Shown: one piece after another, positions 1-64,000 of the stretch
Numbering within the stretch: position 1 is the first letter of the stretch
How the letters are laid out: every line of letters begins with the position of its first letter
Source: Phycisphaerae bacterium
GTDB taxonomy: Bacteria; Planctomycetota; Phycisphaerae; UBA1845; Fen-1342
Length of the DNA stretch: 64,000 nucleotides
Direction: 5' to 3'
NCBI GenBank assembly: GCA_050115495.1
Contig: JASFQK010000033.1
Coordinates: forward strand, 17,362-81,361
Notes under the pieces: generated by a model
Databases searched by the model: none
The model's input: the letters and a program-made list of their open reading frames with translations, nothing else
What the model was told of the DNA's origin: nothing
Made by a program: the position numbers and the translations under genes

Positions 1-2442
1 GCCGATGATGCAGCCGTTCGGGCCGACGGGCGTGCCGGCGGGGGTGTTCGGGCAGTGGTCGCAAGTGTTGCCCACGCCGTCGCCGTCGTCGTCTTCCTGG
101 TTGGGGTTGTACGTCTCCGGGCAGTTGTCACAGGCGTAGCCGATGTTGTCGCTGTCACCGTCGACCTGGTCGGGGTTGTAGGTGTACGGGCAGTTGTCGG
201 CCACGTCGTTGCACAGATCGCCGTCGGCGTCGAGGAACGTGTCCGGGGCGTGGTTGTAGCGCAGGACGAGCAGGCTCATACCTGGCAGCGTCAGGTAGGC
301 GGACTGAGCGAAGCCGTCGTAGTCGTCCCCACTGGTCTGGATGCCGCCGGGATTGCCCTGGCCGCTGCCCTCGTAGCCGGCGGACTGGCTGCTGATGAGC
401 TCGTACCACGTGCCCTCGTTGGGCATGCCGATCTGATAGTTGTAGAACGTGTTGTTGTTGAAGTTGGCGACGAGGACGATGACGTTGCCGCTCGTGTCCC
501 AGCGCTGCATGGCGAGGACGTTGTCGCCGTCGTTGACGTGGTAGACGTGGTAGACCTGGTAGCCGGCGTTGGCTCGCAGGGCGCCGTTGCTCTTGCGCAC
601 GGCGATGGCGTCGCGGTAGTAGCGGAAGATGCCGGCGTGGGCGGTTTTCATCTCCCAGTTGATGCGGTTCTCGGGGTCGTTGTCCCAGTCGCCGGCGCCG
701 AAGTCGGTGTCTTCGAGCCACTCGGTGCCCATGAGAATGGCGGGGATGCCGGGCGTGAAGAGCACGAGGCCCTCACCGAGCTTGGTGCGACCCTTGGCGT
801 AGACGCTGTCGTGCGGCCACGTCGGATCGATCGTGCGGACGAGGCGCTGGCCGCCGCTGTCGGGCCAGGCTTCATCGTGCAACTCGATGTAGTTGATGCG
901 CTGGCTCGGCGCCAGGTTGGTATCGGTGGCGTAGATGGCGTTGCGGACGGCCCACATGTTCGGATCGCCGCTGGCGGCGTCGAGGATGGCCCCGCGCAGC
1001 GCATCGCGGAACTGCATGTGATACTGGGCGTCGAAGCCCGCCCCGCCCGAACCCGTGTTGTACGTCACCCACGGGTCGGTGGGCAACTGCTCGGCGATGG
1101 CGATCTTGTCGGCAAACCGCCGGTTGATCCAGTCATTCGCCTGCTGCATGATCAGCCAGCCGTTGGCCTCCTGGTACGCGTTCATGAAGTCGGTACCGTC
1201 GAAGCGGAAGCCGTCGGCTCGGTACTCCTCGAGCCAGTAGAGCATGCTGTCGACGAGGTACTCGCGCACCTCGCTACGGTCGAAGTCCATCTGCGGACCC
1301 CACCAGGTCTGCACGGGGGTGCTGTCGTAGTAGCACTGTGAGCCGACGAAGTCCCAGAGGAAATCGTCGGACGTGGCGTTGTGGTTCCAGACGACGTCGA
1401 AGATGGCGCCGATGCCCGCCTGGTGCAGGGCGTCGACCATCATCTTGACCTCGTGCGGATGGCCGTACGCCGACTCGACCGCCCACTGCGAGACGGGGTT
1501 GTAGCCGGCGGACCAGTCCCAGGGGAACTCGGTGATGGGGCAGAACTGCACGGCGGTGACGCCGAGCTCCTGGAGGTACGCCACGCGGTCCATCACATCC
1601 CAATAGCGCGACGGATTCCACGTCGAGCCGAAGGGATCGTTGCGGCCGGCGAACGTGCCGACGTGCAACTGGTAGATGATCATGTCCTCGAAGGCGGGCG
1701 TCTCGTAGTCGTTACTGACCCAGTCATACGCGAAGGGATCGACGCAGACGGCGTTGTAGTTGTTGCCGGGGTGGAGGGCGCGGGCCCGCGGGTCCGGCCG
1801 GTACATGCTGCCGTTGAAGACGTACTTGTAGTTGGCCTGGGGATCGTCGCGGGTGCCGGACTGCGCGGCGGGGACGTGGGCGACGAAGTAGCTGCCGAGG
1901 TGGGTCATCGTCGTGCCCGTGGACCAGCCGTTCCACCCGCCTTTGACCTGGGCCGAGCTGATCGTCGGTGCCCAGACCTTGAAGACGGCGCCGCCGTCGG
2001 ACGTGGGCGTCGCGCCGAGCGGGGCGTGGCCGAGCTGGCTGAAGTTGATCTCGTAGCCGGCGGCCGGCGGGTTATCCGACATGCCGTCGGGTCCCCAGTA
2101 GTCGGTGTCCGTGCCGTCGGTGAGCTCGATGTAGTAATAGACAGTAGGAGTCGTGGTCTCGGGAACCTGTGCCGTCCAGACGGCGTACGGTCCGCGGTCA
2201 TGGCTGTAGATGGCGTCGATCCACATGGTCGTGTCGGCGTCGACGCGCACGCGGGCCGACGTAATGTCGTACCGGTACACCTGGAAGCAGATCTCGAAGG
2301 GCTCGTTGTCGATCGGGCACAGCGGCCGGAGGTCCTGCCATTGAACGTGCGATACGCCGTTCCATTCGATGTTGTTATCGGCCGAAGCAGCCGAGGCCAG
2401 CGGAACCACCAGCAAGACCAGAATTGCCAGACTCAGACGCAT
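1..2442 (-). CDS. Secreted GH13 alpha-glucan enzyme (CBM34-like N-domain + CBM48-like + branching-enzyme/TreZ-like catalytic domain + thrombospondin type-3 repeats); 3' end runs off the window
   Basis: Absent from the ORF track because it has no stop in the window. Manual translation from ATG 2442 (RBS AAGGAG) gives signal [21 protein letters not shown], then DNNIEWNG (resembles domain N of Thermoactinomyces TVA I) and [20 protein letters not shown]13 motifs: [31 protein letters not shown]. The C-terminal part has [27 protein letters not shown] repeats. Confidence 0.88.
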
Positions 2443-2716
2443 ACCAGAGCTCCTTCAGCAGACGCCGGTGTAATCGGGTGATTTCGCGACAGCGCAGCCG
2501 CCGCGGTCGAAGCCATGCCAGCGCTCGCGCAATCGATGCACCCATTATAGCCGTCGCCATGGCGGCGGCGAAGCCCATGTTGGTCGAAACACGCCGGCGC
2601 GTGCGCCGCTGGCGGCGTGTGGCGCGCACGGATTGGTTTTCACCGGGGCAACCGCTATGCTGCCGGTAGTCGGCAACGTGCCGATGATCGTGTGCGGCGG
2701 GGAGAGGCAAAGCGCT

Positions 2717-5700
2717 ATGCGACGTTGGTTGGCGGTTGGATTGTCCCTGGTGACGGCGGCGTGGGCGGTGCCCGCCGGCCGCGCGGAGAACGTGCATTTC
2801 ACCTATCTCTGGCACATGGAGCAGCCGATCTACTGGCCCGATCGGCAGGTCTCCGGCGCCGACCGCTACGAACGCGCCTGGCAGTCGATCCTGCGCACCG
2901 ACGGCGGGGCGGCGCATCCGGCGAACAACCTGCGAGAAATCTTCGGCAAAGACGACCGCGTCGCCGCGTATCAATACCGCGTTCGCGATTGCATCAACGC
3001 CATTCATTGGTCGAGCGAGGCTGGGGCGCAGGTCAGCTATTCCGGCGGGTTGATCGAGAATATCGCGAGTCTCGGCGACGTGTCGCAATTGGGCTACTCG
3101 CCGACGTGGTATGGCGGATATCGCGAAGCCCGCAACTGGCTGACGACCGGCGGCCAGACGCGGCTGGATATTGTGGTGTTCCCTTTTCACCACCCGCTTC
3201 TGCCGCTGTGCGACGAGAGCACGGTGCGCAAGGAGATTCAGCTCTACCAGCAGGTGTACGCCGACGCCTGGGGAGCGAGCCCAACGCGAAGCCGCGGGCT
3301 GTTCCCGCCGGAGATGGCGTTTTCCGAACGTCCGATAAAGGTGCTTGCCGAGGAGGGGCTCGATTGGGTGGTCGTGTCGAACGAGCACATCTCGCGGGCG
3401 TGCGAGAACTTCCCGGTGATGCTGGGCACGGGCGGGGTCAACTGCGATCCGCCGAACGCGGCCGATCAGCTCAACCCGCCGCAGAGCGACTGGTTGCGGA
3501 TTCAGATTGATCGGGGCTGCTCGCCGGCGAATGCGTATCCGCTGGCGTACACGCCGCACTACGCTCGGTACGTCGATCCGGACACGGGAGATGAGTATCG
3601 GGTCGTGGTCGTGCCGGCGGCGCAGGCGCTCGGTTGGCAGGATGGGTATGCGCCGCTCGGGCTGACGCACTTCGGTACGTTGGCGACGCAGAATCCGGCG
3701 AGCCGGCCGCAACTCGTGCTGCTGGCGCACGACGGCGACAACGCGTGGGGCGGCGGCTACAGCTATTATCTGGAGGCGGTGCCGAACTTCGTGAGCAGTG
3801 CATCGGGAGCGGGCTACGTGGCCACGACGATCGAGCAATACCTCGCCAATCACCCCGTGCCGGCGGGCGACGTCGTGCACGTCGAGGATGGGGCGTGGGT
3901 GAATGCCGACGGCGATTTCGGCTCGCCCGTCTTCCTCAACTGGAACTGGCCGCTCGTCAATTCGTCGGGGCAGATCGACATCGCCGGCGGCTGGGCCGAG
4001 GACGAGCGCAATTGGGCGGTGATCACCGCAGCGCAGAACCACGTGGATACGGCGGAGCAGATCGCCGGCGGCGTGAACGTGGCGAAGATCCTGTATCCCG
4101 ATGCGAGCACGACGAACGCCGAGCGGGCGTGGCATTACTTCCTCGCCGGCCTCAACAGCGGGTTCATGTATTACGGCACGGCGCTCGACCACGAGGTGAA
4201 GGCGACGATCGCCTGCAACCTGGCGGTGAGCTACGCGGACGCGGTCATCGGCGACGGGTCGGCGGATGAGACGCCGCCGACGGTCTGGCTGCCGCAGCGG
4301 CATCCGTGGAACCCGGGATCGCTCAACTTCGGGCCGCAGTACGGCTATCAGCAGTACCAGGACGACGGCGACTTCTGGGTGTGGACGTTCGTGCACGATG
4401 TGTCCGGGCTGACGTCGGTCACGCTGTTGTACCGGCTGGACGATGACGGCGCGATCGGCGACGCGAACCAGACGTACGCCGGCGGCGCTGGCGTCGGCAC
4501 GTGGCAGGCGCTGCCGATGACGCAGCGCAGCTTCCCCACGGGTAACTTCTTCAACGACCCGAACATCGACTTCTTCGTCCTGCCGACGTACATCGCCGAC
4601 GAGTACTACGTCGAGGTCACCGGCGTGCGCGAGGCGCTGGTCGACTACTACGTCGAGGCCGAGGACGGCCGCGGGAACGTCCGTCGCAGCCCGCTTCAGC
4701 ACGTCTGGGTGGGCGACGGCAGCGGCGGCGGTGGCGGCGACACGGTCATCATCGATCCCGATCCGCCACAAGCGGGCAGTCCGGTGACGATCCAGTACGA
4801 CGCGACAGGCCGGCCGCTCGCCGGTGCCGCCCAGGTCTACCTGCATTACGGCTTCAACGGCTGGAACCCGGTGATGTCGCCGGACCCGCTGATGAGTTGG
4901 TCAGAGGCGGCGCAGGCGTGGGTCGTGACGGTCAGCGTGGCGAGCACGGCGACGCAGCTCGACTTCGTCTTCCACGACGGGAACAACAACTGGGAAAACA
5001 ACAATGGTGCCGACTGGCACTTCGCGGTCACGGGTGGCGGTCCGGGCGACGAGTGGGTCATGGACGGCCAGCTCGACGCCGACGCGGTGCTCGTCGCCGA
5101 GAACTACGGGTTGGAACTCTACGCGGGCGTGAAGGGAACGCAGCTCTATGTGGCCGCGCCCGACGCCGGCGAGGGCAACGACCACTTCATCTTCGTGGCC
5201 GACGATCCGGGCGGGCTGGTGGCGGCGCCGTGGGCGAAGAGCGGGCAGGTGGCCGCGTGGAGCGCATACCTCGCGGATGAGAACGACAACGACTATTGCG
5301 GCTGGTTCGACCTGGCGGGTGGGGCCTTCGGCGAGGCGGCGACGGGTCCGAACGGCGGCTGGCTTGAAGGGACATTCGATCTGACCGGCGAGTTCGGCAA
5401 CGCGCCGCAGGTGATCTATCTCGCGTTCGCCCCATATGCTACGGCGGATGGCAGCGGCCTCGTGCCCGTGGCCCAGGTGCCAGCATCGGTCAATGATGAC
5501 GGGAATGTCGACGCCGCCGAGTACGCAGTATTCACGCTTGGTCTGCCCGGCGACGTCAATTGCGACGGCGTGGTGAACAACTTCGATATCAGCCCGTTCG
5601 TGCTGGCCCTGACGGACGCGGCCGGCTACGCGGCGGCGTATCCGGATTGCGACCGCGGCCGCGCCGACTGCAACGGCGACGGGCAGGTGAACAACTTCGA

Positions 5701-5737
5701 TATCAGCGCGTTTGTGACGCTGCTCACCGGCCGGTAG
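2717..5737 (+). CDS. Secreted GH57/GH119-like alpha-glucan hydrolase + starch-binding module (CBM25/53-like) + C-terminal dockerin-like domain
   Basis: Signal MRRWLAVGLSLVTAAWAVPAGRA; motifs WHMEQP, FPPEMAF, AHDGDNAW; module LHYGFNGW...LDFVFHDGNNNWENNNGADWHF; tail GDVNCDGVVNNFDISPFV...ADCNGDGQVNNFDISAFV. Confidence 0.8.
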   Translation: MRRWLAVGLSLVTAAWAVPAGRAENVHFTYLWHMEQPIYWPDRQVSGADRYERAWQSILRTDGGAAHPANNLREIFGKDDRVAAYQYRVRDCINAIHWSSEAGAQVSYSGGLIENIASLGDVSQLGYSPTWYGGYREARNWLTTGGQTRLDIVVFPFHHPLLPLCDESTVRKEIQLYQQVYADAWGASPTRSRGLFPPEMAFSERPIKVLAEEGLDWVVVSNEHISRACENFPVMLGTGGVNCDPPNAADQLNPPQSDWLRIQIDRGCSPANAYPLAYTPHYARYVDPDTGDEYRVVVVPAAQALGWQDGYAPLGLTHFGTLATQNPASRPQLVLLAHDGDNAWGGGYSYYLEAVPNFVSSASGAGYVATTIEQYLANHPVPAGDVVHVEDGAWVNADGDFGSPVFLNWNWPLVNSSGQIDIAGGWAEDERNWAVITAAQNHVDTAEQIAGGVNVAKILYPDASTTNAERAWHYFLAGLNSGFMYYGTALDHEVKATIACNLAVSYADAVIGDGSADETPPTVWLPQRHPWNPGSLNFGPQYGYQQYQDDGDFWVWTFVHDVSGLTSVTLLYRLDDDGAIGDANQTYAGGAGVGTWQALPMTQRSFPTGNFFNDPNIDFFVLPTYIADEYYVEVTGVREALVDYYVEAEDGRGNVRRSPLQHVWVGDGSGGGGGDTVIIDPDPPQAGSPVTIQYDATGRPLAGAAQVYLHYGFNGWNPVMSPDPLMSWSEAAQAWVVTVSVASTATQLDFVFHDGNNNWENNNGADWHFAVTGGGPGDEWVMDGQLDADAVLVAENYGLELYAGVKGTQLYVAAPDAGEGNDHFIFVADDPGGLVAAPWAKSGQVAAWSAYLADENDNDYCGWFDLAGGAFGEAATGPNGGWLEGTFDLTGEFGNAPQVIYLAFAPYATADGSGLVPVAQVPASVNDDGNVDAAEYAVFTLGLPGDVNCDGVVNNFDISPFVLALTDAAGYAAAYPDCDRGRADCNGDGQVNNFDISAFVTLLTGR

Positions 5738-5766
5738 TCGCCGGCGAGCCTGACAGGGAGTTGCCG

Positions 5767-8322
5767 ATGTTCGTGTGGCGCAGCATTGTAGTACTCGCTG
5801 CGGTACTGGCGGTCTGGTCCGGTTCGGACGCGACGGCGCAGCAGCCGCGGCCGGGGGCTGACGAAGTCTTCTATCACTTCATGCCCATCGCTTGGCGCGA
5901 CAGCGACAATGACGCCTACCGCTTCGGCGACTTCGACGGCATGACCGCCTCGCTCGATTACCTCGAACAGCTCGGCGTGACCGCGGTCTGGATGAACCCG
6001 ATCTTCCCGTCGGTGGCCTATCACGGCTATCAGCACAACGCCGCCGACGAGGTAAACGCGTGGTTCGGCAACGAGGCGCAGTTCCTGGGCTTCGTCAGCG
6101 CCGCCCACGCTCGCGGCATCAAGGTCTTCGTCGACTTCGTGGCGTACGGCATTAGCCGGGACAATCCTTGGTTCGCCGATGCGTACGGCAATCCGCAGAG
6201 CCCGTACGACGACTGGTTCGCCTTTACGAACGATGGCAACACCAATTACCTCGGCTCAACGTTCACGACGTGGAACGGCGACACGGTGCGCTTCATTCAC
6301 TGGAACCTGAACAACGCCGGGCCGGTCGCCCTCGTCACCGCCTGGGCACAGCACTGGCTCGATCCGAACGGCGACGGCGACCCGAGCGACGGTATCGACG
6401 GCTATCGGCTCGACCACGTCTGGGAATACTACAACAGCGGGCCGAACGGCTGGGGCTACAACATCGATGACTTCTGGGTGCCGTGGAAGCAGGCGCTGCA
6501 AACGGTGAATCCCGACGTGTTCACCTTCGCCGAGCAGGCGGACTGGGGTAGCTACGGCGTGGAGCTGCTGCCGGCGCACGATGCGGCGATGAGCAAGCCG
6601 TTCGAGTTTGCGGCCCGCGATGCGCTTGCGTCCGGGTCGGCCGCGCAGTTGTACAGCCAGATGGCGGCCACGGTCGCGGCCCTGCCGGCGACGGGCAACT
6701 TCGTGGGAATCATCGGCGACCATGACGTGGACCGGCTCACGTCCGTGCTCGGCGGCGATCTGGCGAAGGCCCACACCGCCGCCGCCATCCTGCTCACGCA
6801 GCCGTTCCCGCCGATCATCTACTACGGCGACGAGATCGGCATGCTCGGCGTGAAGAACGGCGGGTACACGGGCGACGCCGCGGACATTCCGATGCGCGAA
6901 CCGTTCAAGTGGAACGCGGTCGCCGGACCGCCGATGAGCAACTACTTCGTGCTCAACGGGCCGGCGTACGCGGGGCGGTATGAACAGAACCACGACGGGC
7001 GCAGCGTCGAGGAGCAGCTCGGCGTGCCGGGCTCGCTGCTGGAGACGTATCGCACGCTGATCGCCGCCCGCAAGGACAACATCGCCCTGCGCCGCGGCAC
7101 GTATCACGCGGTGCTGGTCAACAACACGGCCGTGTGGGCGTTCGTCCGTTACCACGCCGACCAGCAGGTGCTCGTGGCCATCAACCTCTCCGGTAGCGCC
7201 GTCACGCCGGCGCTGGATCTCAGCGACTTCGAGATTCCCGGCGGTACGACGACGCCGGTGGATGTGCTCAGTGGCGAGACACTCACGCCGATCACGAGTG
7301 TCAATCAGAACGCGTGGTCGCTGGCGATCCCGGCGCGAGGCTATCGCATTCTGGAGCTGGCCATCGCCCCGCCGCCGGAACCTGAGCCCGACGTGGATGG
7401 CCGTGACATACCGGCGGATCTCGGCGCTGCGGCGCACGTGGCCACGCAGGACAACGCCACCGGCCTCGGCGACAACGTGAACGAGCTGGACGAACTCTAC
7501 GTGCGGCCGCACGAGGGCACGCTGCGCATCGGTCTGACCGGTAACCTCGGCACCGACGGTACGGGCCTCTCGCTATTCCTCGACACGCGGGCCGGCGGGC
7601 AGAACGTGCTCGATCTGAGCGACGTGTCGTCACCGCCGTACGGACCGCACGATCTCACGGGATTGCGTTTCGACGCTGGCTTCGCCCCCGATTACCTGCT
7701 GTGGGTCAACGCGTACTCGGGGCACATCTACGTGAATCAGTACGAGCTGCTCACCGGCGGCGGGACGAATGAGTCGTACGTCGGCCAGGGCACGGTTGGC
7801 GACGGTGACGGCTACCTGCTCGGTGGGTCGAACCCGCACGGCATGGAGATCGCGCTCGACAACAGCAACGTCGCCGGCGTGACCGATGCGGACGCGAGTG
7901 GCGCCGCTACGGCGGTGACCGGGTTTGAGATGATCGTGCCGTACGCGGCGGTGGGGCTCGAAGGGGATGCCGCCGGTCCGGTGGGTATTTGCGCGACCAT
8001 CGCCCAGACCAGCGGCGCGACCGGCAACCAATGGCTGCCGGGTCTCGGCGGCGGGTACGACAACCTCGGCCTGGCGCCCGATCTGACGCTTGTTCCCGGC
8101 GAGCAGTACGCGCTCGTTCCGCTGCGCCTGCTCGGCGATCTCAACTGCGATGGCGTGGTCGACAATTTCGATATCACCCCGTTCGTGCTGGCCGTGACCG
8201 ATGCGGCGGGCTATGCGGCAGCGCATCCCGACTGCGACCGCAACCTGGCCGATCTCACCGACGACGGGCTGGTCAACAACTTCGACATCGCGCCGTTCGT
8301 GCACCTGCTTCTGGGCGAATGA
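5767..8322 (+). CDS. Secreted GH13 alpha-amylase-family protein with C-terminal dockerin-like domain
   Basis: Signal peptide; GDFDGMTASLDYLEQLGVTAVWMNPIF and YHGY; catalytic motifs DGYRLDH, FAEQ, DHDVDR; YYGDEIGM; tail GDLNCDGVVDNFDITPFV. Confidence 0.9.
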   Translation: MFVWRSIVVLAAVLAVWSGSDATAQQPRPGADEVFYHFMPIAWRDSDNDAYRFGDFDGMTASLDYLEQLGVTAVWMNPIFPSVAYHGYQHNAADEVNAWFGNEAQFLGFVSAAHARGIKVFVDFVAYGISRDNPWFADAYGNPQSPYDDWFAFTNDGNTNYLGSTFTTWNGDTVRFIHWNLNNAGPVALVTAWAQHWLDPNGDGDPSDGIDGYRLDHVWEYYNSGPNGWGYNIDDFWVPWKQALQTVNPDVFTFAEQADWGSYGVELLPAHDAAMSKPFEFAARDALASGSAAQLYSQMAATVAALPATGNFVGIIGDHDVDRLTSVLGGDLAKAHTAAAILLTQPFPPIIYYGDEIGMLGVKNGGYTGDAADIPMREPFKWNAVAGPPMSNYFVLNGPAYAGRYEQNHDGRSVEEQLGVPGSLLETYRTLIAARKDNIALRRGTYHAVLVNNTAVWAFVRYHADQQVLVAINLSGSAVTPALDLSDFEIPGGTTTPVDVLSGETLTPITSVNQNAWSLAIPARGYRILELAIAPPPEPEPDVDGRDIPADLGAAAHVATQDNATGLGDNVNELDELYVRPHEGTLRIGLTGNLGTDGTGLSLFLDTRAGGQNVLDLSDVSSPPYGPHDLTGLRFDAGFAPDYLLWVNAYSGHIYVNQYELLTGGGTNESYVGQGTVGDGDGYLLGGSNPHGMEIALDNSNVAGVTDADASGAATAVTGFEMIVPYAAVGLEGDAAGPVGICATIAQTSGATGNQWLPGLGGGYDNLGLAPDLTLVPGEQYALVPLRLLGDLNCDGVVDNFDITPFVLAVTDAAGYAAAHPDCDRNLADLTDDGLVNNFDIAPFVHLLLGE

Positions 8323-8397
8323 GCGGTGGTCAACCTGCTCTGTTGCGCGTGTGATTGTGTGGCATGCCGAAGCTTTAGCGCCGGCATGTCATGGAGC

Positions 8398-9780
8398 CTA
8401 CGGCAGCGCCACGCCGCGGAGGCCTTCCGGCACGGGCTGCCCCAGCATCTTCAGGATTGTCGGCGTCACGTCGTAGATCGATGCATCCCGCCGACCGCGC
8501 GGCAGCGACGGGTGTGCCAGGATCGATAGCCCCTGCTGCGCATGGTTGGCGTCGTCCGGGCCGGTGTCGTTTTCCCGCGTGTAGACGTCCGGATTGCCAA
8601 TCGTCCCGACGCTCCGCCAGCGCAGATCGCCGAAGATGACCAGCAAGTCCGGCGGAAAGCCGTTGACGCTCTGGTAGATATCCGTCGGCCGGTAGGCGCG
8701 TGTGCCGAGCGGGCGGCCTTGCGGGTCGGGCATGGACTCCAGCTTGGCGATCAGCTCGTTGCGCAGCGCGTCGTATCGTTCGCGCGGCACGATGCCGTTC
8801 GGCTCGCGGCCCTCGACATTGATGAAGTAGCGCCCGTAGTAGCCACCCTCGCCCCACGCCTGCGTGCGCGTCCAATCGACCTCGTCGACGCGGAACGGTC
8901 GCCGCTCGGTGACCGGCTCTTTCATGACGAGCAGCCCTTCGCGGATCAGCCAGTCGTTGAAGCAGATGCCGCCGTCCAGCCGCTTCGAGCCGTGATCGGA
9001 GACGACCCACACCGCCGTCTTCGCCAGGTCCAGTTCGGTGAGTAACTCGCCGATCAGGCCATCGACGTGCACGTAGTAGTCGTGGATCACGTACTCGAAC
9101 GGGTTGCCCGGCTCGTAGCGATGATGGCCGGCGTCCATGAACCGCCAGAAGCCGTGGTGGATACGGTCGACGCCGATCTCGATCATGAAGAACAGGTCCC
9201 ACGGCCGCGTGCGCAGCAGGTGGCGGCAGACCTGGAACCGCCGGTCGGTCATCGTGAAGATCTGGTCGCGCAGCCAGGCCTTGTCGTCCGTGCGGAACTG
9301 CGGCACGTCCACCATGTACTCGCCGACGAGCTCGGCGATCTCGCGCTTCAGGGCCGGCGGATGCGTGTAGTCGCTCTTCAGGCTTGGCGTCAGGAAGCAC
9401 GTGACCATGCATCCGTTCGGCGGCCGGGCGATCGGAAACGTCTGCGGCACGCCGACGGCGATCGTCTGCCGGCCGGCGCGGCCCAGCAGGTCCCACACGC
9501 GCGGTGAACGGACATCGAGGCTCGTCGCGGTCGCCAGCCGGTCGTAGCTGTAATCGCGGCGGTTGCGGAAGCCGTAGATGCCGAGCGTGCCCGGATCGTG
9601 GCCGGTGGTCATGCACGTCCAGGCGGGCACGGTGATCGGCGGCAGGCAGCTTTCGAGGTTGCCGTACAGCCCATTCTCCATCAGGCGGCGCAGGTTGGGC
9701 AGATCGTCCCGCCAGCGGTCCAGCACCAGGCTCGGCTCGGCACAATCGAGCCCGATCACGGCGACTTTCTCAATCGACAT
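8398..9780 (-). CDS. Alkaline phosphatase superfamily protein (type I phosphodiesterase/nucleotide pyrophosphatase-like)
   Basis: VIGLDC, PPITVPAW (Thr at the nucleophile position), DRIHH, VVSDHG, DDANH, DVTPTIL. Abuts the cysA stop. Confidence 0.85.
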   Translation of the reverse strand: MSIEKVAVIGLDCAEPSLVLDRWRDDLPNLRRLMENGLYGNLESCLPPITVPAWTCMTTGHDPGTLGIYGFRNRRDYSYDRLATATSLDVRSPRVWDLLGRAGRQTIAVGVPQTFPIARPPNGCMVTCFLTPSLKSDYTHPPALKREIAELVGEYMVDVPQFRTDDKAWLRDQIFTMTDRRFQVCRHLLRTRPWDLFFMIEIGVDRIHHGFWRFMDAGHHRYEPGNPFEYVIHDYYVHVDGLIGELLTELDLAKTAVWVVSDHGSKRLDGGICFNDWLIREGLLVMKEPVTERRPFRVDEVDWTRTQAWGEGGYYGRYFINVEGREPNGIVPRERYDALRNELIAKLESMPDPQGRPLGTRAYRPTDIYQSVNGFPPDLLVIFGDLRWRSVGTIGNPDVYTRENDTGPDDANHAQQGLSILAHPSLPRGRRDASIYDVTPTILKMLGQPVPEGLRGVALP

Positions 9781-9783
9781 CAC

Positions 9784-10890
9784 TCAACCATCCTCGCCGC
9801 TTCGTGGCGGCGTTTCGGCCTCCGGCCGCTGCCCGTCGTCAAAAAAGACGCGCATGGCCTTCGGCCGCACATACACATCGCTGTCCCGGGTGACGCCGAG
9901 CTCGCGGAAACGGTCGGCGGTCATCTCGACCTGGAGCGTTTCGCCGAACTCGGTGAGCACTTCGAGCCTGACCAGCGCGCCGGCGGCGTTGATGAACTGC
10001 ACGCGCCCGCGCAGGCGCGGTCCGCTCGCGATCTGCGTCGCGATTTCGAGGTCGTGCGGGCGGACGAAGATCCGCGCCGGCCGCGAACCGGCGGGCAATT
10101 CGTCCGGACACTGAATCTCGATCGCGTCGGGTCCCGGCGTCAGGCTGTTCACCCGGCGATGAAACACGTTCACCGTGCCCAGGAAGTTCATCACGAACGC
10201 GCTGGCCGGATCGTGGAAGACCTCCTCGGGCGTGCCGACCTGTTCGATGCGTCCGCCGTTCATCACCACGACACGGTCGGCGACTTCGAGGGCTTCGTCC
10301 TGGTCGTGTGTGACGAACACGCTGGTGATGTGAATCTCTTCGTGCAGCCGCCGCAACCAGCGGCGCAGCTCCTGCCGCACCTTTGCATCCAGGGCGCCGA
10401 AGGGTTCGTCCAGCAGCAGGACCTTCGGCTCGACCGCCAGGGCGCGGGCCAGGGCGATGCGTTGCCGCTGACCGCCGGAGAGTTGCGATGGATAGCGCTT
10501 GGCAAAGCCTTCGAGCTGCACGAGCCGCAGGAGATCCATGACGCGTCGGGTGATCTCCGCCCGCGGCGGACGCATCCGTCGCGGCCGTACGCGCAATCCG
10601 AACGCCACATTCTCGAACACCGTCATGTGGCGGAACAGGGCGTAATGCTGAAAGACGAAGCCGACGCGCCGCTCGCGGACGTGCCGCGTCGTAGCGTCTT
10701 CACCCTCGAACAGCACGCTGCCCTCGTCCGGCGCTTCCAGGCCGGCGATGACGCGCAGCAGCGTCGTCTTGCCCGAGCCGGACGGACCCAGCAGTGCGAC
10801 GAGTTCGCCGGTGTTCACCCGCAGGTCCACGTCTTTCAGGGCCACGAAGTCCCCGAAGCGCTTCGTTACCTGGGCCGCCTCGATGCTCAT
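9784..10890 (-). CDS. cysA: Sulfate/thiosulfate ABC transporter ATP-binding subunit
   Basis: [44 protein letters not shown] and a C-terminal TOBE-like region; follows cysW. Confidence 0.93.
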
Positions 10891-11780
10891 CACTCGCTCT
10901 CCGCCACCGCTCGCGGCCCGCTCTGTGCCATCCGCCACTCCACGACGCCCTTGGCCACGATCGTGAGCAGGGCGATGCCCACCAGCAACCCGGCGACGCT
11001 GAACGCCGCCGCGAACCGGTACTCGTTGTAGAGAATCTCCACGTGCAGCGGCAGCGTGTTCGTCACGCCGCGAATGTGCCCGGAGACGACGGACACCGCG
11101 CCGAACTCGCCCAGAGCCCGCGCCGTGCACAGGATCGTTCCGTAGATCAGGCCCCACTTGATGTTCGGCAGCGTCACGCGGAAGAACGTCTGCCAGCCGC
11201 CGGCGCCGAGGCTCAGCGCCGCCTCTTCATCTTCGCGGCCCTGGGCCTCCATCAGCGGGATGAGCTCGCGGGCCACGAACGGCAGCGTGACGAAGATCGT
11301 CGCCAGCACGATGCCCGGCCAGGCGAAGATGATCTTGATGCTGTGCTCGCTCAGCCACGGCCCCACTACGCCGCGCGCTCCGAACAGCAGCACGAAGATC
11401 ATGCCGGCGATCACAGGCGACACGCTGAACGGCAGGTCGATCAGCGTGATGAGGATGCTTCGCCCGCGCACGCGGAACTTCGTGATCGCCCAGGCCACCG
11501 CCAGGCCGAACAGCAGGTTCAGCGGTACGGCCATGACCACGGCGAGCGCCGTCAGCCGCACCGCCGCCAGCGCGTCCGGTTCGATCAGCGCCGCCTTGGC
11601 CGTCGCCCAGCCCTTTTCGAGCGCGCAGTAGAAGACGATGCCCAGCGGCAGGATGAGCATCACGCCCAGGAACGCGACCGCGATCAGCACGAGCGCCCAG
11701 CGCACCAGCGCCGATGAACCGCGGATGGCGGTTCCGCGGGTCGCCGTTGGCGATCGAATGTCGGAGATGATGGATACCAA
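10890..11780 (-). CDS. cysW: Sulfate ABC transporter permease CysW (start approximate, TTG)
   Basis: [62 protein letters not shown]. Confidence 0.92.
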
Positions 11781-11803
11781 TCGCAAAACGCACTCCACCA
11801 GTT

Positions 11804-12676
11804 CTACGTCGGCACAGCCCGCCGCGCCCACGCCTGGAGCAGGTTGATCACGAGCAGCAGCGTGAACGACAGCAGGAGCAGGACGAGGGCTACGGCCGTC
11901 GCCCCGGCGTAGTTGTATTCCTCCAGACGCGTCATGATCAGCAGCGGCACGATCTCCGTTCGCCCCGGCATATTGCCCGAGATGAAGACGACCGAGCCGT
12001 ATTCCCCCACCGACCGGGCGAAGGCCATCGCGAACCCCGCCAGCACCGCCGGCAGAATCGTCGGCAGCACAACTCGGCGGAACGTCTGCCCGCGGCTGGC
12101 CCCCAGCGTCGCCGCGGCTTCCTCGACTTCGCGGTCGATGTCCTGCAACACCGGCTGCACCGTGCGCACGACGAACGGCAGGCTAACGAACATCATGGCG
12201 ATGATGATGCCCACCGGGCTGTACGCGGCCTTGACGCCGATGTGCTGGAGCAGGCCGCCGAGCACGCCGGTCGGCGCGTACACTGCGGTCAGGGCGATAC
12301 CCGCGACAGCGGTAGGGAGGGCGAAGGGCAGGTCGACCAGCGTGTCGAGGACCCGCCGGCCGGGAAACCGATAGCGTACGAGCACCCAGGCCACGAGCAA
12401 CCCGAAGGCCGCGTTGACCGCCGCCGCGATCAAGGCACCGCCGATGCTCAGCTTGTAGGCGGCGAGCGTGCGCTCCGCCGTGAACGTATGCCAGAACTCC
12501 GCCCAGCTCAGGTGCAGGGCGCGCAGCGGAAGCATGGCGAGGGGGATGAGGATCAACAGGCTCATGTAGACAATGGAGAACCCCATCGTCAGCCGGAAAC
12601 CCGGCACGACGGCCTGCCGTCTGGCTCGCGCCAACTTCACCAATCGCTCCCGACTGCTGCCAACCTCCATTACCAC
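11804..12676 (-). CDS. cysT: Sulfate ABC transporter permease CysT (start approximate)
   Basis: LVRYRFPGRR, VDLPFALPTAVAGIAL, PFVVRTVQPVL, GEYGSVVFISGNMP. Confidence 0.92.
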   Translation of the reverse strand: MVMEVGSSRERLVKLARARRQAVVPGFRLTMGFSIVYMSLLILIPLAMLPLRALHLSWAEFWHTFTAERTLAAYKLSIGGALIAAAVNAAFGLLVAWVLVRYRFPGRRVLDTLVDLPFALPTAVAGIALTAVYAPTGVLGGLLQHIGVKAAYSPVGIIIAMMFVSLPFVVRTVQPVLQDIDREVEEAAATLGASRGQTFRRVVLPTILPAVLAGFAMAFARSVGEYGSVVFISGNMPGRTEIVPLLIMTRLEEYNYAGATAVALVLLLLSFTLLLVINLLQAWARRAVPT

Positions 12677-12697
12677 TGCCCGGCGACCGTGTCCCCG

Positions 12698-13708
12698 CTA
12701 TGGCTTGAAGATCTGGTCGAACGTGCCGCCTTCGGTGAAGTGCCGCTTGTGCGCCTTCGACCACCCGCCGAACTCGGCGTCCACTGTGATCAGCTCCACT
12801 TTCGGAAAGCGGTCCGCATACTTCTCGGCGACCTTCGGCATCTGCGGCCGGTAGTAGTGCTTGGCGATGAGTTCCTGCCCGGCCTCGGTGTAGAGGAACT
12901 CCAGGTACGCCGTCGCCACCTGCCGCGTACCGCGCTTGTCCACGACCTTGTCGACCACCGTCACCGGCGGCTCGGCGAGAATGCTGATGGACGGCACGAC
13001 GATTTCGAACTGGCCCGGGCTCAGCTTCTCCATGACCAGCAGCGCTTCGTTCTCCCATGCCAGGAACACATCGCCGATGCCGCGCTGCACGAACGTGTTC
13101 GTCGCCCCGCGAGCCCCCGTGTCCAGCACCGGCACGTTCCTGAACAGCTTGGTCATATAGTCGCGGATCTTCGCCTCGTCCCCGTTGCACTCCCGCGTGG
13201 CGTAGGCCCAGGCCGCCAGGTAGTTCCAGCGGGCCCCGCCGGAGGTCTTCGGGTTCGGCGTGATGACGGCGACGCCGGGCCGCACGAGGTCGCCCCAGCC
13301 TTTGATCTGCTTGGGGTTGCCTTTGCGGACGAGGAAGACGATCGTCGACGTGTACGGGCAACTGTTGTTCGGGAGGCGCTTCTGCCAGTCCTGCGGGACG
13401 AGCTTCGCTTCGCGGTGCATCGCATCGATGTCGTAGGCGACGGCGAGCGTGACGACGTCGGCCTCCAGCCCGTCGATAACCGCCCGGGCCTGCTTGCCTG
13501 CCCCGCCGTGGGATTGGCGGATGGTGAGCGTTTGCCCGGTGTTCTCCTGCCACTGCTTGGCGAACGCCGCGTTTACCTCTTCGTAGAGCTCGCGCGTCGG
13601 GTCATACGAGACGTTCAGGATGGTCACGTCGTTTCCGCCCCGGGCTGTCCCCGCCGGCATGAGCACGACCGCCGCCACCATCGCCACCAGGAAGAATCCG
13701 AATCGCAT
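12698..13708 (-). CDS. sbp: Periplasmic sulfate-binding protein
   Basis: Signal peptide then [76 protein letters not shown]. Confidence 0.93.
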
Positions 13709-13766
13709 CGCCATCTCCTCGCGCGACCAAAACGAACCTGTACCGCTCCTCATACATCCCGGGGAT

Positions 13767-13782
13767 TGCAGGCGACGTGCCA
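13767..13782 (-). promoter_or_regulatory. sigma54 (-24/-12) promoter of the sbp-cysTWA operon
   Basis: Minus strand reads TGGCACGTCGCCTGCA: GG-N10-GC with TGGCACG, about 60 nt upstream of the sbp start and next to a sigma54 activator gene. Confidence 0.75.
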
Positions 13783-13847
13783 CGCCGGAAATGGCGTTTC
13801 CAGCGTTTCCAACGGGGTGTGGCCATGAAATATCACAGAATAAGCCG

Positions 13848-13871
13848 TTGCCCGTCACGGGCCACGGGCAA
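13848..13871. promoter_or_regulatory. Candidate upstream activator site (palindrome)
   Basis: TTGCCCGT-N8-ACGGGCAA perfect inverted repeat, 66-90 bp upstream of the -24 element. Confidence 0.4.
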
Positions 13872-13914
13872 TCCGTTACATCGGGTTTGGCTGATGGTAC
13901 TGGTTTGGGAGCGG

Positions 13915-15477
13915 TTACGGGCCCGGCCGGAACTTCTGCCAGTCGATCCCGAGCCGGCGCATCCGCGACCGGAGCGTGTGCGGGTTCACGTCCAGCACGT
14001 TCGCCGTCCCGCGCGGACCCTCGATTCGGCCCTGCGTGGCGGCGAGGACGCGCTCGATGTGTTCTCGGACCACATCGTCCAGGCGGGAGGATTGGGGCGT
14101 GCGGTTGCCGGGATCGGTTCCGGCGTCTCCCCGCCCGTTCGCCATCGCCGGCCCCAGCGGCATGCCCAAACCCTTGGCGACCTCCAGCCGGCGGCCACGG
14201 CCGAGGATCACCGCCCGGTCGATCACCGCCGCCAGCTCCCGGGCGTTCCCTGGCCACGCGTATCCAAGCAGCAGCCGCAGGTCCTCCGGCGAGACCTGTT
14301 GGGCCCGATAACCAAACCGCCGAGCTGAACGCTGGGCGAAGTGATTCGCCATCTGCGGGATGTCCTCCGGGCGGGCCCGCAGGGGCGGCAGCTCGATCGG
14401 AAAGACCGCGATGCGGTACCACAGGTCTTGCCGAAACCGCCCGTCGGCCACCTTGCCCTGGAGATCGGGGTGCGTGGCGGCGACGACCCGGACGTCGACG
14501 GTCAGGCTCCGCTGGCCGCCGACGCGCTCGAACGTCCCGTCCTGAAGCACGCGCAGCAGGCGAACCTGCGCGCCGGGCGACAATTCGCCCACCTCGTCGA
14601 GGAAGAGCGAGCCGCCATGAGCCCGCTCGAACCACCCCTCGCGCAGCGACGTCGCCCCGGTGAAGCTCCCCTTTTCGTGGCCGAACAGCTCCGAGTCGAT
14701 CAGCTCCGACGGAATGGCCCCGCAGTTTACCCGCAGGAACGGCCCGTCCCGGCGGGGCGAGCGTTGGTGTATCGCTCGGGCAATGACCTCTTTGCCGGAG
14801 CCGGTTTCGCCGAGGATGAGCACCGGCAGGTCGGACGGCGCGACGAGGTCGACGCGTTCCATGACGGTCTTCAGCCCCGACTCGGCCCCGACGATCGCGT
14901 CGACGATCGCGTCCCGCCCCAGTCGGCGGAGCAGTGACACCTTGTCGGCCTCCGCCGCATCGCGCAGCGCGGAAATCTCCGCCACGCGCTCGTCGTTCTC
15001 CAGCGCTACGGTGAGCGGCTCACGCAGCGCCCGGGCGAGGATCTCGTGTTCGGCGTCGAAGGCTCCGGCCCGCTCGGCGACCGCGAGAAACGCTCCGTGC
15101 ACGCCGGCCTGATCGGCCAGCGGGACGGCGAGCAGATCACCGCCGCCGGTGCCGTGCAGCAAGCCGAGCATGTGGCGGTCGACGATCGGGCTGCTGGCCC
15201 GCAGGACCGAGTCTGACCGGCCCCAGGCGAGGAGGTCTTCGAGCTCCTTCTCGGCGAGCTCATGCTGGCGGGGCAGAGCGGTGGCCACGGCTGGCGTGCG
15301 GCTGACGGCGATGGCGTCCAGCCGCCGATGGCTGAGCTCGATGCGCAATACGCCGAGAGCATCCGCCGGCAGCCGCTCCCAGAGCAGGGGGGCAATGAGC
15401 GGCACGGATTCCTCGACGCGCACGTGGCAGGAGACCTGCCGCCAGACCTTCAGCAGCAATTCCGAGAAGCGTTCCAT
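13915..15477 (-). CDS. sigma54-dependent enhancer-binding protein (GAF-like + AAA+ + HTH; FhlA/HyfR-like)
   Basis: [47 protein letters not shown]-terminal [28 protein letters not shown]. Confidence 0.93.
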
Positions 15478-15544
15478 AGGCAGTCTCGCGCGACGTGCCG
15501 GCTTGCCGGCGCGGCGCTGCCCCGGCCGCCCCCGGGGTATGGGT

Positions 15545-16816
15545 CTATTCGTGCCGCAGGGCCTCGATCGGGTCCAGGTTGGCGGCGTGCCGCGCTGGGT
15601 ACAGCCCGAAGACGATGCCTACGCTCATGCTGATGCCCACGGCCAGGACGAGGCTCTGTCCGGTCACCACCGTGGGCATGTCCGCCACGCGCGTGATGAC
15701 CCATGGAATCAGCAGGCCGATCGTTACGCCGATCAGACCGCCCGCCGTCGAGAGCACGACCGTCTCGATCAGGAACTGGCCGATGATCTGCCGGCGGCGG
15801 GCCCCGATCGCCCGGCGGATGCCGATCTCCCGCGTCCGCTCGGTGACCGAGGCCAGCATGATGTTCATGATGCCGATGCCGCCGACGAGCAGACTGATGC
15901 CGGCGATCGAGCCGAGCACGATGTTGAAGCGCCGCTTGGTGGCCTCCGCCTCGCGCAGCAGGGCCAGCGGCACGCTGATGCGGTAGTCGCCCTTGGGATG
16001 GTAGCGGCTCAGCATGCGCTCCAGCCCGGCGGCCACGGCCTCGACGTGGTTGATGTTGTCGATCTGCACGATGAGCTGATGCAGCTCGACCGACTCCCGC
16101 ACCATCGAACCCGACGTCACCTCAGTGCGGAAGTCGCCGTAGCGCTCGCGGGCCACCTCGATCGGGATATACGCGTCGATTTCCTGGTCCGGCGTCTGGA
16201 TCGAGCCGCCCTGCGCCGACTCGCTCTGGACGATGCCGACGACTTCGTAGTACGCGCTGCCGATGCGCAGGCTTTGTCCGATGGTCCGCTCGGTGGCCAG
16301 CAGCCGGCGGGCCCCGTACTCCGTCAGCACGACCGCCCCGCCTCGGCGTTGCCCATCGCGGTCGTTGTGCGTGCGCCCGGCGATCAGCTTGCGCTGCACC
16401 AGGTCGAACCAGTCCGCAGACGTGCCCAGCACGCGCAAGTCCATCGTCCGCTCGCCCAGCCGCCCCTCGCGGCGCACGATCTTCACCGGGACCGTCCGCT
16501 CGATGGCTGAGAACGTCTGCCGCGCCCGCCGCTCGTCATCGTAGTGCAGGCCGTACATGAGCACGCTGAACGGCGAGCGCGTTCCCGTGTTCTCCTCCTC
16601 GGCCGGCTTCATCGACGTGACGATGATGTTCGTGCTGCCCAGCTTGCGGATCTGCGTCAGGGCCTCCTGGCTGGCGCCCTCGCCCACGGCCAGCATGGCC
16701 ACCACGCTGCCCACGCCGAACACCACGCCCAGCATGGTCAGCAGCGAGCGCAGCTTGTGCAGCATCAGCGTCTTGACGCCCAGGCGCACGTTTCGCAGGA
16801 GCTTCGCCGGTCTCAT
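15545..16816 (-). CDS. MacB/FtsX-family ABC permease
   Basis: RSLLTMLGVVFGVGSVV, LLVGGIGIMNIMLASVTERTREIGIRRAIGA, AANLDPIEALRHE. Confidence 0.93.
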   Translation of the reverse strand: MRPAKLLRNVRLGVKTLMLHKLRSLLTMLGVVFGVGSVVAMLAVGEGASQEALTQIRKLGSTNIIVTSMKPAEEENTGTRSPFSVLMYGLHYDDERRARQTFSAIERTVPVKIVRREGRLGERTMDLRVLGTSADWFDLVQRKLIAGRTHNDRDGQRRGGAVVLTEYGARRLLATERTIGQSLRIGSAYYEVVGIVQSESAQGGSIQTPDQEIDAYIPIEVARERYGDFRTEVTSGSMVRESVELHQLIVQIDNINHVEAVAAGLERMLSRYHPKGDYRISVPLALLREAEATKRRFNIVLGSIAGISLLVGGIGIMNIMLASVTERTREIGIRRAIGARRRQIIGQFLIETVVLSTAGGLIGVTIGLLIPWVITRVADMPTVVTGQSLVLAVGISMSVGIVFGLYPARHAANLDPIEALRHE

Positions 16817-17547
16817 GCTGCGCTTCCGTCTATGCGGTCGATCAGTCCGTCACGCATGTGCAGGCGGTGGCCGGCGTACTCCGCCAGGTCCGGCTCGTGC
16901 GTGACCATGATGATCGTCTTGCCCTGGGCGTTCAGCTCGCAGAGCAGGCCCATGATCTGTTCACTGGTGGCCGAATCCAGATTGCCGGTCGGCTCGTCCG
17001 CCAGCAGGAGCGATGGATCAGCCGCCAGGGCCCGGGCCACGGCCACGCGCTGCTGCTCGCCGCCGGAGAGCTCGGAGGGCCGGTGCCCCAGCCGGCCGGC
17101 GAGCCCGACGCGTTCGGCCATTTCCGCCGCCCGGGCCGCGCTGCGCTCGGTATCCCAGTCGAGGTAGTACAGCGGCAATTCGATGTTCTCGCTCACGGTG
17201 AGCTGCGGGATCAGGTTGAAGCTCTGGAACACGAAGCCCAGGTAGCGCAGGCGCAGCCGGCTGAGCTCGTCGTCGTTGAGGTCGGCGACATTTTGTCCGA
17301 CGAGCAGGTAGCGGCCGGTGGTCGGCCGGTCGAGGCAGCCCAGGAGGTTGAGCATCGTGCTCTTGCCCGAGCCGCTGGGCCCCATGATCGCCCAGAACGT
17401 GCCGGAGGCAAAGGAGAGGCTCACGCCGGCCAGGGCCCGTACCTCGGTCGCCCCCATCGGGTAGACTTTGGTGACGTTATCGAGCAGCGCCACGGCGTCC
17501 GAGGCCGTCGCTTCGCGCATTGGTTTCGTACTGACCGACGGCTTCAC
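16813..17547 (-). CDS. MacB/LolD-family ABC ATP-binding protein
   Basis: GPSGSGKST, GFVFQSFNL, LSGGEQQRVAVARAL, LADEPTGNLD. Confidence 0.93.
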   Translation of the reverse strand: MKPSVSTKPMREATASDAVALLDNVTKVYPMGATEVRALAGVSLSFASGTFWAIMGPSGSGKSTMLNLLGCLDRPTTGRYLLVGQNVADLNDDELSRLRLRYLGFVFQSFNLIPQLTVSENIELPLYYLDWDTERSAARAAEMAERVGLAGRLGHRPSELSGGEQQRVAVARALAADPSLLLADEPTGNLDSATSEQIMGLLCELNAQGKTIIMVTHEPDLAEYAGHRLHMRDGLIDRIDGSAA

Positions 17548-17549
17548 TG

Positions 17550-19499
17550 CTACTCCCCGCCTCCCGGTCTGTCTCCCGCCGGCCGCTCGCCGCCGCGGGG
17601 GCCGCTCGGCTGGCTCGTCGGTGGGCCGCCTTCGCCGCCCCGTTCGCGGCCTGATCCGCCGCCCGGTCCACGCATGCCACCGCGTTCGGAGCCGCCACCC
17701 TGGCCCGGGCCACCACCCTGACCCATTCCGCCGCCGCGCTGGCGCATCTTCTCCATGAACGCCTCACGCTCTTCGGGCGTCATCTTCTCGAATCGCTCGC
17801 GCATGCGCGCCCGGCGATCATCGTCGGAGGCTTGGTCCTGGCCGCCCGCTCCCGGTCCCTGCGGTCCGGCGCCGGCCGCGGCTCCCGGCCCGCTCGGGCC
17901 GCCGCTCATGGCCGCCCCCGGTCCCGCCCCGCCGGTTGCACCCGTCGGTGTGCCCGTCGGCGCGCCCGTCGGCGTCGTCGGCGTCATCTCCAGCGGCTCC
18001 TGCGCCACATCGACATGGGCTTCCAGCGGTGGCGTCAGCAGGACTTCCTGGCCGGGCTCCAGGCCGGAGATGACGTGCACCATCGAATTGTTGTCCAGGC
18101 CGATCTGGATCGGGTGCGGCTTGAATTCGCTGCCCGACCGCACGTACACCGTCGGCTGCAGACCGATCCTGGTGACGGCCTGCACAGGAACGCGGAGGGC
18201 GTCGGCGTGCTGCTCGACGACGATCTCGGCCTCGCAGCTCATGCCCGTGCGCAGCTCCGGGTGGCTGCCGTCGAGGTGGATCTCGGTCGCGTACACCTTC
18301 AGATCGGGGTTCATCCACGCAGCCTGCGCGTCCGGCAGCGGGGCGATCTTGGCCACGCGGCCGGTGAAGGCCTGATCGGGCAAGGCGTCAACTTTGATGC
18401 GCACCGGCTGCCCGACGCGCACCTTGTCGAGGCTCGATTCGTGGATCTGAATCTCGGCCATCATCGACTCGGCCGACGGCAGGTAGATCAGCTCTTCGCG
18501 CTCACGGACCGCCTGCCCCTCCTGGAGCGGCTCGCGGCTCCAGCGGCGCCCGCCGGTCTGTACCGAGGTGGCGTAGACCACCAGGCCGGAGCGCGGGGCG
18601 TAGATCTTGGTCTTGGCGAGTTGGCTCTGCGTCTTCTCGAACTTCGAGCGCTGCTGGCGCAGCTCGGTCTCGCGGGCCTTCAGGGAGGCCTCGGCCTGCA
18701 CGATGTTGGCGTTGGCCTGGAGCTTCACCCGCTCGAGCGCCATCGCCGTCTGCTCGATGTTGCTTTGCAGCTCGGCCGTCTTGCGTTTCGACGTGTAATC
18801 ATTGAGCAGCGCCAGCGAGGCGACGGCGAGATCGTGATTGAGTTCCGACCGCTTGAAGGTCAATTCGTCCGCCTTGTACTCCGTTTGCGAGATGTACTTC
18901 TCTTGGTAGAGGCGCTCAGACCACTTCAGCTTGTCGGCGTTCCGCTCCATCTCTTCCTTGGCCAGCGTGATGTTGGCTTCGGCCTCCTTCACTTCCTTCG
19001 GAAGCTGGCCGTCGAGATACTGCGTGAGGTCCTCCTCGGCGAACTGGTGATCGAGCTCGGCCTTGGAGATGTCGCTCTCGGCCTGGTTCTTCGTCACGGC
19101 CAGATTCTCGCGGGCGGTGACGAAGCTGGCGTCGGCGCTGTCCACCGAGATCTGCTGCTGGGTCAGCGAGTCCTGCAATGAACTCCCGTCGAGCTCGGCC
19201 AGCAGGGTCCCCTCCTCCACGCGCGTGCCTTCGGGGATGAGGTAGATCAGGGTGGCCTGACCCTCGACCTCGCTCTTCAGGGCCACCTGCTCGAGCGACT
19301 TGATCGTGCCCGACTCGGTGACGCTGATGGTCAGCGGCCCTTTCTGTACGCGGTACGTGGGCTGCGTGCCCGTACCGGTGCTCGCGCCCACCGTCCGCGT
19401 CCACGCGTACGTGCCCAGCGCCCCCACCACCAGGACCACGGCCACCGCCAGGGGCCAGCGGCCCAGCCACGTCCCCTTCTGCTCTTTGCCGGCTTTCAT
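17550..19499 (-). CDS. Periplasmic adaptor (MacA/HlyD-like) with long coiled coil and Gly-rich tail
   Basis: N-terminal TM; ISVTESGTIKS; IYAPRSGLVVY; IHESSLDKVRVGQPV; LRTGMSCEAEI; low-complexity Gly/Pro tail. Confidence 0.88.
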   Translation of the reverse strand: MKAGKEQKGTWLGRWPLAVAVVLVVGALGTYAWTRTVGASTGTGTQPTYRVQKGPLTISVTESGTIKSLEQVALKSEVEGQATLIYLIPEGTRVEEGTLLAELDGSSLQDSLTQQQISVDSADASFVTARENLAVTKNQAESDISKAELDHQFAEEDLTQYLDGQLPKEVKEAEANITLAKEEMERNADKLKWSERLYQEKYISQTEYKADELTFKRSELNHDLAVASLALLNDYTSKRKTAELQSNIEQTAMALERVKLQANANIVQAEASLKARETELRQQRSKFEKTQSQLAKTKIYAPRSGLVVYATSVQTGGRRWSREPLQEGQAVREREELIYLPSAESMMAEIQIHESSLDKVRVGQPVRIKVDALPDQAFTGRVAKIAPLPDAQAAWMNPDLKVYATEIHLDGSHPELRTGMSCEAEIVVEQHADALRVPVQAVTRIGLQPTVYVRSGSEFKPHPIQIGLDNNSMVHVISGLEPGQEVLLTPPLEAHVDVAQEPLEMTPTTPTGAPTGTPTGATGGAGPGAAMSGGPSGPGAAAGAGPQGPGAGGQDQASDDDRRARMRERFEKMTPEEREAFMEKMRQRGGGMGQGGGPGQGGGSERGGMRGPGGGSGRERGGEGGPPTSQPSGPRGGERPAGDRPGGGE

Positions 19500-19500
19500 C

Positions 19501-21426
19501 TCAATCCGTCCCTTCTTCGGGAACGTACTCACGCCACAGTCCACGTTCGTCGACCTCGAGCAGGCCCAGGTCCCGCTGCAGGGCCAACTCGTTCACCCGG
19601 TAGTTCACGTGCGCCGACGTCAGCGAGTTCTTCGCCGTCACCAGCGCGTCCTGCGCCTCCAGCAGGTCGCGGATCTCCGCCCGCCCCGCCTCCAGGAGCA
19701 AACCCGCACTGGCCACGCGGCGCTCGGCGACCTTCACCGCGTCCACCTGAATCTTGACGGTCTCGCGGGCCTCCAGCAGCCGGCTCAGACCGTTCCGCAC
19801 GTCGAGCTTGATCTGATCTTCCAGCGCCTGCACGTCGCGCACCGTCTGCTCCAGGCGGATCAGCGATCGGCGATACGCGTTCCGCTCCGCCGTCCGTTCC
19901 AGCGGCAGGTCGATCGTCAGCAGCGCCGAGTAGTGCCCCTCGTCCGGCCGCAGAATCGCATCGTCCTGCCCCGCCGAACCGACCGACCGCCCCGAGCCCG
20001 CCGACGCGTTGCCGAGGATGGTGATCTCGGTTCGCAACTGGTCCGCGGCGATGGCGACGGCTCGCTGGGCGTCCTGCACGCGGCCCACGGCCACCCGCAG
20101 GTCGCCGCGATGCTTGAGCGCCGCCTGGATTGCCACCGACTCCTCAATTTCGTAGCGGCCGCCCTTACGCTCCGGCTCGACCAGAACGATCTCGGCATCG
20201 GCCGGCGGCGACTCGGCGGCGGGCTCGGCAGTGGCGGCGGTGGCGGCCTCTTCCTCCACGGGCAACAGCTTCTGCACCGCGTCCTGCGCCGTACGCAGCT
20301 CGCTCGGATCGAGCACCACGTGGGCGTCCGTTGACAGACCCAGCCGCACCTTGAAGCTGTCCAGTTGGCGCTCGTACGCCAGGCGAGTGGAGATCCACTG
20401 GTTGCGGGCCCGCAGCTCGTCCTGACGCGACTGGTCGACCTGAATCTCCGGTAACTCCCCGGCATCCGCCAGCCGCCGGGCCCGCCGCGTCGAAGCGATC
20501 AGCCGCCGGTAGTTGTCCTCGGCGATGCCCACCGAGTCGAGCTGGCGCAGCACGGAGAGGTACTCGCTGGCGATATCGACCGCGAAGTCGCGCTTGTACT
20601 GCTCGAAGTCGTAGATGGCGTAGGCCACGTCGCGCTCGGCCTGCGTCAGCGGCTCGCCCACGATGAACTCGCCCGCCCCGCGCAGCAGCGGCAACGTCGC
20701 GCTGCCGTCGGCGTAGATGCCGCGCGAGAACAACCGGTCCTGCGTCAGCATCGACACGAGGTCGAGCGTGATCGCCCCGGTGAAGGACATGCCGTTGGCC
20801 AGCCGCTTGGAAATGCCGAGCGTGCCACCGTACTCCATGCCGCGCACGGCCTGGCGGTCGGTGTTGCCTTCATCGTCGATCGTGACGGTCTGTTCCAGTT
20901 GCGTGTCGAACAGCGTCCGGGCCTGTCCATCCCAAGTGAAGCGGAAGGCGTCCCGCTCCAGGTCGAGGGCCAGCGCCGTCTCGAAGACCTGTTCCTTGCG
21001 CGCCTGGAACTCCCGGCTTTCATGGGCCGCCACTTGCAGGGCGTCGACCAGCGTCAGCGTGAGCGCGGCCGTGGTGTCCCACCCCTCGGCGTACGCGGGC
21101 TGGGTCTCCGGCTTGGCCAGGTAGTCGGCATCGGGCCACTGCTTGATCGGCTCGAGGTCGCCGGCGCCCAGCGACGCCGACGAGGCGTGCGGCAGCTCCT
21201 GGTCCAGCATCAGCCGCCGTCGCAGCGTTTCGGCCGGCGTCTCGATGGTGAACGGCTCGGTCCGTCCCAGCGTGCTTTGCTGCGCCTTGGACACGATGTC
21301 GTACGCCACGCGGTCCGCGTCCTGGCGGTACAGCTTTGGCGGCACGCATCCCCCGGTCCAGAGCGCCGACAACACCAATAGCCCCGCGATCCCCCCCGGG
21401 CGGGCGAGCATCAACCTGCGGATCAT
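19501..21426 (-). CDS. TolC-family outer membrane efflux lipoprotein
   Basis: Lipobox-like TGGC; LTLTLVDALQVA; LPLLRGAG; EAGRAEIRDLLEAQDAL; LQRDLGLL; upstream of the adaptor and ABC genes. Confidence 0.85.
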   Translation of the reverse strand: MIRRLMLARPGGIAGLLVLSALWTGGCVPPKLYRQDADRVAYDIVSKAQQSTLGRTEPFTIETPAETLRRRLMLDQELPHASSASLGAGDLEPIKQWPDADYLAKPETQPAYAEGWDTTAALTLTLVDALQVAAHESREFQARKEQVFETALALDLERDAFRFTWDGQARTLFDTQLEQTVTIDDEGNTDRQAVRGMEYGGTLGISKRLANGMSFTGAITLDLVSMLTQDRLFSRGIYADGSATLPLLRGAGEFIVGEPLTQAERDVAYAIYDFEQYKRDFAVDIASEYLSVLRQLDSVGIAEDNYRRLIASTRRARRLADAGELPEIQVDQSRQDELRARNQWISTRLAYERQLDSFKVRLGLSTDAHVVLDPSELRTAQDAVQKLLPVEEEAATAATAEPAAESPPADAEIVLVEPERKGGRYEIEESVAIQAALKHRGDLRVAVGRVQDAQRAVAIAADQLRTEITILGNASAGSGRSVGSAGQDDAILRPDEGHYSALLTIDLPLERTAERNAYRRSLIRLEQTVRDVQALEDQIKLDVRNGLSRLLEARETVKIQVDAVKVAERRVASAGLLLEAGRAEIRDLLEAQDALVTAKNSLTSAHVNYRVNELALQRDLGLLEVDERGLWREYVPEEGTD

Positions 21427-21474
21427 CGTCTGTTCCACTACGGTTGGCCGGCGGAGATATCCGCCGGTGTACAC

Positions 21475-21666
21475 TTAGGGCAGGGCACCCGACAGCGAGT
21501 CCACCAGGGAATCCGCCATCGAAGTCAACGCGGCCGCCGCCACGTCCGTGATCAGGTCATTGGTGTCGATCGGGCAGCCGCCGCTCAGCAGCGTCACCGC
21601 GGCCAGCAGCAGCACTGCCATCACATAGCGCACTCCCCGGCGCGAATGAACCTCTCGCATCTTCAT
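21475..21666 (-). CDS. Small putative lipoprotein (63 aa)
   Basis: RBS GAGGA; basic n-region, hydrophobic h-region, LSGGC, then one amphipathic helix; first gene of the TolC operon. Confidence 0.6.
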   Translation of the reverse strand: MKMREVHSRRGVRYVMAVLLLAAVTLLSGGCPIDTNDLITDVAAAALTSMADSLVDSLSGALP

Positions 21667-21785
21667 TGTTCCTCGATTAGCACTCGGTCGCTCCGCACCT
21701 CAACAGGAGGTACCTCGTACCCGCTTTCGCCCGGCAAGGTATTGTACCGTTGCCGCCGGTCACCGTCACGATCGCCGCGCCGCCG

Positions 21786-23593
<1,808 letters not shown>

Positions 23594-23597
<4 letters not shown>

Positions 23598-24358
23598 CGC
23601 ATTCTCCTGTCCGGCCGCTTTCGGCCGTTCTCTGTCTCCCGCTCCGCTTGCGCCGCGGCCAGCGCGCGTCTGAGACTCTCCACGATCGCCGCGTGCCGCC
23701 GCCGGCGCTGCGCCGCCGAACAGCACAGGTATCGCTGGTTCACCTCCAGCTCTATACCCACGTACCTGTCGCGCGGCAGCACCTGCCGCAGGTAGGTCGT
23801 TAGTCCGTCCGCCGCGCCGCGGTACGGATAATTCCGGCGGACGCGCAGGTCGCTCTCGCCGGCGAGCAATTCCCGCTGCCAGCACTCGCAAAACGACCGC
23901 TCCGCCGACCGCTGCGGATCATACGGCAGGCCGATCTCCGCGTTTCTCGTCCGGCCTGCCAGGCGCGGGGTGAAAGAGTGTACCGCCACGTGCACCAACA
24001 TGGCGCCACGATTTACGCTTTGCCGGACGGCGGCCTCCACCTGCTGGCGGTACGGCCGGTAATGCTCCGCCAGCAGCCGCTCGCGGGTGTCTTCGGGTAG
24101 CACGCGCGTCACCGCCGACAGCAGCGCCGGATGTCGCTCCGAGCGATTCAGGTCCACCAGCAACCGCGTCGTCGTCGCCGCGATCAGCCGGCAGCGCAGT
24201 CCCGCCGCCAGCGCCCGCGCCAGGGCCAGCGCGCCGGTGTCGTAGCCGCGATGACTGGCCAGCAGGCGGCCGTGTCCGCGGAACAGCCGGCTATAGCGAG
24301 GCGGCACGCGACGGCCGCCATGCTCGCAGGTGAGCAGTAGCTCGATCATCCCGGACAT
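23594..24358 (-). CDS. N-formylglutamate amidohydrolase family protein
   Basis: [52 protein letters not shown]. Confidence 0.85.
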
Positions 24359-25586
24359 CGAAGCAGCGTCCCTCGGCCAGACACGCACACAGATCGCGAT
24401 ACAGCGCCGGCAGACAGGCCGGTCCACCGTGCTGCTCGACCGCCCGCGTCAGCCGCCTCGCCAGCGTGCCCTGCTCGAAGACGAGCTGCAGCGGCGGGTT
24501 GAACTGCGCCTTCCAGGCGTCTGGCATGGCCACGTCGTACAGGTGCCGCCACAGATCGCCGGCCCGGCACGGCGCCGGCAGCGTATTGCCAAACACGCGC
24601 AGGTACGAACTGAACGGAATGCGGGCTTCTTCGCCACGCCGAATCGCCTCGAGGAAGACTTCCTCCAGCGGCTCGACATGCCAGGCCTTCTGCTGGTCGT
24701 ACGAGATCCATTCCTCGCGGACCAGCGCTTGCAGCACGGCCACGACCAGGGCCAGGACGGCCAGGTCCGCCGCCGGGCACTCCTGCACATCGAGCAGGCG
24801 GATCTCGAACGTGTTGCGGTCGAAGCGGGCGATGGCTCCGCGGGCGTTCAGCCACTCGTGTTGCAGGACGCCCTGCGGGTCGTGCGGGGCCATCTGTGCG
24901 TACATCCGCCCGAGTAGCTCTTTCCGATAGCCCTCCATGGTGAAGATCGGCTCGGGGATGATGTGGCCGGCCACCAGCGGCAGCCGCCGCGAGTTCTTGC
25001 GATAGTGCTCCAGCCGCGTATCGAGCAGCCCAGTGAGCTGCCCGTCCGCCACCGGCGAGCTCGCCGCCAGCGCCGGCAGAATGGGTAGCACCAAGCGGAT
25101 GGCCGCGTGCAGCCGGCCGAACTCGTCGTCGTCGGCGAACGGCAGGTTCAGGTGGGCGCTTTGCAGGTTCGCCCAGCCGTGCCCGCGGCAGTTGAACACG
25201 CGGTCGAACGCTTCGTACACCGCGTTGTACTCGTGCGGCCAGAGCCGCGTCTCGGCGTCCGGGTTCATCCAGGGGTGCATCGCCGTCGGCATCAGGCATC
25301 CGCCCAGCGGCACCAGCAGCTCGTTCGCTCGCTGGACGTGCTCCTGGAACGATGCGTCCAGATCCTCCAGCGTCTGGGCCGGGCCGTTGGTCTTGAACTC
25401 GATCACGTGCAGCACGAGCTCGTTGGACCAGCTCAGCGGCCCGAGGTCCACGTCGGACGTGTCCTCCCCGCTTGCGGCGTGCAGCACGCGGTCGCAGACG
25501 GGCAGCACGCGCAGGTCCTCCCGCGAGACGATCATGTACTCCAGCTCGACGCCGAAGCGCTCGAACAGGCCGTAGGACTCACTCAT
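24291..25586 (-). CDS. Glutamate-cysteine ligase family 2 (GCS2) carboxylate-amine ligase
   Basis: FGVELEYMIV, NELVLHVIE, PTAMHPWM, QSAHLNLPF, AASSP, NARGAIARFDR, EIRLLD. Confidence 0.85.
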   Translation of the reverse strand: MSESYGLFERFGVELEYMIVSREDLRVLPVCDRVLHAASGEDTSDVDLGPLSWSNELVLHVIEFKTNGPAQTLEDLDASFQEHVQRANELLVPLGGCLMPTAMHPWMNPDAETRLWPHEYNAVYEAFDRVFNCRGHGWANLQSAHLNLPFADDDEFGRLHAAIRLVLPILPALAASSPVADGQLTGLLDTRLEHYRKNSRRLPLVAGHIIPEPIFTMEGYRKELLGRMYAQMAPHDPQGVLQHEWLNARGAIARFDRNTFEIRLLDVQECPAADLAVLALVVAVLQALVREEWISYDQQKAWHVEPLEEVFLEAIRRGEEARIPFSSYLRVFGNTLPAPCRAGDLWRHLYDVAMPDAWKAQFNPPLQLVFEQGTLARRLTRAVEQHGGPACLPALYRDLCACLAEGRCFDVRDDRATAHLRAWRPSRAASL

Positions 25587-27064
25587 GATGTTCCGGCACT
25601 TCCGTTGATGGCCTTGGACGCCACGATGCGCTTCAGGAACACCTGCATCACGTCACGGTACAAACCGCGCTTGAGGACGCAGTCTTCAAAGCCATGGTCG
25701 ATGTTGGGGTTGTCGTTGATCTCGATCACGTACACGCGGCGGCCGACCTGCTTCAGATCCACGCCGTACAGGCCGTTGCCGATCAGCCGCGCCGCCCGCA
25801 GCGCTGTCTTGATGACCAATTCCGGCACTTCGGCCACCGGCACCGCGGCCACCTTTCCGTCCTGGGTGTGTCCGTCCGCGTCCCGCCGCACGATCTGCCA
25901 GTGCGACGGTGCCATGTGGTACCGGGCGGCAAACAGCGGCCGGTTGTCCAGCACGCCGATGCGCCAGTCGAACTCCGTCGGCAGGAACTCCTGGGCGACG
26001 ACCAGCTCCGAGTCCTCCAGCATCGGTTCCAGCGCCGCCTCGAGGGCCTGCGGGTCCTCGACTTTGGACACGCCCTGCGAAAAGGCGCCGTCCGGCCGCT
26101 TCAGCACGCAGGGCAGGCCCAATTCGCGCAGGATCGCGTCGCGCGTGTCGCGGTTGACGACGACCGTTCGCGGATGCGGAATGCCGTAGCGCTCCAGCAA
26201 TTCGGCCAGGAACACCTTGTTCCCGCACTTGAGAATCGACTCCGGATCGTCCAGCACCACCAGCCGCTCCGCTGCCGCCCGCCGGGCGAAGCGGTACGTG
26301 TGGTGGTTAACGGCGGTCGTCTCGCGAATAAACAGGGCGTCGAACTCGGCCAGCCGGGCGTAGTCGTCCTTCTGGATCAGCTCGACGCTCAGTTGTAGCC
26401 GCCGGCCTTCCGCCGCGAAGTAGGTCAAAGCCCCTTCGTTCGACGGCGGCGTGCGCTCGTTTGGGTCGTACAGGATGGCCAGGTCGTAGACGGTCTCCGA
26501 GCGAACGTAGGCCCGCTCGCGCTTCTGCTCGAAGTAGGCCTGGGCCGCGGCGCAGGCGAAGTCGCGGTGCGCCTCGGGGATCTCGTTGGCCGACACCGCC
26601 CGGATGCCCTTCAGCCGCCAGCCGTCCCGCTTCCGCTCGAACTCGGCCCGCAGCAGCGGCGCCCGGAACAGCCGGAACAGGTGCCCGGCCAGCTTGTCGT
26701 AGCGTTTCGCCAGGTTCTGCCCGAAGTAGATGCTCAACACAAACGCCGACGATTGCACCGGCCGCAGGGACCGCTGCATCAGCGCTTCGAGTTCGTCCGA
26801 GGCGTGCCGCTTCATCGCCTCGAGCTTCATGTCCTGGATGGTCGTGATGCTCGGCAGCGGCTTGTGCCCGCGGGCCATCGCCAGCAGCGATACGTAATAC
26901 CCCGTCGCCTGGTAGCGGTAGGACCGGCACAGGTTGAACACCCGCACACCCCGCCGGGTCGCGTATGCCGTGCTCGTGAGGTACTCCTTGGCGGCGATGG
27001 TCTCGACGTTCGGAATGCGCAGCGGCGATGTCTGCGGATTGTCAACAACGATGAGAGGGAGCAA
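25583..27064 (-). CDS. RimK-family ATP-grasp ligase with RLAN-type N-terminal domain
   Basis: NLCRSYRYQATGYYVSLLAMARGH, FIRETT, NKVFLAELL, PCVLKRPDGAFSQGV, QEFLPTEFDWRIGVL, YGVDLK, IEINDNPNID. Confidence 0.9.
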   Translation of the reverse strand: MLPLIVVDNPQTSPLRIPNVETIAAKEYLTSTAYATRRGVRVFNLCRSYRYQATGYYVSLLAMARGHKPLPSITTIQDMKLEAMKRHASDELEALMQRSLRPVQSSAFVLSIYFGQNLAKRYDKLAGHLFRLFRAPLLRAEFERKRDGWRLKGIRAVSANEIPEAHRDFACAAAQAYFEQKRERAYVRSETVYDLAILYDPNERTPPSNEGALTYFAAEGRRLQLSVELIQKDDYARLAEFDALFIRETTAVNHHTYRFARRAAAERLVVLDDPESILKCGNKVFLAELLERYGIPHPRTVVVNRDTRDAILRELGLPCVLKRPDGAFSQGVSKVEDPQALEAALEPMLEDSELVVAQEFLPTEFDWRIGVLDNRPLFAARYHMAPSHWQIVRRDADGHTQDGKVAAVPVAEVPELVIKTALRAARLIGNGLYGVDLKQVGRRVYVIEINDNPNIDHGFEDCVLKRGLYRDVMQVFLKRIVASKAINGSAGTS

Positions 27065-27785
27065 GTGTGGTCCTCTTCCGTTTGCCGCGCGGTTCGATCA
27101 CCAGCAGATTCGCGTCGTAGGTGAGCACACCCAGCAGAATGGCGCAGAGCACGCGCTCGATCGCCACGGCATACACATTGCCGAGGCTCAGCGGGTTCGG
27201 ATGCAGCGGGTCGGCGATGTGCACCGTCCGCTGCTCCTTGTCGTAGCCGCACAGCAGGACGAAATGCCCCGCCGGCAGGCCACGCACATCATCTTCGTCG
27301 CTCTCCGGCCCGTACTCCCGCGGCGCCCGGTACAAGTATGTCGAGCTCAGCCCCGTCAGCACGGGCGTGCCCGCTACCAGGTGTCGGCGAATGAGCCGCG
27401 TCGTCAGATCCTCGAAGCGCACCACGCCCCCCAGTTGTAGGAACTCCAGGTACGCCCCGGTCGCCGCCCGCAACTTCTCGTCCTTCTTGGCCGCCGCCTG
27501 GGCGATCAGCTTGGCCCGCAGGTCGGTGCCCGCCGCGGTGAACCACGTCGGGTCGAACATCTGCACGCTGTACGTGTAGATCGTCGCTCCGTATCCCCGC
27601 TGCAACGCGTGATTGGCCAGCATCACAGCCAGCGTGCCCCCGCCCTCGAGGCGCGGAACCTCGTCGATTACGGTGCCGAGCGGAATCGCGTCTCCCCAGT
27701 AGCGGTACACGGCGTGCAAACACGTCGGCCCGCACGTCTCGTCGTCCGGCTGAGGGAGGATCTGCAATTCCAAAGGGGCGGCCAT
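27042..27785 (-). CDS. Peptidase C39-like (papain-fold) protein
   Basis: QPDDETCGPTCL (Gln and catalytic Cys), GHFVLLCGYD (His), IADP (Asp). Confidence 0.85.
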   Translation of the reverse strand: MAAPLELQILPQPDDETCGPTCLHAVYRYWGDAIPLGTVIDEVPRLEGGGTLAVMLANHALQRGYGATIYTYSVQMFDPTWFTAAGTDLRAKLIAQAAAKKDEKLRAATGAYLEFLQLGGVVRFEDLTTRLIRRHLVAGTPVLTGLSSTYLYRAPREYGPESDEDDVRGLPAGHFVLLCGYDKEQRTVHIADPLHPNPLSLGNVYAVAIERVLCAILLGVLTYDANLLVIEPRGKRKRTTLAPSHRC

Positions 27786-27988
27786 GTATGTCGTCTCCGG
27801 TCCCACATCACGCGACGATTATAGCACACCCCGAACACCGACAGATCACCGCCTGCCGCCGTCCAAAACCCCCTCAATCCACCCGCCCGGCGCAGTACAA
27901 TGAGCACGTAGCGTCCGGCCTCTGCACCGAACGTCTTACGTCGCATCCGGACTCAGCGCTGGCAAATCCCACCCCGAGGAGAAACACG

Positions 27989-29332
27989 ATGGTTCAGGAC
28001 GGGAAAGACGTCGGCGGCGACCTCCGCCGCATCAGCCGTAGAGGATTCTGCAAGGCCGCCGCCGCCAGTCTCGGCGGCATCACACTCGGCAGCTACTTCG
28101 GTGCCACGCCGGCCCGGGCCGAGACCGCCGGCCCGCTCCTCCCGCCCCTCAACACCGGCCGCTCCCTCGAGATCTGCCTGAACAGCCGGGTCTCCCGGCA
28201 CTCCGGGCTGGGTGGGACGGCGAGCGACCAGCAGATCGCCAACATCCTCTGGGCCGCCGGCCGGGCCCCGTTCGTCGGTAGTTATAGGACGATCAACTGC
28301 GCGACCCCTCACGGCACCTACATCTACCATCCTGAGACGCACTCGCTCGAATACGTCTCCGGCAGCACGGTGACGAACGCCTTGCGCATCACCTACGACC
28401 GCCAGCTCGACTTCGACGCTGGCGTCTCGTACATGCCCGCCCTCGCCGCCTCCGTCGCCCTCTGGACCGGAACGTCCTCGCAGGTGGTCAGTTGCCCGCA
28501 GATGGCCAACCTGAACTTCGGTATCAATAGCATCGCCGGCCTGACCGACCAGCTCGTGGCGATCTCCTCCGATGGCTCCCTGCCCGACCCCGTCACCGAC
28601 GGCGACAACAGCCTGGAGACAGTCCTGGCCGGCCTTCGCCTCCGGGATCGGTTACGGGCCGACGTCGACCTCAGCCTGGAGCATCTCTCCCAACTCCTCT
28701 GGGCGGGATACGGCTGTGCCGCGCACATGACCGCCAACAATCGCGCGGGTCTGACCGCCCCTTCGTGGGTCGCCGAGTATTTCCTGACGAATCGGATCTA
28801 CATCGTCGACCAGCGCGTTACGCGCTACTGCAACCGCGTCGGCTCGAATCTCACCACGCGCGACCACCGGCTCGATCTCGTTCAGGACGCCGACGTCCGC
28901 GCCCAGCTTCAGGCGGCGCTGCCGAGCCTGCCCGAGGCCCCGTGCTACGTCCTGCTGTGCCTGACCGCGGCGGGCCTGGACGTGTGGTACCAGCGTCTTG
29001 AGACCGGCTTCGTCGCCGGCGGCATGCTCATGCAGGCCGGCGCGATCGGCCTCGGCTGCGCGTTCAAGGCGGCGCTGAATCCGACAGAACGCGCCAACGT
29101 GCAGCAAATCACGGGCATACCGACCACCGACTGCCCGCACGCGGTGGTCGCGATCGGCCACGTGCCGGCGGACCTCGACGGCGATGGCGACGTCGACGCC
29201 GCCGACCTCGCCGCCTTCACCGGCTGCCTGAACGGCCCCGACAACCCCCCCGGCGCCGGCTGCGAACCGACCGACCTCGACCTCGACAACGACACCGACC
29301 TGACCGACTACTCGGAGTTCCAACGCCGGTAG
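27989..29332 (+). CDS. Tat-exported protein with two SagB/nitroreductase-like domains and a C-terminal dockerin/EF-hand-like tail
   Basis: SRRGFCK twin-arginine signal ending in ARA; SLEICLNSRVS...IANILWAAG and SLETVL...LSQLLWAGYG...TAPS; LETGFVAGGMLMQAGAIGLGC; tail ADLDGDGDVDAADLAAF...DLDLDNDTDLTDYSEFQ. Confidence 0.7.
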   Translation: MVQDGKDVGGDLRRISRRGFCKAAAASLGGITLGSYFGATPARAETAGPLLPPLNTGRSLEICLNSRVSRHSGLGGTASDQQIANILWAAGRAPFVGSYRTINCATPHGTYIYHPETHSLEYVSGSTVTNALRITYDRQLDFDAGVSYMPALAASVALWTGTSSQVVSCPQMANLNFGINSIAGLTDQLVAISSDGSLPDPVTDGDNSLETVLAGLRLRDRLRADVDLSLEHLSQLLWAGYGCAAHMTANNRAGLTAPSWVAEYFLTNRIYIVDQRVTRYCNRVGSNLTTRDHRLDLVQDADVRAQLQAALPSLPEAPCYVLLCLTAAGLDVWYQRLETGFVAGGMLMQAGAIGLGCAFKAALNPTERANVQQITGIPTTDCPHAVVAIGHVPADLDGDGDVDAADLAAFTGCLNGPDNPPGAGCEPTDLDLDNDTDLTDYSEFQRR

Positions 29333-29368
29333 CGCAGCGGGCCGCCGCGCCGTCCGACACACAACCAC

Positions 29369-29401
29369 GTGTCTCAATAAGGTGTGTCTCAATCAGGTGT
29401 G
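29369..29401. repeat. Tandem 15-bp direct repeat
   Basis: GTGTCTCAATAAGGT GTGTCTCAATCAGGT GTG. Confidence 0.6.
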
Positions 29402-29463
29402 GTCGAGTTCGTCGCTCCCGACAAACGGCAGTAGTCGCGTCCCACGCAGTCTACACAAGTCCA

Positions 29464-29507
29464 TGCGTATACTCGTCCGGACGTTAATACGTCCGGACTT
29501 GTACGCA
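29464..29507. terminator. Hairpin between convergent genes (terminator or operator)
   Basis: GTCCGGACGT-TAAT-ACGTCCGGAC (29475-29498) flanked by TGCGTA/TACGCA; no clear U-tract. Confidence 0.4.
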
Positions 29508-29528
29508 ACTATAGCCACAATGTCTCGT

Positions 29529-29951
29529 TTACGCTTCCGGGCGGTGGTTGGGTGGCGGTGTGACAATCGGGGGCGGAATTTCTTGCCTTTGGCCAATTGG
29601 GCACGATGCGCAGTCGCCGTCTCGTGGTGTTTGCACACCAGCCGCGCGTTGCTCATAGCACGGCCGCGGGCCATTGCGCGGAATGGGACACCGGTCGGCG
29701 TAGGTGCAGCCGGCTGCTCGCCAGCAGGCGGAGTACGCCAGGAGCGTGCCGATGCTACTGAGCGTGAACCCCTGGTCCTGTATCAGAGATCGGATGGCGC
29801 GAATCTGTGAAATGTGGTGTTCGGTGTAGAGCCGATCGCCCGTCTTTTCCTCACGCGCTGGCCGAACCAGGCCCGCCCGCTCGTACTCGATGATTCGCCG
29901 CGTGGAAATGCCCAGTTCCCTCGCCACGTGGCCGATCTTGCAGAATCTCAC
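29529..29951 (-). CDS. MerR-family regulator with Cys-rich C-terminal sensor
   Basis: GTG start after GGGGAG; KIGHVARELGISTRRIIEYERAGLVRP...RLYT; CW...C...CP...PCY...CASCP. Confidence 0.8.
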   Translation of the reverse strand: MRFCKIGHVARELGISTRRIIEYERAGLVRPAREEKTGDRLYTEHHISQIRAIRSLIQDQGFTLSSIGTLLAYSACWRAAGCTYADRCPIPRNGPRPCYEQRAAGVQTPRDGDCASCPIGQRQEIPPPIVTPPPNHRPEA

Positions 29952-30448
29952 AACAAACTCCCCATTCCAGAGCCGGTGTGTCGTTAACGCCTGCTGCGCC
30001 ACGGGCCGGGCGCGCCACCCATTCGGCAGAGCGGCCAACAGGCATTCGAGCACGCGGCGAGGTAGGGCGAGGGGGGCAACACGCGCGCGGCAGGCGCACG
30101 CAGCCCTGGGCAGAGAAGCGCGATTAAGCTCTTGCTTGCATACCCCACAGACAATCGCCTCTGGGCAGTCGCGGCACGTTGCCGTCGCGCCGGGATTGGC
30201 CTGCAGCCGTCAGTGCTCTTCCAGGTAACCCGCACCTATGATGTATTTTGGCGCGGCCCAAGGCAGACGTCAAGTTGTCCAGGCACGTACCCGTCGGACA
30301 ATAATGCCACAGCATAATTGGGCGCGACCTGCTAAGGTGTGTCGCCGCGGCCCGGCGCAACAGAACGCTGCATGGAGGTCTGTTCGAACGGAAGCGCCGC
30401 CGCGCGTCGTTGCCGCGCACGAGTGAGTTCACTCTCCGGAGAACGCTG

Positions 30449-30673
30449 GTGTATGTTGTCGCGGTCGTCGGGCCAGATGTGGTGAGTGAGGAGCGCTTGG
30501 TTTCCTCGTGCCGGGGCGCGCTGCGCGTCGCGCGCGGTTACAAGCGGGCTTTGCCGGGGGCGACGATTCGCGTTTGGGATGAGGACGGCCGGCAGGTGCA
30601 GTGCTGGGCCGAGGGTCGTTTCCGCTTCAAAGGCGGCTTCTCCCGCCCGGAGCCGAACGCCGGCGAGGTCTGA
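30449..30673 (+). CDS. Small hypothetical protein
   Basis: GGAG then GTG; globular-looking sequence MYVVAVVGPD...IRVWDEDGRQVQCW. Confidence 0.45.
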   Translation: MYVVAVVGPDVVSEERLVSSCRGALRVARGYKRALPGATIRVWDEDGRQVQCWAEGRFRFKGGFSRPEPNAGEV

Positions 30674-30713
30674 GCGAAGACGGCTCCCCCGCCGCGACGC
30701 GCGTCACTTCGCC

Positions 30714-32492
30714 TTACGGCGTCGTGATCTTCCACACGGCCTGATCGACACCCACGAGCCAGTTGGGGATCACCTGCGGGTCGGCGTCTCGCCAGCTCAA
30801 CTGCGCTCTCATGTGCAGCGTGCCGGGCTCGATGAAGCGCGCCGGATCGCCGGTGACCGTCACGGTCGTCACGGTGTCGGGACGCGGCGCCTTGCGCTCG
30901 TCGACGATCTCGTACTGGCCGGTGACGTAGTTGAGCAGCTCGATGCGCTGGAAGATGGACAGCGGCGCGTAGGTCGTCGCCTCGACCTTGAATTCCAGCG
31001 AGGCGGGGTTGGGAAGCGCCGCCGTAGCGTGCACGAGCACACGCACCGGCGCATCGCCCGAGGAACGCCGCGGCCGCGACCGGAACGTCACGCGGTCATT
31101 GTCGCTCTGGAACAGGTTGGCCACGCCGCCGGCGAAAAGCTGCCCGCGCATCGTCGTGAACGTGTCGGGCATGGTGTTTTCCACCATATTGATCACGCCT
31201 TCGATGGCCTGCCGGGCGTTCAGCCGGCCGTAGCCGAAGTACGGGTCGAAGCCGATATCTCCGATGTCGTCCGCGCTGCCCCGCAGCACGAAGCGCACCT
31301 GCTCGGGCGTGAGGTTGGGCTTGATCGTGTACATCAGGGCGACGACGCCCGTCACGTGCGGGGCGGCCATGCTCGTGCCGGTGTAGAAGTCGTAGTCCTG
31401 CGGGCCGCCGGCCACCGCCGAATACACGTTCACCGCCGGTGCGGCCAGGTCCATGTGATTGCCGTAGTTGGAGGACCCGTAGCGCTCGTCGTTGGCGTCG
31501 GTGCCGGAGACCGCGATCGTCGTGTCGTAGGCCGCCGGGAAGTAGGGGATGCCGATGTTATCGTTGCCCGCGGCGCAGACCACGAGGACGCCGTGCGCGT
31601 AGGCGTAGGCGCACGCCTCGCGGACGACGTCGGCGTCATAGGTGGAGCCGCCGCTGAAGTTGATCACGGTCGCCCCATTGTCCGTCGCGTAGTAGATCGC
31701 CTCGGCCAGGTGGCCGTGCGTCGACGAGCCGTCCACGAAGACGAGCAGCGGCATGATGGTGAAGTTGCCGAGACCGGCCATACCCACACCGTTGTTCAGC
31801 CGCGCCGCCGCGATACCGGCCACGTGGCTGCCGTGGCCATCCGTGTCCTCCGGGTCAGCGTCTCCGTGGCCGAAATCCCAGCCGATCTCGTCATCGACGA
31901 AGCCGTTCTCGTCGTCGTCGATCCCGTTCGGTGGATCATCGTTCACCCAGACGGCGCCGTCCTGGAAATCCTCGTGGCCGAAGTTCAGCCCCGAGTCGAC
32001 GATGGCCACGATGACCGAGGCGTCGCCCGTGGTCGTGTCCCACGCCGTCTCCGCCTGGATGATCTGCGGCCCGTACTGCTGGTTGTAGAGCGGATCGTTC
32101 GGGGCGAAGGCCATCCGGGCGAGGTAGTTCGGCTCCGCGTAGGCCACCCCGGGCAGTTGGGCGATCGCCTGGGCCATCGCCGGGATGTCCGCGTTGCCCA
32201 GCCCCCGGATGATGCGGACGCGGCTCAGCGGGTGCGGCGCCTCGCCCTGCCCCCGGGCGTGCGCGGCGTGGGCCAACGGCTGCCAGGACGCCCCCGCGGG
32301 CAGCGTCGCCACCACGCCGTCGATGTCGGACGGCGCCGAGATATCCTCGAAGGCCACGATCAATTCGCCGGGGACCCAGTCCGTGCCGGCGAGGACGCCG
32401 CGCTTGGCGCCTTTGCCGGGGCCGGCCGCCGCCGCCGTGCACAGACACCATCCGAGCACCCCCACGACACCCGCCATTGCCCAGAGCTTCAT
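30714..32492 (-). CDS. Secreted S8 subtilisin-like serine protease with C-terminal beta domain
   Basis: Signal peptide; prodomain ending VAYAEPNY; catalytic motifs VAIVDSG, HGSHVAG, AAGND, GTSMAAPHV; RBS GAGGAG. Confidence 0.93.
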   Translation of the reverse strand: MKLWAMAGVVGVLGWCLCTAAAAGPGKGAKRGVLAGTDWVPGELIVAFEDISAPSDIDGVVATLPAGASWQPLAHAAHARGQGEAPHPLSRVRIIRGLGNADIPAMAQAIAQLPGVAYAEPNYLARMAFAPNDPLYNQQYGPQIIQAETAWDTTTGDASVIVAIVDSGLNFGHEDFQDGAVWVNDDPPNGIDDDENGFVDDEIGWDFGHGDADPEDTDGHGSHVAGIAAARLNNGVGMAGLGNFTIMPLLVFVDGSSTHGHLAEAIYYATDNGATVINFSGGSTYDADVVREACAYAYAHGVLVVCAAGNDNIGIPYFPAAYDTTIAVSGTDANDERYGSSNYGNHMDLAAPAVNVYSAVAGGPQDYDFYTGTSMAAPHVTGVVALMYTIKPNLTPEQVRFVLRGSADDIGDIGFDPYFGYGRLNARQAIEGVINMVENTMPDTFTTMRGQLFAGGVANLFQSDNDRVTFRSRPRRSSGDAPVRVLVHATAALPNPASLEFKVEATTYAPLSIFQRIELLNYVTGQYEIVDERKAPRPDTVTTVTVTGDPARFIEPGTLHMRAQLSWRDADPQVIPNWLVGVDQAVWKITTP

Positions 32493-32877
32493 CGTCTGCA
32501 CTCCTCGACCAGCGCCGGCGCAACAGCCGGCGGACAGGCATTAACCTATTACATATTGTCGGTGCTTACGCGATCGAAACGAAACGCACCGCTTCCCCTT
32601 ATCGAAGTTTAGCCCCTTGGACGGCAAAACCCAACGGCTTTCCGGCCTCCGGCGGGGGGGCTCGCGGCACGCGCATGGGGCCGCCGGTTGACCGTCTGCG
32701 CCCCGTCTGCTAGCATTTCGTCCGGCTTCGTCCGGCTGCGCCTGGATCGCGCCGGCGGGCCGCGCGGGCGGGTGGTCCGCAGCACGTCCTCTAATCATCG
32801 CCGGCCGCGCTGCTTGGTGTCGGCCGTCGGATGGCGGACATGGGAACCGGAGATCCGAGCAACAGGGTGGCATAACC

Positions 32878-33084
32878 ATGAAACACACGTGGCATTCGCG
32901 CTGGTTGGCGCTGTGCGGCCTGGCCGTCGGCATCCTGTGTCAGGCAGGCCCCTGCGCAGCGCTGGTGCAGTCGGAGGAGGGACGTCAGTTGCTGGGTCAG
33001 ACGGCCCAGCAGACCGCCGTCAGCGCCTTCGCCGACACGTTGTTCTTCCTGCTCGACAATCTGCTGGTTCGGTTTTCCGGTTGA
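32878..33084 (+). CDS. Small putative lipoprotein/secreted peptide (68 aa)
   Basis: Signal-like N-terminus, QAGPC, amphipathic helix ending LLDNLLVRFSG. Confidence 0.6.
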   Translation: MKHTWHSRWLALCGLAVGILCQAGPCAALVQSEEGRQLLGQTAQQTAVSAFADTLFFLLDNLLVRFSG

Positions 33085-33122
33085 ACCGGCTGAACCAGCC
33101 CAACTGACAAGGAACACTGCTC

Positions 33123-33311
33123 ATGTGGAAACGGCTTGCTTCGTTGAGGTGCCTGGCTGGCAGTCTGTCCCTGCTGGCCATCGGCGGCTGCTTCACCGGC
33201 GCGCAGCTCGGGGACTTCGCTCGCACGGAGTTCGCCCGTCTGACAGCGGATTTCGTCGGCCAGCTTCTGTCGACCTTCGTGCAGTCCGCCAGCACGTTCT
33301 CGGTGCAGTAA
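33123..33311 (+). CDS. Small putative lipoprotein (62 aa)
   Basis: AAGGA RBS; MWKRLASLRCLAGSLSLLAIGGC lipobox-like signal, then an amphipathic helix. Confidence 0.62.
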   Translation: MWKRLASLRCLAGSLSLLAIGGCFTGAQLGDFARTEFARLTADFVGQLLSTFVQSASTFSVQ

Positions 33312-33422
33312 CCCCCGGACGCAAGCGGTGAACGGGGGCCGGCCGGCGCGCGGTCCGGCCACCGGCGCGGCCGAGAGCCGCGCCGCTACGGTTCGGAGTT
33401 CATCTCTCTGGGGAGTAGGCAC

Positions 33423-35462
33423 ATGCGCTGCTCGTCACGCGTCCATCGTCGAAGCTGGTGGCTCGGGGTTGTCGGCCTGAGTCTGGTCCTGGCCCTTGGT
33501 CCGCAGGTTGGCGCCGCCCAACCCGCCGATCCTCCGCCATCCGCCGCCAACACCGTGAAGCTCAACCAGGGTATCGCCGCCTACCATGCCGGCATCACCC
33601 TGGGCCAGTACGGGGAGGCTCGGCAGATCCTGGAGGAGCTGCTGGTCGAAGAGCCGCACAACGCTGCCGCGCTCTACTACCTCGGCCTGATCTACCTCTC
33701 CGACGGCTTGCAGGCCGCCGCCAAAGCGGAGAGCCTCTCCGCCGAAGCCGAGCAGCTTGCCGCCGCCGCCACGCCGGACGAGGCGGCCGTTTCGGCGAAG
33801 GCTGCCGAGGCCCGGAAGAAGGCGACCGAGGCCCGCACGTTGTTCGCCGTCGGCCGCGAGCACCTCAAACGCGTGATCGAGCTGGCCGACCGGGAGCTGG
33901 CCGACCCGCACCTGGTTCCGGTTCAGGCCGCGCTGTTCCTCGGCATTGCGCAGCTCGCCAGCCAGGACGAGAGCATCCGGGCCGAGGCCGCCCAGTACGC
34001 CCTCGACGGCAAGCGCACCCTGGAAACCTACGTGGCCGGCGAGGGCGACAGCGATCCCCTCGGCCACTTCTTCCTCGCCGTGGCCTGCTACCGGTTGGCC
34101 ACGCCGCTCGAGTCCGAGCAGCCGGTCGGTGACCGGGCGGCCCTGCTGCGCCAGGCGATGAACGAGTTGGGGCAGGTGCGGGCCCTGCTCGCCACCGAGG
34201 GCGGCATTCCCGCCGCCGACGAAGCCCGCATTCTGTACTACGAGGGCCTTGTCCTGCTCGCCCAGCGCGCTCACCCCCAGGCCGTCGAGAAGCTCGAAGG
34301 CGTGATCGAGCGCGACGAGGGCGGCTTGCTGGCCAAGAACGCCGAGGAGCTCGTCGGCCAGGTCCGGCGCCGCGAGGCCCTCAGCCCCGAGCCGATCACC
34401 TGGCACAGCCCGATCGGTCCCCTCCGCTTCGAGGGTGACGTGACCATCGGCGGCTTTCACGACACGAACGTCATTTTGCTCGGAGAGAACACCGCCCTGC
34501 CGCAAGGCATCCCGGATGAGGCCGACCACCGCTTCGGCGTCGAGGCCGGCTTCGACATCACCCGCCTGCTCACCTCGACCGACGACCGCATTCTCGGCGA
34601 GACGCTGCTCCTCGGCGTCGGCGGCACCACGGCGCACTTCTGGCAGCCGAGCATCGGCGAGTTCGACGTGAACTCCTATTCCGGCCGGGCCTACTTGAAC
34701 TGGGAGCCTTTCCGCACGGTGTACCTCGGCCTGCAATACGACTACGCCTACACGCAGCTCGGGCACGAGCCGTTCATTTCGAGCCATCGCCTGACGCCGG
34801 TCGTGTCGAAGATCTGGCTGCGGCCGCGGCAACACCCGCAGGATCCGGAACAGGTCCTCGGCCGTACCGATGTGTACTACAGCTTCGACGACCGCAACTA
34901 CCTCGACAGCCTGCGGGACCGCCGCTTCGACCGCGACGGCAACTACCACTGTGTCGGCTTCACGCAGCGGTTCAACATCGTGCAGGCGTCGCAGATGTGG
35001 CCTGGGTACTACGCTCCCGCCGAGGATGGCCATCGCCGCGACTTCAGCGACGCCGCCCGCTGGCTCAGCGTCCGGGCCGGCTACGCCTTCCGCGACGAGC
35101 GCACCGGCGGCGACGAGTTCGATCTCCACGGCCACACGGTGCTGGCCGGTCTCGACGTGCCGCTGCCCTGGCGGCTCAGCTTCGGGCTGGCGGCGGAGTG
35201 GACCTGGGACGCCTACCAGCAGCCCAGCCTCTTCGACTTCGAGCGCAAGCGCCGCGCCGACTTCGTGCAGCACTATGACTTCGGCCTCACCCGCACCCTC
35301 GTCGGTCGTGGCGAGTGCAGCAGCCTGCGGACGCTCGACGTCCGCCTGCGGGCCGGTGTGGATCTGACCATCCAGGACTCCAATATCTGGAACCGGCTCC
35401 ACGAAGAGGTCTACTCCTACGATCGCTTTATCTACAGCGTGAAGCTGATGGTCTCGTTCTGA
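33423..35462 (+). CDS. TPR + outer-membrane beta-barrel protein (Slam/DUF560-like architecture)
   Basis: Signal peptide; TPRs (ALYYLGLIYL, HFFLAVACY, ILYYEGLVLL); barrel begins GGFHDTNV; alternating beta-strands; terminal YSVKLMVSF with final Phe. Confidence 0.7.
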   Translation: MRCSSRVHRRSWWLGVVGLSLVLALGPQVGAAQPADPPPSAANTVKLNQGIAAYHAGITLGQYGEARQILEELLVEEPHNAAALYYLGLIYLSDGLQAAAKAESLSAEAEQLAAAATPDEAAVSAKAAEARKKATEARTLFAVGREHLKRVIELADRELADPHLVPVQAALFLGIAQLASQDESIRAEAAQYALDGKRTLETYVAGEGDSDPLGHFFLAVACYRLATPLESEQPVGDRAALLRQAMNELGQVRALLATEGGIPAADEARILYYEGLVLLAQRAHPQAVEKLEGVIERDEGGLLAKNAEELVGQVRRREALSPEPITWHSPIGPLRFEGDVTIGGFHDTNVILLGENTALPQGIPDEADHRFGVEAGFDITRLLTSTDDRILGETLLLGVGGTTAHFWQPSIGEFDVNSYSGRAYLNWEPFRTVYLGLQYDYAYTQLGHEPFISSHRLTPVVSKIWLRPRQHPQDPEQVLGRTDVYYSFDDRNYLDSLRDRRFDRDGNYHCVGFTQRFNIVQASQMWPGYYAPAEDGHRRDFSDAARWLSVRAGYAFRDERTGGDEFDLHGHTVLAGLDVPLPWRLSFGLAAEWTWDAYQQPSLFDFERKRRADFVQHYDFGLTRTLVGRGECSSLRTLDVRLRAGVDLTIQDSNIWNRLHEEVYSYDRFIYSVKLMVSF

Positions 35463-35498
35463 CGGCCGGCTCTCGCCGGTCTGTCGCTGGAGGCAGCC

Positions 35499-36563
35499 AT
35501 GAACGGGTTCAAGGCAGGCGGCGGTTGGCTGGCGGCAGCCGTTATCCTTTTCTGCTGTGCCGCCCAGGTCATCGCTCAGGACGCGCCGGTCGTCACCGGC
35601 GTTTCCAGCCCGACGGGCATCACCTGGACGCCCGCCGGCGGCGAGGCCTTCTCCCCCGACTGCGGCGTCCGGCTCGACCGCGGGCAGTTGATCGTCGCTG
35701 CCGAGCAGCAGGCGATGCTCTACAGCGCCGGCGGCCAGGTCGCCATCGTCGCCATCGGCCCGTGCACGCTGGATGTGCGGAACGAGGACGGCCAGCGCGA
35801 GCTTCTGCTTCGTGAAGGGCGACTGGCCCTAGCTTCCACGATGGCGGGTGCGGAGCAGGTCCTGGCCTTCGCGGCCGCGGGTGCTGGCACCGTACGGGCG
35901 GTCGAGGGCTACCCCGCCCGGGGCTGGACCTACCTGGCCTGCGACGGTGACACGGTCGACGTGGCCTACATCGCCGAGACGCAGCCGGCCGAGACGCTGC
36001 CCGTCACGGTCGGCGGCGATACGGTCGAGGTGGCGGACGGTCAGCGGCTCATCGTCTCCGGCGGCATGGCCCGCACCGAGCCGCTGGACAACTGGCTCGC
36101 CGAGCAGGGCTTCCGCCAGGCCTGGCCCGAGCGTATCGGCGTGGCCTCGGCCCGTGACCGGCGGCAGTCGTTGCAGAAGGACCTCTTTCTGAACGTGATC
36201 AAGTGGGACCGCTACAGCCAGGCCCAGCAAGTCATCACCCGCCTGCGCGTCGAGCAGTTCCGCCCCGAGATTCGTGTCGTCCAGGTAGCCGTCACCGGTC
36301 AGTTGGCCTCGACCGGGCAATATGGGACGACGACCCGTCCACCGCCGTTCTCCGGCGCCAACGAGGTGCCGCCGCTGTCGCCGGCGGCGGTCAGTGTCGG
36401 TGGTGTGACCGCCGTGCAACTGAATGTTAATGCGCGCGAATTGCTGACCGCGACCGGCTCACGCGGACTGGGCTTCAACGGGCTGAGCCGGCTGGCGATT
36501 CCCGGCCTGCTGCCGGGTGGTCTGCTGTCTACCGGACCGGCCGGTTTGGGTGCGCAGCGCTAA
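35499..36563 (+). CDS. Secreted protein with FecR-like beta-rich N-terminal domain
   Basis: Signal peptide; GQLIVAAEQQAML...IGPCTLDV...LLLREGRL resembles the FecR-domain pattern. Confidence 0.55.
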   Translation: MNGFKAGGGWLAAAVILFCCAAQVIAQDAPVVTGVSSPTGITWTPAGGEAFSPDCGVRLDRGQLIVAAEQQAMLYSAGGQVAIVAIGPCTLDVRNEDGQRELLLREGRLALASTMAGAEQVLAFAAAGAGTVRAVEGYPARGWTYLACDGDTVDVAYIAETQPAETLPVTVGGDTVEVADGQRLIVSGGMARTEPLDNWLAEQGFRQAWPERIGVASARDRRQSLQKDLFLNVIKWDRYSQAQQVITRLRVEQFRPEIRVVQVAVTGQLASTGQYGTTTRPPPFSGANEVPPLSPAAVSVGGVTAVQLNVNARELLTATGSRGLGFNGLSRLAIPGLLPGGLLSTGPAGLGAQR

Positions 36564-36885
36564 GCGTCCGAGTTTGCGGTCCGATACCTCTGCTCGCGGC
36601 CACCGTGGCAAAAAAACGCTCACTGTCGCCGGGGCGAGCGGAGTAGAATTAAACCTAGGCCGAATGCGCGCGCCGGCTTCGGGCAGGTCGGTGGAAGTGC
36701 CGCGGGGCACGCGCAACTGGAATCAAACGCCGACAGGGAGGCAGGCGCGCATGTCAGCGGCGCACGGAGGCGCCCCGAGGGACGGTACGTCAACGTGGAT
36801 AGCAGCACGCGGGACCTGACACGCTGCGGCCCGGTCCGCCGCCACCCGGCCAGCCCGCTGCCTTGGAGAGTCTGGAGGTTACGTC

Positions 36886-39800
36886 ATGCCTACCGTATCG
36901 AACAACACACGGGTAGTGACCAGGTCGACATCCTCACGCCGGCGACGCGGAGCGCTTAGCGTCGGCCTCTGGCTGGCCGCGATGCTCCTCGCCGCCTGGC
37001 CGGCCAGCGCGCTGGCCCAGACCGACCCGGCGACCTCGACGGTCGTGGCCGCCGACGGCGTGGCCGTCGCCAATGGCGTCGACACCGAGCTCATCACGGT
37101 GACGTTGCTCGACGCCACGTTGAACCCTGTGGTGGGCCACACCGTCTCGCTCGCCGCGATCGGTGCCCCCGCCGGCGTGGTCATCAGTGCTCCCTCCGGG
37201 CCCTCCGACGGCAGCGGCGAGGTAACCTTCACCGTTACCTCGACCGACTCGTACGCCGCCCCCGGCGTCGAGTTTGAGGCCACCGACGACACCGACACCG
37301 TCACGATTATCCAGACGGCCTTCGTCGTCTTTGACCCCGGCCCGACCAGCGCCGCGACCTCGACCGTCGCGGCCGCCGACGGGACGGCGGTTGCCGACGG
37401 CATCGAGACCGAGATCATCACCGTCACGCTGCTCGACGCCAACAGCAACCCGATTCCCGGCCACGCCGTCTCGCTGCTCGCGGACGGGTCGCCGGCGGGT
37501 GTGGTCATCGCCGCGGTTGGCGGACAAACCCACTCCGACGCCAACGGCCAGGTCTTCTACGCCGTTCGTTCGAGCGTCCCCCACAGCCCCGTCGGCGTTA
37601 CGTTCCGGGCCTATGACCTGACCGAGCTCGTCGCCATCACGCAGACGGCCGACGTCGTCTTCACCACCAACGAGACCGACGCCGGCACTTCCACGGTCAG
37701 CGCCAACCCCGCCACCGTGCCGGCCAACGGCACGACCACCAGCCTGATCACCGTCGTGCTGAGCAACGCGGGTGGTAATCCCGTGCCGGGTCACGCGGTC
37801 TCGCTCGCGGCGATCGGCGCCCCGTCCGGTGTCAGCATCAGCGCCCCGTCCGGTGTCTCCACCGCCGCCGGCGTCGTCACCTTCACCGTGACTTCCACCG
37901 ACGTCCACGCCGCCCCCGGCGTCGAGTTCGAGGCCACCGACGACACCGACGCAACGACCATCATCGACACGGCCTTCGTCGTCTTCGCGGCCGGCACCAC
38001 CAGCTCCTCGGCCTCGACCGTTGACGCGGCCGATGGCACCGCCCTGGCCAACGGCGTCGAAACCGAACTCATCACCGTCACACTGTTCGACAGCAACGGT
38101 CACCGGCTCGCCGGTCACAACGTCTCGCTGGCCGCCGTCGGCAGTCCCGCCGGCGTCGCCGTCAGCGCCCCCTCGGGCCCCTCGGACGTTGCCGGCCAGG
38201 TGACCTTCAGCGTCACCTCGAACGTCGCCCATGGCGCCCCCGGCGTTGAATTCCGGGCCACCGACACGACTGACGGCGTTGCCATCGCCGACACCGCCTT
38301 CGTCGTCTTCACCCCTGGCGCCACCAGCGCCAGTGCCTCGACCGTTGATCCGGCGGACGGCGCCTGCACCGCCAACGGCTCCGAAACCGAGCTCATCACC
38401 GTCACCCTGCGTGACGCCAACAACAACCCCATCGCCGGCCACAGCGTATCGCTGGCGGCCGTCGGTGCCCCCGCCGGCGTGAACATCAGTGCCCCCTCCG
38501 GACCCTCCACTGCCGCTGGCGTGGTCACCTTCACCGTGTCTTCCAGCGTGGCCTACGCCGCTCCCGGCGTTGAGTTCGAGGCCACCGACGATACGGCGGC
38601 GACGACCATTCTCGACACGGCGTTTGTCGTCTTCACCACGGGTTCGACGAGTTCGACCACCTCGGCGGTTGCGGCCGCCGACGGCACCGCCATCGCCGAC
38701 GGCGCCGAGACCGAGCTGATCACCGTCACCCTGCGCGACGGCAGCAGCAACCCGGTCGTCGGCCACAACGTCTCGCTGGTCGCCGTCGGCGCCCCGGCGG
38801 GTGTGGCGATCAGCGCCCCCTCCGGTGCCTCCGACGGCAGCGGTCAGGTAACCTTCACTGTCACGTCGACCGTTTCCCACGCCGCCCCTGGCGTTGAGTT
38901 CCGCGCCACCGACACGACCGACGGCATCACCATCACGGACACGGCCGCCGTCGTCTTCACCGCCGGCCCCACCAGTGCCGCGGCGTCGACCGTCGTTGCG
39001 GCGGACGGCGTCTGCGTTGCCAACGGCATCGATACCGAGCTCATCACCGTCACGCTGCGCGACGCCCTGGGCAACCCCGTCCCCGGCCATAACGTGACGC
39101 TCACCGCCCTCGGCGCCCCCGCTGGCGTCGGCATCAGCGGCCCCTCCGGCATCTCCGGCCCGGACGGCGTCGTCACCTTCACGGTGACCTCGACCGTGGC
39201 CCACGGTGCCCCCGGCGTCGAATTCGAAGCCACTGACACAACCGCCGGCACGCCGATCACCGATACGGCGCTCGTCGTCTTCGGCTCCGGCTCGACGAGC
39301 TCCACGACGTCCACCGTCGCCCCGGCGGATGGCTCGGCTGTCGCCGACGGCGCGGAGACCGAACTGATCACCGTCACGCTGCGAGACGTGAACAGCAACC
39401 CGGTCGTCGGCCACAACGTTGTCCTGGTCGCCGTCGGCGGCCCGGCGGGTGTGGCGGTCGGCGCCGCTTCCGGCCCCTCCGATGGCGCCGGCATCGTGAC
39501 CTTCAACGTGACCTCGACCGTCTCCTACGCCGCCCCCGGCGTTGAGTTCCGCGCTACCGACACGACGGACGGCGTCGCCATCGCCGGCACGGCGTTCGTG
39601 ATCTTCGTCCCCGGCCCGACCGACGCCACGACCTCGATCGTCGATCCGGTCGATGGTACCTGCGTCGCCAACGGTAGCGACGGCGAGCTCATCACCGTTA
39701 CGCTGCTCGACGCACTGGGCAACCCCGTCCCCGGCCACGACGTCACACTCGTCGCGGTCGGCGCTCCTGCCGGCGTCACGATCAGCGCCCCCTCCGGCTC

Positions 39801-42800
39801 CTCGACCACCGCCGGCATCGTCACCTTCACGGTCCGGTCGACCGTGTCCTACGGAGCCCCCGGCGTTGAGTTCGAAGCCACCGACACGACCGCCGGCACG
39901 ACCATCAACGACACGGCGCTCGTGATCTTCGGCTCTGGCTCGACCAGTTCTACAACGTCCACCGTCGCCCCGGCCGACGGTACCGCCGTCGCTGACGGCG
40001 CGGAGACCGAGCTGATCACCGTCACACTGCGCGACGTGAACAGCAACCCGATCGCCGGCCACAACGTGTCTCTGGTCGCGGTCGGCGCCCCGGCGGGCGT
40101 CGCGATCAGCGCCCCCTCCGGTGCCTCCGACGCCGACGGTCACGTGACCTTCACGGTCACCTCGACCGTCACGCACGCTGCCCCCGGCGTCGAGTTCCGC
40201 GCGACCGACATGACTGACGGTATCACGATCACGGGTACGGCTCTGGTCGTTTTCACCGCCGGCTCTACCAGTGCGGCCAACTCCACCGTCGACGCGGCCC
40301 CTACGCAGGTCGCCGCCGACGGCGTCGCGGCCAGCACCGTCACCGTCACCCTGCGTGACGGGCTGAACAACCCCGTTCCCAATCACAACGTCTCGCTGGC
40401 GGCCACTGGCTCTCCGGCCGGTGTGGTCATCAGCGCCCCGTCCGGCCCCTCCGATGCCAACGGCGTCGTGACCTTCACCGTTACGTCCACCATGGCGTAT
40501 GACCCGCCGGGCGTCGAGTTCGTGGCCACGGACGACACCGTCGCCGTCACCATCACTGACACGGCGGACGTCGCCTTCACGCCGGACGCGACCAGCCCGG
40601 TCAACTCCACGGTCGATGCGGCCGATGGCACGGCCACGGCCGACGGCGCCGACACCGAGCTCATCACCGTCACCCTGCGTGACGCCAACAACAACCCCGT
40701 GCCCAACCACGACGTCGCCCTCGAGCTCGTCGGCGGCGGCACCATCGACTTCGGCGTGCCCTCCGGGCCCTCCGGCGCGAACGGCGTGGTCACCTTCAAC
40801 GTCTCCACCACCGTCGCCGCCTCGCTCACCATACGGGCCGTCGACACCACGGCCAGCGTCGTCATCAACGACACGGCCATCGTCGACTTTGTCCCCGGCC
40901 CGGCTGACCACTTGAGCTTCGTGCAGCAGCCGACCAACGTGGCCACGGGCAGCACGATCAATCCGCCCGTTACCGTCGAGATCCTCGACGCCCAGAACAA
41001 CCGCGTCACCACCGCCGTCGACCTGGTGAACCTCGTCATCGAGGCCAACCCTGGCGGTGGCACGCTCGACGGCACGCTGCCGCAAGCCGCGGTTGCCGGT
41101 TTGGCTACGTTTGCCGATCTGACCATCGACCACATCGGCGTTGGCTACACGCTGCGGGCCGAGGCCGTCGGTCTCACGCCGGCCACGTCGGCGCTCTTTG
41201 ACGTCTCCGCCGGCCGCAACCTGGTCGCCACCAGCGTCGAGCTGGTGAACGTCGGCGAGCAGCGGCACCTCCAGGCCAACTATTTCGTCGAGGGCGCCGA
41301 AATGCTCGGCGAGTTCGACATCACCTATCGCATCGAGCGTGCCGGCGGCGCCCTGGTCCATGAGGACACGGTGCGCATCACCGCCGCCGACCTGCGCACG
41401 CCCGGCTCGCGCAAGGCTGACCTGGGCGACATCCGTCCGTTCCTCAACGAGGTTATCGCTCAGGGTGACCGCCTGCTTATCGCCCTCGATTCCGCCAACG
41501 AGATCGACGAGGGCACGGCCGCCAACGAGACCGACAACGACGCCGAGACCTCGCTGACCGTCGACCTGGCCAGCCAGTCGATCGTCGCCGACGTCCAGGG
41601 TGTGAACTCCAGCGTGCGCGTCACGTACGCCGTGAACAGCCCCGCCGACGTGCCGCCCTTCGTCATTCGGGTCGGGATCGACACCAACGGCGACGGCACG
41701 ATCGACGACACGCTCCGCGACTACAGCACGGCGGCGGACGAGATCACGCCGGGCACGCACGTGGCCATCGTCGCACTGCCCACGCAGTTCACCGCCCGCG
41801 GCCTCGCCGCCAACGCCAACATCCGCATCGTGGCCCAGTTGGACGCCACCGGCACCGTGCTCGAATCCGACGCCGGCAACAACCGGGCCAACACGCAGAC
41901 CACGTACGGCGTCGACCTCGTGCTGACCCGCCTGGTCTTCCCCGGCACCGCTCTGGGGCAGGACTTCGAGGTCACGCTCGACTACACCGTTAACTCCAAC
42001 CCGGTCAGTGAGAACTTCACGATCGGTTTCTACGTCGCCGGCGATTCGCAGATCAGCGCCGCCAGCCTCGGTTCGGCCACGCGCTTCGCGACGCGGACCA
42101 TCACTACCGCGGCCGACCGCACCGTCGGCCTGCACACGAAGACGTTCGTGCTGAACATCCCGGCGGATGCCTTCGCCAGCATCAACTTCTTCGTCAAGGC
42201 CCGCATCGACGACGGCGCCGGCGTGACCGAGGTGGACGAGGGCAACAACATCATCGCTTCGCCCAACTCCACGTCCGATCCGAACGCCGATGTCGACGGC
42301 GACGGTCTCACCCGGCAGGAGGAGGAATCCGGCTTCCAGATTCCGGCGAACCAGATCTACCGCGCCGATGAGCCCCTGAGCAACGCGATCAGCCCGCTCG
42401 GTACCCGCACGTTCGATACCGAGCGTGACAGCGACGCCGACGGCCTCGACGACCGCCTCGAGCGTAAGACCGGCACCAACCCTGCCGACCGCGACAGCGA
42501 TGGCGACGGCATCACGGACGGCGTGGAAGACGCCAACCAGAACGGCATCGTCGACGCCGGCGAGACGAACCCGCGCCACTGGGACTCCGACGAGGACGGC
42601 CTCTCCGACCTTGAGGAGTTGACCGGCTTCGACATCACCCGCTACCCGGCCGGCCTCCAGTCCGGCCGCTTCCAGCGACAGCTCGTCGTGCGCGTTACGA
42701 CCGATCCCCGAAGGGCGGACACCGACGGTGACGGCCTCAGCGATTGGGACGAGGTCAACACCTACGCCCGGTCCGCCGACGGTGACGGCGGCGTGCCCAG

Positions 42801-43671
42801 CATCGGTCTGGACGCGCTCACGGCCCGGATCAGCCGCGCCGTGAACAAGCCGGTCTGGGGCATTCGCACCGACCCGACCCTCATCGACACCGACGAGGAC
42901 GGCCTGCCCGACTCCACCGACCCGGCGCCGGCCATCAACCCGGCTCGCTGGGGCTACGACACCCAGCCCGACGGCGGCACGGCGGACGGCCTCTTCAACG
43001 ACGAGGACATCCAGCGCCTGCGCACCGACCCCCGTCTCACGGCCGAACAGCAGGCCACCTACCCGACGACCGTCGAAGCCTTCCAGCGCCTGCTGCTCGA
43101 CTTCGACCAGGACCGCGACGGGTTCCTCGAAGCCCCCGACGCCAACGGCGACGGTTTCCCCGACTTCACCCGCTACAACGAGGCCACCCTCGAGCAGTCT
43201 TACCGCATCGACTTCAGCAACAACGGCAGCCTCGATGACGGCTTCGACGTCGGCGGTCTCAACCCCGGCAACGCCGACGCCCCCGCCGACACCAGCGGCG
43301 CCGCCCGCTACGGCTCCTACCGCGTCACCCACGCCGACGCCGGTGTGGCCCGCGGCGACGGCACGCTCGATCTCGCCGACGACACGCTCGATGCTCCGGG
43401 CGACGCCATCGGTTTCCTGCTCCTGGCCGACAACTGCCCCAACGAATACAACCCTGGCCAGGAGGACTTCGACGGCGACGGTCTCGGCGACCTGTGCGAC
43501 GCCGATCTCGATAACGACGGTGTGCCCAACGACATCGACTCCGTCCGGCAGACGCCGCTGGCCACGCCGGTCTGCGGTCTCGGCGTTGTTCAGGCCATGA
43601 TGCTCAGCCTGGCCGGTCTCATGGGCCTGCGCCTCGGCGGCGGCGCGCGTCGGCGACGCTCGGCCTGCTAG
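36886..43671 (+). CDS. Large surface adhesin-like protein: 12 Big_1 (invasin/intimin-type Ig) repeats, further Ig/CARDB-like domains, Ca-binding DxDxDG/TSP3 repeats, C-terminal CGxG-TM-basic anchor
   Basis: Signal ending ALA; 12 copies of ...A(D/N)G...ITVTLxD...NP..GH.VSL; DSDGDGITDG and DNCPNEYNPGQEDFDGDG; ends CGLGVVQAMMLSLAGLMGLRLGGGARRRRSAC. Confidence 0.9.
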   Translation: MPTVSNNTRVVTRSTSSRRRRGALSVGLWLAAMLLAAWPASALAQTDPATSTVVAADGVAVANGVDTELITVTLLDATLNPVVGHTVSLAAIGAPAGVVISAPSGPSDGSGEVTFTVTSTDSYAAPGVEFEATDDTDTVTIIQTAFVVFDPGPTSAATSTVAAADGTAVADGIETEIITVTLLDANSNPIPGHAVSLLADGSPAGVVIAAVGGQTHSDANGQVFYAVRSSVPHSPVGVTFRAYDLTELVAITQTADVVFTTNETDAGTSTVSANPATVPANGTTTSLITVVLSNAGGNPVPGHAVSLAAIGAPSGVSISAPSGVSTAAGVVTFTVTSTDVHAAPGVEFEATDDTDATTIIDTAFVVFAAGTTSSSASTVDAADGTALANGVETELITVTLFDSNGHRLAGHNVSLAAVGSPAGVAVSAPSGPSDVAGQVTFSVTSNVAHGAPGVEFRATDTTDGVAIADTAFVVFTPGATSASASTVDPADGACTANGSETELITVTLRDANNNPIAGHSVSLAAVGAPAGVNISAPSGPSTAAGVVTFTVSSSVAYAAPGVEFEATDDTAATTILDTAFVVFTTGSTSSTTSAVAAADGTAIADGAETELITVTLRDGSSNPVVGHNVSLVAVGAPAGVAISAPSGASDGSGQVTFTVTSTVSHAAPGVEFRATDTTDGITITDTAAVVFTAGPTSAAASTVVAADGVCVANGIDTELITVTLRDALGNPVPGHNVTLTALGAPAGVGISGPSGISGPDGVVTFTVTSTVAHGAPGVEFEATDTTAGTPITDTALVVFGSGSTSSTTSTVAPADGSAVADGAETELITVTLRDVNSNPVVGHNVVLVAVGGPAGVAVGAASGPSDGAGIVTFNVTSTVSYAAPGVEFRATDTTDGVAIAGTAFVIFVPGPTDATTSIVDPVDGTCVANGSDGELITVTLLDALGNPVPGHDVTLVAVGAPAGVTISAPSGSSTTAGIVTFTVRSTVSYGAPGVEFEATDTTAGTTINDTALVIFGSGSTSSTTSTVAPADGTAVADGAETELITVTLRDVNSNPIAGHNVSLVAVGAPAGVAISAPSGASDADGHVTFTVTSTVTHAAPGVEFRATDMTDGITITGTALVVFTAGSTSAANSTVDAAPTQVAADGVAASTVTVTLRDGLNNPVPNHNVSLAATGSPAGVVISAPSGPSDANGVVTFTVTSTMAYDPPGVEFVATDDTVAVTITDTADVAFTPDATSPVNSTVDAADGTATADGADTELITVTLRDANNNPVPNHDVALELVGGGTIDFGVPSGPSGANGVVTFNVSTTVAASLTIRAVDTTASVVINDTAIVDFVPGPADHLSFVQQPTNVATGSTINPPVTVEILDAQNNRVTTAVDLVNLVIEANPGGGTLDGTLPQAAVAGLATFADLTIDHIGVGYTLRAEAVGLTPATSALFDVSAGRNLVATSVELVNVGEQRHLQANYFVEGAEMLGEFDITYRIERAGGALVHEDTVRITAADLRTPGSRKADLGDIRPFLNEVIAQGDRLLIALDSANEIDEGTAANETDNDAETSLTVDLASQSIVADVQGVNSSVRVTYAVNSPADVPPFVIRVGIDTNGDGTIDDTLRDYSTAADEITPGTHVAIVALPTQFTARGLAANANIRIVAQLDATGTVLESDAGNNRANTQTTYGVDLVLTRLVFPGTALGQDFEVTLDYTVNSNPVSENFTIGFYVAGDSQISAASLGSATRFATRTITTAADRTVGLHTKTFVLNIPADAFASINFFVKARIDDGAGVTEVDEGNNIIASPNSTSDPNADVDGDGLTRQEEESGFQIPANQIYRADEPLSNAISPLGTRTFDTERDSDADGLDDRLERKTGTNPADRDSDGDGITDGVEDANQNGIVDAGETNPRHWDSDEDGLSDLEELTGFDITRYPAGLQSGRFQRQLVVRVTTDPRRADTDGDGLSDWDEVNTYARSADGDGGVPSIGLDALTARISRAVNKPVWGIRTDPTLIDTDEDGLPDSTDPAPAINPARWGYDTQPDGGTADGLFNDEDIQRLRTDPRLTAEQQATYPTTVEAFQRLLLDFDQDRDGFLEAPDANGDGFPDFTRYNEATLEQSYRIDFSNNGSLDDGFDVGGLNPGNADAPADTSGAARYGSYRVTHADAGVARGDGTLDLADDTLDAPGDAIGFLLLADNCPNEYNPGQEDFDGDGLGDLCDADLDNDGVPNDIDSVRQTPLATPVCGLGVVQAMMLSLAGLMGLRLGGGARRRRSAC
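37021..40890 (+). repeat. Intragenic tandem array of 12 ~330-bp Ig-domain repeats
   Basis: Recurrent GAGCT(C/G)ATCACCGTCAC and CCCGGCGT(C/T)GAGTTC blocks at about 330-bp spacing. Confidence 0.85.
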
Positions 43672-43701
43672 GCGGCCACGCCGCGGCGCACCACATAAAA
43701 C

Positions 43702-43733
43702 AGCGGCGGCCGAACCAACGTTCGGCCGCCGCT
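43702..43733. terminator. Intrinsic terminator between convergent genes
   Basis: AGCGGCGGCCGAAC-CAAC-GTTCGGCCGCCGCT 14-bp perfect stem; GTTTT follows on the minus strand. Confidence 0.75.
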
Positions 43734-43771
43734 TGCGTTATCCAGTCTGATTGCGGTACCTGGCCCGCCCC

Positions 43772-45073
43772 TTACGGCGCCGGCTGCGTCGTCGCCGGCG
43801 GCTTGGGCCGCGCCCTGTGCGGCGCGCGCACCACCGGGATGCGCAGCGGTTTGTTGCCGTCGTTCTCCGTTCGCACGATCACGAAGGTTGATCCCGGCGG
43901 CTCGTAGTCTGCGGGGACCGTCAGCGTGATCACCGGTCGCGGCTCTGCATCGTAGCGCACCTTGACCGTCGGGTCCGTGCACGACACGTTCACGACCTTG
44001 TCTTCCTGGCCCGGTGCCCACGCCAGCCGCACGGCGAAGTCCTGCTCGGCCGGCAGATTGGCCGACAGACCGAAGCGCGGCGGCACCGATCGCAGCCGCG
44101 GTGTCAACTGCCCGATCACGCGGATTCGCTCTTCCGGCGACTCCGGCACACCTGTCTTCACCACCAGCGTCTCACGCAGGTACTTCTTCGGCCAGGGCGG
44201 TGTGAACGTCACTTGGAGCTCGTACCGCTCTCCCTTCTCGACCTCGCGCACCTCCACCGTCAATTGCGGGTTCTTCGGCGTTTCCACCACCGGCGCGATC
44301 GGTCCGCCGTCCCCGCGGGTCAGCCTCAGCTTGCGCGTGATGGCGGGCGTGCTCGCCGTGACCAACCCGAAGTTCACGAGCGACGGACTGAGGCGCAGCG
44401 GCTCGTACACGAAACCCTTGCACACCAGCCGCAACTGTGCCTGCTGGGCGTCGTTCGTCTCAACGCGGACAGTCTTCTCGAACTTGCCCCGCCGAGCCGT
44501 CGTCGGGACACTCACCTTGACTTCTTCTGCCTGACCCGGAGCGATGGTACGGTCCAACTGACCGTGGATGGTGAGCCCTCACGGCTTCAGCAGGTGGATG
44601 TCCAGGGCGCCTTGCCCCTCGTTGCGCACCGAGAAAACGAACTCGATGCTTGGGCCCCGCCAGCAGGCCGCCTTCTCCAGCTCCGGCTTGTCACACGTCA
44701 CTTTCGGCTGCGGCTGATCCGCTGGCGGGGGGATCAACCGGCGATTGCTGGTATCCCCGCAGCCCTTCGCCCCCGCCGGCTGCGTGGCCGGCTGCGGTGT
44801 GGCGGGTTTCTTCTCCTGTGACTTATCGGCCCCTTCCTTCTTCTTCGCCTCGTGGGCTTGGCGGACCGCCTCCTCGATCATGCGGATCAGCTCGGCGTCC
44901 GATTGCTGGGTCGGCTGGCTGGCCGGGGGCTCGGTTACTTCCTGCGGAACCGGGCCAGCGCCCGCCCGCGGGACCACCGCCACACCCAACGCGATCGCCA
45001 GCACCAGCGCCCCGCCCGCAATCCACGGGCCCGGTCGCCTGCCGTTTCGCCCCTTCGCCCTAATTCCCTTCAT
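43772..45073 (-). CDS. DUF1573-like secreted multi-Ig protein A with in-frame UGA at codon 165; candidate selenoprotein (433 aa if read through)
   Basis: ORFs 44579..45136 and 43772..44557 are in the same frame, separated by one TGA (44579-44581): FSVRNEGQGALDIHLLKP-TGA-GLTIHGQLDRTIAPGQAEEVKVSV...GKFEKTVRVETND. ATG 45073 has a GGAG RBS and is followed by a hydrophobic signal. Confidence 0.75.
44549..44565 (-). promoter_or_regulatory. Candidate bacterial SECIS hairpin A
   Basis: UGA + 13 nt + ACGGUC-AGUUG-GACCGU; loop begins 19 nt after the UGA with G at loop position 2. Confidence 0.62.
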
Positions 45074-45261
45074 TGACTCCGTCCTGGGTAGGCCCACTCG
45101 CCGACCAACGTACGCCTGCCGGTTCCCGACCGACAACAGCCGGCTATTCTATCGACCACTTGGTTATTCACCAAAACCCCCCGGGCGCACGCCAAATAGA
45201 ACCGCCGCCGGCAGAAGCCGGCGGCGGTCTGATAGTCGTCATTGCGATGCGCCCGGTCGCG

Positions 45262-46710
45262 CTACGGCGCGGGCTGCGTGGTCGGCGGTTGCGCCCTGAC
45301 CCGCGACGGCGGCTTGGTCACCCGCGGCGCGGCCTGCCTGGCAGGCTGCCCCCGTACCGGCGGCGTCCCGGCCCCAGCTCCAGCCGCCGGCCGGATTCCT
45401 CGTACCGGCTGCCGCACGACCGGAATCCGCAGGTTCGGCGCTTCCGTATCGTCCGTCATCACGGTGACCGCCACCACGCCCGTGGGCGAGTAATCCGCCG
45501 GGATGCTCACCACAACGTACGGTTTTCCGTCACGTTCCTCGTACCGTCCCGTCAGAGCCGTGTCCGAGCACACCACCTTCAGGACCTTGCCCGGGTTCGA
45601 TCCGGCCCACATCAACTGCACCGGCACTTCGAGCGCATCCGGCAACACGGCCGGCACACTCAGCCGCGGCGGATTCGCCCTCAACCGCGGCGGCGTCCGG
45701 CCCAGCACCGAAATCGTCTCGATCGGGCTTTCGGTCACGCCTGTCTTGAGCGACACCGTCCCGCGGAAACTGCTCGACGGCAATGGCGGCGTCAGCGTCA
45801 CGTCCAGCTCGTATCGCTCGCCGGGCTCGACTTCCCGAAGCTGCGCCGACATCTGCCGCTCGGCGATCGGCATGAGCTCCAGGGCCAGCGGCCCGCCGTC
45901 ACCACGCTTGATCTGCAGCGTCTTCGTCTGCGGTCCGCCTTCCCGGTTGAACGCGTTGAAGTTCACGATGCGCAGGTTCGTCGTGAACGGAACCAGCGCC
46001 TTGCCCTTGCACGATAGTGCCACACTGCGGTTCTGCGGGTCATTCGTCTGTACGCGGATGTCCTTGCTGAAGGCACCGGACCGCGACCGCGTGCTGATGC
46101 TTACCTTCACTTCTTCCGTTGCGCCCGGCGCGATAGAACGGTCAGCCTGACCGTCGATCTTGACGCCTCACCCTCCCTTGGCGCGGATATTCAGCACGCC
46201 CTCTCCCTCGTTCTTGATCTTGAATACGAACTCCGCCATCGCCCCGCCCCACGTCGGCGCCGCCTCCACGAGCGGTTGCTCGCAGACGTACTTCGGTTGC
46301 GGCTGATCCGCCGCCGGCGGCGTCAGATCCAGCTTCCCCGTCGCTCCGCCACAGCCCGACGCCGGCTTCGCCGCCTGCGGCGCTTTCTGAGTCGGAGTCT
46401 GCGGGTTGGCGGGTGCCGGTCTCACCGGACGCACCACGGGCGGAGCCGTCTTCGGCGGCGCCGTGGTTCCCTCCTGCTGCGCCTGACGGACCAGCTCCTC
46501 GATCTGCCGCGTCAACTCCTCTGCCGTCGGGTTGTCGCCACCGGCCGGCTGCGATGCCGGGGGCTGTGCGCTGCTCACCGCTTGCCCGGCCCCATCACCA
46601 GCCCAGGCAACCTCCGCCCCCAGTAACGTGACTACCAGTACGCACAGTCCCGGCACCAGCAGATGACGCAGCCATCTGCGGGCCGACCTGCCTTTGTCCA
46701 CGCTTACCAT
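45262..46710 (-). CDS. DUF1573-like secreted multi-Ig protein B with in-frame UGA at codon 181; candidate selenoprotein (482 aa if read through)
   Basis: ORFs 46168..46773 and 45262..46110 are in the same frame, separated by one TGA (46168-46170): FKIKNEGEGVLNIRAKGG-TGA-GVKIDGQADRSIAPGATEEVKVSI...GAFSKDIRVQTND. ATG 46710 has a GAGGA RBS and a signal ending AWA. Confidence 0.75.
46138..46154 (-). promoter_or_regulatory. Candidate bacterial SECIS hairpin B
   Basis: UGA + 13 nt + ACGGUC-AGGCU-GACCGU; stem and spacing identical to hairpin A. Confidence 0.62.
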
Positions 46711-46877
46711 CCGTAGTCCTCGATGAGAATCATGCACCCGCGCCGCTTCGGCACAGCCCGTCATCGGCAGCAAGGCCGCGCACGGCGACGCAAAGTCGCT
46801 ATTATACCGCGCGCCGCCGGGCAGTGGTACGGAATTACCGGTCCGCGCCGCCGGCCAACCGATCAGGAGGTGCTCCG

Positions 46878-47879
46878 TTGAAACCTGATTCCCTGCCGCT
46901 GCTCACCGATCAGGCCCGGCTGGAGAGCATCCTGGGCAAGACCGTGGCGGTTCTTGGTTATGGGTCCCAGGGGCACGCCCACGCCCTGAACCTGCGCGAT
47001 GCTGGCTGCCGCGTCATCGTCGCCCAGCGCCCGGGCGGCCCGCGCCACGAGGCCGCCCTCCGTGACGGCTTCCAACCCGCCACCATCCCCGACGCCGTCG
47101 ACCAGGCCGACCTGCTTATCTTCGGCCTGCCGGACGAGGCGGCGCCGGGGGTGTATGAGCAGGATATCGGACCTCGCTTGCGCCCCGGCCAGACTTTGGG
47201 GCTCCTGCATGGTTTCAATACTCATTACAACCAGATCTCGCCACCTCCGACCGTCGACGTGATCCTCCTGGGACCGAAGGGGCAGGGGCACGCTGTTCGG
47301 CGGGAGTATGTCGCCGGCCGGGGCGTCGCCGCCCTCGTTGCCGTCCACCAGGACGCCACGGGCCACGCCCTGGAAACCGCTCTCGGCTGGGCGGCCGGGA
47401 TCGGTTCCGGTCGGGCCGCCATCCTCCAGACTACCTTCGCCGACGAGACCGAGACTGATCTTTTCGGCGAGCAGGCCGTGCTCTGCGGCGGGCTGACCGC
47501 CCTCATCAAGGCCGGCTTCGAGACGCTGGTCGAGGCTGGCTATCCGCCCGAGCTGGCCTTCTTCGAGTGCTGCCACGAGGTCAAGCTCATCGTCGATCTC
47601 GTCTACGAGGGCGGCATCACGTACATGCGTGAACGCATCTCCAACACCGCCCGCTTCGGCGACCTGACCCGCGGGCCGCGCGTGATCGGCCCGGAGACCC
47701 GCGCCGCCATGCGCCAGATCCTCGCCGAGGTGCGCAGTGGTCAGTTCGCCCGCGAGTGGCTCGCGGAAAACCAGCAGGGCCGACCGCAGTTCACGGAATT
47801 AACCGAGCGCGATCGCGTACATGAAGTCGAGCGCGTCGGCGAGAGAATCCGCCAGCGGATGCGCCGACCGTCATCCTGA
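46878..47879 (+). CDS. ilvC: Ketol-acid reductoisomerase
   Basis: [60 protein letters not shown] after AGGAGG. Confidence 0.96.
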
Positions 47880-47903
47880 GGCCCCCCTGCCAGGAGATTG
47901 ACC

Positions 47904-49235
47904 ATGTACCATTGGAGCGTCACCAGCGTCGTTGCTTTCGCCTTGCTGTCCGTCGTCCCGGTCGTTGCCGGCGATCCGGCCCAGGGCGACCCCGAGAAGC
48001 GAGCCCGTGAGTTGCTGCAACTGCTGGTCGATGAGAAGTACGACGAGTTCGTGGCCGCTGCCGACAAGACAATGCAGGCGGCCTTCAGCTCCGCCCAGGC
48101 CGGCCAGATGTGGGGCCTGTTCTGCTTCCAACTGGGCGATTATCAAACCGTCGAGTCCGCCACCACGACACACAAGGACAACCACGATTCCGTCAGTCTC
48201 GTCCTGCGCTTCGCCCGTGGCACGGTCACGCTGCGGATCGTATTGAATGAGGCGGGCGAACTCGCCGGCCTGTGGTCCGACCAGATCACCCCCGCGATCG
48301 CCTACGAGCCACCGTCCTACGTTCACAAGGACGCGTTTCGCGAAGTCGAGGTGACCGTCTCCGCCGGCCAGTTCGCCCTGCCCGGAACACTGACCGTGCC
48401 CACCGGCGACGGGACGTTCCCCGGCGTCGTGCTCGTCCACGGCTCGGGAGCGCACGACCGCGATGAGACGGTCGCGGCGCAGAAGCCGTTCCGCGATCTG
48501 GCTTGGGGTCTGGCTTCGCGCGGCATCGCCGTCCTCCGCTACGAGAAGCGCACCAAGGCCCATCCGCGGGCGTGCAAAGCCGACGAGTGGACGCTCGAGA
48601 CGGAGACCATCGACGACGCCGTCGCTGCCGCCGCTCTCCTGCGCACCCGCCCGGAGATCGACCCGCAGCGCGTCTTCGTCGTCGGCCACAGCCTCGGCGG
48701 CATCGCTGCACCGTACATCGCCCAGCGCGACAACAAGCTCGCCGGGATCGTCGTCCTCGCCGGCGCCGGCCGCTCCGTTGTCGACCTGATCGAGGAGCAG
48801 GTCGAGTACCTCGTCCACCTCGACGGCACCGTCACCCCCGAAGAGCAGCAGGCCATCGACCAGACGAAGCAGACCGCCGCCGCCGTCCGCTCCGGCCACC
48901 TGGACGAGGCCCCGACGGACGGCGCGTTGCCGGCCAAGTACCTCGCCGACCTGCACGCCCGGCGGCCGGCGGAGGTCGCCGCCAAGCTGAAGCTGCCCAT
49001 CCTCGTCGTGCAGGGTGGCCGCGACTACCAGGTGACCCGTGCCGACTTCGCCGTCTGGGAGCAGAATTTGCGCGACCGTCCCCAGGCCACGCTAAAGCTG
49101 CTGCCCGACCTGAACCACCTGTTCAACGCCGGCGACGGCTCCACCTCGGACCCCGCGGAGTACCAGAAGCCCGGGCATGTGGACGAGCGGGTGGTCACGC
49201 TGCTGGCCGACTGGCTGACGCACGTCGGCCGCTGA
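47904..49235 (+). CDS. Secreted alpha/beta hydrolase with DUF3887-like N-terminal domain
   Basis: VLVHGSGAHDRDET, LRYEKRT, GHSLGG nucleophile elbow, QGGRDYQV, LNHLF. Confidence 0.88.
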   Translation: MYHWSVTSVVAFALLSVVPVVAGDPAQGDPEKRARELLQLLVDEKYDEFVAAADKTMQAAFSSAQAGQMWGLFCFQLGDYQTVESATTTHKDNHDSVSLVLRFARGTVTLRIVLNEAGELAGLWSDQITPAIAYEPPSYVHKDAFREVEVTVSAGQFALPGTLTVPTGDGTFPGVVLVHGSGAHDRDETVAAQKPFRDLAWGLASRGIAVLRYEKRTKAHPRACKADEWTLETETIDDAVAAAALLRTRPEIDPQRVFVVGHSLGGIAAPYIAQRDNKLAGIVVLAGAGRSVVDLIEEQVEYLVHLDGTVTPEEQQAIDQTKQTAAAVRSGHLDEAPTDGALPAKYLADLHARRPAEVAAKLKLPILVVQGGRDYQVTRADFAVWEQNLRDRPQATLKLLPDLNHLFNAGDGSTSDPAEYQKPGHVDERVVTLLADWLTHVGR

Positions 49236-49345
49236 GCCGGGCCGGTTTGACTATCATTTCTAGAGTGCATAGAATCCCGCGACTGCGGTGGGTCGGCCGG
49301 CGGCACGCGCCGCCCGCCCCCGCCGCGACCAGCGGGAGATCAGCC

Positions 49346-49870
49346 ATGAACCAGCGCCACACGGAGTACTTCGGCCCCGACCTGGCCCGCGGGCCCTTTC
49401 CCCCGAATCAGATCGAGAGCGGTGCGCTGCAGATCGCGACCGCCCTGGCCCAGTTGCGGGCTCCCCTGGCCCGTGACGACGCCGAGATCGAGGCCCACGC
49501 CGAATTCATTCGCGGTCTGGCCGACCGCCTTGCCCCCGACTGGGCCGCGAGCATTCGCATCAGTGTCGGCGCGTACGCCATCGGCTACATCCCCGTCACG
49601 GTTGCCGCCGTCACCGGCTCGTGCAGCGTGCTCGAGTGCTGGCTGGCCGATTCGTATGGCGGTGGGCCGACCAACACCGCGCCCGACTCTGTGACCTGGA
49701 CGACGGGCACGGTGCTGGAGACGATCACGACGGACAAGCACTATCGCCTGCTCACGCCGACGACGGGGTACCTGGGCGTGACGGTGGGCAATGGGTACCA
49801 GCAGTCGTGGTACCTGGCCGTCGCCCGCCAGGCCCGCGTGTACTACTCGTACCCGCTCCAATTCGTGTAG
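49346..49870 (+). CDS. Hypothetical protein (174 aa), beta-rich C-terminal half
   Basis: ATG after GGGAG; host-like GC3 codon bias; followed by a strong hairpin. Confidence 0.65.
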   Translation: MNQRHTEYFGPDLARGPFPPNQIESGALQIATALAQLRAPLARDDAEIEAHAEFIRGLADRLAPDWAASIRISVGAYAIGYIPVTVAAVTGSCSVLECWLADSYGGGPTNTAPDSVTWTTGTVLETITTDKHYRLLTPTTGYLGVTVGNGYQQSWYLAVARQARVYYSYPLQFV

Positions 49871-49900
49871 AGGTGGACGCCGGCGTGCCGCCATCATAGT

Positions 49901-49933
49901 GCGACCCCGGCGAGGCAGGCTCGCCGGGGTCGC
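49901..49933. terminator. Hairpin terminator between convergent genes
   Basis: GCGACCCCGGCGAG-GCAGG-CTCGCCGGGGTCGC 14-bp perfect stem. Confidence 0.6.
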
Positions 49934-49986
49934 GGGTGAAACAGCTCGTTATGCACGAGCGTCTGTGGATGTCTCGTCGCTTCGCC

Positions 49987-50667
49987 TTAGCGGCGGCGGA
50001 GCATGAAGACGCCCAGACCGATCAGCAGCAGGCTGGCCGGCTCGGGAACCGCCTCGGCGGTGAGCTGCCAGTTGACGTCGAACGGGGTGCCTTCGTTGTT
50101 GACCTGCTGATAGGTGAAACCGAAGCTGCCGCCCGGGTTCCACTGGTAGTCGTTGGCATTGCCGAGCGACGTCTGGTAGGCGTACGCTTGGCCGCTCGTC
50201 GCGTACTCACGCACGGCCTGGAAGACCATGTAGTAGCTGCCCGCGGGGAGGAGGGCATGGTCGAAGTCCGCGCCCATGGTGCCGGCCGACAGCAGCGTGT
50301 CGTAGCCGCCGGTCGCGGTCAGCACGATGGAGCCGCTGTCCCAGGGCAGACCGTCGTAGATCAGGAAGTTGGCGCCCTGGCCGTCCACGGTGCCGTTGGT
50401 GAAGCCTTCGGCCACGACATCGTCGACGTAGTAGTCGACGCTGGTTTCGAAGTCGGAGACGACCCAGATATCGTACCCATCATACGCCGTTTCGAAATCC
50501 TGGGCGGCACTCCCGTATGTCTGAATGCCGTCATAGGCGTTGCCCAGCGTGTCGCGGTCCTGCACGGTCGGCCGGGCCGCGGGGGCGTACGCCGTCGAGT
50601 TGAGCGGCTCAGCGAACGCGCCGCCGGCCATGAGCAAAACAGCCAGAACCACAATACCTCTCTTCAT
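49987..50667 (-). CDS. PEP-CTERM sorting-domain protein
   Basis: Signal MKRGIVVLAVLLMAGGAFA; ends VPEPASLLLIGLGVFMLRRR. Confidence 0.93.
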   Translation of the reverse strand: MKRGIVVLAVLLMAGGAFAEPLNSTAYAPAARPTVQDRDTLGNAYDGIQTYGSAAQDFETAYDGYDIWVVSDFETSVDYYVDDVVAEGFTNGTVDGQGANFLIYDGLPWDSGSIVLTATGGYDTLLSAGTMGADFDHALLPAGSYYMVFQAVREYATSGQAYAYQTSLGNANDYQWNPGGSFGFTYQQVNNEGTPFDVNWQLTAEAVPEPASLLLIGLGVFMLRRR

Positions 50668-51158
50668 CTCCAACTCCTTCAACTCCAGAGACCTCCAAAC
50701 TCCTCTCTTGCGACCAAGCCCAAAAGACATGCGGGCCTTCTCGCGCAAGAGCTAACACGCGGACGGCGGTCGACAGAACAACACTGGCAGTCGCCGTCGG
50801 TGCGAGACCGAAGACAAACCGCCGTCTATACCTTTCTGTTCTGTTTGATTTCTCTTTCGGCGCCCGATTACACAATTCGGCCGAAAGGCGTCCAACAGCC
50901 GCACAACGTGGCACAGGTGCGGTTGTGCCTCGGCATTACTCAGATGCCAACGTAGCCAGATTCCATATGCATGTCAATTGAAGTTGGGCCCAGCGCCGGC
51001 GGGTCGATTGTCAATAATTGTTAGATGTCGTGTTGCTCGGGAAGCGGAAGCGCAGCACGCCGTCTCTTCTCGGACCGTCCGCACTGCACATCGACCGTCG
51101 CGCTCGTCGATCAGCTCGGCTCGTCAGCTGGCGGAGACGCCGGCGGCACGCCGTCGCC

Positions 51159-53468
51159 CTATTCCGCTGGCGGAGTGGGCTCATCCGGCTTGCGTGGCGG
51201 GCGGGGACGCTTCGGTCGCGCGCCGCGCGGCGCGTACTCGTGGGCCAGCCCGTCGTACGGGACCTCGATTTCGAGCAAACCCATGCTTACGACGATCATC
51301 TTCTTCGACGGCTTGCTGCGCACGACCTGCCCCGTCCGGTGAAATCGCTTGACGTACACGATCTCTCCCGGGGCCAGCGCTTCGGCCTCGGCCTCGGTCA
51401 GCGTCTGTGGCTCCGGACGCGGCGGGGCGCTGCGCTGCTGTTTCCGCGGCGGGACGGCGACGGGGCGGTCGCTCCTGGCGGCAGGCTGGCGGCGCGGGGG
51501 ATTATTCCGTGGCGCCGCGGAACGCGCCGGTGCGGACGCCGGCAGACGCGGCGGCGGGGCCGTCGTTTCGGGCGGCAGCACGTCTCCGAGCGGCACCTCG
51601 ACGGCGAAGGCCCCGACGTCCACCTCGGCCCGCTGCTGATCGAGCCGCACGCGGAGGACGCGCCCGTCGCGATCAAAGTTGCGGACGCGCACCGGGTCGC
51701 CGGGTTGCAGGTGCACGACGCGCTGCACCCAATGCTGGAACTCGGCCTGCTTCTGTTCGAGACGGCTGCGGGCGTCGTGGGCCTCGCCGCGCGCCCGCTG
51801 GGCGTCGAGCTCGGCGTCCTGAGCGGCTCGCCGGGCCTGCTCGGCTTCGCGTTTGGCCTGGGCCGTGCCGCGCAGGGCGGCCCCGAGCTGCCGCGCCTGT
51901 CGCGAGAGGTTGTTGCGGGCGGCGACGGCCAGGCGTCGCGGCATGCCCAGCCGTTGGGCGACGTCGATGGCGCAGCTCGCCCCCGGCTCGCCGATGCGCA
52001 GGTGATACGTCGGCCGCAGCGTCTCGTTGTCGAACTCGACGGAGGCGTTCTCGGCGCGCGGGCGGGTCAGGGCGTACGCCTTCAGCGCTCCGAGGTGCGT
52101 CGTGACGATGCAGCGCGTCTGCAAGCGCAGCAACTCGTCGAGCATGGCCCGACCGAGGGCGGCCCCTTCGTCCGGGTCGGTTCCGGCGCCGAGCTCGTCG
52201 ATGAGCATGAGCGTCTTGCGGTTGGCTTTCTGGAGCATCTCGAGCAGCCGCTTCAGGTGGGCGCTAAAGGTGCTGAGCGACTGCTGCATCGACTGCTCGT
52301 CGCCGATGTCGATGAGCACGTCGTTGTACAGTCCGACCGTGCTGCCCGGACCGACGGGCACGGGGATGCCGGCCTGCACCATGAGGTTGATGAGGCCGAC
52401 GGTCTTCAGTGTCACCGTCTTTCCGCCGGTGTTCGGGCCGGTGACGATGAGCAGATCGAAGTCGCTGCCCAGGCGATAGTCGATAGGCACGATCTCGCTG
52501 ATCGGTTCGCCGGCCTCGCGGTGCTGGTGCTGGAGATCGACCAGCAGCGGGTGGCGGGCCTGGCGGACGTCGAGCAGGCCGTCCGTGCTGAGCGCCGGGC
52601 AGCGCAGCTCGTAGGCCCGAGCGAAGCGCACCTTGGCGACGATCAGGTCGAGGACGGCCATCGTGTCGAGCGTGCGCAGGATCTCTTCGCCGTTGAGATG
52701 CACTTCGTGGGCCAGTTCCCACAGCAGCCGGTCGCACTCCTCCTTCTCGGCGATGCGCAGGTTGCTGATCTGGTTGTTCAGCTCGACGACCTGGGCGGGC
52801 TCGACGTAGACGGTCGCCCCGCTGTCGGACGTGCGGTGGATGATGCCGGGCAGCCGGCCGCGGTACTCGGTGCGCAGCGGCAGGACGATGCGGTCGTTAT
52901 GGAACGTCGGGTTGGCATATTGCAGCAGCCGGCGCACGGTCGGCTCGCGCAGCAGGCGCTCAACGGTCGTCCCGATCTGGCGGGTGGCCTCGTCGATCTG
53001 GGTGCGGATCCGCTGGAGCTTCGGGCTGGCGTCGTCGCGCACCTGGCCGCGCGGATCGACGATCGCCCGCACGCGGGTGGCGATCGAATCGAAGTCGCCG
53101 ATGCGCCCGGCCACGTGCTTCAGCTCGGGGCTGTCCTCGGGCAGGTCGTGCAGGTAGCGGGTCAGGTCGCGCGTTGCCGCCAGGGCGTCCCCCACGCGGG
53201 CCATCTCCTCGACGCTGACGCGCAGCGGCGGTGCACAGCGGCGCACGATCTCGCGCACGTCGGTCACGCCGCCAAACGGCGGCAGCCCGTGCTGCTCCAC
53301 GTAGCGCTGCAACTCGATCACCTGGTCGAGCCAGCGCTGCACCATCTGTGGCCGGCCGATCGGCCGGATCTGCTGCGCGAGCGAGCGGCCCAGGCCGGTC
53401 ATGGCGTGCCGGGCGAGCAGGGCGCGTACGCTGGGAAAGTCCAGACATTCCAGAGCGTGGGCGTCCAT
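51159..53468 (-). CDS. mutS2: MutS2-family ATPase with two KOW-like domains and no Smr domain
   Basis: N-terminus LECLDF; SDSGATVYVEP; ARHPLL; TGPNTGGKTVTLK; DIGDEQS; SLSTFSAH; DELGAGTDP; TTH; GEPGASCA. Confidence 0.88.
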   Translation of the reverse strand: MDAHALECLDFPSVRALLARHAMTGLGRSLAQQIRPIGRPQMVQRWLDQVIELQRYVEQHGLPPFGGVTDVREIVRRCAPPLRVSVEEMARVGDALAATRDLTRYLHDLPEDSPELKHVAGRIGDFDSIATRVRAIVDPRGQVRDDASPKLQRIRTQIDEATRQIGTTVERLLREPTVRRLLQYANPTFHNDRIVLPLRTEYRGRLPGIIHRTSDSGATVYVEPAQVVELNNQISNLRIAEKEECDRLLWELAHEVHLNGEEILRTLDTMAVLDLIVAKVRFARAYELRCPALSTDGLLDVRQARHPLLVDLQHQHREAGEPISEIVPIDYRLGSDFDLLIVTGPNTGGKTVTLKTVGLINLMVQAGIPVPVGPGSTVGLYNDVLIDIGDEQSMQQSLSTFSAHLKRLLEMLQKANRKTLMLIDELGAGTDPDEGAALGRAMLDELLRLQTRCIVTTHLGALKAYALTRPRAENASVEFDNETLRPTYHLRIGEPGASCAIDVAQRLGMPRRLAVAARNNLSRQARQLGAALRGTAQAKREAEQARRAAQDAELDAQRARGEAHDARSRLEQKQAEFQHWVQRVVHLQPGDPVRVRNFDRDGRVLRVRLDQQRAEVDVGAFAVEVPLGDVLPPETTAPPPRLPASAPARSAAPRNNPPRRQPAARSDRPVAVPPRKQQRSAPPRPEPQTLTEAEAEALAPGEIVYVKRFHRTGQVVRSKPSKKMIVVSMGLLEIEVPYDGLAHEYAPRGARPKRPRPPRKPDEPTPPAE

Positions 53469-53565
53469 CGTCTGATTGCACTCCGGTGCGGCAACGGCGA
53501 CAATGAATCGTGGCAGTGGTCCACGCCCGTGAGCCGGTGCCGATTTCCGTTCCGGCAATTAGCCT

Positions 53566-54708
53566 ATGCGAAGATTCGCCTTCTGTACACGGTGGCCGGC
53601 CCTGATCCTGCTGGCCGGTGTGCCGGGCTGGACGCTCGCCGCCACGCCGCCACCGCCAGCCTCCGCGCCTGCCACCCGGGCCACCACACAGCCGGCGGCC
53701 GACCTCGTCGCCGCGGCTGAGGGTCGTCTCGCCGCCGGTGAACCGCGCGCGGCCGTGGCCCTGCTGGCCCGCGCCGTCGCCGCCGCCCCGGATGAGCCAG
53801 ACTATGTATTGAAACTCTCCGCCGCCCAGCTTGCCGCCGGCCTGCCCGACGAGGCCGAGACCACGCTCAAGCGCGGCGTGCAGCGGTTTGCCCGGCATGT
53901 GCCGTTGTGGAGTGCGTGGGTGGACCTCGCCCTGAATCAGCAGCGTTGGACGACCACCTTGGCACGGGCCCAGGCAGCGCTCGCCACCGCCGGCCCATCG
54001 CCCGAGCTGCACTTTCGGCTGGCCCAGACGTACTTCCATCTCGGTCAGGTGCTCGGTGCCGTCGAGGTCCGCACGGTGGACGACGGCCGGCCGGGGCAAT
54101 TCGCCGGCCGCTGGCTGCTGCTCGAACGGCGCGGCCCGCACCAGTTCCTCTGCTGCCCGGAGGAGTCGGCGCTGAACCAGGTACGCCGGGCGCTCGATGG
54201 CGGTTTGTCGGCGCCGGCCGCGCACGTCCTGCATGCCCGGCTGTGGCAGGCGATGGGCAAGGCGCAGATCGGCTTCTCGCTGCTACGTAGCCGCGAGGCC
54301 GTCCTTCTCGCTGAGCCCGACGCTGCCACGCTCGAAGCATTGGCCGACCTCGCCCTCGAAGCCGACGCCCTCGACGACTACCTGCGCTATTGCCACCTGC
54401 TGGCGTCGGCAACACCTGAGCGACGTGCGGCCATCCTCGGCGAGGCCTATCTGGCGGTCGCGGATCGCTACGGTCAGCGTGGTGACGAGGCGCTGTACGA
54501 GAATTTCTGTTATCGGGCATTGGAGCTGCGGCCGGACGACACGGATCTGCTCTGGCAGGTGGCGCGGGCGTCGTGGGCCGCCGGCCGGCACGAGGAGGCG
54601 GCCCGGCTCTATCGTCGGCTGCTGGCTCTCCAGCCGGACCATCCGCAACGTCAGCAGATCCTGGAGCATCTGGCGTCGCTGCCGGACGTTGGCGAGCCGC
54701 CGCCGTAG
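53566..54708 (+). CDS. Secreted TPR-repeat protein
   Basis: Signal + ATTQPA linker; TPR helices (LHFRLAQTYFHLG, ALELRPDD, LLALQPDHP). Confidence 0.8.
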   Translation: MRRFAFCTRWPALILLAGVPGWTLAATPPPPASAPATRATTQPAADLVAAAEGRLAAGEPRAAVALLARAVAAAPDEPDYVLKLSAAQLAAGLPDEAETTLKRGVQRFARHVPLWSAWVDLALNQQRWTTTLARAQAALATAGPSPELHFRLAQTYFHLGQVLGAVEVRTVDDGRPGQFAGRWLLLERRGPHQFLCCPEESALNQVRRALDGGLSAPAAHVLHARLWQAMGKAQIGFSLLRSREAVLLAEPDAATLEALADLALEADALDDYLRYCHLLASATPERRAAILGEAYLAVADRYGQRGDEALYENFCYRALELRPDDTDLLWQVARASWAAGRHEEAARLYRRLLALQPDHPQRQQILEHLASLPDVGEPPP

Positions 54709-54867
54709 TCCGGGTCATTTCGCGTCGTTCCCACCCATCACGTCCGCAATCGCGATCTTCCGCTGAATACAAACGGGACCGCAATCGTCCAACCCCGTGC
54801 TCGGTGAGCGTGTCTGAACGGGTAAGACCGGGCCGGGCAAACGCGAAAACGAATCGGGAGACTCGCC

Positions 54868-55068
54868 ATGAAGACGATGCTGCTCAAGCGGGTGTGGATG
54901 CTCACGCTGCTGGCCGGGCTGTGCCTGCCGGCGACCGTGACCTGCGAGCCGGACTACGGCTACTACGACGGGTACTACTACGAGGACGAGTATTACTACG
55001 ACGACGACTACTACGAGGACGACGGCTGGGGCTATGGCTCGGACTGGTGGTTGGACTTCTGGTGGTAG
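54868..55068 (+). CDS. Small secreted Tyr/Asp/Trp-rich peptide (66 aa)
   Basis: GGGAG RBS; signal MKTMLLKRVWMLTLLAGLCLPATVTC; mature part EPDYGYYDGYYYEDEYYYDDDYYEDDGWGYGSDWWLDFWW. Confidence 0.7.
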   Translation: MKTMLLKRVWMLTLLAGLCLPATVTCEPDYGYYDGYYYEDEYYYDDDYYEDDGWGYGSDWWLDFWW

Positions 55069-55136
55069 GTCCGCCCGTACCCTCCCACGGCGACGGTCGA
55101 CGCGCGGCCAGCGCGGCTTGCCCGTAGAATGAGGGC

Positions 55137-56270
55137 ATGGACCTGAGGGAGCGACCGCTGACGCTGCGGGGCATGATCCTGCGCGACCTGGTCCGTCGCC
55201 CGATGCGCACGACACTGGCCGCGCTCGGTGTCGCGGTGGGCGTGGTGGCCATCGTCGCTCTGGCCACGATCGTCCACGGTCTGTGGGACGAGGTCGACGC
55301 CGGGCTGCATCTGGATGAGGGGGATCTCGTCGTATTCCGGGCCGATACGGCGGCCGACATTCTGAGCGTGCTGGACGAAGCCGAGACGCGAGCCAGGCTG
55401 ACCGCTTTGCCCGACGTCTCTGCCGTGACCGGTACCTTGTGGCACGTGCTACCGCTCGAGGGTCACGCCTTCTGTCTGATGCTGGGTATGCGCTTGGATG
55501 AGCAGGACGCCCGCGCCACGCGCCTGATCGCCGGCCGCCCGCCGCGGGCGGATGATGAGGTCGTGCTCGGCTCGATCGCCCGCAAGATGCTCGGCAAGGA
55601 CGTGGGCGACACGTTGCGCATCCGCGACGAAACCTACCACGTGGTCGGCGTCTTCCACGTGAACGTCGTCTTCTTCGACGGCGCCGTGGCGATGAGCCTG
55701 CCTCGCCTGCAGCGCCTCGCGGGCCGGGAGGGACGGGTCACCGCCTTCCAGGTGCGGTTGCGGCCCGGTGCGGACGTGACGGCTGTCGCCGAGCAGATCG
55801 AGCACACCTATCCGGAGTTGGTCGCCATTAGTAACGCCGGAGAGTACCACAAGGTCGACGCCGGGCTGGAAGTCGCCCGCGGCACGGTCTGGGCCGTGTC
55901 GTTCGTGGCCATGGTCATTGGGGCCATCATCATCGCCAACACCATGTGGATGACCGTGCTCGAACGCACCCGGGAGATCGGCGTTCTGCGGGCCGTGGGC
56001 TGGTCGCGCCGGCGGATCGTCGGCATGGTCGTCGGGGAGGCCGCCGGCGTCGGCCTGCTTGCCTGGCTGGTCGGCAGCGTGCTGGGCGTCGGCCTCGCCA
56101 GGTTGACCATGTGCCTGCCCGTCGCCCAGCAGTTCGTCAGGCCGAGCTTCAGCCCGGGGACGTTCGCCCGGGCCGCCGTCGTGGCCGTCGTGCTCAGCGT
56201 GATCGGGGCGCTGATCCCGGCCTGGCGGGCGGCGCGGATTTCGCCGGCGGAGGCCCTGCGCTATGAGTGA
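55137..56270 (+). CDS. MacB/LolE-family ABC permease
   Basis: RTTLAALGVAVGV, NTMWMTVLERTREIGVLRAVGW, PAWRAARISPAEALRYE. Confidence 0.92.
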   Translation: MDLRERPLTLRGMILRDLVRRPMRTTLAALGVAVGVVAIVALATIVHGLWDEVDAGLHLDEGDLVVFRADTAADILSVLDEAETRARLTALPDVSAVTGTLWHVLPLEGHAFCLMLGMRLDEQDARATRLIAGRPPRADDEVVLGSIARKMLGKDVGDTLRIRDETYHVVGVFHVNVVFFDGAVAMSLPRLQRLAGREGRVTAFQVRLRPGADVTAVAEQIEHTYPELVAISNAGEYHKVDAGLEVARGTVWAVSFVAMVIGAIIIANTMWMTVLERTREIGVLRAVGWSRRRIVGMVVGEAAGVGLLAWLVGSVLGVGLARLTMCLPVAQQFVRPSFSPGTFARAAVVAVVLSVIGALIPAWRAARISPAEALRYE

Positions 56271-56985
56271 GCCTGCCGCTGACCACACGCCGCTGATCCG
56301 CGCCCGTGGGCTCGTCAAGCACTACGAGAACGGGCGCGTCCGAGCGGTGCACGATGTGGGCCTCGACGTCGCCGCCGGTGAGTTCGTGACCATCTGCGGC
56401 CCTTCCGGTTGCGGCAAGACGACGCTGCTGAACCTGCTCGCCGGCATCGAGCCGCCGGACAGCGGCAGCCTCCACGTCGCCGGCCGTTCACTGGCCGACC
56501 TGACGTCGGCGGAGGCTGACGAATTCCGCCGCACGACCATCGGCCTCGTTTTCCAACTGCACAACCTGCTCCCGAACCTGACGGCTCTGGAGAACGTTCA
56601 GGTTCCGCTGCTGGCCGCCGGCCGCGTCACCCGCGCCGCTCAGCAGCGAGCGGCCGCCCTGTTGGATCGCGTGGGCGTGACGAATCGCCGGCACGCCCGG
56701 CCCGCGGTGCTCTCCGGCGGTGAGCGCCAGCGCGTGGCCATCGCCCGTGCCCTGGCCAACAACCCGCAACTGCTCCTGGCGGATGAGCCGACCGGAGCCC
56801 TCGATTCGGCCAACGGCGAGCGGTTGCTCGACTTGCTTGACGAATTGCAGCGGCAGGAACGGACGACGCTGATCATCGTCACGCACGACATGCACATCGC
56901 CCGGCGGGCCGACCGTGTCCTGTCCATGCTCGACGGCCGTCTGACCGCCGAGCCGTCGGTAGCGCCCTCCCGCGCCGCTGACTAG
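56263..56985 (+). CDS. LolD/MacB-family ABC ATP-binding protein
   Basis: GPSGCGKTT, LSGGERQRVAIARAL, LADEPTGALD; overlaps the permease stop. Confidence 0.93.
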   Translation: MSEPAADHTPLIRARGLVKHYENGRVRAVHDVGLDVAAGEFVTICGPSGCGKTTLLNLLAGIEPPDSGSLHVAGRSLADLTSAEADEFRRTTIGLVFQLHNLLPNLTALENVQVPLLAAGRVTRAAQQRAAALLDRVGVTNRRHARPAVLSGGERQRVAIARALANNPQLLLADEPTGALDSANGERLLDLLDELQRQERTTLIIVTHDMHIARRADRVLSMLDGRLTAEPSVAPSRAAD

Positions 56986-57027
56986 AAAAAGGAAGGGGCG
57001 ACGAGGGGGAGTTGAACCTCGTCGCCC
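56986..57027 (-). terminator. Intrinsic terminator (minus strand)
   Basis: GGGCGACGAGG-N10-CCTCGTCGCCC followed by CTTCCTTTTT. Confidence 0.7.
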
Positions 57028-57192
57028 GCAACGCAACACGGCAGTCAGGCTCGGGCGGCAAGCCGGGGCCGGTGGTGGCCGCGGCTCCCGAGTACCCGTT
57101 CCCCCTGTCTCGCCGCTAACCGTATCGGGAAAGCGCACCGCTCAGTTCATAGAGCGTCGGCTCTAATCCGCGCGCCGGCATCGGCAGGGGGA

Positions 57193-57849
57193 TCAGGGTT
57201 CGACGAGCCCTTCGCGGATGGCGTAACGAGTCAGAGCAACGCGGTCATGAATGTCGAGCTTGCCCATCAGACTGGCGCAGTGGCAGTTGACGGTGCGCTC
57301 GCTGAGGTGCATGACACCCGCGATTTCCTTCTTGGACATGCCGCGGGCCACGTATTGGAGCACCTGCACCTCGCGCTCGCTGAGCGTCGCGGAGCGCGGG
57401 CGCTGGTCCTGCTCCAGGCGGGCGCCCTGTTCGTCAATCACAATGCGCGAGCGCACCTCGGGCGAGTAGTATGCCGCCCCGCACGCGACGTCGTGGATGG
57501 CCTGGACCAGCGTCTCCGGCGGTTCGTTCTTCGTGATGTAGCCTGACGCGCCCACGGCCAGGGCCTGCTTGATGTAGCGGTCGTTGCAGAAGGCGCTGAG
57601 AAACACGACGCGCGTTTCCGGACACCGCCGGCGGATCAGCCGCGCGGCCTCGAAGCACGACAACCCCGGCATATCCACGTCCAGCAGCGCGACATCCACG
57701 CCCTTGTGCTGCGCGTGTGCGACCGCCTCCTCGGCCGAACCCACGTCCGCCGTGACCGTGAGATCGGCGTAGGTTTCGAGAGAGGCTCGCAACGTCCGCC
57801 GCACGAGCGCGTGATCATCGGCCAGCAATATCGAGATCCGGCTGGTCAT
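57193..57849 (-). CDS. NarL/LuxR-family response regulator
   Basis: ILLADDH, ALLDVDMPG, GYITK, LSEREVQVLQYVARGMSKKEIA. Confidence 0.95.
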   Translation of the reverse strand: MTSRISILLADDHALVRRTLRASLETYADLTVTADVGSAEEAVAHAQHKGVDVALLDVDMPGLSCFEAARLIRRRCPETRVVFLSAFCNDRYIKQALAVGASGYITKNEPPETLVQAIHDVACGAAYYSPEVRSRIVIDEQGARLEQDQRPRSATLSEREVQVLQYVARGMSKKEIAGVMHLSERTVNCHCASLMGKLDIHDRVALTRYAIREGLVEP

Positions 57850-59705
57850 GCCCGGGGCTCCGCCGTGTCGTCCGCCTCCAGTGCTTCGTGCACCACCCTG
57901 CCCAGCGTATCCATGTTGAACGGCTTGCACAACAAGATCGTATGTTCGTCGAGGCGATCCTCCAGTTCGCGGTCGGCCCGGCCGGTGATGAGGATGGCCG
58001 TTGTGTCCGCGCCGGCGGCGCGAATCGCCTGCAAACACTCCAGCCCATCGCGGCCTGGCAGGTCGGCGCCGACGATCAGCAGGCGGACTTGCGCCCGCGC
58101 CTGCTGCCACGCCGACAGCGTCTCGGGCCCGTTCGTCGCCGCGATCGTCCTGTAACCCAGCGATTGCAGCGACGACACGAGCAGTTCTCGGACGAGCTGG
58201 TGATGTTCGGCAACCACGATCAATTCGCCGTCGCCGGTCGGTACTGGCTGTGGTGGTTCCTCCGGCGCGACGGCTTCCTGCGGCGCCAGGCGCGGCAGGC
58301 GTACGGTGAACGTCGCGCCGCGGCCCGGCTCCGAGGCGATGTCGACCGTGCCGCCGTGATCCTCGACGATCCCGTGCACGATCGACAGCCCCAGGCCGGT
58401 GCCCTGTCCGCGCGGCTTCGTCGTGAAGAACGGGTCGAACAGACGCGGCAGCAGCTCCGGCGCGATGCCCGTGCCCGTATCCGCGACGCGCAGTCCGACC
58501 AGCGGCGTCGGCTCCGCCCCACCTTCGCCCGGCCGCTCCTCGCCGAACACGGAGAACGACAACCGCCCACCGCCCGGCATGGCGTCGCGGGCGTTGATCG
58601 CCAGATTCAGAATCACCTGCTGCAACTGCGTCGGGTCCGCGCTGGCCCAGAGCGGCGTGTTCGTCGGCGCGTCGACCCGCAGATCGATCGACGCCGGCAG
58701 GATGTGCCGCAGCAGCCGCCCCCCTTCCTGGACGGCCGCGCAGACGTCGACCGGACGCTTCTGCGCGGGCGCCCGGCCGGCGAACTTCAGCAGCGATTCG
58801 GTGAGTTCGCCGGCTTCGAGCGCCGCCCGCTCGATCGTGCCAAGCGACGTCGCCGCAGGATGATCGGCGTTCACCTGGGCCCGGGCGACGTTGACGTGTC
58901 CGAGCACGACCGTGGTCAGGTTGTTCACATCGTGCGCCACACCGGCGGCCAGTTGCCCGAGCGCTTCCAGCTTCTGCGTCTGGTGCAGCTCCTGCTGGAG
59001 CACAGCCTTCTCGGCCTCGCCGCGCAGCCGCTCGATGACGCGCCTCAGCCGCTCGGCGATGGCCTTCACGAGGCTGCGCTCTTCGGGCGGGAAGAGCTGT
59101 TCGTCACCGCCGGGCGGCGCCGCCACGTAGCAAACCTCGATGCGGCCGAGCGGCTGGGACGGCGCGCCGATCGGGCAGTCGAGCCGGCGTGTCGTGTCCG
59201 TGAAGTTGTCAGTCTGAAACACGTTGTCGCCGACGGTGATGCGGGCCGCGGCGATCTCCGGGTGCTGGAGCGGCGCCACCAGCAGCGCCGGCACTTCGCC
59301 CAGGATCTCATGCAGCGAAGTGCCCCGTTGCTCGACTAGCGTGGAGACGGCGTAGAGGCAGTTGAGCTCGGTGACGCGCTTGGCCAGCGTCTGGCCGCGC
59401 TCGCGCAGCTCCTGCTCCGTGCGACGCATCGTCAGCAGGAACGGGTGAAAGCAGGCCACGCCAATGGCCATGAACACCGACGACGCCAGGGCGTCCAGCT
59501 CGCCGACCGGATCCGCCGCATACGTGCCGTCCCCGCTCAACAGCCGGTACAGCACCAGGCTGCGCCGCAGCGCCATCAGCAGAGCTACGATCGTGATCAG
59601 CCCCCACGCCAGTGAACGCCCCGTCAGACGCAGGACGCGCAGCGCCAGCACCACTGCCACGTACTGAAACGCAGCTGCCGCGCCTACGACGAAAGTCACG
59701 AGCAT
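57846..59705 (-). CDS. Membrane-bound hybrid histidine kinase with degenerate receiver
   Basis: N-terminal TMs; H-box AGVAHDVNN; QVILNLAINARDAM; DTGTGI; PFFTTK; GTGLGL; receiver reads AEHH...LLIVGADLP. Confidence 0.92.
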   Translation of the reverse strand: MLVTFVVGAAAAFQYVAVVLALRVLRLTGRSLAWGLITIVALLMALRRSLVLYRLLSGDGTYAADPVGELDALASSVFMAIGVACFHPFLLTMRRTEQELRERGQTLAKRVTELNCLYAVSTLVEQRGTSLHEILGEVPALLVAPLQHPEIAAARITVGDNVFQTDNFTDTTRRLDCPIGAPSQPLGRIEVCYVAAPPGGDEQLFPPEERSLVKAIAERLRRVIERLRGEAEKAVLQQELHQTQKLEALGQLAAGVAHDVNNLTTVVLGHVNVARAQVNADHPAATSLGTIERAALEAGELTESLLKFAGRAPAQKRPVDVCAAVQEGGRLLRHILPASIDLRVDAPTNTPLWASADPTQLQQVILNLAINARDAMPGGGRLSFSVFGEERPGEGGAEPTPLVGLRVADTGTGIAPELLPRLFDPFFTTKPRGQGTGLGLSIVHGIVEDHGGTVDIASEPGRGATFTVRLPRLAPQEAVAPEEPPQPVPTGDGELIVVAEHHQLVRELLVSSLQSLGYRTIAATNGPETLSAWQQARAQVRLLIVGADLPGRDGLECLQAIRAAGADTTAILITGRADRELEDRLDEHTILLCKPFNMDTLGRVVHEALEADDTAEPRA

Positions 59706-59804
59706 CACATCTGTCCCATGACGAGCCGCCGGTCACCGGCCGGGCTTCGCCGATGCGCAGCCTATCCACCCTCGCCGCGCACGACAACGGCAGCAGCCGG
59801 CTGT

Positions 59805-62261
59805 CTACTCCGTCGACAGCCGGCAGGGCCGCCCGGCGCGATACAGCGCACAACGCGCTTCGAGGTTGGCGACCAGCGCTGCATCCGGCACGGCCGCCGC
59901 CCGCGCCCGCTCCAGTGCTCCGCCGGCGATTTCCGCTGCCTGTGCGAAGTCCCCCGTCTCGGCCAGCGCCGCCGCAAGCGCATCGAGGTATACCGGCGGG
60001 CAGGCCGCCACCTGCGGGCAGACATGCTGCGCCAGCCGCAACGCCTCCGCCCCGTCCCGCAGCGCATCGTCCGGCGACGCCGCCAGCAGCAGCGCCAGCC
60101 GCGCCATCAGACGATTCTTGTTGAGCGGCAGCGCCTGTCGTAGCAGACGAATCGCCTCGTCGTAGTGACCCGTTCGCAGGAGCGCATCCGACAGACAGTC
60201 GAGCGTCATCAGGTGGTTGGGCTGAAGCGCGACGACCCGCCGCAATGGTGCCAGCGCCTCGTCGTATCGCCCGACCACGTACAGCGACCGGCCCAGACCG
60301 TACAGCGCCTGCATATCGTCCGGCCGCTCCGCGAGCACGGCGCGAAACGGCTTGATCACCTGCCCGTACGCCGTCACGGCCTCGTCTTCGCGCCCGAGCT
60401 GCGCCAGCAGGACGGCCAGGTTCCACGCCGCTTTTCCGTTGGCGACGGTTGGGTTCAGCTCCAGTGCCGCCTGATATGCCGCCGCCGCCTCTACCGGCTG
60501 GTTGCTCTTGTCGAGCGCCAGGCCGAGGTCGTAATGAGCCGCGGCTACCGTTTCCATCGTTTCGCCGCGTGACAGGTTCGGCGTTGCCGTCGCCGCCGCC
60601 CGCAGGGCTGCCACCGCCTCCGGCAGCCGCCCTTCGCGCAGCAGCAGCACGCCCAGCCGATGCTGCGCCATCAGATAGCCCGGCTCCAGTTCCGCCGCCC
60701 GGCGGAAATGCTCGATCGCCTGCGCCTTGTCGCCCTGGCGATCGTACGCGTCCGCCACCATGACCTGGCTCAGCGGCTCGGACGTGTAACGCTGCGGTCC
60801 AATTGGCGAGTTTACGAACGCGACGGCAACAGCCAGCAACAGCAGCCAGCAGCCGGCAGCTTTCCACCGCCGCTCGCGCACGGTGGCGACGCTCTGGAAC
60901 GCGGCGTGCGTGCCGAGCAGGATCAGCACCGGCACGACCGGCATCCGGTAGCGCGACGTGCAGAAGAAGATCACGATGCTCACCATGTAGATGAGCACGA
61001 ACCCCCACAACGGGAACAGCTCGCCGCGCCGCCGCCAGCACAGGGCCAGCCCCACCAACCCGAGCGGCCCGACCACGCCGAAGCCGATCGGCAGATACCG
61101 CAGCAGCGGCGTGAACTCGGCGGTCCAGAAGTAGATATCCTTATTATTACTGATCTCCCACGATCGCCAGAACAGGAGCAGCTTCAGCCCCAGCAGGCGC
61201 AGGGCCTGCGCGGGCTGCTGGCGGATGAACTGCCACGCCTGCTCGTAGTAGTAGTCCGACACTTCGGAGGCCTTCAACGTCCGGCCGCGTGCCGCCTCGG
61301 CGCGGGCCACCGTCGCCCGGTAGCCGCCCCACCAGTCGGCGGGTGTGCCCGGCACCACGGCCGTCCGCCCGTCCGACGCCGGGTTGTTGCCAATGTAGAA
61401 GTTCACTCCGCCCTGGGCGGCGATGAGCACGAGGTCTTTGCCCACCACGTAGTTCCGCACCGTGATCGGCAGCACGACCAGCAGACAACCGGCGGTGATC
61501 GCCGCCGCGTGCAGCAACGCGCGCCGCCAGGCGCCACGCTGGCGCAGCAGGAGCCAGATCACGATCGCCGGCGCGAAGAGTAGTACGTTCGGGCGGGCGA
61601 TCGCCGACAGACCCAGCACCACACCCGCGGCGCCGAACCGCAGCGCCGTCGGCGACTGCTCCGCCCGCAGCAGCAGCCAGATCAGCAGCAGGTCCAGCGG
61701 TACGATCAGCGTCGGGATCAGCAATTCGCCGTCGAAGTAGACGAGCATCCAGTAGCCGGCGGCGACCAGACCGGCGACCGCCCCCACCGCACGTCCGAAA
61801 ACCTGCCGCCCGATGAGGAACACCAGTCCGCAGCCGAGGGCGCCGAGCAGGGCCTGCACGATGCGTGGGGCGAGGTACTCGTGTCCGCACACGCGGTACA
61901 CCGCCGCCAGAAACGCCGGATAGAGCGGTGCTCGGAAGTACGGCCCCTCCTGGTACAGCTTGCCGGCGGCGATGCTCTGGGCCCACTCGTCGTGGTAGAG
62001 CTCGTCCATAGCGGGGTGCTCGAACTGCGGGCTGCTGCGTAGTTGCAGCACGTACGCCACCCGCAACCCGAACGCCAACACGACGATCCCGGCGAAGATC
62101 GCCACGGTCCCCCACCACCCGCCGCGGCACGTCCCAGGGCGGCCATCCCGCGCGCTGCTGCCCGTGCCCGTCGCCGTCCCGTGGCTCGCGCCGGCCTCAT
62201 GCGCGCCGGCGTAGTCCGCCGCCTCGCGCCGCTCATCACGTCGTCTGCTCTTCCGTCGCAT
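59805..62261 (-). CDS. GT-C fold (PMT/ArnT-like) glycosyltransferase + C-terminal TPRs
   Basis: MDELYHDEWA, RAPLYPAFLA, multiple TMs, ARPN, NFYIGNNP, RYRMPVVP; TPRs ending YLDALAAALAETGDF. Confidence 0.85.
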   Translation of the reverse strand: MRRKSRRRDERREAADYAGAHEAGASHGTATGTGSSARDGRPGTCRGGWWGTVAIFAGIVVLAFGLRVAYVLQLRSSPQFEHPAMDELYHDEWAQSIAAGKLYQEGPYFRAPLYPAFLAAVYRVCGHEYLAPRIVQALLGALGCGLVFLIGRQVFGRAVGAVAGLVAAGYWMLVYFDGELLIPTLIVPLDLLLIWLLLRAEQSPTALRFGAAGVVLGLSAIARPNVLLFAPAIVIWLLLRQRGAWRRALLHAAAITAGCLLVVLPITVRNYVVGKDLVLIAAQGGVNFYIGNNPASDGRTAVVPGTPADWWGGYRATVARAEAARGRTLKASEVSDYYYEQAWQFIRQQPAQALRLLGLKLLLFWRSWEISNNKDIYFWTAEFTPLLRYLPIGFGVVGPLGLVGLALCWRRRGELFPLWGFVLIYMVSIVIFFCTSRYRMPVVPVLILLGTHAAFQSVATVRERRWKAAGCWLLLLAVAVAFVNSPIGPQRYTSEPLSQVMVADAYDRQGDKAQAIEHFRRAAELEPGYLMAQHRLGVLLLREGRLPEAVAALRAAATATPNLSRGETMETVAAAHYDLGLALDKSNQPVEAAAAYQAALELNPTVANGKAAWNLAVLLAQLGREDEAVTAYGQVIKPFRAVLAERPDDMQALYGLGRSLYVVGRYDEALAPLRRVVALQPNHLMTLDCLSDALLRTGHYDEAIRLLRQALPLNKNRLMARLALLLAASPDDALRDGAEALRLAQHVCPQVAACPPVYLDALAAALAETGDFAQAAEIAGGALERARAAAVPDAALVANLEARCALYRAGRPCRLSTE

Positions 62262-62773
62262 GCGGGCATCGTAGGGACGCGACCACAGCGCAGCAACGCG
62301 CCCCGTAGCGTCCGGGCTCCGTATCGGACGTCTTTCGTAGCGCCGGCCCCCCGTGGCCGACGTCGAACATCAGGCCGCCGCAAACCGCGAGCAACGCCAC
62401 AGTGTGCCACGGCTCTTAAGTAGTGCAGTTGCCATGCGCGGCAGACTCGCGAACCTGCCGACAGACTCCCGCACGCCGTCACCGCCCCGTAGCGGTCGAC
62501 CTCCGTGTCGGCCGTCGATGACCGAAGCACGGCTGCGCGCGCGTTGACGCCTCAGGCAGGAGACGGTATCCAATGGATGTGGTGCGATGGCAATACAGGA
62601 TCAACGCAACCGGTTCTAGCATGGCACTACTCGGCAGGCAGTTGCGCCAGCGCGGCTCCCGCGTCGGGCACGTCGATCAGCAGGACGACTGCGCTTTCGT
62701 CGTGGAGGGAGTCACCCCAGCCAGGGAGGGAGCGCGACAAGCCTGCGGTGCCAGGAGCAACGGGAGGTAGTCG

Positions 62774-63430
62774 ATGTCGATTCCTGTGCAGTGTGTTTGC
62801 GGTGAGAGACTCCGCGCCAAGGACGATCAAGCCGGTCGGACCTTTCGATGTCCGCAATGTGGTCTGCCGGTGGCGGTTCCTGCGCGTACAACGGGGTCCG
62901 ACGTGTTGCCGGAACCGACGACCCCGCCGGAAGTCCCGAGCACGGCCTCGCCAGTCTCTCCTGCCAGACAGAGTCACGCGAGGTTCCCCTTGTTCCTTTC
63001 CATCGTCGCCTTGGCCTGCTCGGTCGCGTCTCTGACTTGGGCTGTCCTTCATGATCCGTTGGGTCGTGGTATGTCCGCGTATGATTTCACTACTCCGGAG
63101 AACGCACTGCGATCTGGACTCGAATGCTCCATCAATGGCGACATCCGTGCCGGTATTGAACTCCAGCAGACTGTGTCGATGAAGAGAGACGCCGAGCAGC
63201 TCAGAACACTGAAGATACACAAGGAGGCCAATTACAGGGGTACGAAAATTCTGTTCATCAGCTACGAGCAGGACGGTATTCCGCGGCATGGGATCAGCAG
63301 CTATGAGAAGGACGCGGACAGCGGTCTCTGGTTTGAAACGTACTTGTCAGAATACTCGATAGACGACGACGCCCTCGAGCAAGTGATCAAAGAGTGGAAG
63401 AAGCAGGCCCCTGGCGGCACGCAGCCGTGA
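62774..63430 (+). CDS. Zinc-ribbon + TM hypothetical protein
   Basis: GGGAGG RBS; CVCG...CPQCG; TM FPLFLSIVALACSVASLTWAVL; weaker GC3 bias than neighbours. Confidence 0.75.
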   Translation: MSIPVQCVCGERLRAKDDQAGRTFRCPQCGLPVAVPARTTGSDVLPEPTTPPEVPSTASPVSPARQSHARFPLFLSIVALACSVASLTWAVLHDPLGRGMSAYDFTTPENALRSGLECSINGDIRAGIELQQTVSMKRDAEQLRTLKIHKEANYRGTKILFISYEQDGIPRHGISSYEKDADSGLWFETYLSEYSIDDDALEQVIKEWKKQAPGGTQP

Positions 63431-63657
63431 AGTGTCCGCTGTTCAAGGTTTCTGGCGCTCCGCCCGGCATCGATTCTGGTCAATTGGAGGCGCGGCGTCT
63501 GTTCGCGCGTGGCCCCTGCCCAGCCACGGTCGACGCGAAGGTCGACCACGAACTGTCGGCCACCGGTGTCTCACCGCCCGCGCAATTCGTGGCGGTGACG
63601 GCGCGGCTGTACACAGCCATGTGTTTGCACGCACGGCGATGATGGGAGTTATGCCCT

Positions 63658-63921
63658 ATGTTCGAACATTTCAACAGCCCCTTCGTGGCAGGGTCTGAGT
63701 CGAAATCCAACGCCTGCATTGCCGCGTACCGGGGTTTCCAAGAGCTGGCCGACGACTTGCGGCGCTCAGCAGACACGTTGGTTGTGCAGGCGATGCGCGA
63801 TAGTACTATGCTGGATGTGCATATCTACGCCATATGCTTTCTGTATCGCCACTCCTTCGAGTTACTGCTGAAAGACTTGTCCTGGAGGAGCTATAACCGA
63901 ATTTCGTTGATGGCGGGATGA
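63658..63921 (+). pseudogene. Truncated hypothetical gene (FLYRHxxELxLK family), probably interrupted near 63890
   Basis: The motif ICFLYRHSFELLLK is followed within about 15 codons by a stop lying inside IS-like sequence. Confidence 0.4.
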
Positions 63922-64000
63922 AAAAAGGCGGCGTACTCTCGGGATCAAGATTGGTTCCGAGCCGCCCACGCTGGGCAGAGGAGTACGCCGATGCACGAGA
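63891..64000 (+). mobile_element. Probable left end of an insertion sequence; putative transposase start at 63991 runs off the window
   Basis: Inverted repeat CGGCGTACTC (63929-63938)/GAGTACGCCG (63981-63990) overlaps the GAGGAG RBS and abuts ATG 63991; coincides with the truncation of the upstream ORF. Confidence 0.35.

What the first reader, a model, noticed from the sequence alone, without database searches (positions are those of the whole stretch)
43772..46710. Two tandem DUF1573-like paralogs each carry an in-frame UGA at the motif-Cys position: candidate selenoprotein pair hidden as four ORF fragments
Seen: ORF pairs 46168..46773/45262..46110 and 44579..45136/43772..44557 are each in one frame and separated by a single TGA. 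Read through, both give a continuous domain: NEGEGVLNIRAKGG*GVKIDGQADRSIAPGATEEVKV and NEGQGALDIHLLKP*GLTIHGQLDRTIAPGQAEEVKV. The TGA follows the same 14-residue segment (starting at the N of NEG) in both, although the paralogs are otherwise well diverged. Known: the DUF1573 (PF07610) consensus is F.f.N.G..pL.I..v..sCgC....i.PG, so the TGA falls on the Cys motif. Inference: independent nonsense mutations at the same codon of two diverged genes are unlikely, so UGA is probably decoded as selenocysteine. This would give signal-peptide-bearing Ig-fold selenoproteins, unlike the classic redox-enzyme selenoproteins. I cannot confirm novelty, and no selA/selB/selC/selD genes lie in this window.
Basis: partly seen in the sequence, partly recalled or inferred. 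Interest (0 to 1): 0.93.

Follow-up and report, generated by a model that had tools for sequence, protein, structure and literature searches.

The report
Tandem exported selenoproteins, new motif variant
Two neighbouring genes that look broken by a stop codon almost certainly encode exported selenocysteine proteins of an already listed family, but this branch lacks the family's usual partner cysteine and seems to carry a replacement on a long flexible arm.

Summary
Both genes carry one in-frame TGA (A: residue 181 of 482; B: residue 165 of 433) on the first-Cys column of the DUF1573 C-G-C motif. Sec decoding is about 96% likely. The genome has selA, selB, selD and tRNA-Sec. That column is TGA in 92 of 131 homologs and Cys in the other 39. 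A SECIS-type hairpin 19 nt downstream shows compensatory pairs. pN is below pS on both sides of the codon. Protein collections hold both genes as four fragments.

The family is not new. DUF1573/OS_HP2 is catalogued as a predicted selenoprotein (2007; motif U-G-C), and this scan noted DUF1573 selenoproteins before in at least 51 other genomes.

What differs: this Phycisphaerae clade reads G-G-U-G-x with no Cys at +2 (0 of 92), scores below the NF041425 cut-off, and has three Ig-like domains. It usually carries a G-C-G about 60 residues upstream on a tether. Among 96 full-length clade members, 66 have the tether Cys, 24 have a local Cys instead, 6 have neither and none has both. Most likely it is an envelope thiol/selenol redox protein whose resolving Cys sits on the tether; this is inferred and not significant after correcting for kinship.

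The parts
45262..46710 (-). Gene A: 482-aa exported protein with signal peptide, low-complexity tether, three PapD/ASH-like Ig domains and a basic Pro-rich tail; Sec181
   Evidence: GAGGA upstream of the ATG
46168..46170 (-). In-frame TGA of A = Sec181 in G-G-U-G-V, in the loop between two strands of Ig domain 1
   Evidence: secondary structure of the model
46138..46154 (-). SECIS-type hairpin of A (6-bp stem counted, 5-nt loop with G at position 2, loop 19 nt after the UGA)
46348..46356 (-). Tether G-C-G of A (Cys120, 61 residues before Sec), the proposed resolving or partner cysteine
   Evidence: role inferred
46600..46710 (-). Signal peptide of A (basic n-region, hydrophobic stretch, A-W-A cleavage motif at about residue 37)
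   Evidence: read by eye; AF2 helix 10-34; no signal-peptide predictor was run
45201..45228 (-). 12-bp GC-rich inverted repeat followed by a T-rich tail: likely terminator between A and B
   Evidence: seen directly; one search lists a part of it (5 sites found against 2.1 expected in shuffles)
43772..45073 (-). Gene B: 433-aa paralog with the same architecture; Sec165
   Evidence: GGAG upstream of the ATG
44579..44581 (-). In-frame TGA of B = Sec165 in K-P-U-G-L
44549..44565 (-). SECIS-type hairpin of B (same stem, loop with G at position 2)
44756..44764 (-). Tether G-C-G of B (Cys105, 60 residues before Sec)
43702..43733 (-). 14-bp hairpin with a T-rich tail: likely terminator after B

Best explanation
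Both genes are intact selenoprotein genes. SelB binds the hairpin 19 nt after the UGA and tRNA-Sec inserts selenocysteine (well supported, about 0.96). The products are exported by an N-terminal signal peptide and fold into three tandem PapD/ASH-like Ig domains, with Sec in a glycine-rich loop of domain 1 (fold predicted). Most likely function (inferred): a cell-envelope thiol/selenol redox protein. Sec attacks a substrate disulfide or oxidised thiol; the resulting adduct is resolved by a second cysteine to a Se-S bond, which an exported TlpA-type thioredoxin reduces again. In the catalogued family the second Cys is at +2 (U-G-C). In this clade it is gone, and the job appears to fall to a G-C-G on a tether about 60 residues upstream, or in other branches to a Cys at +26, -1 or -2. 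A and B are a lineage-specific tandem duplication, probably transcribed separately. The confidence given is for this whole mechanism, not for the Sec reading.
For: SHOWN, Sec reading. Machinery in the genome: selA E=2.6e-132, selB 2.1e-14, selD 1.1e-109 with its own in-frame TGA, tRNA-Sec 66.7 bits against a cut-off of 47. All 19 of 41 related genomes in which I placed the TGA on this column have selA, and 18 of 19 have the SelB winged-helix domain. None of the 6 genomes without a selA match showed a TGA inside a match. The hairpin is present in 27 of 28 Sec genes found without the DNA pattern, 0 of 30 canonical C-G-C genes and 2 of 9 Cys genes inside the clade. One stem pair is U-A in 78, C-G in 13 and broken in 1 of 92 (64 of the 92 were found only by a pattern that demands a stem). 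In 21 genes found by protein search, 98.4% of cells pair, 17 cells change on both sides, and slid controls reach at most 45%. pN is below pS on both sides of the UGA in 8 of 8 close pairs. SHOWN, anatomy. The AF2 model has mean pLDDT 95.4 and an all-beta three-domain layout; best single-domain matches are HYDIN PapD-like, VAP MSP and CEP192 ASH domains (Z 10-11, rmsd 2.6-3.4). No Cys at +2 or -1 in 92 of 92 Sec genes. Of 96 full-length clade members: tether Cys only 66, local Cys only 24 (16 Sec, 8 Cys forms), neither 6, both 0. 55 of 72 tether Cys lie 56-64 residues before Sec and 49 of 72 read G-C-G. Five of five in-clade C-C-G rows on the tree lack the tether Cys. SUPPORT FOR REDOX. 12 of 16 long canonical C-G-C homologs carry fused CxxC motifs; 5 of 10 proteins scanned hit AhpC-TSA/Redoxin.
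Against: No experiment shows Se incorporation; the family is listed as predicted, not verified. The exclusive pattern of tether versus local Cys rests on few events: 10 changes of the tether and 6 of the local Cys on the tree, and the independent-pairs test gave a median p of 0.5, with about 2 agreeing pairs, 0 opposing and 3 uninformative. Six full-length Sec genes have neither. My definition of a tether Cys was set after seeing the data. No thioredoxin domain is fused in the Sec clade, and no neighbour family was shared by more than 9 of 84 loci. B's 45-nt segment folds no better than shuffles (z -0.11; A z -2.42). Extra Cys at -38 and +53 could be the partners instead; both are present in 57 of 92.
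Confidence: 0.5

Rival explanations
1. Sec is decoded, but the site binds a soft metal (Cu(I), Hg, Ag) in the envelope, with Sec and the tether Cys as a two-coordinate ligand pair, as a chaperone or sink.
For: It fits the same two-chalcogen pattern. C-C-G and C-G-U variants exist in the clade. Earlier scan notes suggest copper handling for Cys-Sec DUF1573 proteins of other phyla (unchecked AI notes, a lead only).
Against: No recurring metal-transport neighbour was apparent in the clusters from 84 loci (judged by eye from translations, not by a family scan). The homologs' fusion partners are thioredoxins.
Confidence: 0.25
2. Sec is decoded, and the proteins are structural or chaperone components of a surface structure such as a Tad pilus; the Sec/Cys pair forms a stabilising or intermolecular cross-link and is not catalytic.
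For: The fold matches PapD-like pilus chaperones (EcpB, YadV, CsuC, SafB at Z 9.4-9.8) and ASH/MSP scaffold domains. The genome's Cys paralog pair on contig C1 lies directly after TadZ-, T2SSE- and two T2SSF-family genes.
Against: The PapD-like fold is common and shows no function. The Tad linkage was seen for one Cys paralog pair in one genome and not tested elsewhere. A and B are flanked by ilvC and a large Big_1 repeat protein. Keeping Sec across a whole clade is costly for a purely structural bond (inference).
Confidence: 0.2
3. UGA is a true stop: the genes are split into separately translated halves, or are pseudogenes.
For: Gene callers annotate four fragments. TGA ends neighbouring genes such as ilvC.
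Against: The stop would cut one beta-sandwich in the middle. 65 of 92 Sec genes have no in-frame ATG within 30 codons after the TGA, and the rest are scattered (GTG/TTG not counted). The downstream half has no signal peptide. Cys forms in the same clade are continuous. pN is below pS on both sides, and the hairpin is conserved with compensatory changes.
Confidence: 0.03
4. The organism reads UGA as Trp or Gly throughout (code 4 or 25).
For: None beyond the in-frame TGA itself.
Against: 18 of 18 AhpC-TSA matches and 5 of 7 DUF1573 matches in the genome have no internal stop; selA and selB have none. A tRNA-Trp(CCA) and a true tRNA-Sec are present. Homologs have only TGA or Cys codons at the column.
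Confidence: 0.01

Closest known systems
OS_HP2 / 'DUF1573 domain-containing protein' predicted selenoprotein family (Pfam PF07610, NCBIfam NF041425). PMC1976440: passages and section 12 read. PMC2398784: table passage. PMC9312934: table passage. PMC13188914: passages and section 7 parts 1-2 of 3. PMC12013277: supplement passages with three sequences.
   Same: Same domain, Sec on the same column (first Cys of C-G-C), N-terminal signal-like segment, function unknown, predicted only.
   Different: The catalogued motif is U-G-C (U-x-C); here +2 is T/V/I/L/M/A/F/R/K/G and never Cys (0 of 92). A and B score 46 and 52 bits against the NF041425 cut-off of 100, while a canonical Cys homolog reaches 101.6. 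The representative sequence in PMC12013277's supplement is about 240 aa by eye with no long tether; these are 433-482 aa with three Ig domains and a tethered G-C-G. The host is Phycisphaerae (record titles); OS_HP2 was first reported from deltaproteobacterial Olavius symbionts.
Canonical Cys DUF1573 proteins of the same order, many fused to TlpA/ResA-type thioredoxin domains
   Same: Same Ig scaffold and catalytic-column Cys; three such unfused paralogs are in this genome.
   Different: C-G-C motif, no hairpin (0 of 30), no tether Cys (1 of 30 by my rule), often 1-3 thioredoxin domains. They form a separate clade (SH-aLRT 100).
ASH/PapD-like Ig domains (HYDIN, CEP192, VAP MSP domain, pilus chaperones; P. 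gingivalis protein 2qsv)
   Same: Fold of each domain; 2qsv is also the best sequence hit in the PDB (E=0.017).
   Different: Identity is 5-19%; the shared fold gives no function.
DsbD/ScsB N-terminal Ig-like redox domain (recalled, from no call)
   Same: Works-like analogy: a periplasmic Ig-type domain with a reactive Cys pair served by a thioredoxin domain.
   Different: It is not among the rows listed, so no structural kinship is shown; this is an analogy only.

Membership tests
Bacterial selenoprotein gene (UGA + bSECIS) | In-frame UGA aligned to Cys in homologs | tested here: met
   92 TGA, 38 TGC, 1 TGT of 131 genes; 3 fragment rows with a gap at the column were dropped
Bacterial selenoprotein gene (UGA + bSECIS) | selA, selB, selC, selD in the genome | tested here: met
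Bacterial selenoprotein gene (UGA + bSECIS) | bSECIS model of PMC13188914 Fig. 2A: loop 3-9 nt, stem 4-16 bp, G in the first two loop positions, 16-37 nt spacing, MFE at most -7.5 kcal/mol | tested here: met
   5-nt loop, 5-6 bp stem, G at loop position 2, 19 nt spacing; 45-nt segments fold at -19.1 (A) and -10.8 (B) kcal/mol; covariation. B's energy is not better than shuffles.
Bacterial selenoprotein gene (UGA + bSECIS) | Conservation and purifying selection on both sides of the UGA | tested here: met
   8 of 8 close homolog pairs have pN 0.01-0.17 against pS 0.18-0.50 on both sides; A and B themselves had no partner close enough
Bacterial selenoprotein gene (UGA + bSECIS) | Selenium in the translated product | not testable with these tools
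   needs 75Se labelling or mass spectrometry
DUF1573 domain family (PF07610) | Score above the Pfam gathering cut-off | tested here: met
   43.3 and 47.9 bits against 26.1
OS_HP2 selenoprotein family (NF041425) | Score above the curated cut-off of 100 bits | tested here: not met
   46.4 and 51.7; two other clade members 44.9 and 61.6
OS_HP2 selenoprotein family (NF041425) | U-G-C / U-x-C motif | tested here: not met
   A has U-G-V, B has U-G-L; Cys at +2 in 0 of 92 Sec genes
OS_HP2 selenoprotein family (NF041425) | Sec on the first-Cys column of the DUF1573 motif | tested here: met
   compared by eye with the sequences
DsbD-type Ig redox domain | Structural kinship to the DsbD N-terminal domain | tested here: inconclusive
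   not among the listed rows; an unlisted family is not excluded

The most novel reading that the evidence does not exclude
A Phycisphaerae-wide, uncatalogued clade of exported Ig-fold selenoproteins in which the resolving cysteine of the family's U-G-C motif has moved onto a flexible N-terminal arm about 60 residues away, and has been re-created at least six times at other nearby positions (+26, -1, -2) when the arm's cysteine was lost. It would be a natural series showing that the DUF1573 Sec site needs exactly one partner thiol wherever it comes from, and so the first mechanistic handle on a family listed since 2007 with no function in the catalogues read.
Probability: 0.4. Interest if true: 0.6.

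Novelty: new variant of a known kind. Interest (0 to 1): 0.38.

Why it matters
At minimum it corrects annotation: about 90 genes in Phycisphaerae-type genomes carry this UGA, and the two examined here are filed as fragments. The 2026 catalogue counts proteins with the same domain but a different Sec motif as distinct subfamilies and lists only U-G-C for DUF1573, so this would be an added subfamily. If the tether model is right, it gives a concrete, testable mechanism for a DUF1573 protein: an Ig-fold envelope redox site with a swinging resolving cysteine. It also adds to signs that these planctomycetes put selenocysteine into exported proteins.

Tried and rejected
1. The search for related loci with alignment A1 returned an error because no stretch was conserved enough; a degenerate DNA pattern was used instead. 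Of its 91 distinct matches, 5 were non-homologous chance hits (2 TGG, 2 TGC, 1 TGA) and were dropped. The pattern demands the hairpin, so hairpin frequency is quoted from the 28 genes found without it.
2. The single-sequence AF2 model was poor (mean pLDDT 48.6) and was replaced by the alignment-based model.
3. A genome-wide selenoproteome scan with my own codon model missed A, B and selD, its positive controls, so it says nothing about the size of the selenoproteome.
4. A narrow genome scan for this exact hairpin gave 35 hits; by eye only A and B had plausible reading frames on both sides.
5. Neighbourhood analysis found no conserved operon: ilvC in 7 of 84 loci, an alpha/beta hydrolase in 5, one other family in 9.
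6. No Sec-containing AhpC-TSA partner was seen in the genome (0 of 18 matches with an internal stop).
7. The independent-pairs test of tether loss against local-Cys gain was not significant. The careful tree did not finish; the quick IQ-TREE and FastTree trees were used.
8. The RNA run covers parts of A but not B, and contigs cannot show expression level or exclude DNA. Runs X3 and X4 have small shares and are not used for habitat.
9. The Atlas search returned only hypothetical/DUF1573 clusters.
10. No sigma-70-like promoter was found.
11. One search translated the wrong strand of selD and was repeated.
12. Literature: 'DUF1573' gave 4 papers (two read in part, two seen as listings only). 'selenoprotein' + 'Phycisphaerae' gave one unrelated listing. 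One search gave 8 listings. Haft and Tolstoy 2025 is not held. BSepDB (PMC13326102) was searched in its main text only, with no DUF1573 mention; its database and supplements were not seen and, being a homology search over 64,000 genomes, may already contain these genes under the DUF1573 label.
13. No complex prediction, the search for homologous proteins or the search of protein representatives was run.
Full report
OBSERVATION. Gene A runs 46710-45262 (482 aa, TGA = codon 181, 46168-46170) and gene B 45073-43772 (433 aa, TGA = codon 165, 44579-44581) on the minus strand; they are 42% identical. Both pass the PF07610 cut-off when read through. All four fragments exist as separate entries in the public protein collection. 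A 304-nt contig from an RNA run spans A's TGA and a DNA contig from another study spans B's, both without differences; contigs cannot prove transcription.

SEC MACHINERY. The genome (92% complete) has selA, selB, selD and tRNA-Sec on four other contigs. selD has its own in-frame TGA followed by a hairpin. Among 41 genomes including this one, selA is found in 35 and the SelB winged-helix domain in 33. All 19 genomes in which I placed a TGA on the column have selA, and 18 have the SelB domain. The 6 genomes without selA show no TGA inside a match, but they also lack close orthologs, and kin are not independent. TGA is otherwise an ordinary stop here.

HOMOLOGS. A protein search of relatives, a class-level profile search (23 of 301 genomes at E at most 1e-22) and a DNA pattern scan of the genome collection (92 stretches) gave 131 distinct genes: 92 TGA, 38 TGC, 1 TGT (3 fragment rows dropped). 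The pattern allowed any TGN codon. Of its 91 distinct matches, 86 were homologous and all of those read TGA; the other 5 were chance hits. Nearly all record titles name Phycisphaerae or Planctomycetota. On a tree of 93 rows the Sec genes and their few Cys derivatives form one clade of 67, apart from 26 canonical C-G-C genes (SH-aLRT 100; quick tree). A and B are neighbours with moderate support (85) in that tree and unresolved within one group in the second. The UGA is therefore ancestral to both, and Cys forms inside the clade are reversions (4 changes). Eight close pairs show pN well below pS both before and after the UGA.

SECIS. A stem C-G-G-(U/C)-C / G-(A/G)-C-C-G with a five-base loop, G at loop position 2, has its loop 19 nt after the UGA, which meets the bSECIS model as given in PMC13188914. 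In 21 genes found by protein search, 98.4% of cells pair, two pairs change on both sides, and no shuffle or slid register comes close (relatedness inflates the shuffle test). One side of the U-A/C-G pair is a synonymous Gly position and the other changes Asp to Gly, so the protein follows the RNA. The hairpin is in 27 of 28 Sec genes found without the pattern, 0 of 30 canonical genes and 2 of 9 in-clade Cys genes. Folding energy alone is weak evidence: z -2.42 for A and -0.11 for B over 45 nt.

ANATOMY. Both proteins begin with a signal-peptide-like segment (by eye). A hydrophobic stretch is found in 75 of 88 Sec genes, and 7 of the 13 misses are loci cut short. AF2 with a 93-row alignment gives three all-beta domains at mean pLDDT 95.4, matching ASH/PapD-like domains. 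Sec sits in the loop between strands 63-68 and 73-76 of the model, so a stop there would cut domain 1 in two. Each gene is followed by a terminator-like hairpin. The flanks are ilvC and an alpha/beta hydrolase on one side and a 2261-aa Big_1 repeat protein on the other. No neighbour is widely conserved.

THE DIFFERENCE FROM THE KNOWN FAMILY. None of 92 Sec genes has Cys at +2 or -1. Instead most carry a Cys, usually in G-C-G, in the low-complexity region before domain 1, 56-64 residues upstream in 55 of 72 cases; A has it at Cys120 and B at Cys105. Among 96 full-length clade members, 66 have this tether Cys and no local one, 24 lack it and have a Cys at +26, -1 or -2, 6 have neither and none has both. 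On the tree there are 6 gains of a local Cys, all in rows without the tether Cys, and 10 changes of the tether. The independent-pairs test is not significant (median p 0.5), and my tether rule was set after seeing the data. One clean case is a tandem pair in G008, where the Sec copy has the tether Cys and its sister copy reads C-C-G without it. Position +26 lies just after strand 88-96; that it neighbours the Sec loop is inferred from Ig topology, not measured.

MECHANISM. Shown: UGA/Cys alternation, machinery, hairpin covariation, selection on both halves and the motif pattern. Predicted: the fold. Inferred: export, and that Sec works with one partner thiol. Canonical C-G-C homologs in the same order are often fused to thioredoxin domains with CxxC (12 of 16 long forms), which points to thiol-disulfide exchange in the envelope. 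I give 0.5 to a redox role with the tether Cys as resolving residue, 0.25 to soft-metal binding, 0.2 to a structural or pilus-related role (PapD-like fold; a Cys paralog pair beside tad-like genes), and 0.04 to no Sec at all.

COMPARISON WITH WHAT IS KNOWN. OS_HP2 was reported as a new predicted selenoprotein family in PMC1976440, tied to pfam07610 with U-x-C in PMC2398784, and listed as 'DUF1573 domain-containing protein, UGC' in PMC9312934 and PMC13188914. These genes work like that family and share its Sec column, but fail two of its marks: the U-G-C motif and the NF041425 cut-off. They should be filed as DUF1573 selenoproteins of a separate subfamily, not as OS_HP2. I found no such form in the catalogue table or by the searches. 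BSepDB's contents and Haft and Tolstoy 2025 were not seen and could hold it. This scan has 54 earlier notes on DUF1573 selenoproteins in at least 51 genomes; those shown concern U-G-C and Cys-Sec forms, and none matched this DNA or protein.

VERDICT. Real, and almost certainly a pair of selenoprotein genes; a new motif variant of a catalogued family, with a testable idea about its second cysteine. Interest 0.38.

Noticed in passing
G000:C24:38375-39037 minus strand (L180:1373-2038), outside the window: A small exported protein with a C-terminal PEP-CTERM-like tail and an in-frame TGA in C-G-U, followed by a hairpin much like the one after A and B. Of 11 matches in 9 of 41 genomes, 6 have C-G-TGA, one C-TGA, 3 C-G-C and one was not aligned over the site. 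No Pfam or NCBIfam hit. The scan had already reported it (e1-7821534, e1-7821538).
   Followed up: partly
G000:C1:82823-85107 minus strand (L181): A tandem pair of Cys-type DUF1573 genes (C-C-G-C and S-C-G-C) lies directly downstream of TadZ/CpaE-like, T2SSE ATPase and two T2SSF genes, that is a Tad pilus locus. Conservation of this linkage was not tested.
   Followed up: partly
L028, L161, L163, L165, L167, L177 and others (same order, other families): Canonical DUF1573 triple-Ig proteins fused to one to three TlpA/ResA-like thioredoxin domains with CxxC motifs.
   Followed up: partly
window 36886-43671 plus strand: A 2261-aa exported protein with 12 Big_1/invasin-D3 repeats, Asp-rich TSP_3-like repeats and a C-terminal Cys/Gly-rich membrane tail, convergent with gene B.
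   Followed up: no
G000:C3:95769-95868: ARAGORN calls a second tRNA-SeC(TCA) here, but the Rfam tRNA-Sec model does not list it and its fold is not tRNA-like; probably a false call.
   Followed up: partly
L160 (G327:C32): A clade member with four or more repeated G-C-G/G-C-S motifs in its tether region instead of one.
   Followed up: no
L076: One clade member lies in a record titled Desulfuromonadales and nests among Planctomycetota genes on the tree: misbinning, mislabelling or transfer; not tested.
   Followed up: no
window 49987-50748 minus strand: A 253-aa exported protein ending in a V-P-E-P motif, hydrophobic stretch and R-R-R (PEP-CTERM-like by recalled motif).
   Followed up: no

Follow-up and report, generated by a model that had tools for sequence, protein, structure and literature searches.

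Two tandem genes on the minus strand of the window (the whole 64,000-nt stretch of Phycisphaerae DNA analysed here) each encode a DUF1573 (PF07610) protein and contain an in-frame UGA codon (Table 1). When the UGA is read as selenocysteine (Sec), the frames 45262-46773 and 43772-45136 are open, each with this single UGA. The ATG at 46710 is the likely start of gene A, picked from a GAGGA located 6 nt upstream, and that at 45073 is the likely start of gene B. The two genes are paralogs with 42% identity, and gene A encodes a hydrophobic N-terminal segment, a Pro-rich linker, an Ig-like domain, and the motif G-G-U-G-V. In three Cys paralogs of the same genome, both UGA positions correspond to the first Cys of C-G-C. 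The same letters as at the UGA of gene A were found in an RNA-library contig covering 46080-46383, from which transcription, strand, and level are not readable, and those at the UGA of gene B in a DNA contig of another study covering 44389-44648. Because both UGAs and their hairpins are identical in contigs from other studies, they are not assembly errors. G+C-rich inverted repeats, terminator-like by eye, lie at 45202-45229 between the two genes and at 43703-43732 after gene B.

Table 1. Features of the two DUF1573 genes (positions in the window)
Feature	Position	Strand	Description
Gene A, DUF1573 (PF07610) protein	45262..46710	minus	482 aa from the likely ATG at 46710, with UGA as Sec
In-frame UGA of gene A	46168..46170	minus	aligns with the first Cys of the family C-G-C motif
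SECIS-like hairpin A	46138..46154	minus	7-bp stem (8 with G-U), GGC triloop, G at +21 (46147), -9.5 kcal/mol
Gene B, paralog of A	43772..45073	minus	433 aa from the likely ATG at 45073, with UGA as Sec; motif K-P-U-G-L
In-frame UGA of gene B	44579..44581	minus	same aligned position as the UGA of gene A
SECIS-like hairpin B	44549..44565	minus	6-bp stem, loop AGUUG with A/G closing mismatch, G at +21 (44558), -7.7 kcal/mol

Both proteins passed the PF07610 gathering score of 26.1 bits (43.1 and 47.7 bits), while their scores against NF041425, the model of the OS_HP2 selenoprotein, were 46.3 and 51.5 bits, below its cut-off of 100. The catalogued U-G-C motif is absent from both genes, which have U-G-V (A) and U-G-L (B), and a Cys at Sec+2 was found in none of the 33 UGA genes of their clade. 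The DUF1573 domain is predicted to be an Ig-like sandwich with the Sec position in an inter-strand loop; its fold model (pLDDT 95.8) gave matches to 2QSV and to Ig domains of the ASH/PapD-like type. The model gave nothing on the role of Sec, and our guess is that the single Sec might serve as an exposed redox or metal-binding site. Judging from a hydrophobic N-terminus, the protein is probably exported.

The earlier note had placed an identical hairpin at identical spacing behind both UGAs, and this holds on the minus strand: in each gene the UGA is followed by 13 nt and then by ACGGUC and GACCGU, which enclose AGGCU in gene A and AGUUG in gene B. Both hairpins folded as proposed. The 6-bp stems are the same in the two genes, and the loops differ at three of the five letters. 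The five-letter loop described in that note had to be redrawn, since the first and last letters pair in gene A (A-U) to leave a GGC triloop and form an A/G mismatch in gene B; the conserved loop is a three-letter G-[G/U]-N beginning at +21 and closed by a variable pair. The wobble argument of the note stood in part. GGT and CGT are indeed disfavored (12.6% of Gly and 10.1% of Arg codons in 1,988 training genes) and their U residues do sit in the stem, but these U residues pair with A residues, not with each other (U+18 with A+26 and U+30 with A+14), and the two A residues are second-codon-position bases.

Several observations limit what the two genes can tell by themselves. The exact pattern had four matches in the window compared with none in 100 shuffles, and two of the four (palindrome copies at 39829 and 40153) lie in a plus-strand gene at 36886-43671, which encodes a 2,261-aa repeat-rich surface-type protein and has no in-frame UGA; thus, the pattern by itself lacks specificity. 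Similar hairpins with G at +21 followed 86 of 135,590 TGA triplets (dG <= -6) and 16 of 15,251 Cys codons (dG <= -5). The 60-nt regions of the two genes were no more stable than shuffles (z of 1.54 and -0.38), so that folding energy alone lends no support, and a search of 44400-46300 against Rfam found no family over either hairpin at E <= 10. Outside the hairpin, the paralogs have the same codon at 45 of 83 identical G/A/V/P/T/R positions, slightly more than the 33-47% expected from codon bias; because their silent sites are therefore not fully saturated, the wobble argument drawn from two genes is weak alone. The case is settled by comparison of homologs, not by the two genes alone.

Of 151 genomes of the same order that were searched, 144 contained relatives, and almost all of the top matches have one TGA. 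The fetched loci (at most 30 per search, together with 47 chosen stretches of relatives) were picked by score or TGA flag, with a further 188 matches outside those listed, and 35 UGA sites and 58 Cys sites were anchored from them. The gap-free alignment of UGA sites has 33 rows and leaves out L043, which has a 3-nt insertion, and L121, which is in another register. In this alignment, the seven pairs between +14 to +20 and +24 to +30 were formed in 222 of 231 cells (96.1%), as compared with 20-42% in slid controls. Two-sided changes in the stem numbered 42 across the 33 sites, and none of 500 shuffles scored as high, although a second measure, the number of further pair types, stood no higher than in shuffled alignments (409 of 500). 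Unaided, RNAalifold predicted the same seven pairs and nothing else; it gave no common lower stem or bulge, only the upper helix being conserved. The loop G is invariant in all 33 rows, and the loops among 32 rows were GUC (18), GGC (7), GUU (4), GGU (2), and GGG (1), with the N1-N2 closing pair formed in 27 of 33.

Since the element is itself translated, in three of its pairs a wobble position is matched with a second codon position, and the RNA thereby dictates residues 5, 7, and 9 after Sec. At +18/+26, 25 rows have U-A and eight have C-G, the latter giving Gly in place of Asp at residue 9. The pair +14/+30 takes four forms, and in 30 of 33 rows the last base of the Arg codon accords with the central base of codon 5. 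The pair +20/+24 accompanies Gln, Arg, or Pro and is broken in six of 33. Pairing overrides the protein sequence, in that residue 9 switches between Asp and Gly when the wobble base paired with its codon changes. The motif G-[Q/R/P]-x-[D/G]-R after Sec is largely an imprint of the hairpin. The genomes are kin, and changes were also counted by parsimony on a tree built from 32 rows with the hairpin codons masked (L043 and four Cys rows left out), which, as all trees here, is a quick tree. At +18/+26 there were six changes on each side, six of them joint, so that the two sides always changed together; the counts for the two sides and joint changes were 11, 10, and 11 at +14/+30 and 10, 13, and 15 at +20/+24. 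On this tree, the paired changes are repeated events and not one inherited change. The covariation that the earlier note proposed to look for was thus found, with stem pairs kept by two-sided changes that no shuffle matched.

The hairpin is also linked to UGA and not to Cys. A fixed rule (G-[G/U]-N loop, core of at least 4 bp, dG <= -5) was satisfied at 35 of 35 UGA sites and at none of 58 Cys sites in the order; because it was set after the UGA sites had been viewed, the first count is partly by construction and the test lies in the Cys count and in the background of 331 of 15,251 Cys codons. The 58 Cys sites exclude five poorly anchored non-UGA rows. Even among Cys homologs that have Arg10, or Gly6 and Asp9, 12 of 13 form three or fewer of the five core pairs. 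Equal conservation in Cys homologs, which the note had named as evidence against its reading, is thus not what we see, the exception being L052, which has a stem with a GAA loop. Absence from other UGA-containing homologs was not seen either, the hairpin being present at all 35 UGA sites anchored in the order. In DUF1573 genes of other orders, the rule was satisfied at none of eight UGA sites. These eight sites come from two other families of the phylum and have hairpins at about +16 or +40, and the idea of a family-wide DUF1573 hairpin was accordingly rejected. In the U-G-C DUF1573 genes of two other families (L127-L129 and L152-L157), candidate hairpins lie near +16 and near +40, the latter spanning Pro-Gly-Gly codons.

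The main Sec clade of the DUF1573 tree comprises 37 rows (SH-aLRT 100, quick tree) and includes four Cys genes, three of which are without the hairpin; in the fourth, the paralog L052, six stem pairs persist below the GAA loop. One Cys gene of another family, the Omp28-like genes, retains the full hairpin, and remnant hairpins in Cys genes are described in PMC1794560 and PMC13582414. Two UGA genes, L121 and L062, fall outside the main clade (AU p of 0.0003 and 0.015 on a 30-row quick tree, for groups named after the first tree was seen). L062 shares the main-clade hairpin and carries U-G-C, the stem of L121 is unrelated and its loop G sits at +22, and L043, with its one-codon insertion, has G at +24. 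The placement of L121 and L062 suggests that their hairpins had separate origins and converged on the same place. A scan of named genomes found just three distant loci. We also observed vicinal Cys-Cys at the motif in P0013 and in three of the four in-clade Cys genes, within a set comprising L052, L053, L064, L121, and P0013; in L121 the two residues are Cys-Sec.

The genome carries the machinery for Sec insertion. A tRNA-Sec gene (selC) scored 66.7 bits, selA, selB, and selD were over their cut-offs, the last with one TGA, and SelB has the winged-helix, RNA-binding SelB-wing_3 domain. UGA is the commonest stop codon (856 of 1,988 training genes), and recoding must therefore be local. The claim of RNA-level selection for a SECIS is thus strongly supported by covariation, by the linkage to UGA versus Cys, by the Sec machinery, and by agreement with the published consensus, and we consider it highly probable that each hairpin is a bacterial SECIS read by SelB with Sec-tRNA, with each UGA decoded as Sec to give one full-length DUF1573 protein. 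Three other readings, which together account for only a small share of the probability, were weighed against this.

First, the signal could be of the SECIS type with UGA decoded as Cys by a specialised tRNA (tRNA-ReC/SelC*). Such tRNAs are reported in PMC13582414 to decode UGA as Cys with a downstream SECIS, the genome is 92% complete, and ARAGORN made a second UCA call, on contig C3. However, that call sits within a coding frame of 328 codons, the Rfam search for tRNA-Sec gave one real match with the other seven coinciding with ordinary Ser, Arg, Tyr, or Leu tRNAs, and a single selB was over the cut-off, which makes decoding as Cys very unlikely. Second, the UGA could be a true stop, with the hairpin acting in re-initiation of a second gene or in SelB-independent leaky readthrough. 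Their N-termini indicate that 11 of 15 database relatives begin only after the Sec position, as this reading would have it, but gene callers routinely split selenoprotein genes. The UGA would moreover divide the DUF1573 domain exactly at the conserved Cys, the frame and position are maintained in 35 sites, and full-length relatives with Cys there exist (P0005, P0013, L052, and L053), so that this reading is equally improbable. Last, that the hairpin is a by-product of conserved G-Q-x-D-R residues and paralog ancestry with no RNA function, for which one might cite Gly6 and Asp9/Arg10 in Cys homologs, the two palindromes in an unrelated gene of the window, and the incompletely saturated synonymous sites of the paralogs, is contradicted by the covariation and hardly worth entertaining, since residues swap (Asp/Gly; Gln/Arg/Pro) so that pairs stay, the Arg codon changes at its third position in step with the second position of codon 5, and the stem does not form in Cys homologs that share these residues.

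Other UGA genes of the genome and its order allowed us to examine whether the hairpin defines a SECIS consensus of the lineage, as the earlier note had proposed. The proposal holds only in part. The triloop does recur. SelD genes have the same loop type at +34 in 28 of 28 TGA sites read, three of these hairpins being weak (-2.4 to -4.6), and three selD loci without a TGA fell outside the pattern. SelW-like genes have a triloop at +23 in 27 of 29, with 92% of the stem paired and 12 two-sided changes; one SelW-like locus without a TGA yielded no row. Omp28-like genes have a triloop at +20 or +23 in 12 of 13 TGA and one of nine Cys sites, the 22 sites having been recovered from 31 loci. The stems and spacings differ among these families, however, and two other UGA families of the same genome have other loops, so the idea of a single lineage consensus was rejected. 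In the PEP-CTERM family, all 13 TGA rows carry GGUC at +23, in most cases as a tetraloop. The TlpA-like family has a long stem whose best loop has no G in its first two letters in six of 18 TGA rows, and this long conserved stem is possibly a non-canonical SECIS. Because the families differ in this way, the stem letters and spacing belong to each gene family, and because the triloop rule missed the TlpA-like and PEP-CTERM UGA genes, the selenoproteome of the genome may still be incomplete.

Several side observations were made in these families. In the selD genes of the order (L165-L191), an additional hairpin often lies after the UGA and ahead of the +34 element. A SelW/Rdx gene with CxxU (L222:454-810, minus, from contig G000:C23) has a 17-nt hairpin letter-identical to that of an unrelated DUF1573 gene in L046. 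Of the two Omp28-like UGA genes, L223 (G000:C14) has a 79% identical Cys neighbor without the hairpin, and L224 (C3) is without the second Cys of UxxC. The PEP-CTERM gene with its UGA at G000:C24:38900-38902, minus (L258), and its relatives L284-L301 have C-x-U or C-U, and their stem seems to covary. In the TlpA-like genes, the UGA lies about 70 codons before CxxC (G000:C39:50966-50968 and C21:59075-59077, both minus; L256 and L257; relatives L259-L274), and a single internal TAG or TAA was flagged in the matches of the Cys homologs L275 and L276.

Returning to reading by SelB, the element would work as follows. With the UGA in the A site, the loop about 20 nt ahead would lie outside the ribosome and hold the last winged-helix domain of SelB, as is established for such systems. 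The alignments suggest that SelB reads the loop G and then G/U on a stem of 6-7 bp, the letters being free at several pairs, whereupon the ribosome would insert Sec at the UGA to give a full-length, probably exported DUF1573 protein. A broader proposal, on which we are evenly divided, is that a minimal SECIS, a single short helix that has neither bulge nor lower stem and ends in a G-[G/U]-N triloop, had three or more independent origins in this Phycisphaerae order, each at the same distance from a Cys-to-Sec change in a DUF1573 protein. It would then have forced repeated residue swaps in an exported subfamily that lost its partner Cys, with one SelB reading three SECIS shapes, including the tetraloop and G-less hairpins of two other gene families. 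If this is true, the homologs already amount to a compensatory mutagenesis experiment that maps SelB recognition.

With these results, two genes that had been split in error become well-supported selenoprotein genes. Neither was picked up at the first threshold of a coding-score scan used by itself, whose output was mostly noise; a scan with Cys paralogs and a hairpin scan recovered them. Bacterial SECIS elements are usually inferred from a single fold per gene; the natural double mutations found here show which pairs matter and present an RNA signal that overrides amino-acid choice. They also make exact mutants available for studying SelB specificity outside E. coli, which should help in predicting selenoproteins and in engineering Sec insertion.

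The SECIS of E. coli fdhF is likewise an in-frame hairpin soon after the UGA with G and then U/G at its tip, as in genes A and B. The fdhF element has a loop of four letters and depends on a U bulged from its stem, whereas hairpins A and B have an unbulged stem and a triloop; the PEP-CTERM family with its GGUC loop looks nearer to fdhF. With regard to the protein family, DUF1573/OS_HP2 has figured among the known selenoprotein families since PMC1976440, and the motif is given as UGC in PMC9312934 and PMC13188914. Genes A and B likewise have the UGA at the first Cys of C-G-C but are missing the partner Cys, so that the catalogued family gains a U-G-x branch without a second Cys; the DUF1573 UGA genes of other orders keep U-G-C and have hairpins other than those of A and B. 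In the mostly open-access literature searched, we found no paper on SECIS elements and selenocysteine in Phycisphaerae, and passages of PMC4807772 and PMC1794560, from the literature on Planctomycete selenoproteins, SECIS, and SelB, do not contain the hairpin element; supplementary selenoproteome tables may already list genes A and B.

The consensus model for bacterial SECIS elements is that of bSECISearch (Zhang and Gladyshev 2005, as described in PMC13188914), with a loop of 3-9 nt, an upper stem of 4-16 bp, a distance of 16-37 nt from the UGA, and an energy of -7.5 kcal/mol or lower, and with G in the first two loop positions, mostly as N1-G-[G/U]-N-N2 with N1 and N2 paired (PMC13188914). 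Both hairpins are within coding sequence, directly 3' of a UGA that is in frame and occupies a conserved Cys position, have a loop of 3 or 5 nt on a stem of 6-8 bp, and keep a UGA-loop distance of 19-20 nt, all within these ranges. Their energies of -9.5 and -7.7 kcal/mol, calculated for the hairpins alone whereas bSECISearch may fold a longer stretch, are also below the threshold, and SelA, SelB with an RNA-binding wing, SelC, and SelD are all encoded in the genome. Nothing essential differs from the consensus, the closing pair of gene B being a mismatch, and it is because of this match that the hairpins are very likely SECIS elements read by SelB. Taken together, the U-G-x subfamily of DUF1573 and the covariation record are new, while the mechanism itself is textbook.
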